Of a stretch of DNA of 64,000 nucleotides, positions 1 through 64,000 are shown piece after piece. Origin of the DNA: Felis catus (Eukaryota). The notes under the pieces were generated by a model that did not search any database, was not told the origin of the DNA, and worked only from the letters and a program-made list of their open reading frames with translations. The stretch covers positions 59,770,001 through 59,834,000 of the forward strand of contig NC_058368.1 in assembly GCF_018350175.1 (NCBI RefSeq), written 5' to 3'. The position numbers and the translations under genes are program-made. The number at the start of each line of letters is the position of its first letter. Within the stretch, counting starts at the first letter, position 1.

Positions 1-3000
1 ATCACTATTTATGTATTAAAAACTACATTATCACTAATTACTGTCAATCCCTACTGATAGTAACCCCTTGGCAATTAACTGACAAAGTAAAAATCAATAC
101 TACAAAATCAGTTAGTATTTAATTGCCAAAAATACCAAATATCAAAATATCACTTCAAAATACATAATGGATGAAACTACCTTGACTTCAAAAAGGAACT
201 TAGCTACTATTTTGCAGGAGACATAGGGAAATGGTTGTAATCTGTAGCTAAATATACTCCCTTTATCTCTTTCCACTCATATGCAGTTGTGTTGACAGTC
301 TCCCCAACGGAAGATGTTCTTATTTAGTGCTTATTGTGTATTCACCACTAAGAAGAATTAGCTTTGTTTCAGAACTTAGAAACTAATCAGGATACTACAG
401 TGAGCGAGGGGAGGATTGGGGGACATGGGAATTGGTCCCACAGTAAACTTTCAAGTCCACATTTCTATTTGTCCTGCTTAGACAATGAAATAAACTGTGC
501 CTTTTACTTACCGGCTTGGACTATATATTGCAATCTTGTTTAAATAGATTTCTACCTCTTCTCTATGTAAATTCATGCACTGTGTGCATGTCTGGTACTC
601 TGATTCTCCAGAAAATGGTTTCACTTCTGCTCTACTCATATCTTCCTCGATTTCTTCTATTATTAGTAAGATTTTTAGAGGTAGTCTGCTTGCAGATTTA
701 AATACAGTTTCAAATGTTATTATTTATGGGCTCAGCTACTGCTGAAACACAAATTATGTAGCATTAATTTTCAGTGCAAAATCTCCTTTGTTATCTATCT
801 AGATATTTGTACCCTGAATTATAAACTGGGTGAAAAACAACTTGAGTGAGTGTCCCTTGAATCTTGCTCCATTCACTGGTAATTAATATGCCTGCCTATT
901 TCTGCTCTAGTCATTGGCTTCAAATAAATCTTTTCTCTGACCTCTAAGTAGTAGAAGGAAATATCTGTCTTTTCTTTCCCAACCACCCTGGTCAAAATAA
1001 AGGATTCCAAGAAAAAAAAAGTTATAATGATATATTTTTTTTTGATATGGTCTTTGAACTTACTACTTTTTCAAAAAATTCTAATTACCCATTTCAAGCA
1101 ATAAGATAAAGGGGCAATGCAATTGTATTTACCGGGTTGAAACAGAAACACACATTTTCATTTTAGTTAAATGAGAAGAAAAGTTAATCTTCACACCTCT
1201 AAATCCTCTGTGATATGCTGAGAGTTATACTTACACAATGCAAACACAAACAAAGGAAGTTGAAAATTTTGGTCATAAAGGTTGTCAATCTTCATGATGA
1301 TTTCAAAAATTGTTTTTGAAAAATAAATATAAAGGTAATCAAATACGCTCTCCAAAGCTATTTGTAGTTTTATATTCTGATAGTCTAGTAGAACTGTTTA
1401 AATAAAATTAATTCTTGGAAAATTAAACTCAGTCTAGTACCAGATAACCAACTGTAGTTACTTTATTTCAATTACTTCAACATAAACTTATAAATTCATT
1501 CTAAATCAAAAGAGGTTATGAAATGTTGGGTTAATGTTTAACTAAAATGTTTAATAATACATGATATTTTATTTGCAGTTATAATTGTTTAGAGTTCATA
1601 TTTGGTCTCTTTCATACATATACTTCAAATTATACCTAAATATCTTTCACATTATATATAAAATATATAATATTTGGATTTTTATATATATAATTTTTGA
1701 ATGTCTTTTGACATTTTTGAAATGTTAAACACTTAAATAATGGTTTGTTTTGTTTACCAGTCCTGTACATCTTGTATATAAGACATATTGCCTTATAACA
1801 GACATGATCTTTTATTTCAAAAAATATTCATGTATCTGTTAATATATTTTTAAAATGTTTGTATATTCATAATTCAAATTGGCAATCAGTTTGACTCAGA
1901 ATATTTATAAAAATAGAGCAATATAGTTATTAGTTTTTTATTTACTCTCCAAATCATTAATATGTTTCTCACAAAACTTAAAATATTCTCAGTATTGCAC
2001 CTGCTGATATGATTGTCAAATGTAAATGTTACTCCCAAAATTGTCAGTATATTTCTTCTAACAGATACATTAAATTAAAGTGAATATCAATTAAGTATAA
2101 GGAACAAACACATATTTTCCAAGTTACTATTTTAATCCCCACTCAAGCTTTTAGTTTATGTCATGCTCTTTTTCCCCGTCCAAAGGACTGAACATTCCTA
2201 TTGTCCCTATTTTACAAGTCTCATTTTCAGCTGAAAATTCATTATGTTGCCATGTCCTTATGACTTTTGATTTTCATTAGAGATCATTATACTATGGGGA
2301 AATAAACATGTCTCAGAGACAATATAAGTAGAGTCTTCTCAGCTTTGATTACTTAGCGTTGTGTTTTTAAATTAATGTCTAAACACTGAGATCAATTAAC
2401 ATTTTTGAAGAAAGTATTTTCCGCACAACAAATTGCATTTAAATTGTCTTGTGGGAAGTTCATTGTCATAAAGTGTAATTTAAGAAAATTCCTGTCACTC
2501 CTTGGTTATGATAAAATGGAAAGTCTGATAAACATTAACCCCTACAAATAGATAAGAAAAAAGGAAATGAAAGTTCTCTTTAAGGTGTTGAAATGTTTTA
2601 GAATCGATTTTCATGTCAGATGATTAATGTAATAACATAAAATAAGGCAGAATGCTTAAGGAATAATAAAGAGAAAATAACAGTGAGTACCTTGCATCTC
2701 TGGAACATTTTGTACAGTGGCTAACATAGCTTTTTCTTAGGTAGTAATAATGCTAACACAAAATTCAAAGAGTGCTTTTTTTTCAGATGGATGAGATCAA
2801 GTAGAAACATATATTTCACATATTTGGTTCAGAGAATGAAACACTGAGAAAATAAAAGCAAAACCACTTCACTTAGCTGTGTGTGAGTTCAATTTGGGAA
2901 ACAGCCACTGGTCCTAGGCTCCAATGAGCAGATGGTTCAAACACATCTGGTAGTTTAAATAACTCAGGAAATGGACACTTTAGCTTTTCACATCAAACTA

Positions 3001-3030
3001 TCGTCACTTTTGAATCCCAAGTTGTGGTCT

Positions 3031-3230
3031 TTTTTTTTCAAGTTTATTTATATATTTTGAGGAGGCTGGGTGGGGAGGCAGGGGCAGAGAGAGAGGGAGA
3101 GAGAATCCCAAGCAGGCTCTTCGCTGTCAGCGCAGAGCCCAATACTGGCTCTATCTTACGACTGTGAGATCATGACCTGAGCCAATATCAAGAGTCAGAC
3201 ACTTAACTGATTCAGCCACCCAGGTGCCCC
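3031..3230 (-). mobile_element. Can-SINE, older feliform-type copy
   Basis: Reverse complement starts GGGGCACCTGGGTGGCTGAATCAGTTAAG, followed by the CT-rich tract and A-rich tail; no clean TSD. Confidence 0.93.
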
Positions 3231-3727
3231 TGCAGCTCTGATTATAACTGTGATAAGTGCTTTTTCCTCGAGTGACATGAGTAGATGCTGAAAACAACAC
3301 CGAGGATGATGCTGAATGACACACTGAAAAATTAACCCGAATATCAGCCCGATGACTCAGCTTTGGGTCGACTTCCGATGAAAGCACTTAGAACTCCACT
3401 GTAAGGGCAGATGACAAAGGTGAAAGTGAATAACATCCAATAATTAAGAAGCAGAGCTAATATTAAAAACCAAATGCACATAAAACTGCAACATCCTCTC
3501 TAAAGCTGACAGAGAATTAAATACATCATGTTATCATTGGCACCAGTGATCAGGAAGTGCAGATATCATCTGGATCATTAGAGATTCTTAAAATGCCTTA
3601 AACAATTCCAATTATACGTTCATCATGTGCTTAGAGTTTTTATTCATAAAGTGTACCTGGGTAAGGTGCATCTTTTGTAGTTTACCCCAACAATACACAG
3701 TATTGTTAGCTCTTTATGCCCTTATCT

Positions 3728-3956
3728 TTTTTTTTTTAATTTTTTTTTCAACGTTTATTTATTTTTTGGGACAGAGAGAGAGAGACAGAGCATGAATGGG
3801 GGAGGGGCAGAGAGAGAGGGAGACACAGAATCGGAAACAGCCTCCAGGTTCTGAGCCATCAGCCCAGAGCCTGACGCGGGGCTCGAACTCACGGACCGCG
3901 AGATCATGACCTGGCTGAAGTCGGACGCTTAACCGACTGCGCCACCCAGGCGCCCC
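3728..3956 (-). mobile_element. Young felid Can-SINE (SINEC_Fc-like)
   Basis: CpG-rich head; 17-bp TSD TCTTTATGCCCT(T/A)ATCT at 3711-3727 and 3957-3973. Confidence 0.97.
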
Positions 3957-4379
3957 TCTTTATGCCCTAATCTAATAAGAGTCAAGATTCATTCCACACT
4001 TTGGAACAGGGGCGTGGTAACTTCTAAGCAGTACCTAAGTATGTGAGTTTGGATTTGGCTAAATTGTGTTGTTAAAGGTGAAACTGGCTATATCCCAAAG
4101 TATTATTTTTAAATGGGGAATATTGAGTACTTACGCATTTTTAAAGGATTTGATCTTAAATCTCTGAATGATGAAGTCTAATATTTCATCAGAACAATTA
4201 GAATTTTAGAGGAAGATCTATAATTCAGGAATAAAAGCATATGAAAAATATTTTGCTAAAAATATAAAGACAACATTTCTGCTTCTAAATAAAAATACTG
4301 AGAAAAGAGTTATTTTAAATATAGTAATATATATTTTAGTAACATGAATGCTAAAAAATGAAAAGTTCAGTGGAGATTA

Positions 4380-4550
4380 AAGACCTGAGTTAGAATCACA
4401 GATCTGTCCCTAATGTGCTTGTATAAAACTTTGCAATTTAATTAACTTCTCTGTACCTCAGGATTATTATTATTTTAAATGGTAATGAGAATTCTCACTT
4501 CAAACATTTGTTGTGAGTAATTCATGAGCTCATGTAGGAGAAAAATCCTG
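4380..4550 (+). mobile_element. MIR SINE fragment
   Basis: Degenerate core (ATTAACTTCTCTGTACCTCAG...AAATGG...TTGTTGTGAG). Confidence 0.65.
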
Positions 4551-5029
4551 GTGGATGATGAACATATGAAAGCATGCATTTGTTTCCTCTTACAAATCTA
4601 TAATGCTGCCTTAAAGTCACTTTTTAATTAAAAAATCATAAATATAAGAAAGGTAAAATTAAATTAAATTAAATCGAAGAGATTTAAAATAATCCTATAT
4701 ATGCATGCATTATAGAAAATAGATTATTAAAATGAAAACACACAAAAATAATTGCTGTATTTTTACTCAGTTTTCTCCATATCATTCTGTATGTAGTCAT
4801 TAGAAAGGCTAATGAAATTATTTATTTGTCCTATATTAATTTTAAAATATAATACAATAGGTGAATAAAATATTATTTACTACAAAATATTGTGACTATA
4901 ACTTAAATTTTTTTCAATTCAGGTTTTTATTTCTAACGTTTCCCTCTTGAAAGTTGCAATTTGACCCTACTGGAGTACTGTATTTGTGGAGTTTACATCT
5001 AATGGGTACAGTTTTATATATATATGTAT

Positions 5030-5195
5030 CAAATCTGGAATGGATTAGAGAATACTTAGCTCTATCAATATTCTAACTGTCTTTCTCATAGATATTAATA
5101 AACTGGTTCTATTATGTATATAGACAAGCAAAGAACTAAAATTTCCATGACAATTTGAATGAAAATAAAATGGGAGCACTGTCCTACCAGAAACC
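5030..5195 (+). mobile_element. Old L1 ORF2 fragment
   Basis: Degenerate similarity to the ORF2 segment at ~24500-24710 of this window (TGGATT...GAAAATAAAATGGGAGCACTGTCCTACCAGA). Confidence 0.5.
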
Positions 5196-5599
5196 AATAA
5201 AAACACAGGGTTAATTTAGACCTCCTGCAGACAAATTCAAACCAGAGTAAGTGTTCATTTTACTTAGTATAAAATGTTGCTCATTTCATAATGGAAGCGG
5301 TCCAGTATAATCAGCCTACCTCCAGGTATCAGGCTCATCACCCCCGGAATGGTGGCTTATTGGGGCTGACTTTTGGTCTTTGCTGCTGACAGATTAGGCC
5401 CTTGGCATTCAGCCTTGGTGAGTGAAATTCCAAGTAGCTGAACCTATGCATAACTTCCATTTTTGCTACCATTTCCACTTTGCTCATCAACCCAGTGGGC
5501 AATGACAGAGGAAGCTGGGAAAAGAGGCCATTTGGTATCCACAAAATGGATCACCCTAATCACTTGATAACTAAAATTCTTTTTGCTGAGTTCAACTTT

Positions 5600-5829
5600 T
5601 TTTTTTATTTTTAAATTTTTTTTTCAACGTTTTTATTTATTTCTGGGACAGAGAGAGACAGAGCATGAACGGGGGAGGGGCAGAGAGAAAGGGAGACACA
5701 GAATCGGAAACAGGCTCCAGGCTCTGAGCCATCAGCCCAGAGCCTGACGCGGGGCTCGAACTCCGGGACCGCGAGATCGTGACCTGGCTGAAGTCGGACG
5801 CTTAACCGACTGCGCCACCCAGGCGCCCC
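5600..5829 (-). mobile_element. Young felid Can-SINE
   Basis: 15-bp perfect TSD GCTGAGTTCAACTTT at 5585-5599 and 5831-5845. Confidence 0.97.
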
Positions 5830-5845
5830 AGCTGAGTTCAACTTT

Positions 5846-6063
5846 AAAAACAAATTTAATGTTTATTTATTTTTGAGAGAGAGAGAAAGAGCATGAGTTG
5901 CGGAGGGGCAGAAAGAGAGAGAGGTAGACACAGAACCTATAGCAGTCACTAGGCTTTGAGGTGTCAGCACAGACTCCGAAGTGGGGTTCGAACTCATGAA
6001 CCCGCGAGATCATGACCTGAGCTGAAGTTGGACGCTTAACTGACTGAGCCACCCATTTGCCCC
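5846..6063 (-). mobile_element. Older Can-SINE
   Basis: Diverged head and body; decayed TSD TGAGTTCAACTT / TGAATTCACCTT. Confidence 0.93.
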
Positions 6064-7087
6064 AGTGAATTCACCTTCTGATAAGTATTTACAAACAACA
6101 CAAACATCTTCATTTTTTCCCCATTCAAAGCCATTCCATGTAATATAACTCTTCTCCAATTTCTTTGTCACATATTTTCCAATCATGTTCCTTCTAAGTC
6201 CCTGACTAACCAGCCAAGCATAAATCATAACATAAACAAATACATAAGTGCACATCTGGTTATTTCTCATTCAAAGCAAAGTGAAGAAGCAGGAATCCTG
6301 CCTGAGGTTTTGGCCACTGGGAGGCTTTCTCTCCCTACTGTCCTTCAGCAATATCTCAGAGAGGAGCTACAGTGCTCCAGCTCTCCATCTTCAAGTGGTG
6401 CCTACAATCCTGTGGAACTGATCTGTAAACCAGGCTAAAGTCTTCTTTAACTCTGTCAACTGGTTGTAGGGAACTCTCCATGAAATCCTAAATGTAGGGG
6501 GGAGGGCAAGACTTTTAACAAAAATGAAAAAAAGGTGTTATTCAAGAATCATACCAGGGGTATTTCCTAACAATACACAAGAGAAGCAAAGGGCCCTTCA
6601 GATGGGGCTGAGCAGAGAAGTTTTTATGGGAAGCAAATAGTTCAAGAATGCTAAGGCTCAATGAGGTATCAGTAAACATACTAATTAAGATAGATTATTG
6701 GAAAGAGTCATCCCTGAATTTTGAAGGAGGAATCGGATATTAGGCATGCATGTGTATGAATAAAGGTAAGTTAACAAGCTTCTGATTTCCCAGTATTTCT
6801 GAAATTTTCTGACAATGTTTAAAGGAAAATATGTTTTATAAGAGTTAAAGGAGTTTAATGTATGGAGACCGGAATGGGATTGGAAGCTAGAGGAAATTCT
6901 GAATGAGGTATAGAACTACAGAGATTAGTTTGGACTCTTGTCGCAAATAGGCAAGAGGGCCAGAAATATATACCACGGCTGCAGCATTTGGAGATCTTGG
7001 GAAATGAGAAAACATTGGTAAAGCTATAAATTCAGGGATGATCCTTGCAGAAAAGTGGGAATGATTTCCAGTATCCTCGGTTGGCTT

Positions 7088-7140
7088 TTATTTGTTTATT
7101 TGTTTTGTTTTGTTTTGTTTTGTTTTGTTATGTTTTGTTT
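7088..7140. repeat. (TTTTG)n simple repeat
   Basis: Directly visible. Confidence 0.9.
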
Positions 7141-7939
7141 GCAGAGAAACTGAACAAAATGCTAATTGCATTTAAGATACCAAAAGGAGAAGAGACAAGT
7201 TTGTAAATGAAATAATGGAATAAAGATTTAGTAAATCTTTTAAAATCTTCCTTGCCAGATGCAGTGCTCTGCTGATGGTTCATGGTATGCATTGAGTTGT
7301 TGAGCCTCATGAAACTCATTGCCCTTATATTGCCTACAAAGAAGAAAGTGTATACTGTCATATGATATTTAAAGGCAAATTCTGTTAATTATAATAATGC
7401 TATAATTTTGTATTAATTGATTTATATTATCTATCATGCAATGGTTATTAAATTATAAACAATGAAATAATTGGCACACAATTTTACTTACTAAAATTTA
7501 GATTGTAAGTTTCTATCACTGAGATTTAAGTTCAGTTGTTAAGATAAAAAATACAATTTGCTATTTAAATTACAACTTTCTAGAAAGATTGATTGTTTCA
7601 TCAGGTGTGGATGGGATAGTCCATACTCATTGAAGAACACAAATATTTCCAAATGACTTATTTGCATTTTAAGTTTAATTCTGTGTCCCTATATTACAAG
7701 GGAGGTGCTGACATTTTTAAGCCTCACTGATCTTTACAGCTCTTCTCCTAATATATTAACCATAAACAAAAAGTCATTAAGGATATGGTAGCTGAAGTTC
7801 AAAATTATTTTTTTACCTTATTTAAAATTATAGCTTCAAACTGAATGTTTATCATATTTTTATTAAATATGTATGTTATATGTTCCAAGAATCACAATAA
7901 TCATCATATATTTACCCGTCTATATTGTTGAAAAGCAAA

Positions 7940-8115
7940 GTAGCTATGTGACATTAAGCAAGTTGATTAAAGCCTTTGGGCCACTCTTTCCAAATGCTTA
8001 AAATAGTGATAATAAGATACCTACCTGTCTTATGGGATAATCCTGAGAATTAAAAAAGTTAGTATTTGTGAAATGCTAAGAAATGTGTCTAACAAATGTT
8101 AGGCACCAAATGCAT
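7940..8115 (+). mobile_element. MIR SINE, 3' half
   Basis: TAGCTATGTGACATTAAGCAAGTT...TACCTACCT...TGAGAATTAAA...AATGCTAAGAA. Confidence 0.75.
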
Positions 8116-9991
8116 TTAAACAGACAAACCAAATTATTTGAAGATGCTTTTAGGTTTCAAGTATTTACGTAGCAAATCAACAACACTCAATTTACCAAGA
8201 TGAAAATAAGCCATACTTTGCATTTTCTATAATTATGTTGTCAATATGCATCTATTATGATATACTTATTATATTATACAAAATATGAAATTACATTCCA
8301 ATCACTTACAAACCAGGTTGTTAATATCTATATTTTCTAAATGTAACTTGTATAACATAATATTATCTTGGGAAAAAAACAAGATATGGTAAAATTGAGT
8401 AATTAAGAATGTTTTTTGTTAATTAGAAATGTTAAGCCCAATTAATTTCTCTTCATGGGGGAAATCAGAGTTGATAAAAACTGTGACTACCTTTTATTAA
8501 TTTGGGAAGGATGAAAGAAAACTTTTTGTTTACCATGTACTTGTTTATTTTCATTTTCCTACTTAACTATAATAAGACCATATTATTGAGCAGTGTCTAC
8601 ATGCTATAAAATTTGATCACTGTTCCACATAAAGGATATATTTTAATATAATAATATAATTACTAAAATTAACATATTAATCTAAGCCATCCATTTACTG
8701 TCCATGACACGATGTCAGTCCTGATTCCTTTTACTTAACCAAATTTTGCTCACAGTAAGGGTATTTATATATACACATATGTTTTATAAGGAAGGCCTAC
8801 ATGGCCACATCTCTCAGAATCTATTTGAACCAAGGATCAAAGTGCCTTCAGGGCACTAGTACACTAGTACACTAGACTAGTACACTAAATTTTCACTCAT
8901 TCAATGGACATTACATTATCCAATCATATCACGTTTAACAGTTTGTCTCAGAAGTGCTCAGAAGTGCCTCAGAAGTGCCCGGGACATAACACCCCTGGAA
9001 GTGAAACATCTACAAATTGGAGACTGGAACTGATGAACCAAATCCTCCCCATCAGTTTCTGGAAAACCTCAGGGATTCTTAGAGGCTATCTCAGGTAGAT
9101 CTACCAGTCAGTTACACTTGGGGCAGACATCTCACCTCTGTAATGTATCTGTTCTGACTTTCTGTTCCTTGCTTTGTTCACCCTGTTCTCCCTTGTTCCC
9201 TGGGTTGTATTTCTTAACAGAGTATCTTAACAGAGTATTTACGAAGAAGTCATTGCCTAAAGCTCCACTTTCTGCACAACTACCTCAGAAGTTATGGAAG
9301 CCTTCGCAAACATTTTTAACTGGCTTGGATGTAATAAGCATGAACAATTGTTGGATAAAATGTTGAAAATAAGGCATTAGCTACACTGAAGATTTTTTTT
9401 TTAATTCCTTGAGGTTTTTTGTTTTGTTTTGTTTTTTTTGGTCTTTTCCTAAGATATTCTCTTGACATAATGAAAAAATGCATGACTAATAAGTGGCTTT
9501 TTAAAATGCCTTTTGCCTTTAATCAGTATTGTACTAATTATGTTTCTGAGTATATAATTGTCTGCTCTCCTGAAAAGAAAAAAGAATCAGTTTTCATAAG
9601 ACAAAGATTTTGTCCCCAAAGTGAAAAAAAAAAACAATTTCTTTAAATTCTTCAAATTATAATCATATAGGTTTCCTTGCAAACGATAATTACACTGTGT
9701 CCCTATAATTTCTCTCAGTACAGATTTAGCTCAAGTCATGTGTATGATCATTGTATGGCAATAATACAATAGTTTCTCCTCACGTGACTCTATTGTGGCT
9801 AAGATTCCCTGGCCCACATTTGCAAAGAACTCATGGGAAGCCAAGAAACTGGAAAAACCAAGGAGATAGGAGTTACTTATTTTTTTAATTAACAGTTCTG
9901 CAAGGCACACTTACATTTAATACTTGCATCTCTTATAAAAATACTCTCTTAACGTTCATACTTTTCTGAGTTCATTTATATACAAATGTTT

Positions 9992-10234
9992 TATGTTGTT
10001 TTATTTTAAGTTTATTTATTTATTTTGACAGATATAGAGAGAGACAGAGAGGGGGAGAGATAGAGAGGGGGAGAGACAGAGACAGAGACAGAGAGAGAGA
10101 GAGAGTCTCAAGCACGCTCCATGTTGTCAGCATGGAGCCTGATGCCAGGCTCAATCCCATGAACCTGCGAGATCATGACCTGAGCTCATATCAAGTGTCG
10201 GTCACTCAACCAACTGAGACATCCAGGCACCCCC
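9992..10234 (-). mobile_element. Can-SINE with expanded (GA)n tract
   Basis: Head ends CATCCAGGCACCCC; T-rich tail on the left. Confidence 0.93.
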
Positions 10235-11121
10235 AAATCATTTATTTTAAAACCAAGTTCTTAAAACAGCTATGGAAAATAGAGACTTTTTGATATAAAA
10301 AATACTTACTAGTATTTCTTATTTTCCTTCATTGGATATATTTATATAATTTTTAAAGAGTCATAGATTCTAAGAAAAGCACACTAACTTTCCTGAGAAA
10401 ACATGAGCTGTTTTTTATTAAATAACTTAAAACTTGATAAGTTTTCTGCAAAATTCATATTAAAATCTATTTTGTCATCTCTTTTCAGTTTTATGTCATA
10501 CCAGCAGGTGGCAGGATTAAGGCACAAAATTTCTGAATCCTTGAGAAAGGTAGAAAAACATTCCTTTTCAGTGTCTTGGGGATGGCAGTTGTATTATTCC
10601 CATTCATAGAGATGACTCAACTCACCCAACTCTCCTCTTCAGCAGATACGGCTCTTTCCTTGAAGCTGTTGAGGCTATGATCACAATCATCACTTTGATC
10701 ACAAGTTGTCACTGTGCTGCAATAATGTTCAGCCTTTACCATAAAGCAGGTCCATGGCATATGGACACATAAATCTGGATCTTTTTAATACTAGGCTATG
10801 CCAGGCACACTTTGTGGGAGAATGACTCTATTCATATGATAAGGAATAGACTGAAATTAAACAATCTTGCCTTTTAAAGTCAAAGATTTTTTTTTTTTTG
10901 TGAGTGGTGCATTTTTGCCTTGTGTTTGATCAAAGTAGATGATAAATTTATAGATTATGTGTCATTTGTAAAATGATTAAAATGTTTAGTTTACTTAAAC
11001 CTGGTGGTTCTTTTCCACTGAAATTCTCTCATGTTTCTGTTTCTATTTCCTTTGTCAACAAACACACGCATGCCTTGGTGAAATAAGTGCCACTAAACTG
11101 GTTTTCCTATATTACATAATA

Positions 11122-11354
11122 TTTTTATATATATATATATTTAATTTTTTTAATGTTATTTATTTCTGAGACAGAGAGAGAGACAGAGCATGAGTGGGGA
11201 GGGGCAGAGAGAGAGGGAGACACAGAATCTGAAGCAGGCTCCAGGCTCTGGGCAGTCAGCACAGAGCGCGACACGGGGCTCGAACTCACAAACCATGAGA
11301 TCATGACCTGAGCTGAAGTTGGTCGCTCAGCCAACTGAGCCACCCAGGCACCCC
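11122..11354 (-). mobile_element. Can-SINE, intermediate age
   Basis: Complete head, body and tail. Confidence 0.95.
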
Positions 11355-11411
11355 TATTTATATTTTCTTTTACATTTATGTTCTCTGAGTTCTCTTATTA
11401 GGTCAATTTTT

Positions 11412-11598
11412 TTCTTTTCTCTCTCTCTCTTTTTTCAGATTTATTTTAGAGAGACTACAGCATGTGCACGAGAGCAGGGGAAAGGGGCAGAGTGAGCACT
11501 GAGCCAGATTCATGGGGCTTGATCCCACAACCCGGTATCATGACCTGAGCTGAAATCAAGAGTCAGATGTTCAATCCACTGAGCCACCTAGGCGTCTG
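11412..11598 (-). mobile_element. Older Can-SINE
   Basis: Flanked by TAGGTCA(A/C)TTTT at 11399 and 11599. Confidence 0.9.
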
Positions 11599-12679
11599 TA
11601 GGTCACTTTTCTTAAAGGGGTACTCATCTTCCATACCTTCCTTGCAATCCTACTGAAAAGTGTGTAATCAAATCAGAATACAGCATAATATACTAACATA
11701 ATAAAGGAATTGCTCCTATAAAATATATTTAATAATTGATTGCTAATTAAAGGAATTGAGAAAAACTATATTTATCATTACCAAGTTCTAAAATTTGTCT
11801 AAGAATTATAATGAGATGGTAAGTTTAAAATGCCTGGCACATAATCAATATATATGCATTGCATTTTAACATCCTTCTCCCATATTAAGTGTATAGCCAA
11901 AATTTTTATTTTATGGGAGTAAAAAACATGCCCTTCAATAAAATAACATGGAAAGAATTTAGCCATATGTTTTCTATATTATGAAATAAAAGGAAAGCAT
12001 CTAAAATGGATAACTAGAGTGATGTTCAAGTGTTCATAATATTATTAATCTCAATACAAGATAAATATATATGGTAAGTGAAGAAAACCAGTGTAAAGAT
12101 TTACCCACTGGTCATCGTGAGGCTGTATACAGCCTTAATGTATACATTAAGAATGTATAAGCCAGTGAGAGGCCAGTGCACAAGAAAACAGCAAAACACT
12201 GGTATAATATTATAGCGTATGCTTTTTATAGATTTCTCATGTGTCACAACACAGAAGGTAGGGATATTTTCCTAAGTTTAATTAAATAAAAGATCTCAGT
12301 CATAAAGTAACATATCTATAATCACCCACTCACAGAAGGAAGGACTGGGGTTGAAACCTTGGAGGATACAGTTCAAAGCTGTTGTTCTTTTCTTTCCTTT
12401 GCCAATGTCACCATTCTTGATAATATGTAGCACTGTATTCATGCATTTATTTTATATTCTATTTTGCACCCCTGCAATTTCAGCCAAACTCATAGTCTGC
12501 TACACTATGTAAATTTCAGCCTGAGCTTATTCATGTGAATTTGTTTCATAATAATAATTGACCTTAGCATTATTAAAATACCCCAGTACTCTTATATTAT
12601 TATATAGTACTGTTATGATTAGCCAAATAATAACATGATTAGTATGCAAAGGCCTCAGTTCCAATTTTAGTTTTAGTTT

Positions 12680-12845
12680 TATGCACATTATATAGTCAAG
12701 TTCTTACAACAACCCTAAAGAGTAGCACTGTTGTTATCCCCAATTTACAGTCAAGGCTTGTGAGCACAGAGCAGTGCAGGACCTTGACCACGATCACACA
12801 GCCAGAGTGGAACAAAATTTGAATGTAGGCTATCTGAGTCTTGTT
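12680..12845 (-). mobile_element. MIR SINE
   Basis: CTTACAACAACCCTA...TTATCCCCAATTTACAG...ATCACACAGCCAG is the antisense MIR core. Confidence 0.8.
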
Positions 12846-14016
12846 CTGTCAAAGAAAATCTCAGTAGTACAGTTGCTATGTTTGTAAGAGTTATTGGCAG
12901 AGTATCTTTTGTTAGACCTGATACTCTGAGACTGCTTCTAAAAGAGTTAGGCAATCATCACAGCAGAATTTGCAGGTGGTGAGGGCAGGAGTAAAGTAGG
13001 AATCAGCAGGAAGGAACAGAATGGAGGTCACAGTTGCCTCGTGTGGAAGAAGAGTTATATGAGAAAAGCATGAAGCAGATGACTGCCAAGGCAGTGAACT
13101 CCCATTTTTCCACACGCACCTGACCTTGGAAAATGGCTAGGTCATTTGATTAGGAAAAAAGAAAAGAATCATTGCCAGTCTTAATCATGTGGTAATCTGA
13201 CAAGGCAAGCTGTGAAATGTGATTTCTGAATCAGCATGTAATTGGTTTTATAAATAATATGAAAAGACTTGCAGTGGTATAGACTCATCAGAATAACCAT
13301 GCTATATATAGTGCATGTCACATTCTGTTCTAAAGGCAGTTTACATACAATTTTTCTACTTTGGAATCCCTTGAGTATGATTATTGTTTTTCTGCATTGG
13401 AAGTGTGGTGTCTGCAGATTAAAAAATGATTTTTAAACTGCCCTTTTTATTTCTTCATTTTTCCCTAAATTTTCTTTTAAAAATTTTTTTAATATCAGAC
13501 TTAAATAATATGTCCCTCAAAGGAACATACAGATCAAAGAAAGCCTTGTTGGAATTTAAGAGTATCCAAATGCCACAGGATATAAGATAATACCTAAAGT
13601 TGGTATTTACAATAACAATATATGAGGTTTTTGTTTTTTTTTTTTAATTTTTGCTTGAGCCAACTTGCAAAACTTTTGGGAATTCCAAGTCCCTTTAAGT
13701 TTCTATAGAGATCTGATTATAGTAATTTCAAGCCTAATAGATTTTACCTTAAATATTTCCAGTTTACTTACACCTAAAATTTTCTTTAATAAATTAAAGA
13801 TATCAATGTAAACGTTTTCAAGATAAGTACATGTCAGTGTAAATACATTCCTTATAATGATTCTTCTTTTTTAAATAAAAAAAAGCAGTGTGAACATGTA
13901 AAAATGATTCACAAATGAGATGCACATTGAGGTGAAATGCTTGAATCCATTGAACTTTTTCATCCAAAACTCTCTGGGAGGCTCCAATCAAGTATCAGTT
14001 TTTTAAATAACATTTT

Positions 14017-14240
14017 GGGGCGCCTGGGTGGCGCAGTCGGTTAAGCGTCCGACTTCAGCCAGGTCACGATCTCGCGGTCCAAGAGTTCGAGCCCTGCGTC
14101 GGGCTCTGGGCTGATGGCTCGGAGCCTGGAGCCTGTGTCCGATTCTGTGTCTCCCTCTCTCTCTGCCCCTCCCCCGTTCATGCACTGTTTCTCTCTGTCC
14201 CAAAAATAAATAAAAAACGTTGAAAAAATATTAAAAAAAA
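14017..14240 (+). mobile_element. Young felid Can-SINE
   Basis: 13-bp TSD TAAATAACATTTT at 14004-14016 and 14241-14253; CpGs retained. Confidence 0.97.
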
Positions 14241-14599
14241 TAAATAACATTTTATATATCGCCGCAAACTTTCCAGGAAAAAAATAACAATTCAATAGAT
14301 GGACTTATCTATGTGCTAAATCTGTATTTTAACCATTCCCTTTCTATTTGGGCTGTGATAGAATTATAGAAAATCTGGAAGGAATGAGGGTTAGGACCAC
14401 ACACATAGAGCATATAGATACTATTATAATCTTTATAAACATGTCATTAAAGGAAAATATTGACTTATTCTGATGTTACCCGCGTCATTTAAGGTATGAA
14501 AATATACCACAAAGAAAAAAATTAAAAGATCAAAAGGATTTTGTTTTCTTTAATGTGACTAAAACCATGTATGAGTAGAACGTTTAGTGCAACACTATA

Positions 14600-15130
14600 T
14601 TGATATCTGATTTCTGCTGCAGGTAACTGATTGATCAAAAGGTTTGTTTATCTCATCTAAAAACAACAATGCATTGTTGTTGAGCAATCCAGGACTGACA
14701 GTTGTAGCTTGATGATGTCGTCAGCATATCTGTATCTTGTATCTTTATATTCTCCCTATCTACACATGGAGGTTACATCCTCATGTTCACAAAATAATCT
14801 GGAATCTCTAGTTTGCTACCAAACTAGCAAACTGGGATCTCTAGTTTGCTACTCCAAAGCAAGAAGAATAAAAAAAGGATAAAGAAAGATAAAATGTGCA
14901 TGCTGACTGTTTTAGTCAGAACAATCATGTTTTCTGGCAACTCAACAAGCAGACCTCCACTTACATCTTATTTGTCACAAGTATGTTGCATTTCCATTCA
15001 TTATTTCATGGAAGTCTAGGAAACGATTAATCTGGGCCCTTTATTTCCCCAAAGAAATCTGGGATTCTAGTAATAAAGAATAAGGAAATGATGGATTTTA
15101 TGAAAGCGTGTAACTAGATTTGACACAGAA
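14600..15130. mobile_element. Possible old MaLR (MLT1-type) LTR
   Basis: Degenerate phrases reminiscent of old MLT1 LTRs (GCAGACCTCCACTTACATCTTATT; CTGGGATTCTAGTAATAAAGAA); ends unclear. Confidence 0.4.
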
Positions 15131-15454
15131 TACCTCACACTTACTAAGGTTAAAAATGTGAACAGAATGTGAAAACAGCAAACAAACTCATAAATACTTG
15201 CATGTGATGAAAAAATAATAATCTATTTTAGTATGTCTTGTTATGTAAGTCAATATATCTTTCCTCTCTTTAGCTCTCTCTTATATTGATGTCATATTTG
15301 ATTTTAATAAGTCTTTCCTTCCTAATAAATAGAAATTTTTGTTTCAGATACAATGTAGGTAGCATCTATCCCATCCAAAATAGTTTTCCCCTGAAGTATA
15401 TCAATTATTCAGTATTCTGTACAAAAAAAAAGCATAGTAGGTCACATTGGGGCA

Positions 15455-16555
15455 AATGAAAATACAATGTTAAAACATGTTGTCATTTTGGCTACTTAAT
15501 TTCCCTGAAATTACAGTCAAATTAGGTAGATTAAATACTAGATTATATATTTCCATTTACCAATTTTGTTTTTTGGTGATAACACTTAACAGGAGATCTA
15601 CCAACTCAACACATTTTTCAGGGTGCTGTGCATTATTTCCTACCTATAGGTACAATGATATACAACAGGTCTCTAGAGTTTATTCGTCTTGCTATTGAAA
15701 CTTTATGCTTGTTGATTAGGAATCCTCCATTTCTTCTTCCCTCCAGCCCCTGGAAGCCATCATTCCATTCTTTAATCCTATGAATTTGGCTAATTTGGAT
15801 AACTCATATTAATGGAGTTATACTATGGTATTTGTCTTTTTGTGACTAGCTGATTTCACTTAACATGATGTTTTCAAGATTCATCCATGTCACATATTGT
15901 AGAACGTCCTTCTTTTTAAAAGCTAAATAGTATTCCCTTGTGTGTATATACCATATTTTCTGTATCCATTCATCTGTCGATGAACTTTGAGATCGCTTCC
16001 ACATCTTGACTATTGCAAATAGTGCCACAATTACCGTACCGAACAGTGCCAGTATCTGTTTGAGATCCTGATTTCAATTCTTTTTGACACTGGTCCACAA
16101 TGATTCATGGATTTGACACCAAAAGCAAGAATAACAAAAATAAAAATAAACAAGTAAGACCACATCAAACTGAAAAGCTTTTGTGTAACAAAGAAAATAT
16201 TCAACAGGGTAAAAAGACAACTAATGGAAGTTGGGAGAGAATATTTGCAAACCATGTATCTGATGAGATGCTGATCTCCAAAATATATAAGAAACACCTA
16301 CAACTCACTACCTAAAAAATTAATCACCCAATTTTAAAAATGGGCTAAGGACTTGAAAAGTTATTTCTCCAAAAAAGACATACAAATAGCCAAGCATGTG
16401 GAAAAATTGGAACCCTTGCAGACTTTTGGTGGGAATGAACACTGGTGTGGCCTCTGTGGAAAAAATAGTATGGAACTTTCCTCAAAATAATTTAAAATAG
16501 GACTACCTTATGATCCGGCAATTCCACTTTTGGGTATAAATTTAAATGAATTGAA
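15455..16555 (-). mobile_element. Older L1 (L1MA-like 3' end), 5'-truncated with 5' inversion
   Basis: 15455-16083 is antisense 3' UTR/ORF2 end (SSTDEWIQKIWYIHTREYY...MLSEIS); 16083-16555 is sense ORF2 (WERIFANHVSD). Confidence 0.9.
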
Positions 16556-17972
16556 TGTTGGTTTATACTGGATGTGTTCAGTGTCACTGAAATTTTATAA
16601 TTAATTATTCATTTAGGAATAAAATAACTCTTCCACCATGCAATCAGTGCACTATGTACTTCTCTTGGGAATATTGTGACACCATCTAATAAAGCACAAT
16701 AAGATATTTACCTTCATGTCTTTGAAGCAAAATACAGAGATTTTTATTGAAGCTAAAATTTTGTATTCTTTACAAAATGGAATATTATTATAGCTCATAT
16801 TCATTCACCTGAAAATATAAATAATAATAAATACTATTTTAACTATTTAATTGTAGCCAGACATAAAATAAAATAGTTTGAAAATGTTGAATATTAAGAA
16901 GAAAGAAGACAGGGATATGGAGAAAGAGAAGGAAACAGAGAAAGAAGAGTAGGAGAAAGTGAGAAAAATAAAGTAAATAATTTTAGGAAGGTTTGACTTT
17001 TTAAAAATTTTGCGTTCTTAGATGATATTAAAATATTTAATTTTTAAAGTCATTCCTGTGAGCACAAAAGTCATCTTTTGTTTTACTCTTGAATGGGAGT
17101 TTTCAGTCTTGCAAATAAGAAACTTCTTTCACTTTGCATTTTTTAACATGCACCTCTAAGTTTTTAAATACCCGATGCTTTCAAGAGTGCAAGCATTCAT
17201 CTTTCAACAAGATTTTTTAAAATGTATGTGAATGTAATGCCTTATGAATTTATGCCATACCTTTGCATGTTTTGTATAACTTGCTTTTTTGAGGATCTCA
17301 TTTATTTATTTCACATCACTGTTGCTGTAGCAACTGATTACTGTACTATTTAGTTTTATGGCTTTTTTGATAAGGCTATCTTCAAATTACAGCATGTCTA
17401 GAACTTGTTGGATCATAATTTAACTTTCACTGTGAAGAAACAACATATTAGTCCTATCTTGGCAGATTTATATTGGCTTCCTGTTACAACTAAAATTATC
17501 TCCAAGCTATTAATTCTGGAGGAATTTTATTTTTGTTTTGGTGATTAAATGGACCAGAATCTCCATATCTGTCAGGGTGTCCAGAGAAAAATATCATCTC
17601 TACAACCTTACCTTTCTGATGAATGTTTTTGTGAATTACATTATTTTCAATTAGTAAATGCATGTCTCAAGGGCTTTTGTTGTTGGTGGTGGTGTTATAT
17701 TTTGCACTTAATTTGGAAGCCTCATCTTCATTAAATACAAACTAAGAATTACGAGCCATTCAGATTTTAAAAGAAAATGTCTACTACTTTGGATATACTT
17801 GATTTTCATATGCATTATTGAAAGAAAAGATTATGCTGAATGATTATTTTGACTTTATGGATTTACTTAATTATAGCATCATAAACTCAATCTAAATTAT
17901 ATTAGTGAGATATTTCCATATAATCTTTATTTGCTGTCTTAAAATACAGAAAAATGCCATATACAGAAAAAT

Positions 17973-18195
17973 GGGGTGCCTGGATGGCTCAGTCGGTTAA
18001 GCCACCAACCCTTAATTTTGGCCCAGCTCATGATCTCACAGTTCATGAGTTCAACCTTTGTCCAGCTCTGTGCTGACAGTGCAGAGCCTTCTTGAGACTC
18101 TCTCTCTCCCTCTCTCTCCCCCTCCCCTGCTCATACTTGGGTTCTCTGTCTCTCTCACTCTTAAAGTAAAGAAAAAAAACACTTTAAAAAAGAAA
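17973..18195 (+). mobile_element. Older Can-SINE
   Basis: GGGGTGCCTGGATGGCTCAGTCGGTTAAG head, CT tract, A tail. Confidence 0.92.
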
Positions 18196-18975
18196 AATAC
18201 TTATTGGAAATCTAAGTTACATGTAAGTGAGGGAAATATCAACTTGTAAAGCTCCTGAAACATTGTCTATGTTCAGACATGTCTACACCAGCACACTCAA
18301 CCAGTGAATTATGACTTATTGACTAGATATGGTAATGTAGAGTTAGTTTTTATGAGAATGTTAACCATATTTTTCTGTCTTGTTTGACTATTCCAGAATA
18401 TTTATGGCTTTCATTTCTCTTCCTTTTGAGCCCATTTAGATAAACAGTTAGAGATCATGATAGAACAGATATGGCTCTAGTATAGAATAATGGTTTAGTC
18501 CAAATTACAATTAGGTCTAGGCAAATCCTGCATAATATAAACCTCAGGTTGGCCTTTTTCTTCCACTCTACTCCTTTGTTTAAAAGAGTAATTTTCTGTA
18601 TTGAATAATGATAAAGAAAGGGAAAGAAGTTGTCTACACTCTCTCCAGAGATTGCCACAGGAAACAGACAAGCAGAAGAAAATAAGTTGAATTACAAAGG
18701 CTATCAAAGGAGGCTTGCAGTCCTGGCTTTCAAAAAAAAAAAGAAAAGAAAAAGAAAGAAAGAAAAGATTAAAAGTTATTAAGTTTACTGAATTTCTATT
18801 TTGTCTATTCATGGTGGAAAATAGACCATTTTCTTCTATGATTATGATATTTGTAAAGATTATACCATATCTTCAAACACCAGCACTGCAAAATGGATGT
18901 ACTATTTTGTCAGCAAATTTGTTCACAAGTGTATTTGTTTTGGATACAGGAATATACATTTGACAAAGGGTTTTC

Positions 18976-18976
<1 letters not shown>

Positions 18977-19010
<34 letters not shown>
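18977..19010. repeat. (GTT)n microsatellite
   Basis: Directly visible. Confidence 0.95.
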
Positions 19011-19549
19011 ACGTTTTATTTCTCTAAGTGAAATTTCTCATTTCCTTGTATCTGGGAGATGTAATATATATGTTTATTCAAAATGGAGGCAGGGCTAAGT
19101 GTCAGCTTTGCATCCTCATATATCATTCTGTTAATTTCTCTCTATTGTTTTGTTCTTTTTGCTGCTGTCCCAATTTTGACATGGATAGGTGCTCACTCAG
19201 CCTGTAGCTGTTCATCTTCTGGATATATTGGACAAAGTGCCCTTGATAGAATGCTGATCTATCTAAATGGATGTCAGCAGAGAAATTAATATTGGACAGG
19301 GTTTATATCCCTTTGTTATTCCTATTTTCCACATGGCACACCAAAGAAACTGTGCACTTCAGACTTTGCTGAACTTTGAGGAAAATAAGAACTTACTATA
19401 TAGATAGTAAAAAAGGAATTTTGTGTTAAATACCACTTATTTTGTAATCGAAATAAACTGAATTATTTAAATCAAACTATCATTCTCGTATGCCTCCGTT
19501 ACAGACCTTAACTTTGTCTTTAGGTTTGCTGGAGAGCTCTCTGAAATCT

Positions 19550-19771
19550 CTTTTTTTCTAAAAATTTTTTAGCTTATTTATTTGTTTTGAGACAGAGAGA
19601 CAGACAGTAAGGGAGGGGCAGAGAGAGAGGGAGGAAAGAGAGAATCCCAATTAGGCTCCACAATGTTAGCACAAAGCGCATTGCAGGGCTGGAACTCACA
19701 AACTGTGAGATCATGACCTGAACTGAAATCAAGAGTCAGACACTTAACTAACTGAGCCACCCAGGGGCCCC
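19550..19771 (-). mobile_element. Can-SINE
   Basis: Head ends CCACCCAGGGGCCCC; T-rich tail. Confidence 0.93.
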
Positions 19772-20037
19772 TGTGAAATTTTCTCTTAACTTCAGGCCCA
19801 CCTAACATCTAACCACCCTCCACTCAACTTGCTTACACACTGTAATTCCTTCATCTCAACAGTATATTTCCCTTAATTATTTGTTGTAGAATTTTTCTAA
19901 AGACACTCCAAAAAACATAAAATCTGATAAAACAGTCATGGATTGTTATTTTTAGGTCACTTTACTCTTCTAATAGGCCAGAAGGTAAATAATATGAAAG
20001 ATGACAAACACAAACACACAAACTATCCCAGTCCCAA

Positions 20038-20040
<3 letters not shown>

Positions 20041-20080
<40 letters not shown>
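20041..20080. repeat. (CA)n microsatellite
   Basis: Directly visible. Confidence 0.95.
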
Positions 20081-20101
20081 GTCTCAAAAAATATTCTTTA
20101 A

Positions 20102-20281
20102 ATTAAAAAAAATTATTTTATTTATTTTAGAAAGAGAGCAGAGGAGAGGGCGGGAGAATCTTAAGCAGGCTCCACCCTCAGCACAGAGCCAACCTGGGGC
20201 TCAATCCCACAACCCTGGGATCAGGACTGGAGCCGAAATCAAGTCAAATGCTCAACCGACTGAGCCACCTAGCGGTCTGAG
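20102..20281 (-). mobile_element. Can-SINE, short-body type
   Basis: 15-bp TSD AAAAATATTCTTTAA at 20087-20101 and 20282-20296. Confidence 0.93.
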
Positions 20282-20430
20282 AAAAATATTCTTTAATATG
20301 ATACATATACTAGAATTCCCCACATGGAGGACTTAATATCCAATTATAAAGGCTCCCTATCATAATGGAATTAGTTCCTATAATAATGTTTGTCATTCAC
20401 AGCCATCCACCCTCTTTTGTAAATCATCCC

Positions 20431-20438
20431 TATATATA

Positions 20439-20516
<78 letters not shown>
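20431..20516. repeat. Compound microsatellite (TA)4(TG)7(TA)10(CA)14(TA)8
   Basis: Directly visible. Confidence 0.95.
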
Positions 20517-20517
<1 letters not shown>

Positions 20518-20622
20518 TTTACAGAGTTGATTTTTTATGCCTTTCAAATTTAGTATCTAATAAATAGTATTTGCCAAAGTGCTTCCTAACCTAAGTTCTA
20601 CCAGTCAAAAAAAACCAGCCAG

Positions 20623-21137
20623 TTTTTTTTTTTTTTTTTTTTTTAGAGCCGATATTTATTTACTCAGCAAGCCCTGTATAAGTACTTTATATGCACAAAC
20701 TCATTTACCATGGCCAAGAAGTCTAAGGTAAGGACTCTGACTATTTTATATTAAGACAAAATCTCGCAGACTGTAAGACATAGACTCAGACTCAGAGACG
20801 CTAAGTAACTTACTCCAGGGCACACAGCTTCAGAGCAGTAGAACTGATAACACAATGGGAGAGGTGAAGAACTCAAGGAGCAGTTGAGGGCTCTAGATGA
20901 CCTGTGAGAGATGGTGGGAGAGGCCAGCTTCCTGCCTTCACACCCTTCAGCAGACGAAGAAGGCCAATTCTGTGTGTCTCCTGAAGGCAGAGCAGGACTC
21001 ACAGCCGGGAGGGCCGAGAGTCTCCATCCTTCCGGGAGCTGAAGCCCGGGTTCCTCTGCCAACGGTGCCCGCCGCCCGCAGCTGTCTGGGCCCAGAACTG
21101 CCGCCGGGGCAGCGCTGCCTCCCGATCCACTCCTCGA
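20623..21137 (-). pseudogene. Putative retrocopy of an unidentified short polyadenylated transcript
   Basis: Pure T22 at 20623-20644; AATAAA (minus, 20655-20660) 10 nt before the tail; MIR-like 3' part; CpG-rich 5' end with an abrupt return to AT-rich flank; no TSD found. Confidence 0.7.
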
Positions 21138-22082
21138 TGCACTTTGGTTTGCATGGAGTTATTTAAGGATGAGGATTCTGCCTGGAACATTTGTATACTG
21201 AAGAGAGATCCTTTGAGGAGTCTGACATCCAAACCATTAATAGATATTGTTATAACATCAAGTTTCCTGGGAGTTGTACAGGTTTTATTTGAGCTGCATT
21301 ATAAGATTACAGGTGGCAATGGCAATGTTATCTTTCAAATCAGTTCCTGGTATGATTATGCTCCTCATTTATTGATGTTTTCAATGGACCTTGTCTCCAG
21401 CTCAAATGGTTCTGTAATACGCATTAATCAATTTATTTCTCTGTGTAGCAAATTTGAGTGGCTTGAATTGTCTGCAAGTCAGAATCCTGACACAATAATT
21501 TGTAAATAAAATTATTTTAAGAAACAGATAATAATGAAAATGGAAATATGGATTGGTAAACTCATCTGGATAAGTTTAAAATAGTTCCTATGAATAAATG
21601 TAGCCATGGTGGTCCATGGTATATAGTAGAAAAACATCTACTGAAACAATTTCATCTAGTTACTGAGAGTAAAGACCATTTTGAAACTGAGACCTTCATT
21701 TCCCAAATATATAGCTGTTGCCATGAAACACTATAAAATATACAAAAATTAGAAGGAAGGTAGACTGAACTGTTTTTTCTGATTATACTGAGAGCTTTAA
21801 AAAAAAGAAAAGGAAATCATATGCTAGAAAGTTTAAATTTTCAGCTCAAGAAAAATAAGTGTTTAAATGAGTTCCAAATGAAATAAATTTTGTCTCATTA
21901 TCATAGAGCTAAAATAGTTAAAATAAATTTATATTTAGAATTTTAATTTATAATTAGACAATAAAATTATTGTAATAATTGAATTTAATACCTTACCAGT
22001 TCCCTTACCTGAAAGTTAGAGAATTGATCAGAAAAAATGAAATGTGAGAATTACAGTAGAGACTTTCCAGGGAAAATTGGAC

Positions 22083-22775
22083 TGTGGGGAGTGCCTCTGT
22101 TCCTAAACTGCACTGAGACTCCCTTGCTGGCTGAAGGATGCCCTCCTGCTCCGTCAGAGGCAGATGTCTCCATCTCACTGTGGACCTGTAATATTGCCCG
22201 AGACAGTGCCTTCCAAGGGGAAGATAGCTGCCCTCATTTCTTATCTCTGCTAACCTTCTTATGCAGACCTAAGCATTCGTAGAGGCCTAATGTTGATGTA
22301 AGCCGTAAAATTAGGTACAATATTATGTATTGCATTACTATCTGGTGAAATCAGTCCAGCCTCAAGTGGTTTAACTCCAATTTGCCATCGCCACGTGGCT
22401 CCAATGGATAAGGTCCCCTAGCCAACCACTCTCTATTGAGAGGACAAGGTAAAGTTCCTGCTTGTTCTTGAATAGAGAGTTTCAGTTCTCTGACAGCCCA
22501 CAGATAAAGAAGTCAGTTACATTTTTCCGTGGGTACTGGGGTCCTTTTACCCTGAAATAGCCTGCCTCCTGTAGCTCCTGGGTTTGCACTCTGCTCGTGC
22601 ATGGAGCCCCCACGTAGCCCTGTAGTGTTGTGCTGCTCCATCTCCCTCCTTTAGATTGTGAGTATATGTATCCAATAAACTGCTGTCAATTCCATCTTTT
22701 CAATGCTAGACATCCCCTCTACTGGGGCAGGAATCCCTGCTTCATAAAACAGGTTAAGTGGAGGTGAATAAAACA
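22083..22775 (+). mobile_element. Solo LTR, probably ERVL/class III-type; family not assigned
   Basis: GC-richer block starting near TGTGGGG, with GTGAGTATATGTATCCAATAAACTGC poly(A) region and ending GAATAAAACA; 5' end uncertain. Confidence 0.65.
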
Positions 22776-24136
22776 CCAGTTAATAAGTCAAACTCAAGCT
22801 GAGAAATATAAAATATAAAAAAATATGATTAATTTTTGTTGTGACACAAGTCAGCAGGACATGTTTTACAGTATGCTTTTAGGGTACTACGTCATGAGTT
22901 CACATTTAGGGCATTAAACATAAATTTGGGTAGTGATGAATTTATCGATGTGCCTGTATTGTTCAGAGATTCTGGCTCATGAAACCTGTGCTCTGTTGTG
23001 GCCTATGTTTAATAGGTATAGATGTGAGGTATTTTTTTAATAATATAGAATAATTATCCTAAAATACTTTGAAAACTAAAGTTATACATTTATTTACCCA
23101 CTCCCTAGCTATGGCCCATGAGAGTAACCACAAAATCTTTATCACACCAAAGATCCAAAAAGATACTGCTGAGAAAAACATCATGTTCTTTGAAAAACAA
23201 ACTTTTGGCTGCCCTTTATAGACCAGAGATGATTCTGCCATGGAAATAGATTCCCTAATTTCAATGGGGGAAGATGAGACACCTGATTCCAAGTAGCTGG
23301 AATTCACCTTCAAAGGTAAAGTAGAAAGGAACACACGCGAAAATTCACAAACTGGAAATTAGAATTGTTTTAGCTTCAGAGATTTTGATGGCAGCTAACT
23401 CGTTCATGGCATCCCAATGACTAAAATGTCAGGGAAGTTTGTTAAAGCCTCATGAGATCTGTGTAATCAAATGAATTTTATTCTATTAAACACAAATCAG
23501 ACTTAGCCAATATGATCTATGAAAATCATGGTGTTCTATACAATTTCTAGTTCTGAACCTGGAATAAATGAAGGCCAGGTGCAAGTAAGGAAGAACCCTG
23601 CAATAAATTCACAAGCATATATATTAAATCTTCCTTCTAGTTTCTCTGAGTTATCTATCTGCCACTGAATGACAGGAAATACACAGAAAATACAGATGAT
23701 ATTGAACAATGAGCCGGGTTAATGTCAATACTGAGACTGAGTCCCATAGTGTGCTGCTGGTCATAGTTGGAGCTTTGGAAAAATTCACAAATAAGTGCAT
23801 TTTGGCCATAATTAATCTATTGGTGGATTCGGTGTTTCTTTGGCTAATTTCCTTGTAACCGATTGATTGAATAGGGTGCTAGAAAAGCTTGTCATATTCC
23901 AAACATGTCAGTCTAGCTACTTGATGAGGAAAGTGTAAGTTCTTACTGAAATGATCAAATAGAAATCTCTTGACATCCTCATTCCTACCAAAAAAGAAAA
24001 AAAGAAAAAGAAGTAAAAGTTTTAAAAAAGTATATATTTTAAGAGGCCTGACAAAAATAAAATACAAACCCTTATTGATTTTTTCATTATATGAATTTCT
24101 TCAAATGTTCTTCAGTTAATTTAAAGACAATGGACA

Positions 24137-25908
24137 ATCAAAGGCATCAAAATTGGCAAAGATGAAGTCAAGCTTTCGCTTTTTGCCGATGACATGATAT
24201 TATACATGGAAAATCCGATAGACTCCACCAAAAGTCTGCTAGAACTGATACAGGAATTCAGCAAAGTTGCAGGATACAAAATCAATGTCCAGAAATCAGT
24301 TGCATTCTTATACACTAACAATGAAGCAACAGAAAGACAAATAAAGAAACTGATCCCATTCACAATTGCACCAAGAAGCATAAAATACCTAGGAATAAAT
24401 CTAACCAAAGATGTAAAGGATCTGTATGCTGAAAACTATAGAAAGCTTATGAAGGAAATTGAAGAAGATTTAAAGAAATGGAAAGACATTCCCTGCTCAT
24501 GGATTGGAAAAATAAATATTGTCAAAATGTCAATACTACCCAAAGCTATCTACACATTCAATGCAATCCCAATCAAAATTGCACCAGCATTCTTCTCGAA
24601 ACTGGAACAAGCAATCCTAAAATTCATATGGAACCACAAAAGGCCCCGAATAGCCAGAGGAATTTTGAAGAAGACCAAAGCAGGAGGCATCACAATCCCA
24701 GACTTTAGCCTCTACTACAAAGCTGTCATCATCAAGACAGCATGGTATTGGCACAAAAACAGACACATAGACCAATGGAATAGAATAGAAACCCCAGAAC
24801 TAGACCCACAAACGTATGGCCAACTCATCTTTGACAAAGCAGGAAAGAACATCCAATGGAAAAAAGACAGCCTCTTTAACAAATGGTGCTGGGAGAACTG
24901 GACAGCAACATGCAGAAGGTTGAAACTATACCACTTTCTCACACCATTCACAAAAATAAACTCAAAATGGATAAAGGACCTAAATGTGAGACAGGAAACC
25001 ATCAAAACCTTAGAGGAGAAAGCAGGAAAAGACCTCTCTGACCTCAGCCGTAGCAATCTCTTACTCGACACATCCCCAAAGGCAAGGGAATTAAAAGCAA
25101 AAGTGAATTACTGGGACCTTATGAAGATAAAAAGCTTCTGCACAGCAAAGGAAACAACCAACAAAACTAAAAGGCAACCAACGGAATGGGAAAAGATATT
25201 CACAAATGACATATCGGACAAAGGGCTAGTATCCAAAATCTATAAAGAGCTCACCAAACTCCACACCCAAAAAACAAATAACCCAGTGAAGAAATGGGCA
25301 GAAAACATGAATAGACACTTCTCTAAAGAAGACATCCGGATGGCCAACAGGCACATGAAAAGATGTTCAGCGTCGCTCCTTATCAGGGAAATACAAATCA
25401 AAACCACACTCAGGTATCACCTCACACCAGTCAGAGTGGCCAAAATGAACAAATCAGGAGACTATAGATGCTGGAGAGGATGTGGAGAAACGGGAACCCT
25501 CTTGCACTGTTGGTGGGAATGCAAATTGGTGCAGCCGCTCTGGAAAGCAGTGTGGAGGTTCCTCAGAAAATTAAAAATAGACCTACCTATGACCCAGCAA
25601 TAGCACTGCTAGGAATTTATCCAAGGGATACAGGAGTACTAATGCATAGGGGCACTTGTACCCCAATGTTCATAGCAGCACTCTCAACAATAGCCAAATT
25701 ATGGAAAGAGCCTAAATGTCCATCAACTGATGAATGGATAAAGAAATTGTGGTTTATATACACAATGGAGTACTACGTGGCAATGAGAAAGAATGAAATA
25801 TGGCCTTTTGTAGCAACGTGGATGGAACTGGAGAGTGTGATGCTAAGTGAAATAAGCCATACAGAGAAAAACAGATACCATATGGTTTCACTCTTATGTG
25901 GATCCTGA
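24137..25908 (+). pseudogene. L1 ORF2 C-terminal half (RT FADD motif to cysteine-rich domain), one frameshift near 25586
   Basis: [23 protein letters not shown]..., [25 protein letters not shown]; continues in another frame as [12 protein letters not shown]...SLLCGS*. Confidence 0.96.
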
Positions 25909-26162
25909 CAAAATTAACAGGAACCCATGGGAGAGGGGAAGGAAAAAAAAAAAGAGGTTAGAGTGGGAGAGAGCCAAAGCATAAGAGACTGTTAAAAACT
26001 GAGAACAAACTGAGGGTTGATGGGGGGTGGGAGGGAGGAGAGGGTGGGTGATGGGTATTGAAGAGGGCACCTTTTGGGATGAGCACTGGGTGTTGTATGG
26101 AAACCAATTTGACAATAAATTTCATATATAAAATTAAAAAAAATAAAAAAAATAAAAAAAAT
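24137..26162 (+). mobile_element. Young 5'-truncated felid LINE-1 (L1_Fc-like)
   Basis: TSD AAAGACAATGGACA at 24123-24136 and 26163-26176 with TT/AAAG nick site; ORF2, G-rich 3' UTR, AATAAA and patterned A tail. Confidence 0.98.
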
Positions 26163-26422
26163 AAAGACAATGGACATAATTAGTAGAGTGCTACATGGAT
26201 TTGCATTATTTAAGATCACATTTGGTTATGAAGCAGTAAAGATCATGATTCATTGTATTTTAAAGTTTGTATGTGTGGGAAAATCATCCAGTGTTAGTTA
26301 ATTTAAACCTTGAATTATTAACACTCTAATAAATAAAAATATAATTTTTATTGTTTTGATTTATTGTTATTGAGGTTTCACATTTTAATTATTTCTCTAG
26401 ATACTGGTTTATATAATTTTTC

Positions 26423-26605
26423 TATAAATACATTATGGGGCATTCTGTTTCTTATTAGCTTATTTTAAGCTGAGAAATATTCCATTGCAATTTCTCTCCA
26501 GGTACTTATTTATTTATTTATTTTTTACTTTGTTAATGTTACTATTTCTTTAAAACTGATTTAGCTCTTAGTTTGTGAAATTTGTCCGTTTATCTTAACA
26601 TAATT
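26423..26605 (+). repeat. Copy 1 of a local ~180-bp duplication
   Basis: Aligns by eye to 27722-27865 plus 28105-28140. Confidence 0.9.
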
Positions 26606-26674
26606 TCTTATTTTGCTTAGAAAACTTTTGGCAACATAAGGCCTTATTTTTTTATATATAAAGAAGTTGGGTGA

Positions 26675-26896
26675 GGGGCGCCTGGGTGGCGCAATCGGTT
26701 AAGCTCCGACTTCAGCCAGGTCACGATCTCGCGGTTCGTGAGTTCCAGCCCCGCGTCAGGCTCTGGGCTGATGGCTCAGAGCCTGGAGCCTGTTTCCGAT
26801 TCTGTGTCTCCCTCTCTCTCTGCCCCTCCCCCGTTCATGATCTGTCTCTCTCTGTCCCAAAAATAAATAAACGTTGAAAAAAAAATTTAAAAAAAA
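26675..26896 (+). mobile_element. Young felid Can-SINE
   Basis: TSD AAGTT(G/C)GGTGA at 26664-26674 and 26897-26907. Confidence 0.96.
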
Positions 26897-26912
26897 AAGT
26901 TCGGTGAGATAC

Positions 26913-27094
26913 TTTTTAAATGTTTATTTTTGAGAGTGTGAGCAGGGGAGGGGCAAAGAAAGAGGGGAACAGAGGATCCAAAGTAGACTCTGCACTGACA
27001 GCAGTGAGCCTGATTCAGGGCTCAAACTCACGGACAGTGAGATTATGACCTGAGCCCAAGTCTGACACTCAACCAACTGAGCCACCAAGAACCC
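26913..27094 (-). mobile_element. Older Can-SINE
   Basis: Diverged head ending CCACCAAGAACCC. Confidence 0.92.
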
Positions 27095-27129
27095 TGATAA
27101 GGTTTTTAATAAAATCACTAAAGTTATCT

Positions 27130-27548
27130 TCTTTTATTTGTTTTTTATTTATTTTCAATTTAGCTGACATACAGTGTAGTCTTGGCTTCGGGAGTAGATT
27201 TCTATGATTCGTCACTTACATACAACACCCAGTGCTCATTCCAAGTGCCCTCCTCAATACCTATCACCCATTTTCCTCACCCTCAACCCCCCCACCCCAT
27301 CAACCCTCAGTTTGTTCTCTGTATTTAAGAGTCTCTTATGGTTTGCCTCCCTCTCTTTTGTATCTTATTTTTCCTTGCCTTCCGCCATGGTCATCTGTTA
27401 AGTTTCTCAAATTCCACATATGAGTGTAATCATATAATATCTATCTTTCTCTGACCAACTTATTTCACTTAGCATAATACCCTCCAGTTCCATCCACGTT
27501 GTTGCAAATGGCAAGATTTAGTTCTTTCTCATCGGCAAGTAGTATTCC

Positions 27549-27580
<32 letters not shown>

Positions 27581-27725
27581 TGTGTGTGTATACATATATA
27601 TATATATATGTATACACACATATATATATATACCACATCTTCCTTATCCATTCATCAGTTGATAGACATTTGTGCCCCTTTCCATAAATTGGAATTTCCA
27701 TTTCCAATATTTATAGCACTGCTAT
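27130..27725 (-). mobile_element. Carnivore L1 3' end with internal (TG)n(TA)n
   Basis: Antisense match to the 3' UTR/ORF2 end of the L1 at 25700-26100 (ACAACACCCAGTGCTCAT; STDEWIRKMWYIY). Confidence 0.93.
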
Positions 27726-27865
27726 AATATTATGGGGCATCCTTTTCTTATTAGGTTATTTTAAACTGAGAATTATTCCATTACAATTTCTCTCTGGGTA
27801 TTTATTTATTTATTTATTTATTTTACTTTGTTAATGTTAGACTTTCTATAAAACTGATTTAACTC

Positions 27866-28088
27866 GGGGTGCCTGGGTGGCTCAGTCAGTTAAGCATCCG
27901 ACTTCGGCTCAGGTCATGATCTCACAGTTCGTGAGTTCGAGCCCCGCATCGGGCTCTGTGCTGACAGCTCAGAACCTGGAGCCTGCTTCACATTCTTGTC
28001 TCCCTCTCTCTCTGCCCCTTCCTACTCATGCTCTATCTCTCTCTGTCTCAAAAATGAATAAACATTAAATATTTTTTTAAATAATAAA
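27866..28088 (+). mobile_element. Can-SINE inserted in copy 2 of the duplication
   Basis: 16-bp perfect TSD AAAACTGATTTAACTC at 27850-27865 and 28089-28104. Confidence 0.97.
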
Positions 28089-28470
28089 AAAACTGATTTA
28101 ACTCTTAGGTTGTGAAATTTGTCAGTTTATCTTAATATGGTGATTTTACTTCAACATACAAAATCATTTCCCCATTCTTCTTTAGCAATAAGAACTCACT
28201 CAGCAGAGGCAGATTTAAGGCTGCTACCAAACTTTCTTTTTAAATAAAAATAATTATTATAATGAAAGAAAAATGCAAGTAATTTTTTTTAACTGAGCAG
28301 AAAAATTTTAAGACAGAGATTTGCTTCTAATTGGCTGACACCATTCAGACAAGTGCAAAATGGGTTTCTTGTGTAAGATGACTGTAACTTTTATGAAACT
28401 AAGATATGAAGGAAATTATTCTATAGATATGATTAAAGCAGACATTTGTGATTGAAAACACCATGTTCTA

Positions 28471-28917
28471 GGGGCACCAGAGTGGCTCAGTCAGTTAGGC
28501 ATCCAACTTTGGCTTAGGTCATGATCTTATGGTTTGTGAGTTCCCGCCCCGCAACTGGCTCTGTGCTGATGGCTCAGAGCCTGGGGCCTGCTTTGGATTC
28601 TGTCTCCTTCTCTCTCTGTCCCTCTGGCTCATGCTCTGTCTTTTCTCTCTCTCTCAAAAATAAGTAAACATTAGGGGCTCCTGGAAGACTCAGTCAGTTA
28701 AGTATTGGACTTCAGCCCAGGTCATGATCTCACGGTTTGTGGTTTCAAGCCCTGTATCAGGCTCTGTGCTGACAGCTCAGAGTCTGGAGCCTGCTTTGGA
28801 TTCTGTGTCTCTCTCTCTGCACCTCCCCCGCTTGCACTCTTTCTCTCTCTGTTTCTCAAAAATAAATAAAACATTAAAAAATTTTAAAAATAGGTAACAT
28901 TAAAAAAATTAAAAAAA
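28471..28917 (+). mobile_element. Two Can-SINEs, the second (28674-28885) nested in the tail of the first
   Basis: Outer TSD GAAAACAC(C)ATG(T/C)TCT; inner TSD AAAAATAAGTAAACATTA / AAAAATAGGTAACATTA. Confidence 0.94.
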
Positions 28918-30319
28918 GAAAACACATGCTCTTAAGTGCATTATTTACAGTACATATGTATTTACATATTGAGTTTTTGTGATAGCTTTTCTGTGACCTC
29001 AAAATATAGGTAGAGGGCATAGTTCCAAGATATTACTAAGTGGAAAATAGTACTTCAGATTTCTTTGATGATCTTATTTGAAAAAATTGTAAATTACAGG
29101 TTATCTAAGACAATGGATTAATGACACAGACTTCAGATAATATTGCAAGAGTATTTCTTCATGAAAGTAATTTTTAACATGAAGAGAACAGAATATTTTA
29201 GACTTTTTTTACACAAGTCTAATTTTTCAATTTAGTTCATAGCTTTGTGCATTTGTTACAGAAATAACAAGTAAAAGCCAGGTTTGACCACAAATCTAAA
29301 GAATAAAAAGACTTAACTAATACATATTGAGGAATGGATAGCTTACTTAACTTCACAGAAGAATTCTGAAGAATGAACTGATTTTAAAATGAGCATATCT
29401 ATGACAGTTTTGATTTTGAATCAATGTGTGCCTGAGACATTCCAGGAAAGCAGTCATTTTAGTATGAAATTATATCTCGTGAGATGACAAAAATACCTTA
29501 CCACAGCCTTAAAATCTTCATTGCCAGTTTTCAAATCTACTGTAAGAGAGCCTTTATAAAATCCTAATGCCTCCCATTTTCCAATGTTGCACGAAAACTT
29601 ACTAATTCAAATTTCAAATCCGCTACATTCATGTGCTAACTAGAAATCACCTTGTGCTGCTTGTAGAAATCTACATTCTTTTTCATTAGCTGACTCCAAG
29701 TCCACTTTCATTCCCTCGGTGAAATCTTGGATCACTTAAAATCTTGTTTCCCATGTCAGTTGAACTGCTGATGAATAGATCCTTGCTTAGCAAACACACA
29801 GACCTTTTTGTAAATTGCAATATCACACATCCATCGTATAGCATGACATGAAATGGATGCTTACTGTATGCTTATGAGTTGAATTGAATTTTAACGGGAT
29901 AAAAAAATTTACAATTGTTTTATATAATGAACACCCTTGTTTTGTTCACCTCTATTTGATTTAAAGTTCTCTTGTCTTCTCGTATGGAATAGGAGTTGTT
30001 CAGTGAGATATGCAATAAATTTTATTTCCTGAATTATCCCCTTTTCCACATTAGTATGTAGATGAATTTATGGTAGCTTCTTGATTGTTAATCATTGTCT
30101 GATTACAAAAGAAACAAATAAATATTCAGAAATAATAAGATGTTTGATTCAGGATATAGTTAAAGTAAGTGGGATAGAAGTTATTGGGAGGAATTTCTGT
30201 AGAAAACATATGTAATATTCAAGAAATTGATATTATGGCTTCCTAGTATCAATTCAATTGTAGGTTATATAAGTTTGACTTAATATATCTTACCTTATGA
30301 AGTTTATCAATAAGAAATA

Positions 30320-30720
30320 TTTAGAAAATGATTGGCATACCACCAAGTGAGGGAGGATACTTACAAAATTTGTAACTAATATACATATTATATTTATAAT
30401 GCATAAAGAAGCTTTACATATAAATAAAAATAAGGCAGATAGCAACAATAAAACAAGTACAAAAAACATGAACAAGCACACCACAAATGCTATCCAATTG
30501 GTCACTAAACACTTGAAAATATGCTTAAACTCATTATTCATCAGAAGAATGCAAAATAAAAACTGAGAAATATTACTACTCACCTACAAAAATAGTTGAA
30601 TTTAGGGGCGCCTTGGTGACTCAGTCGATTAAACATCTGACTCCTGACTTCAGATCAGGTCATGATCTCAGGGTCATGAGATTGTAAAGGTCTGCGCTGA
30701 TAGCCTGGAGCCTGATTGTG

Positions 30721-30775
<55 letters not shown>

Positions 30776-31390
30776 TCCTCCCCTGCTCATGCTTGCTCTC
30801 TCTCTCCATCTCAAAAAAAAGAAGAAGAATAAAGAAGTAAACATTAAAAAATAGTTAAGTTTAAAGATTGCTAATGGGAGTGTGAAATGCTTTAAAACCT
30901 TTGGAAATCATTTTAACAGTTTATACTAAAATTAACTTATGCATAACCTGTCACTCAACAATTTTACTCCCAGAGCAACAAAACAACTGTCCAAGGACAT
31001 TCATAGCAGAATTACCCATAATAGAAAAACAACCTGAAAAAACCTTGAACTCTAACAGCAATTAAATAAATAAGTTTAGTGCTGAATGGTAGAATGTTCG
31101 GCAATCAAAATGATTTAACCACTGCTACAACAGCACTGTGGATGAATCTCACAAACATAATGATAAAAGACTCCCAAATATATAGATCTAACTGGTTCCA
31201 TTTATATAAATTTAAGTAAAAGGAAATATGTTTATGGTGCTAGAATTGGGGACAGTAATGAACTTCTAAAGGAGAAAACTGAATGATGGACTCATGGTAA
31301 TTTGTGGTAATTCAAGATGTCCATTTATGATATGCAGACTTCTTTCTACATATATATCACACGGCAATAAAATAGTTAATAAAACAACAT
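30320..31390 (+). mobile_element. Ancient L1 (L1ME-like) ORF2 end and 3' UTR, interrupted by a SINE
   Basis: Degenerate motifs ATCAGAAGAATGCAAAATAAAA, TGGATGAATCTCACAAACATAATG, TTCCATTTATATAAA, terminal AATAAAA. Confidence 0.8.
30605..30846 (+). mobile_element. Can-SINE with long (TC)n
   Basis: Near-TSD AAAAATAGTTGAATTTA (30588-30604) / AAAAATAGTTAAGTTTA (30847-30863). Confidence 0.93.
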
Positions 31391-31439
31391 GAAGAAAAAT
31401 ATATTATGTGTCAATATAAAATAACCTCATAGTTCAAAG

Positions 31440-31660
31440 TGCAAATTTTGGATGCATTATGACTTGATTTGCATCGAGATTCTACCACTTACTAGATAGA
31501 TAATCAGAAACATACTTCTCAGCTTCTTCACCTGTTTCACCATCTTTAAATTGAAGATAAAATAATTCATATTTGTTTTGAAGATTCAATGAGCTAATAT
31601 CTGTAAAGCTACTGCACAGGACCCAGCACACATACAGCCCTAATTAAATATCAACCACTT
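31440..31660 (+). mobile_element. MIR SINE
   Basis: TTCTACCACTTACTAG...CCTGTTTCACCATCTTTAAA...GATTCAATGAGCTAAT. Confidence 0.75.
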
Positions 31661-31948
31661 CTGCTTTTTAAGATTCAACCTTAGCAATGGAATAACTTAT
31701 TGAGCAAGTTGTTGTAAATAAGTGGGTTGGTTGATATTTCTTCTCCAACTTGTCTTGTTGGAAAATGGAGGCTGAAAGGAGGGTATCGTATTGACATTAA
31801 CAGGATTAGAAAATAGAGGACAGTAAAATGCTTTTTCTGCTCTTATGGGCAGCAGAGTGAAAATAGGATAACCATATAAAAGACTGGAGATACTCTGGTG
31901 GCCATTTGATGCGTCTGATCAAACACAGCCCTTAAAAAACCTCCAAAA

Positions 31949-32111
31949 CAGTACTGCTGGCTTCATAGGTATGTGACCTGTGTAGCACCATGGGGCCCCA
32001 CACATGGTTTAGTGTTCCGTTATTAGCATCTTGAAATTCTTAATAATTGTTAAACAAAATCCCTACATTTTCTTGCAGCACCTGACCCTGCAAGTTATGT
32101 AGTTGGTTCTG
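31949..32111 (+). mobile_element. MER91-like hAT-Tip100 MITE
   Basis: CAG...GCTGGCTTCATAGGTATGTGACCTGTG...TCTTGAAATTCTTAATAA...TATGTAGTTGGTTCTG matches recalled MER91A. Confidence 0.75.
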
Positions 32112-34335
32112 CTGAGAAGTGTTTTTTCAAGTGCCTAATCTATGTCATATGTACTGATTTGCTTGAAGAAATCTGTGTGGAGTAGGGAAAATGTCTAGAG
32201 TTGGGGAAAAATGGTTTCATTTTCTGCTTATTTGGCAGTTACTCATCATCCCTATCCACAGCCACCTGTAATGAATCCTAGTACTCATGAAAATATGCTT
32301 TTCTTGAATACCCTCTCTTTTTATGGGAGGATGACTCTAATCTCCATGAAAAAAGAATAACCGTGGGAGTTCTTTACTAAGAGCCGATTATTAAGACTAT
32401 ATCCTGAATACAAATCTCAGGTTTTACAAGAACAGGTGTAGAGAACATATCTAAATTTATTTGATTGATATGTTTACTTTTATGAAAGATTGCTAACAAT
32501 GTGAAAAGTTCAGTGAGAAACAGTATGAATATCTCTTTCATAATAACTTCCAGATAATAATTAGAACTGACTCTATAACAAGTCTAGCTTCTTTTTAAAC
32601 GCAATATTTCACCAATTATTTTGACATCATAAAAATACAATGAAAATCTACAAATTCACAAAGTTAAGGTCTAAAGAATTGTTTACATTGTGAAATAAGA
32701 ACTTAAAATTTAGAGAATGACTTGTTGATTTATCATTAAGAAACTGAAATTTGCTCATGTTTGTACAACCTAAATAAATTATTGTTTAATTTTTCCATCT
32801 ATGCTAAAAACTCTCATGGGCCTAAATGTAAAATTAATTCATAAGTCAAAATTGTCTTAATATTTAATTAATTTTAATTAGCTTTCTTATTCAAGCACAT
32901 TTCCCACCTCATCATTTACTATGGTTAAGATTTTGAGAACAGATTGTGAATTAGCTGATTTCTTTAAATGATGAGATTTATTTATTTATTTACTTATTAT
33001 CATAAAACTCATATATCACATTATTTGCATAACTGGGATTTATATGATTGTTAAAGATATGTGTATGTCCTTGTGTGTTTGTGTATGTGTGTGTGAGAGA
33101 GAGACAGAGAGAGAGAGAGAGAGACAGAGAGTTTGGTGGGATCTATATGATATTGAAGGACATTTATAGGGCATGTTGAATAGAGTTTTTTCTGAAAATT
33201 TTCTTAAGTTTTCCAAACAACAAAAATTAACATGAAGTGAAATGAGTGTGTTCACATAGAGAAAAAATAAAAATGAAATTAAACATGTTTATTCTGTTGC
33301 TGTGGTGATACCTATAATTTCTAGTCTCAGCCAAAGTTAAAAGACAGAGATTACTCATTGAAACTAATAAATAGAATGACTTAGGTAATGAACCTGAAAA
33401 TGCCAACATGATGATAGAAAAAGAGAAATATAACCAAGATTTGACTTTAAACAAACCCCAATTTTACGTACCTTCTTGGTTCAAGAGAGCTTGCAATTGT
33501 TAGCATTGTCGAACACTTCCTAATTTCTAGTTATATTTAGACAAATCTTTATGTGACTTCCTTCAGTTTATTTGAATGAAAATACCAGGCTTATGGAATA
33601 AGAGTGAGTCCACAAAACACTTACTTAAAGCACAATTTTAGACAGATAAGGAGAGTTAAAAATATATATAATTATTCAAAATTTAGAATTTAAATAATAC
33701 TTAAAAGGACTGTGGTAATGATACCTAAAACCCTGAAGAGATAATTAATGACATTAGAAAACAGTTATCCAAGTTGCCACAAAATTACCTTCCCTGCATC
33801 ATTTTTACCCTAGGCCACGTTTTTATACCTATCCCTAAGCTCACTTGTCCTTTTCAAATTCTAAGGCCATTACTGAACTAGATAAATGATTTATAAAGCA
33901 ATGACTTGTGAACTCTAGATCAGTATATGACAATTCAATTTCAAGTTATACTTTTTTGCTAACATTTTTCAAAGCAGAATAATTAGCTGTAATATAGTCC
34001 ACAGTCGTATTATTGGATCCACCCTACTACTACTACTACTACCCTGTGTTGTGCTTTTTTGGTTAGCATGCATCTTTTCCTTCCCTTTTGCTTACCCACC
34101 TGTCTTAATGGTCCACGTCATGCTTGCCCTCCCTTGACACCTGACTACCTGATTCATTTTCTTGGTTGTCATCTCTCCAATTCTGTGTCCATTATTGCCC
34201 AATAGGTGTGGTGGATGGATCTACTACTGCCTTTTCTTGGTGTGTTTTCAACATGTGACTTGCCCTTAGATTCTGCTTATTGAGCTTTACTTACACCATT
34301 CAATTGTAACTGCACATATGGCTATAATTCAAATA

Positions 34336-34758
34336 TGTTTGTTAGCTCCCTAGGGCTGTCATAACAAAGTACTGCAAACTGGATGGCTTAAAACAAATTA
34401 AATTTCTCACAGTTCTGGAGGGGAAAGATTTGAAATCAAGGTGTCAAGAGGTTTGGCTTCTTCTGGGAGAATCTGTCCCATGCCTCTCTCCTAGCTTCTG
34501 GCAATTACCAGCAAAACTTGCTGTTCTTTGGTATGTAGAAACAAATCACTCCAATCTTTGCCTCTGTCATTACATGATATTCTACCCCTTTGTGTCTGTG
34601 TGTCCTCTTCTCTTTTTATAAGGACATCAGTTGTATTGGATTTGTATCAACCCTAATTCAATGTGAACTCATCTTTAAGTGGTTACATCTGCAAAGACCC
34701 TATTTGGGAATTAGGACTTCAACATATGTTTTCGGTGTACATAATTCAACCCACAACA
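34336..34758 (-). mobile_element. MaLR solo LTR (MLT1B/C-like)
   Basis: CCTAGGGCTGTCATAACAAAGTAC...TCTCACAGTTCTGGAG...ATAATTCAACCCACAACA. Confidence 0.9.
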
Positions 34759-34799
34759 CTGTATTTTAATCACATAATAAAAAATAAAAATGAAAATAA

Positions 34800-34995
34800 C
34801 AGCTAACCCATGGGCATTTATTATAAATCAGAAACTGCTCTAGAACACTTTTCATATAGTATGGAGTATTTCTTAGAACAAATCTAGAGAATAGATATTA
34901 TTATGTTAATCCCTATGTCACAGTTGAATAAAGTGCTATGTGAGAATGCTCATGGCCTAAAGTCACAGAATTAATAGAGTTTCACAGTGGCTGTA
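34800..34995 (-). mobile_element. MIR SINE
   Basis: Degenerate antisense MIR pattern. Confidence 0.55.
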
Positions 34996-37065
34996 ACCTT
35001 AGTTTATCTATATCATATGCTTCTCCAGATTTATAGATAGCATTATGCTTATGCCAAAATCTAGCTAAATATTTTTCTAAGCATAAAGTATATCTAAAAA
35101 TCATATGTGTTACATCTAACATTAAATTTTACATTATTTATACCTGATTCATTATCTAATTGTTCCTCCAAAACAACACTATTTTGTTCAACTTATCTTA
35201 GTATTAAAGCATATTTTCTATGTCGACTATATAATGAAAAGTCAGACAAAAACTTTTGGTACGGGCAAAAAATTTAAAACTGTAAGGAAATATAAATCAA
35301 AAATTTTGAGTCTAGGAATAAAACAAACATATACAGTTGTGTGTGTATGTATATGTGTGTGATTGTAAAATGGAGAAAAGAGTCCCAAACCCAATTAAGA
35401 AAACATAAAATGTAAAACCCAAAGTGAACACAAAGGAAATATATATCAATTTATGTAGTAGAACATGGATGGCCAGAAATTCAATCTATCACACATATCA
35501 AAATTGAAGCTTCTTCCAGAATACTTAACAAAAATTCTGAATACATCCAATGTAAGAGATTACATTCCTAAAATCCACTGACAGAAAAGGAAATGCTTAA
35601 AATTGTATGTTACATTGATTTGGAATGAAATTGAATATCTTCAGTAACTGACCAAGGTACTGTCAAATCCAAATCAGCAAACAATACATTGTGCGCTTCA
35701 AAAGAGGGACCTTCCAACTAATGAATAAAAATGTCTTATTTCAGCAAAATATGAGAAGATATTTTGATATGAGACTATTCTCTACTTGCCAGTCTGTCTC
35801 ATTTCTAGTGATGGCCAATTCTTTTATCATTATCTAAGGATCAGAGTTACTAGAGAATATTAATGAAAGTATTTTGCAAAGCCCCTCATTTAAAATTATA
35901 ACTTATTATTTCTTCTCGAAGAACTAATGCAAAATGTGAATACAACTTTCTAATTTTTAATGTAAAAATTTAAGAGTTTACAGTCTTCATAAAAGCATTT
36001 GTGTCTTTAGTCACACTCCAATATTTTTTTTCTATTTTTCCTGAAGGATATTGCATTACAATAAATTTTCCTCCTCAACAGCTTTTGACTCTGAACCAAG
36101 AACATGAGTTGGTTTAATCTCATCTGAATACAGAGTAGATCATATCATCATTGAAACAGGAAACAGCCATGGGTGTCCTGCTCAGTATCCTTGTACTAAA
36201 GTAAACTGGGTATTAATTGTAAAATTTTCCCCTTGGAAGAGCAACACTTGTTTTTTATTATTCTTGTCAGTAGATGTGAAAGATACATGGTTTGGAAAAA
36301 AAATATATATATATATATATGAAAAATAAGCATAGAATTAGTAATTTTCTGCTGTAACTGGCATACATTTTTCCTATTTTTACCCATTCTTAACTTTTCT
36401 TGTTCCACAAAAATTCTCTTATGGTTCATTTTAAAGTTATTTTTATGTAGACAAGCCAATTGGGTGTACCAGAAGGCCACAGAGAGGTCCATAAATCTCA
36501 AGGTCTGAAGCTCTGAATACACAGTCCTTTTGAAATATACACAGTTAACAAGAAGTATATCAGGTAATGTGGTCAACAGATAAAATCCACAAATCCACAA
36601 ATCAGGAAGATAGTCTTACAGCCATACTGGGACCTATTTGTGCTTTATCAAATAATTAGACACCTTCATGTATTAATTATGGTTTTATAAATGAATTGCA
36701 GCTTGGGTTCAAAACAAGGATATTGTACATACATAAGGATCATTTATTAGAACGAGTGAAATTTGTTTTTAAAGCTGTTTAGCTTTGATGACTCATAAAC
36801 AAAATTATGTGGAAGGGGAAAATAATTGAAATACTTAGAACTAACACCCACTCAGTGAGAGGTGATTAATCCTGTTTTAGAAGAAAAAAATATATAGAAT
36901 CTCAGAACTGAAGGTCACCTCCCGGCACAGTTATGCTTATCTACTTGGAGCAGATTTTTTAAATCCTATATTTAAAGATATCTATGATTGATATCTCATA
37001 CCTTTCTTTAGAAACATACCCTCTGTTTAGTCAACTATCCAATTAATAACATCTTCTTAGGTCTA

Positions 37066-37255
37066 AGAGTCTCCAATTTTATTTATATATAAGAGTCACC
37101 TGAGAGGACTGCCAGGAATTGAGACTTCTAATACCCACTCCAAGAATTCTTCTTCATTTAAAGGGTTTGGAAGGCACAGTAATAGATATTGTAACCACTT
37201 CCCAGGTGATTCTGGCACAGGTAGTTTTGGGCCATGGTTTGGGGAAAAAATTGCA
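37066..37255. mobile_element. MER5A-like hAT-Charlie MITE
   Basis: AGAGTCACCTG...CCCAGGTGATTCT internal inverted motif typical of MER5. Confidence 0.6.
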
Positions 37256-40107
37256 TCAGTTTAATTTAAAACCTTTAAAATCCTTCACAATGACATACTA
37301 AATTCCTGACTCTGAAATCTAACCACACTAAGTATTCAAATATCCCTTAGTACCTGTATAAGTATAGGCATGTTGCGAAGACTAGGGAAGCTGTGATATT
37401 AGTGGGAGATACAGTAAACAATTTAGGTTAAAACACCCAGTGACTCAGCTTTAGGACAGTCTTGCTCTTTATCCTATTGTTATTTTCCATTTGCTTCACC
37501 TATGATCAATTCCACCCCTGTGTCCTATTTCCAATATAAATATTAAGTTCCTTACTAACTTGCCAAAAGGATCTAGTTTTCCTTGAACTTTAGGTCTTTC
37601 TCTATTTTTCTAATGCCCTTTTGACTCTCCTGTAAGGTTGAGACTGTATTTACTACTCAATAATTGACAGATTCTTTTCCATCAATTCCCAGTTGCACAA
37701 TATTGACCACCATTGAGCCAGCAACTCAACACATTAGCATATCAGAATTCCTTAAATGTCCCTCCTACAACCTTGCACTGATTCCCAACTGCTCTCTTTA
37801 CAAAACCCCAGAATTCCATTTATGTAATGATATATTTACACAATACCTCTACTATAAAGTTATTTTGTATTATTCCTCAAATCAAGTCCATGGAAGTAAG
37901 GTCAGATGACTTCCTGAATATCAGTTTGTTTTGAGAAGTAGACTTTATTGGAAAAACTCTTGGGTCAAGGGTAATAGAAGGCAGAGGTCTTCCAATCCAT
38001 TTTTCATCCCAAAGAGGCATCCATTCAATGGAAAAGAATCTCTCTCCATACCAGTGTTCTCCCTTCTTACAGGGTAGGCAAGAGAGCCCTCTTGTCTATT
38101 ATAACATTATGATTCTTGGGCACTAAGTGTTTAGGTATTTCTTCTAGGAGTTGTTAAGACAAAAATTCCAGATGCCCAGAACTTAGAGAATTTGAGGGGC
38201 AGGGGAAGTGGCAACCATTCTTGTCACAGAATAGAAAGCCATTAATACCATTAGAAGTGAAAGAATGTGCCTGACCTCCCTTTCTTAACCCGTCTTAGTT
38301 AGCTCACTCTACAAGTAAACCAGAATGGTCTACTATTGTCATTTAACACCATTCAATAATCATGGGTTTACTTTTTTTTTTTTTTAATCTTTGTTTTGAT
38401 GGGGCTAATTATGTTTTCACAAACTACAGTCTTCAGCAATTAGTTTCAACCACAAATTCTATCTTATATGTAAGGAGAATTGAGACAAGAAATTTTACTA
38501 AGTCACGGTGTTTGTGATGAAATGACTTTTTCGTTATACTATTTTATAACTATAAATTAAATAAATATATAGCCACTATGTTTTTCAAGTATATATTCAA
38601 TATACACAAAACCTTTACAATGTGCCAATTAAAACCACCTTGTTCTTAACCCTTTTGGAAATAGACAAATAGTTGAATAAACAAAAGACTAAGACAAATA
38701 TGTGATCTCTACACTGAATTTACACATTATAAGGCAGATTTCAGATCACTTGATATTTTAAAATTTTTATTTAATTAATTTTTTAATAAAGTGAACAAAT
38801 TGGACTTTATGTTCTCACAATCACTGAAAACATTACAATTGTATGCCCCTGAGTTGATCTGTTAATGTAAACACCTAAATTTGCTATATGCCAGTTATTA
38901 ACTGGTATTTTTTTTACCATATCTTTGGATGTTTTGCCATACCTTTGTAACAGATTTCTCCAACTTCCATAAGAGGGGGCTTTTCTGGGTATGTATCTGT
39001 ACACAATATAAAAGCTCTACCTTATTGGGCATTCTGGTTTTCAGTTACAATTCTTTCTAAATTGGTTTATTTTGCCAGTAGCTGTTTGCTTATCCTGAAA
39101 CACTTTGAGTGTCTTTTTCTTATTCAAATCTGTATTGAGATCAATAATAGCTGACTGTTGTACTCTTCCTTAATATTTCACATTATTGAACCAGTTAATG
39201 TCACCCATTTTCCTATTCTTCTTGAGGTACAAAGCTCTAGGGAGCTTCCTGTTTTCCTAGTTTATCAATATAAATGTACCCATTTCCTTAGGGGGAAATG
39301 TGGAAAATTAATATTCTAATGAGGATTTTTCACCATAAATTATTTTAGTGTCAATATATCCTGGATGAAATAAACTATCCTAAGTATTTAAAATAATGTG
39401 TATTTAATGTAGATAATTGGTTTCCTAAGGATGGAAGTGATATTGCTGGAGCTCAGAGGAACAGATCCAACAGGCAAATGCTGTAATTACGAAGATCTGG
39501 TTGGAGATCTGTTAGTAACAGAAAAGAGACAGTGATGACAAGAATCTGCTAGATACAAAGAAGAGAAAGTAACAAGCTTCTCTGATCCTTTCAATGTTGT
39601 AACGTCATACCAGCACTTCACATTGAACAAACCCAGGCAGAAATGAGTCGGCATGGGCTACCAGGAAACACACTGGGAAACATAGCTTGTGAGAGTCATC
39701 CCCACTGTGATGTTAAGCAGAACACACAATACATCATAGGAAGTGTCTGACAGCAAAAAGTTCACATCTGCCACACAGAGTATGTATAATGCCACACTCC
39801 CATAAACATTAGTAGATAATATCAATGACAATAATTATGCAATAAGAAACAATAGTTGGTAGTCCCAAGATTAATTTCAGGATTTTAAAAGTTATTTTTC
39901 TCTTATTTTGATCTTAAACAATTATATATAACATTATTATTATTTATGGATAAAACATCACCTAATGAAAACACTCAAATAATATAATAATATAGTTACG
40001 AGGTATTTGGAGGAGATAGAAAAATGTTAGTTAAATCTTCACGTGTAATTGTGGAGCATCAGTAGATATTGCATAGATTTGCCAAATCAATAGCTGATGG
40101 TAGTGGC

Positions 40108-40234
40108 TATATCTATCTATCTATATTTATACATTATCTATATATCGATGTATATAGATTGCCATTATATATATATATATACATATATACATATATATAG
40201 ATAGACATTATATATATATATACATACATATGTG

Positions 40235-40267
<33 letters not shown>

Positions 40268-40327
40268 ATATATATCTATATATAGATATATATATATATA
40301 TATAGATATATATATAGATTACCATTA
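40108..40327. repeat. Long compound (TA)n-rich microsatellite
   Basis: Directly visible; TATATAGATT(G/A)CCATTA recurs at 40151 and 40311. Confidence 0.95.
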
Positions 40328-40831
40328 GTGCTAATTTGTGTGGAAGGCTGATCACATGTAAATTTTTCACCAGGAAAAATGGCATAAAATTTTAAAATTA
40401 ATGGTTAAAAAATACATAGTAAGGTATAATGAAAATATAATATTCAGCTGGAAAAAGAGAAATTCCATGGTGACAAGTATCAAGAGAGGACCGCATAGAG
40501 CTTTGAAGTGCAGGGGTCTAACAGTTCCAAGCTTTTATGGCCCTTCTTACGTAATCTAAGATTATGCACTTTAAAATAGCTTTTCTATTTCTGAGAATAA
40601 TTTTTTTTAATTAGACTTGAAAATGCATTGGATTTATCAGGTGAATTAAGGCAAGTTAACATTTGTACACTATTGAGTCTTCCTCCCAAAGAACAGAGCT
40701 GGAGGCCCAGGGAGTTTGAGGCAGTGAGAGTTCACAGGGACAAGCATCAGAGAGGGGAGAGGTGCACAGGCCTAGAGCTGCCCAGATCTGCAGGGGTTCA
40801 TTCTCCTTAAGAGGAAACTGTCCATGGCCAA

Positions 40832-41200
40832 TGTATTAATCTACTAAGGCTGCCATAACAAAATACCCCAGAATGGATGGATTAGACAACATAAATTTAC
40901 TTTATGACAGTTATAGAGGCTGGAAATCCTCTAGTTTTTTTTCTCTGGAGGCCTCTTCCCTTGGTTTGCAGACAGTTTCCTTGCTGTAGTGTCCTCCCAC
41001 GGCCTTCTCTCTGTGCACACTTATTCCTGGCGTCCCTTCCTCTTCTTAGAAGGACACCACCTATATTGGGTTAGAGCTCCACCTTTATGAGTTCATTTAA
41101 CATTAATTACCTATTTAAAAGCTCTGTCTCCAAAAACAGTCACATTGTGGGTTAGGGATTCAATATGTGAATTTTGAGGGACACACTTCAGTCCCTAACA
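40832..41200 (-). mobile_element. MaLR solo LTR (MLT1A-like)
   Basis: TGTATTAATCTACTAAGGCTGCCATAACAAAATAC...ACACTTCAGTCCCTAACA; TG...CA ends. Confidence 0.9.
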
Positions 41201-41641
41201 ACCAGGGAGACTCAAGAGGGACTATGGATCATGCAGGATCAGGAATAGTTCATGTTTCTAAAAGCCAGAGTAGAGACTCTCCTAATTCATAGAGCATCAG
41301 ACAGAATACTCAGAAAGATATTGCCTCATTAGGAAACAAAATGTTCCTAGACAAAGAGGAATTAAAAGTAAGTCTAACATTACCAGATTAAATTTAAATA
41401 ATATAATCTTATCCCAAAACAAAGCTCTGGAGTATTTATAGGATACTATGTGTCTGGTACTCAAAAAGCTAAAATTGAAAATAACTGCCATTCAATAAAC
41501 ACACACACACACACACACGCAAAGAAACAGAAAAATGTGACTCACAATGATGTTTAAAAAAATCAAAGACACAGAAATGACATAAATGATACAATTATTG
41601 GGAAAACAAAATTGAAAAGTGTTATAATTCTGTTCCTTATA

Positions 41642-41877
41642 CAGTAAAACCTTGGATTGCAAGTAACTTGTTCTGCAAGTGTTCTGGAAGACAAGAAAAC
41701 ATTTCTAATAAATTTTAATTGATAAACGAGACTTGTCTGGCAATACCAGTAGTACTTGATGCCAAACGTCATGATCACAACGGCCAGTGGTTCTTGAAAT
41801 TTGCTTTGATGTGCAAGCGCTTTGGATTACAAGCATGTTTCCAGAACGAATTATGCTTGTAAACCAAGGTTTTACAA
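41642..41877. mobile_element. Tc1/mariner-superfamily (pogo/Tigger-type) MITE, 236 bp
   Basis: TA on both sides (41640-41641, 41878-41879); TIR core GTAAAACCTTGG / CCAAGGTTTTAC, imperfect to ~40 bp. Confidence 0.85.
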
Positions 41878-41973
41878 TACACAAAAAGGAAAAGAAATAT
41901 ATTAAATGAGAATACAGAGATTATAATGAAAGAACCATCACATTTCTACGGATGATAAATAGACTGATTGGGG

Positions 41974-42393
41974 TGGTAGTGGGCTAAGTGGTGGCTCTCA
42001 AAATGATATGGCCACATCCTAATCCTGGGAGTGTATTTGTAAAAATAAGGTAATATCAAATCCATGTTTGCAGATATAATCAAGGATCTTGAGATGAGGC
42101 AGTCATCTGTATCATCTAGGTTGTACTAAATCCATGACAAGTGTCCTTTTAAGAGACATGCAGGGGAGAAGGTGCTGAAGAACAAGCCAAAGAATGCCCA
42201 TAGCTGCCAGAAACTGAAAGAGGAAAGGAATAATTAATTCTTCTGTAGAGCCTCGAGGGGCAGTGTGACTCTGCTGACACCTTGATTTTGGATCCCGGCC
42301 AACAGGACTGTGAACTGTGACAGAATAGAAGTCTGCTGTTTTAAACCACTTGGTTTGTGGTAAATCATTACAGCAGCCTATAAAACTAATACA
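41974..42393 (+). mobile_element. MaLR solo LTR (MLT1D-like)
   Basis: GATATGGCCACATCCTAATCC...CTGCTGACACCTTGATTTT...TTACAGCAGCC...AACTAATACA. Confidence 0.9.
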
Positions 42394-42518
42394 GGAGTTA
42401 GTAGATTATATACTGAAGAAAAATAAATCTTAGTGAGAGCAATAGAAATCACCCAAATGAAACAATTACAAAATGGAAAACAAACAAACAAAAAACAAAA
42501 GGAGGGAGCATCAGCGAG

Positions 42519-43033
42519 TGCTGGGTTTGACCAGCAAAACCTGGGGCAGCAGATGACCCATTACTCCAGACTCCTGAATCAGAGAAAGGAGAGAATGAGG
42601 AGGCCAAGCGTTCTAGTCGCAATGGCCCCCAGCAAGGCTTTTCTCCAGTTTTTATTGAGAATATTATCAGTACATTTCAAGCAGTGTACGGGAAAGGAAC
42701 GTGCAGTTTCAAAAGCAGGAACAAAGGTACTCAAATTATTGGGGTAACAGTACAATCAGGGTAGTGACATGAAGGCATACGCACAGAGACAGCGTATACG
42801 TCATAGGAAGGGAGTTGTTGTACTACTTTAGATTAAGCGTTTACAGAGATTAAGCGTTTACAGAATGGGAAAACATGTTGATCCACAGGCAAGGTCAGGC
42901 TGCCTTCACGCTTCATATTTCAAAGGAGACCCGGTTTTCCTGGTCTGCTTTGCTGCTTCTAAACCAGTCGTTTTCCAGGCTGCAAACATTCCTTATTTAA
43001 ATCTTAGCCAGCCAGGCTCTATGAGCTCCCACA
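42519..43033 (-). mobile_element. Solo LTR, 515 bp, probable class II (ERVK/betaretrovirus-like)
   Basis: TG...CA ends; perfect 6-bp TSD AGCGAG at 42513-42518 and 43034-43039; minus-strand AATAAA at 42651-42656. Confidence 0.85.
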
Positions 43034-43549
43034 AGCGAGTTCACAGACAACTCCTGATAAGCTAATATGAGACTTTCTCAGGATACTGCAAAAGTAGTTT
43101 TGCATATCTGGGATTTAGTGATGAAGTCAGAAGTAGTCTCACACATACTTTCTCAGCCCAAGATGCAGTCCTAGAAGGAAAATAACTTTATTTCCGAATT
43201 TAAATTATAAATTATTATAAACAGAATGGGAATATAATCAGTATCCTGATAAAAGAACCCCAAAAATGCAAACCAAAAAAAATTAAGAAAAAATAAAGTA
43301 AAATACAGATCAGTATCCCTATTCAATGTAGATGCAACAATTCTCAACAAAATATGAAGATACTGAGTGCAGACATATATTGTTAAGAATATGTGTGTAT
43401 CATATTTCAGTATATACAAAAAATGCATTCTGTATTGACACATTTTTGTCACATCCAGTATTAAAAAAGTAAAGATGTGTACTTAGGATCCAGAATTTGT
43501 AAAATTATAATTTCAGTACTTCACTGGGGACATTTAATATTGTGTTGAT

Positions 43550-43675
43550 TTTATTTGTGATGTGATGTCAGTATTTTAACCATCATTGCATTCACACCAT
43601 CAGTGTAAATGTCAGCACCATGGAAAAGGCAAATACTGTCCTGGTATTATTATGAAAATTCTTTTGACCTCACAC
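43550..43675. mobile_element. Possible hAT-Charlie fragment
   Basis: GAAAAGGCAAATA...GTATTATTATGAAAA...TTTGACCTCAC resembles a recalled Charlie/MER119-type end. Confidence 0.4.
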
Positions 43676-44273
43676 ATTTTTTATTAAAGATTTGATATTT
43701 CCTTTAGGCAGAAACACTTATCGGAAGCGCAGTAATTTGATCAGACTTGCTTTAGTTTCTTTCCAGTCCCCCGTATTCTGATGAAAACATTTGCATTTTA
43801 AAACAGGAGTTTTAATGTTCCTCTCTTTAAACAATTTTTAAAAATTTAATATATTTGTTTGTCTAGGCAACATTGTATATAAGGGATCCTTATATGTTAA
43901 TGCTTCTATGATGAAAAATTGTGCATTTTTCTTGTTAGATGCATTTAGAAAAGGAATGATTATACTTTTATAAAATATATCGTCGTACAATATAGCAGAA
44001 AAGACCCTTGCAGGAAAACGATAGCAATTAGGCATGATACAAAACAGCTACTTTTGGTAGAAGTGTTCTGAGAACTTGTCAGCCCAGCATGATTATTGCA
44101 GTTCCCCGATGGACTGAAGAGTATCACAGCTCAATTCAAACCCAGCTATGTCAAGCCCTTAAGACTTACTTCTCATTTAACAACTAAAGTTATCTAAATT
44201 GGTCTATTCCCACTTGCTACAACTGATGGTCAGAAAGCGTGTTTTGGCTCTTCCTTTTCCCTTTTAATAGCTG

Positions 44274-44385
44274 CATTCATCAAACATTTATTGCATCTAC
44301 TATTTACTAGGCACTTTGCTAGGCGCTAGGGATGAAGAAATCAAATAAGACTTTGCCCCTGACTGCGAAGAGCTTGTAACCTAAT
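44274..44385 (-). mobile_element. L2 3' end
   Basis: CATTCATCAAACATTTATTG...AGGCACTTTGCTAGGCGCTAGGGAT. Confidence 0.85.
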
Positions 44386-44615
44386 TTACACGTCTGAATA
44401 TGAGTTCTAAGCCCCATAACCTTATGGTTCCTCTCAGGATAAAAAGGGATTGACTACTTTCTGTTCCCTAACTCATCATATGACTGCTTTAGGGAAACAT
44501 GAGGTTAATCTTGGGGTCTAGTAGTCAATAATTAGTCATCACATTTTGCATATTTTCTATGTACCAGACATTATGCTAAGCACTTTACAAAATTGTAATA
44601 GTATTTTATTTTGTA

Positions 44616-44810
44616 GGGGCGGCTGCAAGGCTCAGTCAGTTAAGCGTCCAACGTTTGCTCTTGGCTCAGGTCATGATCTCACAGTTGTGAGCCCCTTGTC
44701 AAGCTCTGCCCTGACAGCTTGGAGCCTGCTGGGGATTCTGTCTCTCCCCCTCTCTGCCCCTCCCCCTCTGTTCATTCTCTCTCTCTCTCATTAAAAAAAT
44801 AAACTTAAAG
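44616..44810 (+). mobile_element. Can-SINE inserted in an antisense MIR (~44545-44960)
   Basis: TSD GTATTTTATTTT(G/A)TA at 44601-44615 and 44811-44825. Confidence 0.93.
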
Positions 44811-47049
44811 GTATTTTATTTTATATTAATAAATAACTTCTGAGAGACATTTGAACCTCTTGGTTTTCAACAGTGGAAACTGAGTCTTAGAGAAGAAAAT
44901 AATTTTCCCACAGTGCCCAACACAGGCACAGCAGGTTCAGTCCAGCTCACTTTCTCTGTGGTGCAGGCTCTCCCTCATTCTGTCTTCCTGCCTGGCTGCA
45001 CAGTTACTCAAATACCAACCCCTGTTGCTGATGAGAGTTAAGCCATCTCTAAAATATTACGAGAAATAGCGAAGATTTATTTTAATCCTTAACTCCATAT
45101 GCACCAGGAATGGGGAAGACGAATAGTCACCAGAAGCAAGTTTGTAATTGTGATTGATGCCAGGCAACTGTCAGGGCTGCTAAAGAGTCTTATTGGAACC
45201 ATGTGGAGGATAGCTGACATTATGCATGTCCTCTACAATCACCGGATTTCATAGGACACCCACATGTGTATGTATTTGGAAATAATCTGAAACTAAAGAT
45301 TACATTGAAACTTGGAAAATCACCATTTCATTCTGGCTTCAATCCATTCTTCAACTGGATCATGAAAAAGATACCAATGATGTGAAATCTTGTGTATTTT
45401 TTCATTGCTTGTTTCTATCTTTTGGAATTTTGTTTGTTTTTCACCTTTTTTTGATCAGAGGGCACTGAAAAAACTATGCTTTGCAGGAGTGAAATTCATT
45501 CCAAAATCTTACAAACTGGTCTCTGGGGACTTTCTGACTAATTCAATCTTCATTCTTTTTAATCAGTTTCAGCTAGTTTATTTTCCTTGCTATTCATAAA
45601 CCAGGTCTTGGTTGTTTTCTTCTGCCTTATTTATACATTTCTGTCTCCCCATATCCTCCCTCCCTGTCTCTCTCTTTTTGCAAAATCTGTGTTCTACAAA
45701 CTATTTAATGTCCAGCCCAAGATAAACCTGACCTCTGATGTCTTTTCTGATTTATCAGGACTCAGACTGAATTCTTCCATAATTTGCATCTATTACCACA
45801 TTCTCAAAACCTTTTCATTGTCTTTGAAGCTTAAAGTTATTTCATATGTGTGTATTTGATCTACCCTAATACATGAATTCTTTTTGATATCTGCTATCTT
45901 AGGCTGCCCTATTCCATCAATGAAAATTCAATAGATTCTTAGGAAGTACCATTTACCAAAATGATTTAAACACAAAACCAAAATAGTTATCCACTTTTAT
46001 CACTATCCAACGTCCCAAATGTTCCGTTTTTTATTGTGTTCTAACTCGATTTAGTAAAATTACAGTTCACTCACCTCACTTTATAGTTTGCAAACTAAAA
46101 AATGTTTGCATATGTTATTTCAGTTGACCTTGACTAAATTTCTGGAAAGTAACACAGGCAGTTGTTGCATTTTTTCAGTTGCATAATCTATGGGATCAAA
46201 GTTTTAAAAAATGTTAATTGACTTCTCCAGAATCATATAGATTTTAGGTTATAAAACTGACACCAGAAATCAAATCTTCCAATGGGAAGCCTGGCCAAAT
46301 GTCTTTGTAATTTTCCTTTTTGTTCCCCACTTCTTAAGGCATATTTCCATATTTTTGTTTACCTGTTACTTAGCTTATAAAATATGAAAAGCATTTAAAC
46401 ATAGCCCTGTCCTACAAAAAGACTTTTGTGAACCAATATCATGAAACTGTATTTTATATATATTACATGCTTGAATCAGTAAAAATCACATCAATAAAGG
46501 AAAATATTGTAGACTACTTCATTACAAGTCAAATGCTCCAAAATCTTGGAAAATAATTCCATTAATATGTCAAACACTTGTCAATCTTTTCATCATTCCA
46601 TTAGTACTGGTCAGGGTAAGCGTAACCCAGCAGCTCAGCTTTTATAGTAAGTCACTGTGTTTTTCTAAATGAGAGTGAGATATGAGAAAACTCTCATCCT
46701 GCAAACTGCCCTTGGATAAGTATGATCAAAAAGAACTGACAACATTTGATCTTATAGCAACACAAATCATTTACAAAACAAACTGTGCTGCACTGACAAG
46801 TACATTTACAGATTCTCACCTTGCTTTTTTTTCATTTGTATTTATGGGCACAACACATGAGATATTCTACATCCACAAATGATATCCTAAAGAGAAATTA
46901 CCTGAGCCCTCCTTTCAAGAAATGTCAATGTGCTGGAAAACTGTAACTTTAGGTTTTATGACAGTCAGTTATCATATAGAATGGTGATTCCTTGCTTTGT
47001 TAAAGCTGATGTATTATATTGGAAAGATATCAACACTTGGAGGCAGGAG

Positions 47050-47830
47050 AAGGGTCTTGCTATTCAGTCACTGAAATATACTTGTGTTCTAAATCTTCTT
47101 GGGAAGATCTAAAAAGGAATAAAAAATCGCTCCCTGTCTCTCAAGGATCTCGGCCTAACAGATGAATATTAATAAGAAATGTAGATACAGAATTATCTAC
47201 ATGTTAGATACAGATTAGGTATTATGGAAGTTCAGATAATGGAGAAATATAGCTCAATATTAGGGAGTGTGGGAAATCTTTATAAATGATAGATAGTTAT
47301 TAGGTGGGTTTAAGTCGTGTATGACTTTAATTTGTGCAGAGAAAAAAAGGAAGTTCTAGATAAAGAAAACTAAATAAGCAGAGGAATAGATATAAGAAAT
47401 TATGGGGAAAAAAAAGAAATTATGGGACATTTTTGGTGGAAAGTATGTAAATCAATTTGACTAGGAGTAAGGTTACTTAAGGAGGAGGCTTAGACTTCAA
47501 TAAGGCCAATTATTTAGGACAGTAAATACAACAAAACACCATGAATGCAGAACTAAAGAATCAGATCTTACTGTAAAAATAAGGGGCCATTGAAGGTTTT
47601 AAACAGAACAGAATTGATCTTATGGAAGTCTTGTCTGGAATTGACATAAACATTTGTTTAAATGAGTTAGAGAATGACAGTAAGAAAATTAGCTTTGAAC
47701 CACTACAAATTCATTAATACAGATTAAAGATAAAGTACTGAAAAGGAAGGACTGCTGAGAATTGGTCTCTGGAATGTTCTGGAAGGAATCTTGACAAGGA
47801 ACGGCAACAGATTGAATAATCACAGTTCTT
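47050..47830 (-). mobile_element. L2 fragment
   Basis: Purine-rich degenerate L2 phrases (CCCTGTCTCTCAAGGATCT; GGGCCATTGAAGGTTTTAAACAG). Confidence 0.7.
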
Positions 47831-47949
47831 ATTTTTTTAAGTTTGCTTCATCAAAAATTTGGTGAAATTCATATGAGAGCACATGAGAAAAAAACAGAAG
47901 GCAAAAGAAAATCACTAATTATTAATAAATATGTTTGCCACTCTTTATT

Positions 47950-48125
47950 TTTATAGGCCAGAAACTGTGTTAAGTATTACACATATATTATTTGGCTTAT
48001 GATTCTGAAATAGTTATGAAATAACTATCATTCATATTTTATAGTGAGGAAACAAGGACTCAAAAAGAATAAATATGTTGTTCATATATCAGAAAGATCC
48101 AAGATTCAATTTTTAGTTCTTCAAT
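47950..48125 (-). mobile_element. MIR SINE
   Basis: ATTTTATAGTGAGGAAACAAGGACTCA core. Confidence 0.65.
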
Positions 48126-50219
48126 CCCAGGAAGACTAGACAATTTTCACTTTGATCCTTGCAAGTTATTCATCTGTTATTACCTTTCCATCCATCTTGT
48201 TAAACACACTGTCCAATCAATGACTACTAATCTGCAACACAAGTTTTGACAACCTTCGTACTGTGATTAACACCAAGTATTTTTATACCTTCCAAGAGTT
48301 TGAACAGTGAACAACTCTCAAAACAAAACTGTACTTGACCTTTCTCAATCTTCCCTATAAAATCTGAAATCTCTTCGTGTCCTCCATGAGCTTTATTTTA
48401 GAGCTATTCTTATGCTGTAACATTTTAATAAAGGCTGATGGCTTTTGCTGGTTTTTCTTTTTTCTTTTTTTCCATGTCTGATTCCATAATAGAGTCTCCT
48501 AAAGGAAAAATACTGAAAATAAACAGTAAACACAGTGAAGGGCAAAAAGGGAACTGGTATAGAAGAGGTATGATGGAGAATCATGCTTGGAAAACTGACA
48601 TAGAGATTTTCTACAAGAGTCTGAAGTTTACCATCCAATATTCAAAATAATGTTAGCAACTTGAGCTTTTATTGGGAAAGGATTAATAAATGAGACTATG
48701 CATTCTACTGGAGTGTGATACAGAAAATAAGAGGTTTCAATAGGCAGGAGCATGATATAGTTGGACATATGGGCACATCATGATCAGAGCTGCTCATTCT
48801 GTTTAGATCAAGAGGGCATAAAATGATCAAGTTCTTATAAATGCTTGACATCTTAATGGTCTTAATGTTTGTTTGTATGCCTGATTTTAACATCTCTTCA
48901 TTTTCTCTACGTTGTTTAAGTCAAACTAACCACTTGCATTTGAACCATAATATTTAATTTTTTGCTTTTTGCTGTATTTTGCATTTCACTCCATGTTCTT
49001 TCTATAACTTTGAACATTACAACAATTGAATGTTCACAATTTGAAATAAATTTTATAATGAATGAGGGCTCAAATTGGAAGATTCCAGAATATTTTATTG
49101 GCAGTAATGTGTTAAAATTTTTCTGCGAGAATATTAAGAAGTCTTATTTTAGCATTAGTATTTGGATTTCATACAATTTATTGAATGTGTAAGTTGGTCA
49201 TCTTTTATAGACATGTGTACTTTGATTCACTTAGCCAATGTAAGTCCAATCATAAATGTAATGTCATTTATAATGTACAATCTAACATTTTCTGCTGGAA
49301 AATGATGGACACAACATCAACGCTTTCATAATAATGAGCTGATAACTTAAGTATAGTTTGGATTATTCAAATAACTTCGTTATTAAATGACACAAGTTAG
49401 AAGTTTACTTTAAATATAATAATAGTTGTTGTTTATCCTTCAGAATTTGTTTATTCAATAGTTACTTTCAGTTTGAGTAATAAAAACTTTATAAGCTGGA
49501 CAAAAACAATAGGAAATTCTATTTAAGTGTTGTTTTTTTCCCTGAAAACCCTGCTCAAAACTTATCAGTAGATAACTTAATCAGATTCTAATCCATTGAA
49601 AACTTCAACCAAATTGAGAAACAAATCCAGGTTCCCTGGATACAGTAAATAAGATACTGTCAGTTAGGTCTCATTAAGTTAAAGGTGTACAGTGAAAATA
49701 ATGTCTTGTCCAAATAGTGAAGCTTCTTCATTAAAATTTTGTTTTTCCAGAAGATCCTTGAAAATTATTTTGATAATAACTGATTGATGGCAATTCTTGT
49801 TCCTCCCCCCGGGAATAATAAAACATCATTTATAATGGATAAATGGATTGGCCTAGTTATTATCAATAGTATATTTTAGGTATTGTAAATAAAATTCAAT
49901 AATACCACAATCTTTATTTTTTTTGAATAAAGGAATAGACAAAGAAGAAAAAAATTCTGATGCTTCAAATTCAGTGATGGCTTTAAATTTAATTCACTGA
50001 TTTATTATTATAATAATCATTGCTACATATTAGTTATGAATCTCTAGGTAAATGTTATTGAAACAAAAATAGTGAAATCATTGTCTTCATGTAGTTGCAA
50101 GTAATAGAGGAATAAAATATTTAACATACACTTAAACCAAAACTTAGTACCCAGTTGTCATGACAAGTCATGACAGGTAAAACTAAACACAAACAAACAA
50201 ACAATAACAACAACAACAA

Positions 50220-50760
50220 ACAAAGATTACCAGTCTGGATTAGCAAATAAAATTCAGCTATGGCTTATGTAGTTTTAAAATTTGGACACAAAATATTGAA
50301 AGTAAAATGCTGAGAAATATACATCAAGCAACTGTTAACCCAAAGTTAAAGCTTATGCATAAACCTATTAGATACCATATATTTTAGAGCTACAGTTATT
50401 AACAGTGATAAATAGGGTAACTACATAATGAGAGAATATATTTTTTCACCACAAAAAACTAACAATTATGTAATGACATGTTTCAAAAGTTTTGCTTCAG
50501 ATATGTAAAGCAGAAATGACAGAACTAAATGGATAATTTTTTGGATCACCTATAGGGGGCTATAGTTTGAAGCATCTATATATACTCAGGAGATAAACAT
50601 TCTAAAAAGATAGAGATTTGAAAAACTCTTGGCAGTACTAACCTAATAGATACATGGAACACTGTATTCAACAAATGGGGATACTTTTACTGGAAACTAG
50701 CTAAATAAAAAGACATTTTACTAGATACTGTGAACAAAAGAAATGCATGTCACCAACTAC
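50220..50760 (+). mobile_element. Ancient L1 ORF2 endonuclease-region remnant
   Basis: Degenerate matches (TGGATTAGCAAA; TTGAAAGTAAAATG; ACCTAATAGATACATGGAACACTGTATTCAACAA). Confidence 0.65.
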
Positions 50761-51399
50761 CTATACTATTCCTCATTTTCCTCCCCTAGTTGCACAATAA
50801 GATTTTTCTAATGTAGAAAAAGCATCCATACATTTCAAGAAGATGTGACGGATGGTTGACATGATTCCAAAGGAACCAAAATAGAGTTTGTAAAATGTCC
50901 TGAATACCAGTGTAAACTATATTTCATACTGCTAGAACATTATAACAAAACAAATTTTATATTTAATTATAAAAATAGCGCCAACATTTATTGGCCTCTT
51001 TCTATGCATGCAATCATAATGATCCATGTCTCTAGTGAGTGTTTAAACTATATGTCCTAGCAGCTATATATATATATATTAGGAAAATAATTTATTTTGT
51101 CCCAAATTAATTTATTAACTCATTAACTTATAGGTAGGGTTACTCAAATATTCTGAATCTCTTTCATTATTTCTAAAATGACATTAATAAACCCTAGGTG
51201 ACCGGTGTTGTAAATTTCAGTGGGTCTCATACATTTGATACAGGTAACACGTTTATCCCCTAAAATGTGTCAGAGATTTTTCTGATTCTGGGGTGGAGGT
51301 GAGGTCATAGCAGGGAATAAAATTCAAGTAAGCCATGTTTTCAAAATTCAAATGATGCAGGTGTGAAACATAACCATATAATTTGATAAGTTGCGCTAA

Positions 51400-52040
51400 T
51401 GGTTATAATAAAAACTGAAAATATACTAAGGTAAAATAGGGACTCATGAGTATATGCACTGAAAGGCACGGTCATGGAAAGACTGTGATGAGATAGGCCT
51501 GAAGGAATTGAAAGAACGTGCATCTAGAGAAAGTTGATAGCATGCTTGTTAAATGTTTCAGTGACAAAGAACATGCCAAGGCAAGTGGAGGAAAATGAAT
51601 TTGGGGTTGATAGCCCAATATTAGAAGGGGCTCATGTAAAGGAAAGATTATATTTTTCTCTGCATAGATAGAAAGCATTTGGGGTGGGGGTTGTTTGAGC
51701 AAAAATATATGTAATGAACAATGTTCTGTGTGTGTTACTCAGCCATGCTGTGGGGATAATTAAATGAAAGGCAACAAATGTGGATGCAGAATTACCAATA
51801 AGCATTTTTTTTCAGTCTGTGTAAGTAATAATGTTGACTTAAAGCAGTAGGAGAATATGATGTAAAACTCTCAAATCTTGATATATTAGATGATACAGCC
51901 CATCGAATTTGTTCATGGGTTAGATATGGATATCTGGATATAGGTACAAGAAAGAAGCAGAAATCCTTAAGTGTGAGCACATAAAAATAATGAGTAACAA
52001 TTTCATGAAAATGGAGAACTAGGGGAGAAACAGATAGTGA
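51400..52040 (-). mobile_element. L2 fragment(s)
   Basis: Purine-rich degenerate L2-like sequence. Confidence 0.5.
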
Positions 52041-52049
52041 AACCAATAT

Positions 52050-52772
52050 AAGATACTTCTGACCAAGGTGCGTTAACAGGGTAGAACCTTACACTACTAC
52101 CTGAAACAACTAAAAAAAAAAAAAAAAAAAAAAACAGACAAAATATATAAACAACTTTTAAATGTTGGAAATCATGGAATGAGGGACAGTGATCCTGGAG
52201 AGACAAGAAACAAGATGAGCCCTATTGTTGGTAATTTTATTGCCTTGAGAGAGTTTTCCAGAGCATGGCAAAGGGAGATAAAACCCAATGAACTTCCTGA
52301 GTTGCAGACACCTAGTTGATGAGTCTAGGGGAAAGAAGGTGGATAGAGATTATAGAACAGAGTAGCAGAAAGGAGAGGCACAAAGATCTGCAGTTTCTTT
52401 CCCACAATTACTTAGCAGATTGCTGATCAGTACATGCCTGTGAGAAAATACTCAAGGATGAGGGGAAACCAATGGAATTAAAGGGAATGGAATCTAGAAT
52501 TGACATTCAGTTCTCTTAAAATGCAGGATCAAAAAGTAAGCTGACTGCTTATTTTTTTCTAAGAAAAACAGAACCATTTCCAAAGTGGGCGTATTATTTT
52601 ACATTCCCAAGAGCAGTGACTGCGTTCAAGTTTTTTTGCATCCTCACCAACATTTGGCATGATCAGTCTTTAAAATGTCAGTTATTCTATTTGGTGCAGT
52701 GATACCTCATTCTAGTTTGAATTTGTCTTTCCCTTATTGTTGATATTAAGCTTCTTTTCAAGAGGGTTTTTG

Positions 52773-52812
<40 letters not shown>

Positions 52813-52840
52813 ACACTTTTGTGAAGTGTCTGTTCCTACA
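52050..52840. mobile_element. Old L1 pieces: sense 5' region (~52050-52500) and antisense ORF2 end (~52570-52840) with (CA)n
   Basis: TTTTACATTCCCAAGAGCAGTG...CATCCTCACCAACATTTGG is typical antisense L1. Confidence 0.7.
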
Positions 52841-54119
52841 GGATTAAAAACAGGCATAAACCAATTCCTCTTTTCAGTGAAAATTAATTTTCCTGCTTAT
52901 TTTCCTTCTTTTATGAGGATGAAATTTTTGAAAATTATTTCTTGCTCCACTTAGTCACTTTCAGGATCCCTAGCATAACGATTATTTAATTACATTAAAT
53001 TTCTCACAATACTAATTTTTTATGGAACTCAATGTTTTGGTCTCCTCTGGATTAGAAAGCAAGGTGTATACAACTAGCTATCTCTCACCTCAGGGTAAAT
53101 CTGTCTCATTCAGATTGCAGACAGCAAAGTTAAGAAAGAAAATCTATTGCCTCAGATCAAAGCTTTTTGAGCCTGAAGGCAGTATATCACTTTTTCCTAA
53201 ACTGGTACATGTTGCATCAGAAAATTATCTTATTCTGCCTCCTTTAACTGCAGGCATTTGTCAGTTCAAGCCTGGGCTTGCATTTTAATTTTTTTATTAT
53301 TATTTCAAAGCACAACAGTAATGGATATATGAATATTTGTGTATCTACATAGATCACTGTGAGAGAGCTTTTATATGTGCATGCAAACACACACAGAGCA
53401 TACAAGTACCAAGTGTAGTACTTACTACACAATAATTCGTTTTCAGAACACCCTTGCAAATAACTAGTTCAAATTTTAGAGATACTATTAGTACATATTT
53501 TCCATTTTTAATAAAAACTATCTTAGATTTCACTAACATTCAAAATCAATTTGTAAATAATTTGAATATTAAAAAATGACTTGCAATATATACATATAAA
53601 CAAATGCACATACATACACACAATAATCATGTCTAATGTATGTTCAATAAGCATTTTAATTATTTATTATGATTAAGGACAACTTAATGGCTAGATCTCA
53701 AAAAGTATACTGCATTTCCCAACACTTTTAAAATTTCAAGCTACAGATGCATCAATAGTTTAACAAAGTATTGGATTGTTCAGTGAAAAGTTGTATTTCT
53801 CTTTTATTATCCACCTACAGATTATACATTTGTATGTGTTTAGCTCTTTCATAAGAGCAAAACCAAGTATAAATGGATAGTCAGATCCAATTGACTTCCA
53901 TTGGGATATCTATATCAAGCTTCTCTCTTGAATTCTTGTTTCTCCAATCCCTGAAGGGTTGGCAGCCTGTGTTCTTTTATTGTCTCTCCAAGGTTAGAAC
54001 TGAGCAGAGTAAGATAGCTTGTGGTGAAGTACAAATAAATCATTTGCTTGTGAAGCTAAAATATTTGAGGAGACATTTTTTGTTTTTATTTTTCTCAAAA
54101 ATTTATATATATATATATA

Positions 54120-54316
54120 TTTTTTTTTTATTTTATTTTATTTAAAATTTTAATTCCGATATAGTTAACGTGCAGTTATATTAATTTCAGGTGTACAATA
54201 TAGTGATTCAACAATTCTCTACATTACTCAGTGCTCATCATGATGAGTGTACTCTAATCTCCATCATCTATTTCACCCATCCCCCCCCACCCCAACTCCC
54301 TTCTGGTAAACATCAG
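54120..54316 (-). mobile_element. Carnivore L1 3' UTR fragment
   Basis: TTTCAGGTGTACAATATAGTGATTCAACAATT...CAGTGCTCATC...CACCCATCCCCCC. Confidence 0.88.
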
Positions 54317-55234
54317 AGTAGGAAATTTTTAAAACTGAAGAAAGACCACTTAGTCACATTAATGGCAGAGTAAGGAAATTGTTTTGAGTCCTTCTGAGTG
54401 GGCACAGTCTCTAATGTCTAGATATTTATATCCTACTCTATCATGAAATATGTGAGATTAACTAGAATCTTCCTATAGATTCTAGTTCTTCTTAGATAAA
54501 AGTGTAACTCCAAAATTTAACACAAAAATTTTAATTAAAATAATAAATAAAGGGGGAAATCATCACAAAATAAATATAGCTATAAATATTGACTATATAT
54601 ATTAATATAGTATTAACTCCTAAGTAACATTGTGAAACTGCATATGTGCTTTCTTATTTTTTTTTTCAAAAAGTGGGATTATGCTAGGCAGAGTATATAC
54701 TGTCTTCCAAATTTCTTGCATAATTTCATGGTTTATGTGTAGCAATTTAGGCTATCCTTTCATGTCAAGAAATGTTAATCTATATAAATAATATAATGCT
54801 GTATTATTGCATTGCATGTTAAGTGCCAACAATAAAAAAAAAAACAATTTTCTACTGTTGGACATTTGGCTTCCTTTCAATTTTATTTTTATCATTGAAA
54901 TATATTGGTATAAACAGCATTACAAATGCATCTTTGACTATTGAATTTTGTCCGAAACGGAAATGTTTAATTCATTGTTAAAAGATGTAATAAGATAACA
55001 TATAAACATATGTTGTTCTAGAATTTGGATACCAATTTACATTTCTAACAATATTACACAGAATCATTTAATACATTATTATTGATAGTAGTTATTTTCA
55101 TTCTTTTAAAAATTTTACAAATAGAATTTCTTAAATATTGCATGATAATGCTTTGTTTTTTCTTTAATTACTGGTAAGGTTGATAATATTTGAATACCGG
55201 CTATTGTTTCAAATATGATTTCTTCATAACTTTT

Positions 55235-55456
55235 TTTTTAAATTTTTTTTTCAACGTTTATTTATTTTTGGGACAGAGAGAGACAGAGCATGAACGGGGG
55301 AGGGGCAGAGAGAGAGAGGGAGACACAGAATCGGAAACAGGCTCCAGGCTCTGAGCCATCAGCTCAGAGCCTGACGCGGGGCTCGAACTCACGGACCGCG
55401 AGATCGTGACCTGGCTGAAGTCGGACGCTTAACTGACTGCGCCACCCAGGCACCCC
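55235..55456 (-). mobile_element. Young felid Can-SINE
   Basis: 14-bp TSD TCTTCATAACTTTT at 55221-55234 and 55457-55470. Confidence 0.97.
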
Positions 55457-55618
55457 TCTTCATAACTTTTATCTCTTTTTTTTAATACTTTCCTTTTTTG
55501 TGTATATTTTTTAAAGTATACATATTAAGCCTTAGAATATAATTTGTAATTTAATTTTGTAGTACTACAACATATAGAATTTGTTTATTTTCATGTAGTC
55601 ACACGTATCAACCTTCTC

Positions 55619-55914
55619 TTTTTTAATTTTTATTTAAATTCCAGTTGGTTAACATACAGTGTAACATTAGTTTTAGACGTAGAATTTGGTGAGTCAACAC
55701 TTCCATAAAACACCTGATGCTTAGCACACAAGTTCACTCCTTAATACGCATCACCTCTTTCACCCGTCCCCCTACCCACCTCTCTTCTGGTAGCCATCAG
55801 TTTGTTTCCTATAGTTAAGAGTATGTTGCTTGGTTTATTTCTCTCTTTTATCCCCCTATGATCATTTTTTTGTTTGTTTCTTAAATACCACATATAAGTG
55901 AAATCATAGATCTT

Positions 55915-55955
<41 letters not shown>

Positions 55956-56335
55956 CATATATATATATATAATTTGGCTATTGCTGATAATGCTACTATA
56001 AACATCAGGGTGCATGTATCCCTTCGAATTAGTATTATTGTATTCTTTGGCTAAATACCTAGTAGTGCAATTGCTAAATCATAGGGTAGTTCTATATTGG
56101 CAATCAATCGTTGGCAAAGCAGGAAAGAATATCCAATGGTAAAGAGGCAGTCTCTTCAATAAATGGTGTTGGGAAAACTGGACAGCAACATGCATAAAAA
56201 TGAACCTGGAGCACTGTCTTACACCATAATCAAAAATAAATTCAAAATGGATTGAAGACCTAGATGTGAGACAGGAAACCCTTAAAATCCTAGAGGAGAA
56301 CACAGGTAGTAACATGTTTAACATCAACAGCCTAT
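55619..56335 (-). mobile_element. Carnivore L1 3' end with inverted 5' segment
   Basis: 55619-56098 antisense 3' UTR/ORF2 end; 56099-56335 sense ORF2 (KAGKNIQW...[11 protein letters not shown]). Confidence 0.9.
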
Positions 56336-57749
56336 CATTCTTGGTCATTTTTTATTGTTTTTTGTAACTCTCATTTTTAATTTAAACTTATAGCAAATAT
56401 ATGTACCCCACAACCTTTAAATAAGAAGCTATACCCTTTAAAATAATGAAAACACTATCTCAAGATTATGTGTTTAATAAGTATATAAATAATTTGATTA
56501 TATTTTCATAATTTATCTTGCATTTGATTTTTTAATACATTTGAAATTAACTTTGTTAATATGTCAGGTGAAGGAGAGATTTTATTTCTTTTTCCCCCAA
56601 ATACTTTAACCAAGGTTCTAAGAACATTACTAAAATTACCTCCTTATTCTATGCCCCTATCCCATTATTATGCTTGAGATTTAGTGTATTTATAAATAAT
56701 CCAGTGCATTTGTTGATTACATAAAGATCAAATGCTCTGATCTTCTTGTGAGGACAAGTGCATGTCTATTTTCTGTGTCCTTTTTATATATTTTATTATG
56801 TAAAGTGTGTGTGTGTGTGTGTGTGTGTGTGCATGTGTATTGTCTATTACTCATTATTTAATCTTAAAATTATGTGGGTTTTTGTTGTTTAATGTAAACA
56901 TGGCAGTTTCTTCCACCTAGGGTGTGAAATACAATTAATAGCAATGAGTCACCTTTGTTTTCCTCCCTTAATGCCCTTTTAATAAAGGCAGGTCTAAATC
57001 TCACATATATTGTTAGTGACATATTTCTGTCCCCAGTTTATGCCAGTATATTTATTTATACGGGGCAGCTGATTTATTTTCCCTTGTAAGTAATGTTATC
57101 TTGCCATATATATCTCTAGAATATTTATAGAAACCTATTTTTAAGATATATCTGCTGGACACTGCTAACTGTTCTGTGAATAACTCTCAAGCTAGGCATC
57201 TACTCAGGTTCTACAGGACAACCAAGGTCTACATGCACACTGGGGGTGGTCTTCCCCATGTCCACTAAGGCGCTGGGATCTGGGGGTGCCGCAACTGCAG
57301 GGTGAAAGAAAGAACATCTCTTTCCAATGCATCAGTCCTAAAGTGGTGTTGCTTGTGCCTAAATGTTGTAGAGACTTTTACAGATAGACCATCCTCTCTT
57401 TTTTAATTCAAATGGTTATTTGCCTCTTCATTTATCTTATTAGTTCTCCAGAGCATATAGGATTCTGATGATTTGTATGACTTAAAAGCAACTTAATGGC
57501 AGCAATCTTCTACAAAATGGCCCATCCACTCACCACCTGCCTGCCCTCCAAGCCCTGTGACTAAGGATTTCTAAATAAACCAAAGTAACATGTTGACTTC
57601 AATGCTTCGGTCTCCAGATTTTATTTTTGTTTTTCCCTTGCAGGAGACTTTCCAGTCTCCTATTGGGAATCTTATCAGTGTCCAATATGTGTCCAGACCC
57701 ACAGCAGTGGATAAGAGGTTATTTAATCCCCAAGAATAGTCTTTGCCAT

Positions 57750-57961
57750 GGGGCGCCTGGGTGGCGCAGTCGGTTAAGCGTCCGACTTCAGCCAGGTCAC
57801 GATCTTGCGGTCCGTGAGTTCAAGCCCCGCATCAGGCTCTGGGCTGATGGCTCAGAGCCTGGAGCATGTTTCCGATTCTGTGTCTCCCTCTTTCTCTGCC
57901 CCTCCCCCGTTCATGCTCTGTCTCTCTCTGTCCCAAAAATAAATAAATGTTGGGAAAAAAA
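57750..57961 (+). mobile_element. Young felid Can-SINE
   Basis: 17-bp TSD AAGAATAGTCTTTGCCA at 57732-57748 and 57962-57978. Confidence 0.97.
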
Positions 57962-58088
57962 AAGAATAGTCTTTGCCAGGCTTCCAAGAAATTTTCCTGA
58001 AATGAACATACATACTTGAATCTCACCTAGGCTTGAGATACACCCACTCCATGATTGTTATAGTATTATACTTTAAATTCTATTTTCA

Positions 58089-58266
58089 GGGGCACATGGG
58101 TAGGGTCGATGAATTGTTTAACTCTTTATTAGGGCTCAGGTCATGATCTCACCGTTTGTGGGATAGAGCATGGCATCCTGCTCTGTGTTAACAGCATGAG
58201 GCTTGCTTGGGATTCTCTGTCTCTCTCACTCTCAAAAGAAATAAACACTTAAAAAATAAATAAATA
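58089..58266 (+). mobile_element. Old Can-SINE
   Basis: GGCTCAGGTCATGATCTCAC motif; decayed TSD TAAATT(C/A)TATTT. Confidence 0.88.
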
Positions 58267-60363
58267 AATTATATTTCCCAACTGGGCAAAGTGAGCATAT
58301 TGAAAAACTGCTGTTTTTTTATGTATTTGGTTTAAGGAAAATATTTTTTTAATTATTATTTCTAGTAGGTATACTTCTATGTTTTTGTAAATTACACTTT
58401 CTATAAATTGAGTTGTTCATCTTAGCTTAAATGTTAATTAATTTGGAAGTCATTTTGTTTGTGGTGAAGGTGGATCCACTTCCAGGTTCTCCATTTTAGA
58501 ATTCATCCCATTTTTGCCTCTTTTACAGACTTTCCTCACATATGAAACTCTCTATCTTGAAACACAGCAAAACAACAGATAAGAAAACTCAGTTTTTGCT
58601 GGTAAGGGAATCTTCTCATCTCCCCTCTCTCCTTCTATCTAATTAGACATTAAAGCTCAAATACTTCTATGAACACAGCTATAAGACTACATATTGAAAT
58701 GTTGTATAATATACCAAGAAAATTTAAATAAAAACGGTTTACTATCACATTCAGATAACACCATTGAACTCTAAAGATAAAAGGTATCAAGGTTTTGTTT
58801 TGTAATAACATTACTTAGAAGGGAAAATTAATCAGCTGGTTTCAATTTCCTCAAAAGCAACATTCAATATTACAGTCCAATTGAGCAACTCCTGCTACAT
58901 AGAGAGGGAAAGTGTGATCCATGGGTTTCATAATCAGTTCAAATTCTTCTAGTACAAAGCCAATATAAAGATGTTTTTTTTCAACATGAAAGAACTTATT
59001 TTGTGTCCATGAGTCTTTCTTGGGAAATTACTAGAAGATGAGCTTCAAACAATGAAGAAATGACTTGGGAAATTACAGCTCAAGGACTATCAGTGATAAT
59101 TGAATATATTTATATGAAGAGCAAATATTAAAACAAATATGAGTATTAAAGCAACAGAAATATTGCAAATGTTATGTCTTCTAACCATGTAGACATGATC
59201 AAATTAAAACAAATTAGCTGAGGAAGAACACAGAAAATGAGAAATAAAACAAGCCCGCAGATTGTCTTATCTATAATACTGAGTCAAATGATATCATTTA
59301 GTTGGAATACCAACCACTGAAAGAATAAAAGAGAGGAAATACAAAGGTGCATGCATGAGCATTTCCTTGCCCTGGATAGACACACGAGATTGTAATGATA
59401 GTACCTACAATTTTGAAAGAGTAATGGAGATTAGTATATCAAAACTTAAAAATTCACACACCAACATACTACTGTGTATTCCATTTTGTATTTATCCATC
59501 ATAACCTTGATATAAGGTATTTCTATTTATGATAGATATATAGTAATACATAAAATGTTATGCACATAACATGCCATTATAACAATTGTATTAGAGTATT
59601 TGACTTATTTACAGATTGAGCTATTAATACATAATTCTAAACATGAAAACTAAGCATGTCTTCAAACATGTCTTCTTCTGCACCTATAGATAAATTTGTG
59701 TGTAATAAATATTTACTTTTCTATTTCATTCAGATAGTTTCATAACAGATACATTATATAATTGAAATAGCAAGCACTGGTTGATTACCTACTGCATGCT
59801 GATCGCAGCTGTTACAAAACTGAATAAAATAACAGTGCCTTCAAGGAGGTCACAGATGTTTTACAATTAATGGAATTACAGTAATGTATTCAGGTTGCAT
59901 GCATCATTAATATGTTTTATATATCACTAATATAGCTCTTCATTGTAAGATTTCAAATAGCAGACAGTTGTACTGAAACTAGGAGCATCGCTATAAATAA
60001 AAACTTTTTTTCATTTGATCTAGGTACCCACTTTGTACAAACTGTATTGCATCATATTTTTATTAGATTTAAATTTTGGCATCTTTATTTAATTACATGT
60101 TTCAAGAAACTCAGCAACAACAACAAAAAAGTAATAATAGCTAAGCTATTGATAAATCAGTATAGCTGGATAGAAGACAGACAGATAACCACATACAGAG
60201 TAAATGAAAGCACAAAACGTGCTCCATCTGAAATTCCAATTTCTGTGTTCTAAACCATCATCTCTTCATTGTCATGATATTTAGTCTTGAAAGCTATTTT
60301 ACTAAACCTTGAAAATAATTCTGGAAATTAATTAGATCCACAAAAATTTTTATTAGCTTAGTC

Positions 60364-60365
60364 TG

Positions 60366-60418
<53 letters not shown>

Positions 60419-60439
60419 TTTCTTTCTTTTTCTTTCTTC
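60364..60439. repeat. (TTTC)n tetranucleotide microsatellite
   Basis: Directly visible. Confidence 0.95.
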
Positions 60440-60461
60440 AGTTGGAGACATAATTGGTCCA

Positions 60462-60615
60462 GGGGTACCTGGGTAGCTCAGTCGGTTAAGCATTGGATTC
60501 AGCTCAGGTCATGACCTCACCATTTGTGAGTTTGAGTTCCACCTGGGCTCCTTCTGATGGTGTAGAGCCTGCTTGGGATTCTCTCTCTCTCTCCCTCTCT
60601 TTCTGCCTCTTCCGT

Positions 60616-60658
<43 letters not shown>

Positions 60659-60679
60659 ATAAATAACTTAAAAAAAACA
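60462..60679 (+). mobile_element. Can-SINE
   Basis: GGGGTACCTGGGTAGCTCAGTCGGTTAAG head, (TC)n, A tail. Confidence 0.93.
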
Positions 60680-61486
60680 ACTATTCTTAAGCACTGTGAG
60701 ATACATGCACATATTCAGACGAAATTATGTTATATGGAGACGTGTAATCGCATACATTTTCACCCCTATATGAGAAAACTACATTTCTTTCAGATCCTTC
60801 ATCTATTTTCACCAGCAATTTTGTATATTCTAACTGATTATCAGAAAGGGAATTCATTGGAGTCACCTCTTCTTCACTGCCTTAGCTTGAGACCTCTCTT
60901 CTGACTTTTGTACAATTGTAATAAATTCCTGATTGATCTCTTCTCTACAGTCTTTCCTTCCTCAACTTCATTTCTTCCTATCTTCTGCTATAATCATTCT
61001 GAAATATTGTTATAATTAATCTTCAACTCTTAAAACACTTGAGTAGCTCCCACTCCATTTAAACATGGTTTATACTCCAATGCTTCACACAGTTTTGAAC
61101 ACTAATAATGGATTAAAAATATTCACTACAGGAATGAATGCATTATTACCTAGAAAGATTAGCATGGAAAATCGTTGCAAGTTTATCTTTCATTTTGAGT
61201 TTCAATCTCTCTCCTATAACATGAAGAATTACCATTCTCTTTTCACTGTCCAGTTTAAAGAAAATCCTTTCAATTACTGCTTAATTCCCAAGTATGTCTT
61301 TGCTACACACCAAAATTTGTTGGTATCAAAATTTCAACCTTTGTCATCTTTTAGACAACACTGAGTTAGTTAGATTATGGTTAGTATTAGTGTATATATT
61401 TGAAAATTATATATATTAAGAAAGAAAGGTTCTATATTAAGAGAGAATGAAAATTGAGTTAGACTTGTGATTAATCCTAAAGTCAC

Positions 61487-61487
<1 letters not shown>

Positions 61488-61529
<42 letters not shown>
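61488..61529. repeat. (TA)n microsatellite
   Basis: Directly visible. Confidence 0.95.
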
Positions 61530-61532
<3 letters not shown>

Positions 61533-62740
61533 GTTTTGCATTGATTTTGAATTAGAATGCTATATGCTAATGGTCAAGATCAATCATATTTAATATATTT
61601 TGTGTAGGATGTTGAAGCCATATTTTATGCTTATTAACTTACATATTTCATAGATACTAATGGAGTACTTATTGTGTGTCAGACATTATCCATGTCAGAA
61701 TTCATACTATGATTGAACACTTACTTGCCATAGTAAGTGACATCGTTGCATCTCCCATCAGAATCAGAAGAAAACTGCAAATATAAATATTCTCTGATAT
61801 CATGAACTGCAAAGATAGGGAACATTACAAAAGTCATTTCCATGCCTACAAATTTCTGTCATTTTATTTTATTCCTTTTTGGTAATAAAGAGATCAGACA
61901 ATAAAACTTCTTTATTATCAACCAACAGTTTTTCTCCAGGAGGCATTACTTGTTATGGTTATTTATTTTTTATCATTATTCCAATTTGATTGCTTAGAAT
62001 GTGGCAAGAGGAAGATATCTGAAAATATGTTAGGAGGAAAGTAAAGAAGAATCTAATAATAGCAAAATTCATGGAGAGGATTATTGAGTTGATTAAACAT
62101 TTAGATAGTTTCAACAAAATAATTTTCAATTCCAAAAACTAAAAGATGGCTATTAATTTTATGGATGCATAAACAGGAGTTTGGAATTTGTGTACGGATT
62201 TTCACAGCTGTATGTTGTATGGTCCTCTCTTGATCTATCTGCATAACTTACTATCCCAGTTGTTTAGAAGAACTGAGTTAGAAAAATATCCCTTTAGAAA
62301 TGCCAATTTTACATTGCAGTTGGACATATTCTATTTATATTTTGTTTTTATGTACTTTAATCTTAACAGCTGAAGGATCGCCAAATGTCATTAAGTCTGA
62401 AGTGAAAAAATAGCCTGTCGAAATGCATTTTTATTATGACTGAGTATATTATTATGAGTATTTATTTAGAGTATTTATTTTATTATGACTAAATGTATTA
62501 TTAAATGTATACTTAAATTTTTGGTAGACTTATAATACTGGTGAATGTTAATAGCTTTGATAAATAAAAAGAAAAATACTATACACTCTTTCCTCAATTG
62601 CTTTAATACTAAGTTTATTTTAAATATTACTGAATATTATAATCAATTTCGGCTGTTATTTAAGTCATTTAAAGATACTTCATATTAAAGATAATTGATA
62701 CTCTAAACTTATCTGTCACCATTCTCAGCAAAGATATTAT

Positions 62741-62935
62741 TATTTTTTAATTATTTATTTATTTTAAAAGAGAGCACATGAATGGTGAAAGGGCCAAAAG
62801 AGATGAGAGAGAATGCCAAGCAGGTTCTTTCAGAGCGGAGCCCAGCGCGAGGACCCATCTCAAGAACCCTGAGATCATGACCTGAGCCAAAATCAAGGTT
62901 CTGGATGCTTAACTGACCGAGCCACCCAAGTACCC
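62741..62935 (-). mobile_element. Older Can-SINE
   Basis: Flanked by TCTCAGCAAA at 62723 and 62936. Confidence 0.92.
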
Positions 62936-63429
62936 TCTCAGCAAAATTATGTTTATGTGGTCTTCACATATCTAAGAAATAAGACATATACTAACCTCAC
63001 ATTCTTATATTTTCTTTTCATTCACAGAAAAAAAGAGGAAATTAAGATATATACAAATACTTGTAAACAGATTATAAATAACTATATTTATGTCATAGCT
63101 GAACTGATGTTGCTTTACAGAAACCGTGCTGAACCTTTGAAATGTGATTATATAACCACTGAGGTTGATTAATATCCATTTTCTTGAGTTTTGAAGAAAT
63201 AGAGCACATATACTTTATAATAGTACTCAATTTATTAAGATACCTACTCATGGTAGCAAAACCTTTAAATATCAAAAACATTTACTATAGAAGATGATGA
63301 AAAAGTTTTATCAGATAAAGTTAACAAAAAGTCAAAGTCCATATACCACTCTTTTGGGAGATGGAATAAAATATAGAATTTTCTGTCAAGTATTTGCCAA
63401 CATCATCAAAACTACAGAGCTTTTTCATT

Positions 63430-63615
63430 TGGTAACTGAGAAATTGGACACATTTCTGAATCTCAACAATCCCTAATTTCCTAATTAAAGCACTCTAATT
63501 GTCCTGAACTAAAATAATTTTTCATAGGACTAAAGTAAGGATTAAGAGGAATAATGTAAGTATGCTGCTTATTAAAATTTAACATGTATGCAGTAGTCAA
63601 TCAATGTTATCATTA
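63430..63615 (+). mobile_element. MIR SINE, 3' half
   Basis: TTCATAGGACTAAAGTAAGGATTAAGAGGAATAATGTAAG...TCAATGTTATCATTATT. Confidence 0.6.
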
Positions 63616-64000
63616 TTAGTATTATGGATGATTATTTTGTTGTGTGTTCATTACATTATGACAGATAAAATATTGGATTAAGTGAAATATGGTAGAGATC
63701 CTTGTTTTAAAGCAGTTTAAAATCTATTTGGGACCAAAATACTAATAAATAAATAAGAATTCACAGTAACACATATACCCGTCACATGAGTAGAAATATT
63801 TGGATAATTGGTAAATGATAACAACCGTGCTAAACATATAAAGTATTCTAAGTATTATCGGAAGTTCTAAAATCCCATTTTATCTAAAACATTGTTACAG
63901 ATTTAAATATGCAAAACATGTCATAATTCCCATTATTAAATGACTGTGTATCTATAAGTAGAAAATAATAAATTAAGCTAAGAGTGTTTGAATGAGTTTA

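Follow-up and report, generated by a model that had tools for sequence, protein, structure and literature searches.

How did a GC-rich patch, a MIR-like segment and a pure A tract come to lie end to end in AT-rich DNA? A preliminary description, made from the letters of the sequence, had proposed a recent retrocopy of an unidentified CpG-island transcript. In the window (the whole stretch of 64,000 nt that was analysed), whose GC content is 0.34, the insert lies on the minus strand and covers 518 nt, from 20623 to 21140. We recounted 13 CpGs within 21000–21137, as had been reported, with a GC content of 0.72 and an observed/expected CpG ratio of 0.75 against 0.22 for the window. The AATAAA likewise stands 10 nt before an uninterrupted 22-nt A tail, seen on the plus strand as T22. 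The window holds seven further 138-nt peaks with 7–13 CpGs each, which belong to one SINE family (84–97% alike), presumably of the felid Can-SINE type, and the peak of the insert is unrelated to it. No second copy of the insert segment was found within the window, Rfam gave no match in the window and Pfam gave none among seven local reading frames. The coordinates of all features are compiled in Table 1.

Table 1. Features of the NKD1-derived insert and the SINE copies of the window
Feature	Position	Strand	Basis
Poly(A) tail, pure 22 nt	20623..20644	-	Sequence; at most about 2 A templated in the parent (contig branch)
MIR-like 3' part, limits approximate	20645..20845	-	Resemblance and one paralogous contig
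Non-canonical (hidden/skipped-type) terminal exon, 401 nt	20645..21045	-	Two-copy contig of X9; no NKD1-like match continues in this way
AATAAA poly(A) signal	20655..20660	-	Sequence; tail begins 10 nt further on
Unused GTGAGT donor, 43 nt into the hidden exon	20997..21002	-	Sequence; GT at 21002-21001 in GCT/GTGAGT
Spliced junction of exon 3 and hidden exon	21045..21046	-	Parent has a GT...AG intron here (X9 contigs)
3' 95 nt of NKD1 coding exon 3 (about residues 33-64), 5'-truncated	21046..21140	-	Protein identity; two-copy contig
5' junction	21139..21144	-	Sharing with the parent stops after 21140; two X9 contigs overlap at 21111-21140
SINE copies (138-nt CpG peaks)	3814, 5693, 14007, 26679, 27865, 55289, 57743		Mutual likeness

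We first consider the GC-rich head. The 45-codon minus-strand frame at 21004–21138 was used as query in a protein search with 85 candidates, and 22 of them matched at E≤10. All 22 carry the same exon peptide of NKD1; 14 are named naked cuticle homologues, while the remaining eight are unnamed ORFs with the same exon. Tiger NKD1 is identical to the window at 31 of 31 residues. One unnamed match has this peptide too, so that a felid source, likely from the tiger match and the SINE type, is not proved by the identity alone. The parent is therefore not an unidentified transcript, as had been supposed, but the protein-coding Wnt-inhibitor gene NKD1. The exon is deduced to be number 3 from matches of two kinds, one reading through intron 1 (P0016) and the other with exon 2 skipped (P0021 and P0023). 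Its remnant, with 10 CpGs and a GC content of 0.74, is the source of the CpG patch, so that the head, once taken for a transcript start, is an internal coding exon cut by 5' truncation. These matches overturned an alternative that took the head for a non-coding exon 1 and the ATG at 21027 for the true start. The likeness to NKD1 ends at residue 64, which is the end of the exon. Beyond this residue, 12 of the 22 matches go on with the canonical exon 4, seven read through into the intron and three continue with other sequence; the continuation found in the window is present in none of the 22.

The parent locus was then sought in DNA reads. Depth and contigs were taken from one of 14 DNA-type rows, run X9, which carries no mark as a possible source for the window. 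Among the contigs specific for the window's copy, the one that runs from the left flank through the tail has a depth of 28.1, that over the internal junction 45, and that leading from the 5' junction into the right flank 39; the contigs of the body are deeper, with 60 over 20643–21046 and 74.7 over 21045–21140. Two further contigs, with depths of 28.9 and 31.1, are specific for the parent: only 30 bases match the window, after which they diverge. The doubled depth and the two diverging contigs together indicate one other locus, sharing 20643–21140 with the window. The segment recognized in the preliminary description is thus real, with its 5' boundary moved from 21137 to 21140, and the second locus without a genomic A tract that it had called for is found in these parent-specific and two-copy contigs. 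Since this locus exists, and NKD1 protein identity agrees with it, the segment is not a native one lacking a counterpart.

Both parent contigs diverge at 21045/21046. On the donor side (877-nt contig, minus strand) the parent continues with GTACGA after 21046, and read by eye in frame this contig gives VRSPPT, as in P0009, an ORF reading from NKD1 exon 3 into the following genomic sequence. On the acceptor side (2851-nt contig, minus strand) a pyrimidine tract ending in TTGGAAG precedes 21045. A 58-nt contig of X9 crosses the spliced junction of the window. In other words, the parent has a GT-AG intron that is absent from the window, which is the precise intron loss expected of a processed pseudogene. 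As the copied RNA was spliced, it was neither an unspliced exon-1/intron-1 RNA nor a divergent promoter transcript nor an orphan transduction, all of which had been suggested earlier. The GCT/GTGAGT donor near 21000, on which the unspliced reading had drawn, is present at 21002–21001, but it is an internal donor that was skipped inside the hidden terminal exon.

At the other end of the insert, the single-copy contig ends at 20672 and the two-copy contig starts, by its length and offset, at 20643. Given this branch of the contigs, no more than about two A can be templated where the parent's RNA is cleaved, the parent's own downstream contig not being among those listed. An A22 that follows an AATAAA and begins at such a branch is an untemplated poly(A) tail 3' of a poly(A) signal. 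The shared contigs of X9 differ from the window at no position, and because assembly may collapse single-base differences between parent and copy, this suggests that differing sites are few. The pure A22 and the retained CpGs also point to a recent insertion, and with carnivore mutation rates the copy is probably less than about 2 million years old. X9 contigs carry the splice junction as well as the junctions with both flanks, and no joint skipping the insertion was seen in this run, so that X9 looks homozygous for it. Moreover, 20 of the 24 listed public runs contain the stretch or part of it. In 14 rows (one species, nine studies) 0.97–0.99 of its words are present, where about 0.90 would be expected for an animal without the insertion; these rows are the top-ranked ones, which makes the insertion common and does not imply fixation. 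Runs X15, X16 and X18–X20 hold 0.11–0.55 of the words and do not enter into the evidence.

The copied RNA continues from exon 3 into a 401-nt hidden exon in place of exon 4. This exon adds 32 in-frame codons and then a TGA at 20947–20949. Its 3' segment we take to be MIR by resemblance, and a contig of X9 from another locus matches 20793–20829 of the MIR-like part at 32 of 37 bases. Use of the donor at 21002 would make a 43-nt cassette that shifts the frame. The hidden exon would most simply lie in intron 3 of NKD1; its linkage to the gene is inferred, as the donor-side and acceptor-side contigs of the parent are separate. With exons 1 and 2, the parent RNA is predicted to encode about 96 aa (64 + 32). 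According to the available text of PMC2776356, the NKD1 gene comprises 10 exons; its product is myristoylated at the N-terminus and has an EFX motif for binding Dvl, which is abolished when the motif is deleted. In NKD1, residue 143 is the first of the EF-hand-like YDFD stretch, and the predicted product of about 96 aa would therefore be without the EFX motif. The 96-aa isoform was not returned by the protein search, which covered its length, nor was it found, as judged by titles and the openings of abstracts, in the NKD1 literature searched on intronic or alternative polyadenylation and retrocopies; supplements and curated gene annotation may list it. A protein-space search for the hidden exon in other species, limited by length and weak, matched none of 56 candidates. 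Scanning metagenomes with a 20-nt motif of the exon brought up two loci of 70% GC; with only 22–23 nt matching, they were rejected as chance.

The copy itself is a promoterless and start-less processed pseudogene, not a retrogene. The start codon and exons 1 and 2 of NKD1 are absent from it, and what is left is only a 26-codon ORF from the ATG at 21027. It was probably dead on arrival and without function. Its template can be read as an intronically polyadenylated NKD1 RNA, of which the copy would be a 5'-truncated fossil, the isoform being otherwise unrecorded in the sources searched.

We propose the following history, in which we have high confidence as a whole. An NKD1 transcript of the germ line would have been spliced from exon 3 into the downstream hidden exon, most simply within intron 3, and then cleaved and polyadenylated at the AATAAA of an old MIR-like repeat. 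In the germ line or early embryo, L1 proteins would have used this RNA as the template for reverse transcription, starting from its poly(A) tail at an AT-rich target. Synthesis would have halted after about 500 nt, within exon 3, and the 5' end would have been joined without a visible TSD, through a blunt joint, a very short TSD or a small target deletion. The preliminary description agrees with this history in its view of a recent retrocopy whose source RNA was prematurely polyadenylated and ended at a MIR-like poly(A) site. Several elements have precedents: the available text of PMC5470649 gives poly(A) tail, intron loss and 5' truncation as hallmarks of L1 retrocopies, that of PMC2553571 describes MIR 3' ends as suppliers of AATAAA and hidden terminal exon sites as the class most associated with transposable elements, and mouse Nkd1 is expressed in testis and spermatids according to the passages available from PMC3644045 and PMC4750114, which cite Li 2005.

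The first alternative is a chimera of exon 3 and an exon from an unrelated locus, arising by template switch, read-through or trans-splicing. In its favour, the 877-nt and 2851-nt contigs of the parent are not joined and a TSD is absent; the joint, however, lies exactly at the exon 3 donor of NKD1 and at an AG after a pyrimidine tract. A template switch need not respect donor and acceptor, which speaks against the chimera, and we consider it very unlikely.

The second alternative keeps the same RNA and changes only its way in: endonuclease-independent capture during double-strand-break repair, as a templated insertion with target deletion, in place of canonical TPRT. Our scans agree with the earlier failure to find a TSD: between the left flank and the right junction they detected no exact match of at least 7 nt and none of at least 10 nt with one mismatch. 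At the junction the flank matches reach 4 nt at best, and others (4–7 nt, A runs, far away) were taken as chance. The TSD of at least 5 nt expected of canonical L1 TPRT is thus missing, with room for one made of T only or shorter than 5 nt. Its absence is atypical, since short TSDs are rare for 5'-truncated mRNA retrocopies in the available text of PMC2912911, a study that collected only TSDs of 5–30 bp. Past 21140 there is one mismatch, and then a Lys codon again fits NKD1 (K-C-I in the window, K-G-I in NKD1); the 5' joint may accordingly involve a short microhomology and is also compatible with chance. A missing TSD and a possible microhomology would suit break repair, but the long intact poly(A) tail abutting the flank and the 5' truncation fit TPRT, and a T-rich nick site may hide in the T run. 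We give this alternative as small a chance as the chimera.

As for a lncRNA, a divergent promoter transcript or an unspliced exon-1/intron-1 RNA as source, the CpG-rich head, the retained donor and the MIR-like end had made it attractive, but the head is coding exon 3 of NKD1, lying in the sense direction, and the intron has been removed, leaving this reading next to no probability. A native GC patch beside a resident MIR, a DNA-level duplication or an assembly artefact is just as implausible: in its favour, no empty site turned up (a weak, length-limited protein-space search matched neither of two candidates), yet two-copy depth is confined to 20643–21140, the intron is lost, the tail is untemplated, and the flank and splice junctions stand on contigs of a run not marked as a possible source.

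Retroposition of an early-terminated NKD1 RNA by L1 is the reading kept below, and the neighbourhood of the insert may be described briefly. A compound (TG)n(TA)n(CA)n microsatellite, nearly palindromic, lies at 20418–20523, about 100 nt to the left of the insertion, and the window has a second pure A run, A23, at 52112–52134. About 3 kb from the retrocopy there is a 5'-truncated L1 on the plus strand (24125–26200, end approximate) in which 492 codons of ORF2 remain (Pfam RVT_1, E 1.3e-08). Of the window's 145 longer frames, 80 were searched against Pfam for a host gene; only L1 reverse transcriptase passed the cut-off, and no host gene was recognized. A stop-free plus-strand frame of 174 codons (20985–21509) runs antisense through the NKD1 part, across the 5' junction and into the flank; it has an ATG near 21153, followed by 118 codons, and no Pfam match. 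We had considered 21141–21500 as an inverted 5' part of the insertion, with this frame as support. It was ruled out, as the stretch is single-copy in X9, and the frame matches only antisense NKD1 ORFs (P0002 and P0004), P0001 and one repeat protein at 30%. P0001 is an unnamed 93-aa ORF of a public assembly, 51% like the flank part of the frame (21273–21527), which suggests orthologous or old repeat DNA in the flank. An RNA-run contig of depth 4, possibly DNA, covers 21167–21531.

Is the isoform made today? RNA reads came from X24 and X21, about 12.9 million each (1–2% of the run), and from X17. No read crosses the splice junction in the X24 and X21 samples, no X17 contig does so, and none of the three runs has RNA across either flank junction. 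X24 gave one read, which covers exon 3 only (about 21045–21140 by bin depth); the remainder of the read does not resemble the window, and canonical or unspliced NKD1 would be expected to yield such a read. From X21 came one 150-base read at about 20664–20813, oriented as minus-strand RNA, which could represent the 3' end of the isoform or stem from priming at the genomic A22; the three further reads of this run are less than 90% alike to the window. X17 has a 189-nt contig inside the hidden exon with one difference at 20973, and also a 366-nt contig in the flank, so that this run may contain DNA. Present-day expression of the isoform is barely supported, by two single reads of which neither spans the junction.

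The insertion itself is ordinary and probably inert. It may be useful as a marker of lineage or of presence/absence, and at NKD1 exon 3 the copy can mislead short-read mapping as well as CNV and methylation calls. What gives it value is the evidence that, in this lineage, an early-terminated NKD1 RNA that had been spliced reached the germ line or early embryo, and it supplies a concrete junction and poly(A) site to look for in testis RNA. We also thought of a regulated germ-line NKD1 isoform, governed by an intronic MIR-derived poly(A) switch and with convergent short forms elsewhere (bat models), an idea that we hold to be unlikely. If it were true, the switch would make a 96-aa protein that keeps the myristoylated N-terminus and loses the Dvl-binding EFX motif, or it would simply shut off full-length NKD1 in spermatids; in that case Wnt feedback during spermiogenesis would be tuned in an unrecognised way.

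Compared with known systems, the NKD1 copy shares with 5'-truncated L1 processed pseudogenes the intron loss, the poly(A) tail, the truncation into coding sequence and the new AT-rich location. It differs from typical ones in two respects. First, no TSD was detected. Second, its template was a minor, early-terminated isoform. Sequence that the canonical gene carries as intron makes up about 80% of the copy, and a retrocopy screen based on proteins would see only 31 codons. That retrocopies can be archives of transcript isoforms is a known idea (Shemesh et al. 2006, as cited in the available text of PMC4772013 and PMC5470649). The NKD1 copy likewise records a splice form absent from the annotation searched; in contrast to the known archives, it is one felid-like NKD1 case, not found in the literature searched.

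Two kinds of early-terminated transcripts are also comparable. Hidden or skipped terminal exons with a MIR signal (Lee, Ji and Tian 2008, PMC2553571, in its available text) show the same splice into an intronic exon and an AATAAA at a MIR-like 3' end, whereas the NKD1 hidden exon is known from a DNA fossil alone; with its unused donor, it has features of both the hidden and the composite types. The short NKD1 models of the bat Phyllostomus discolor (XP_035869412.1 and XP_035869413.1; P0017 and P0008 in our search), predicted database isoforms of 113 and 90 aa, also end soon after exon 3 with non-canonical tails, but neither tail aligns with the hidden exon of the window. The bat models may reflect recurrent early termination in intron 3 of NKD1, or may be annotation artefacts.
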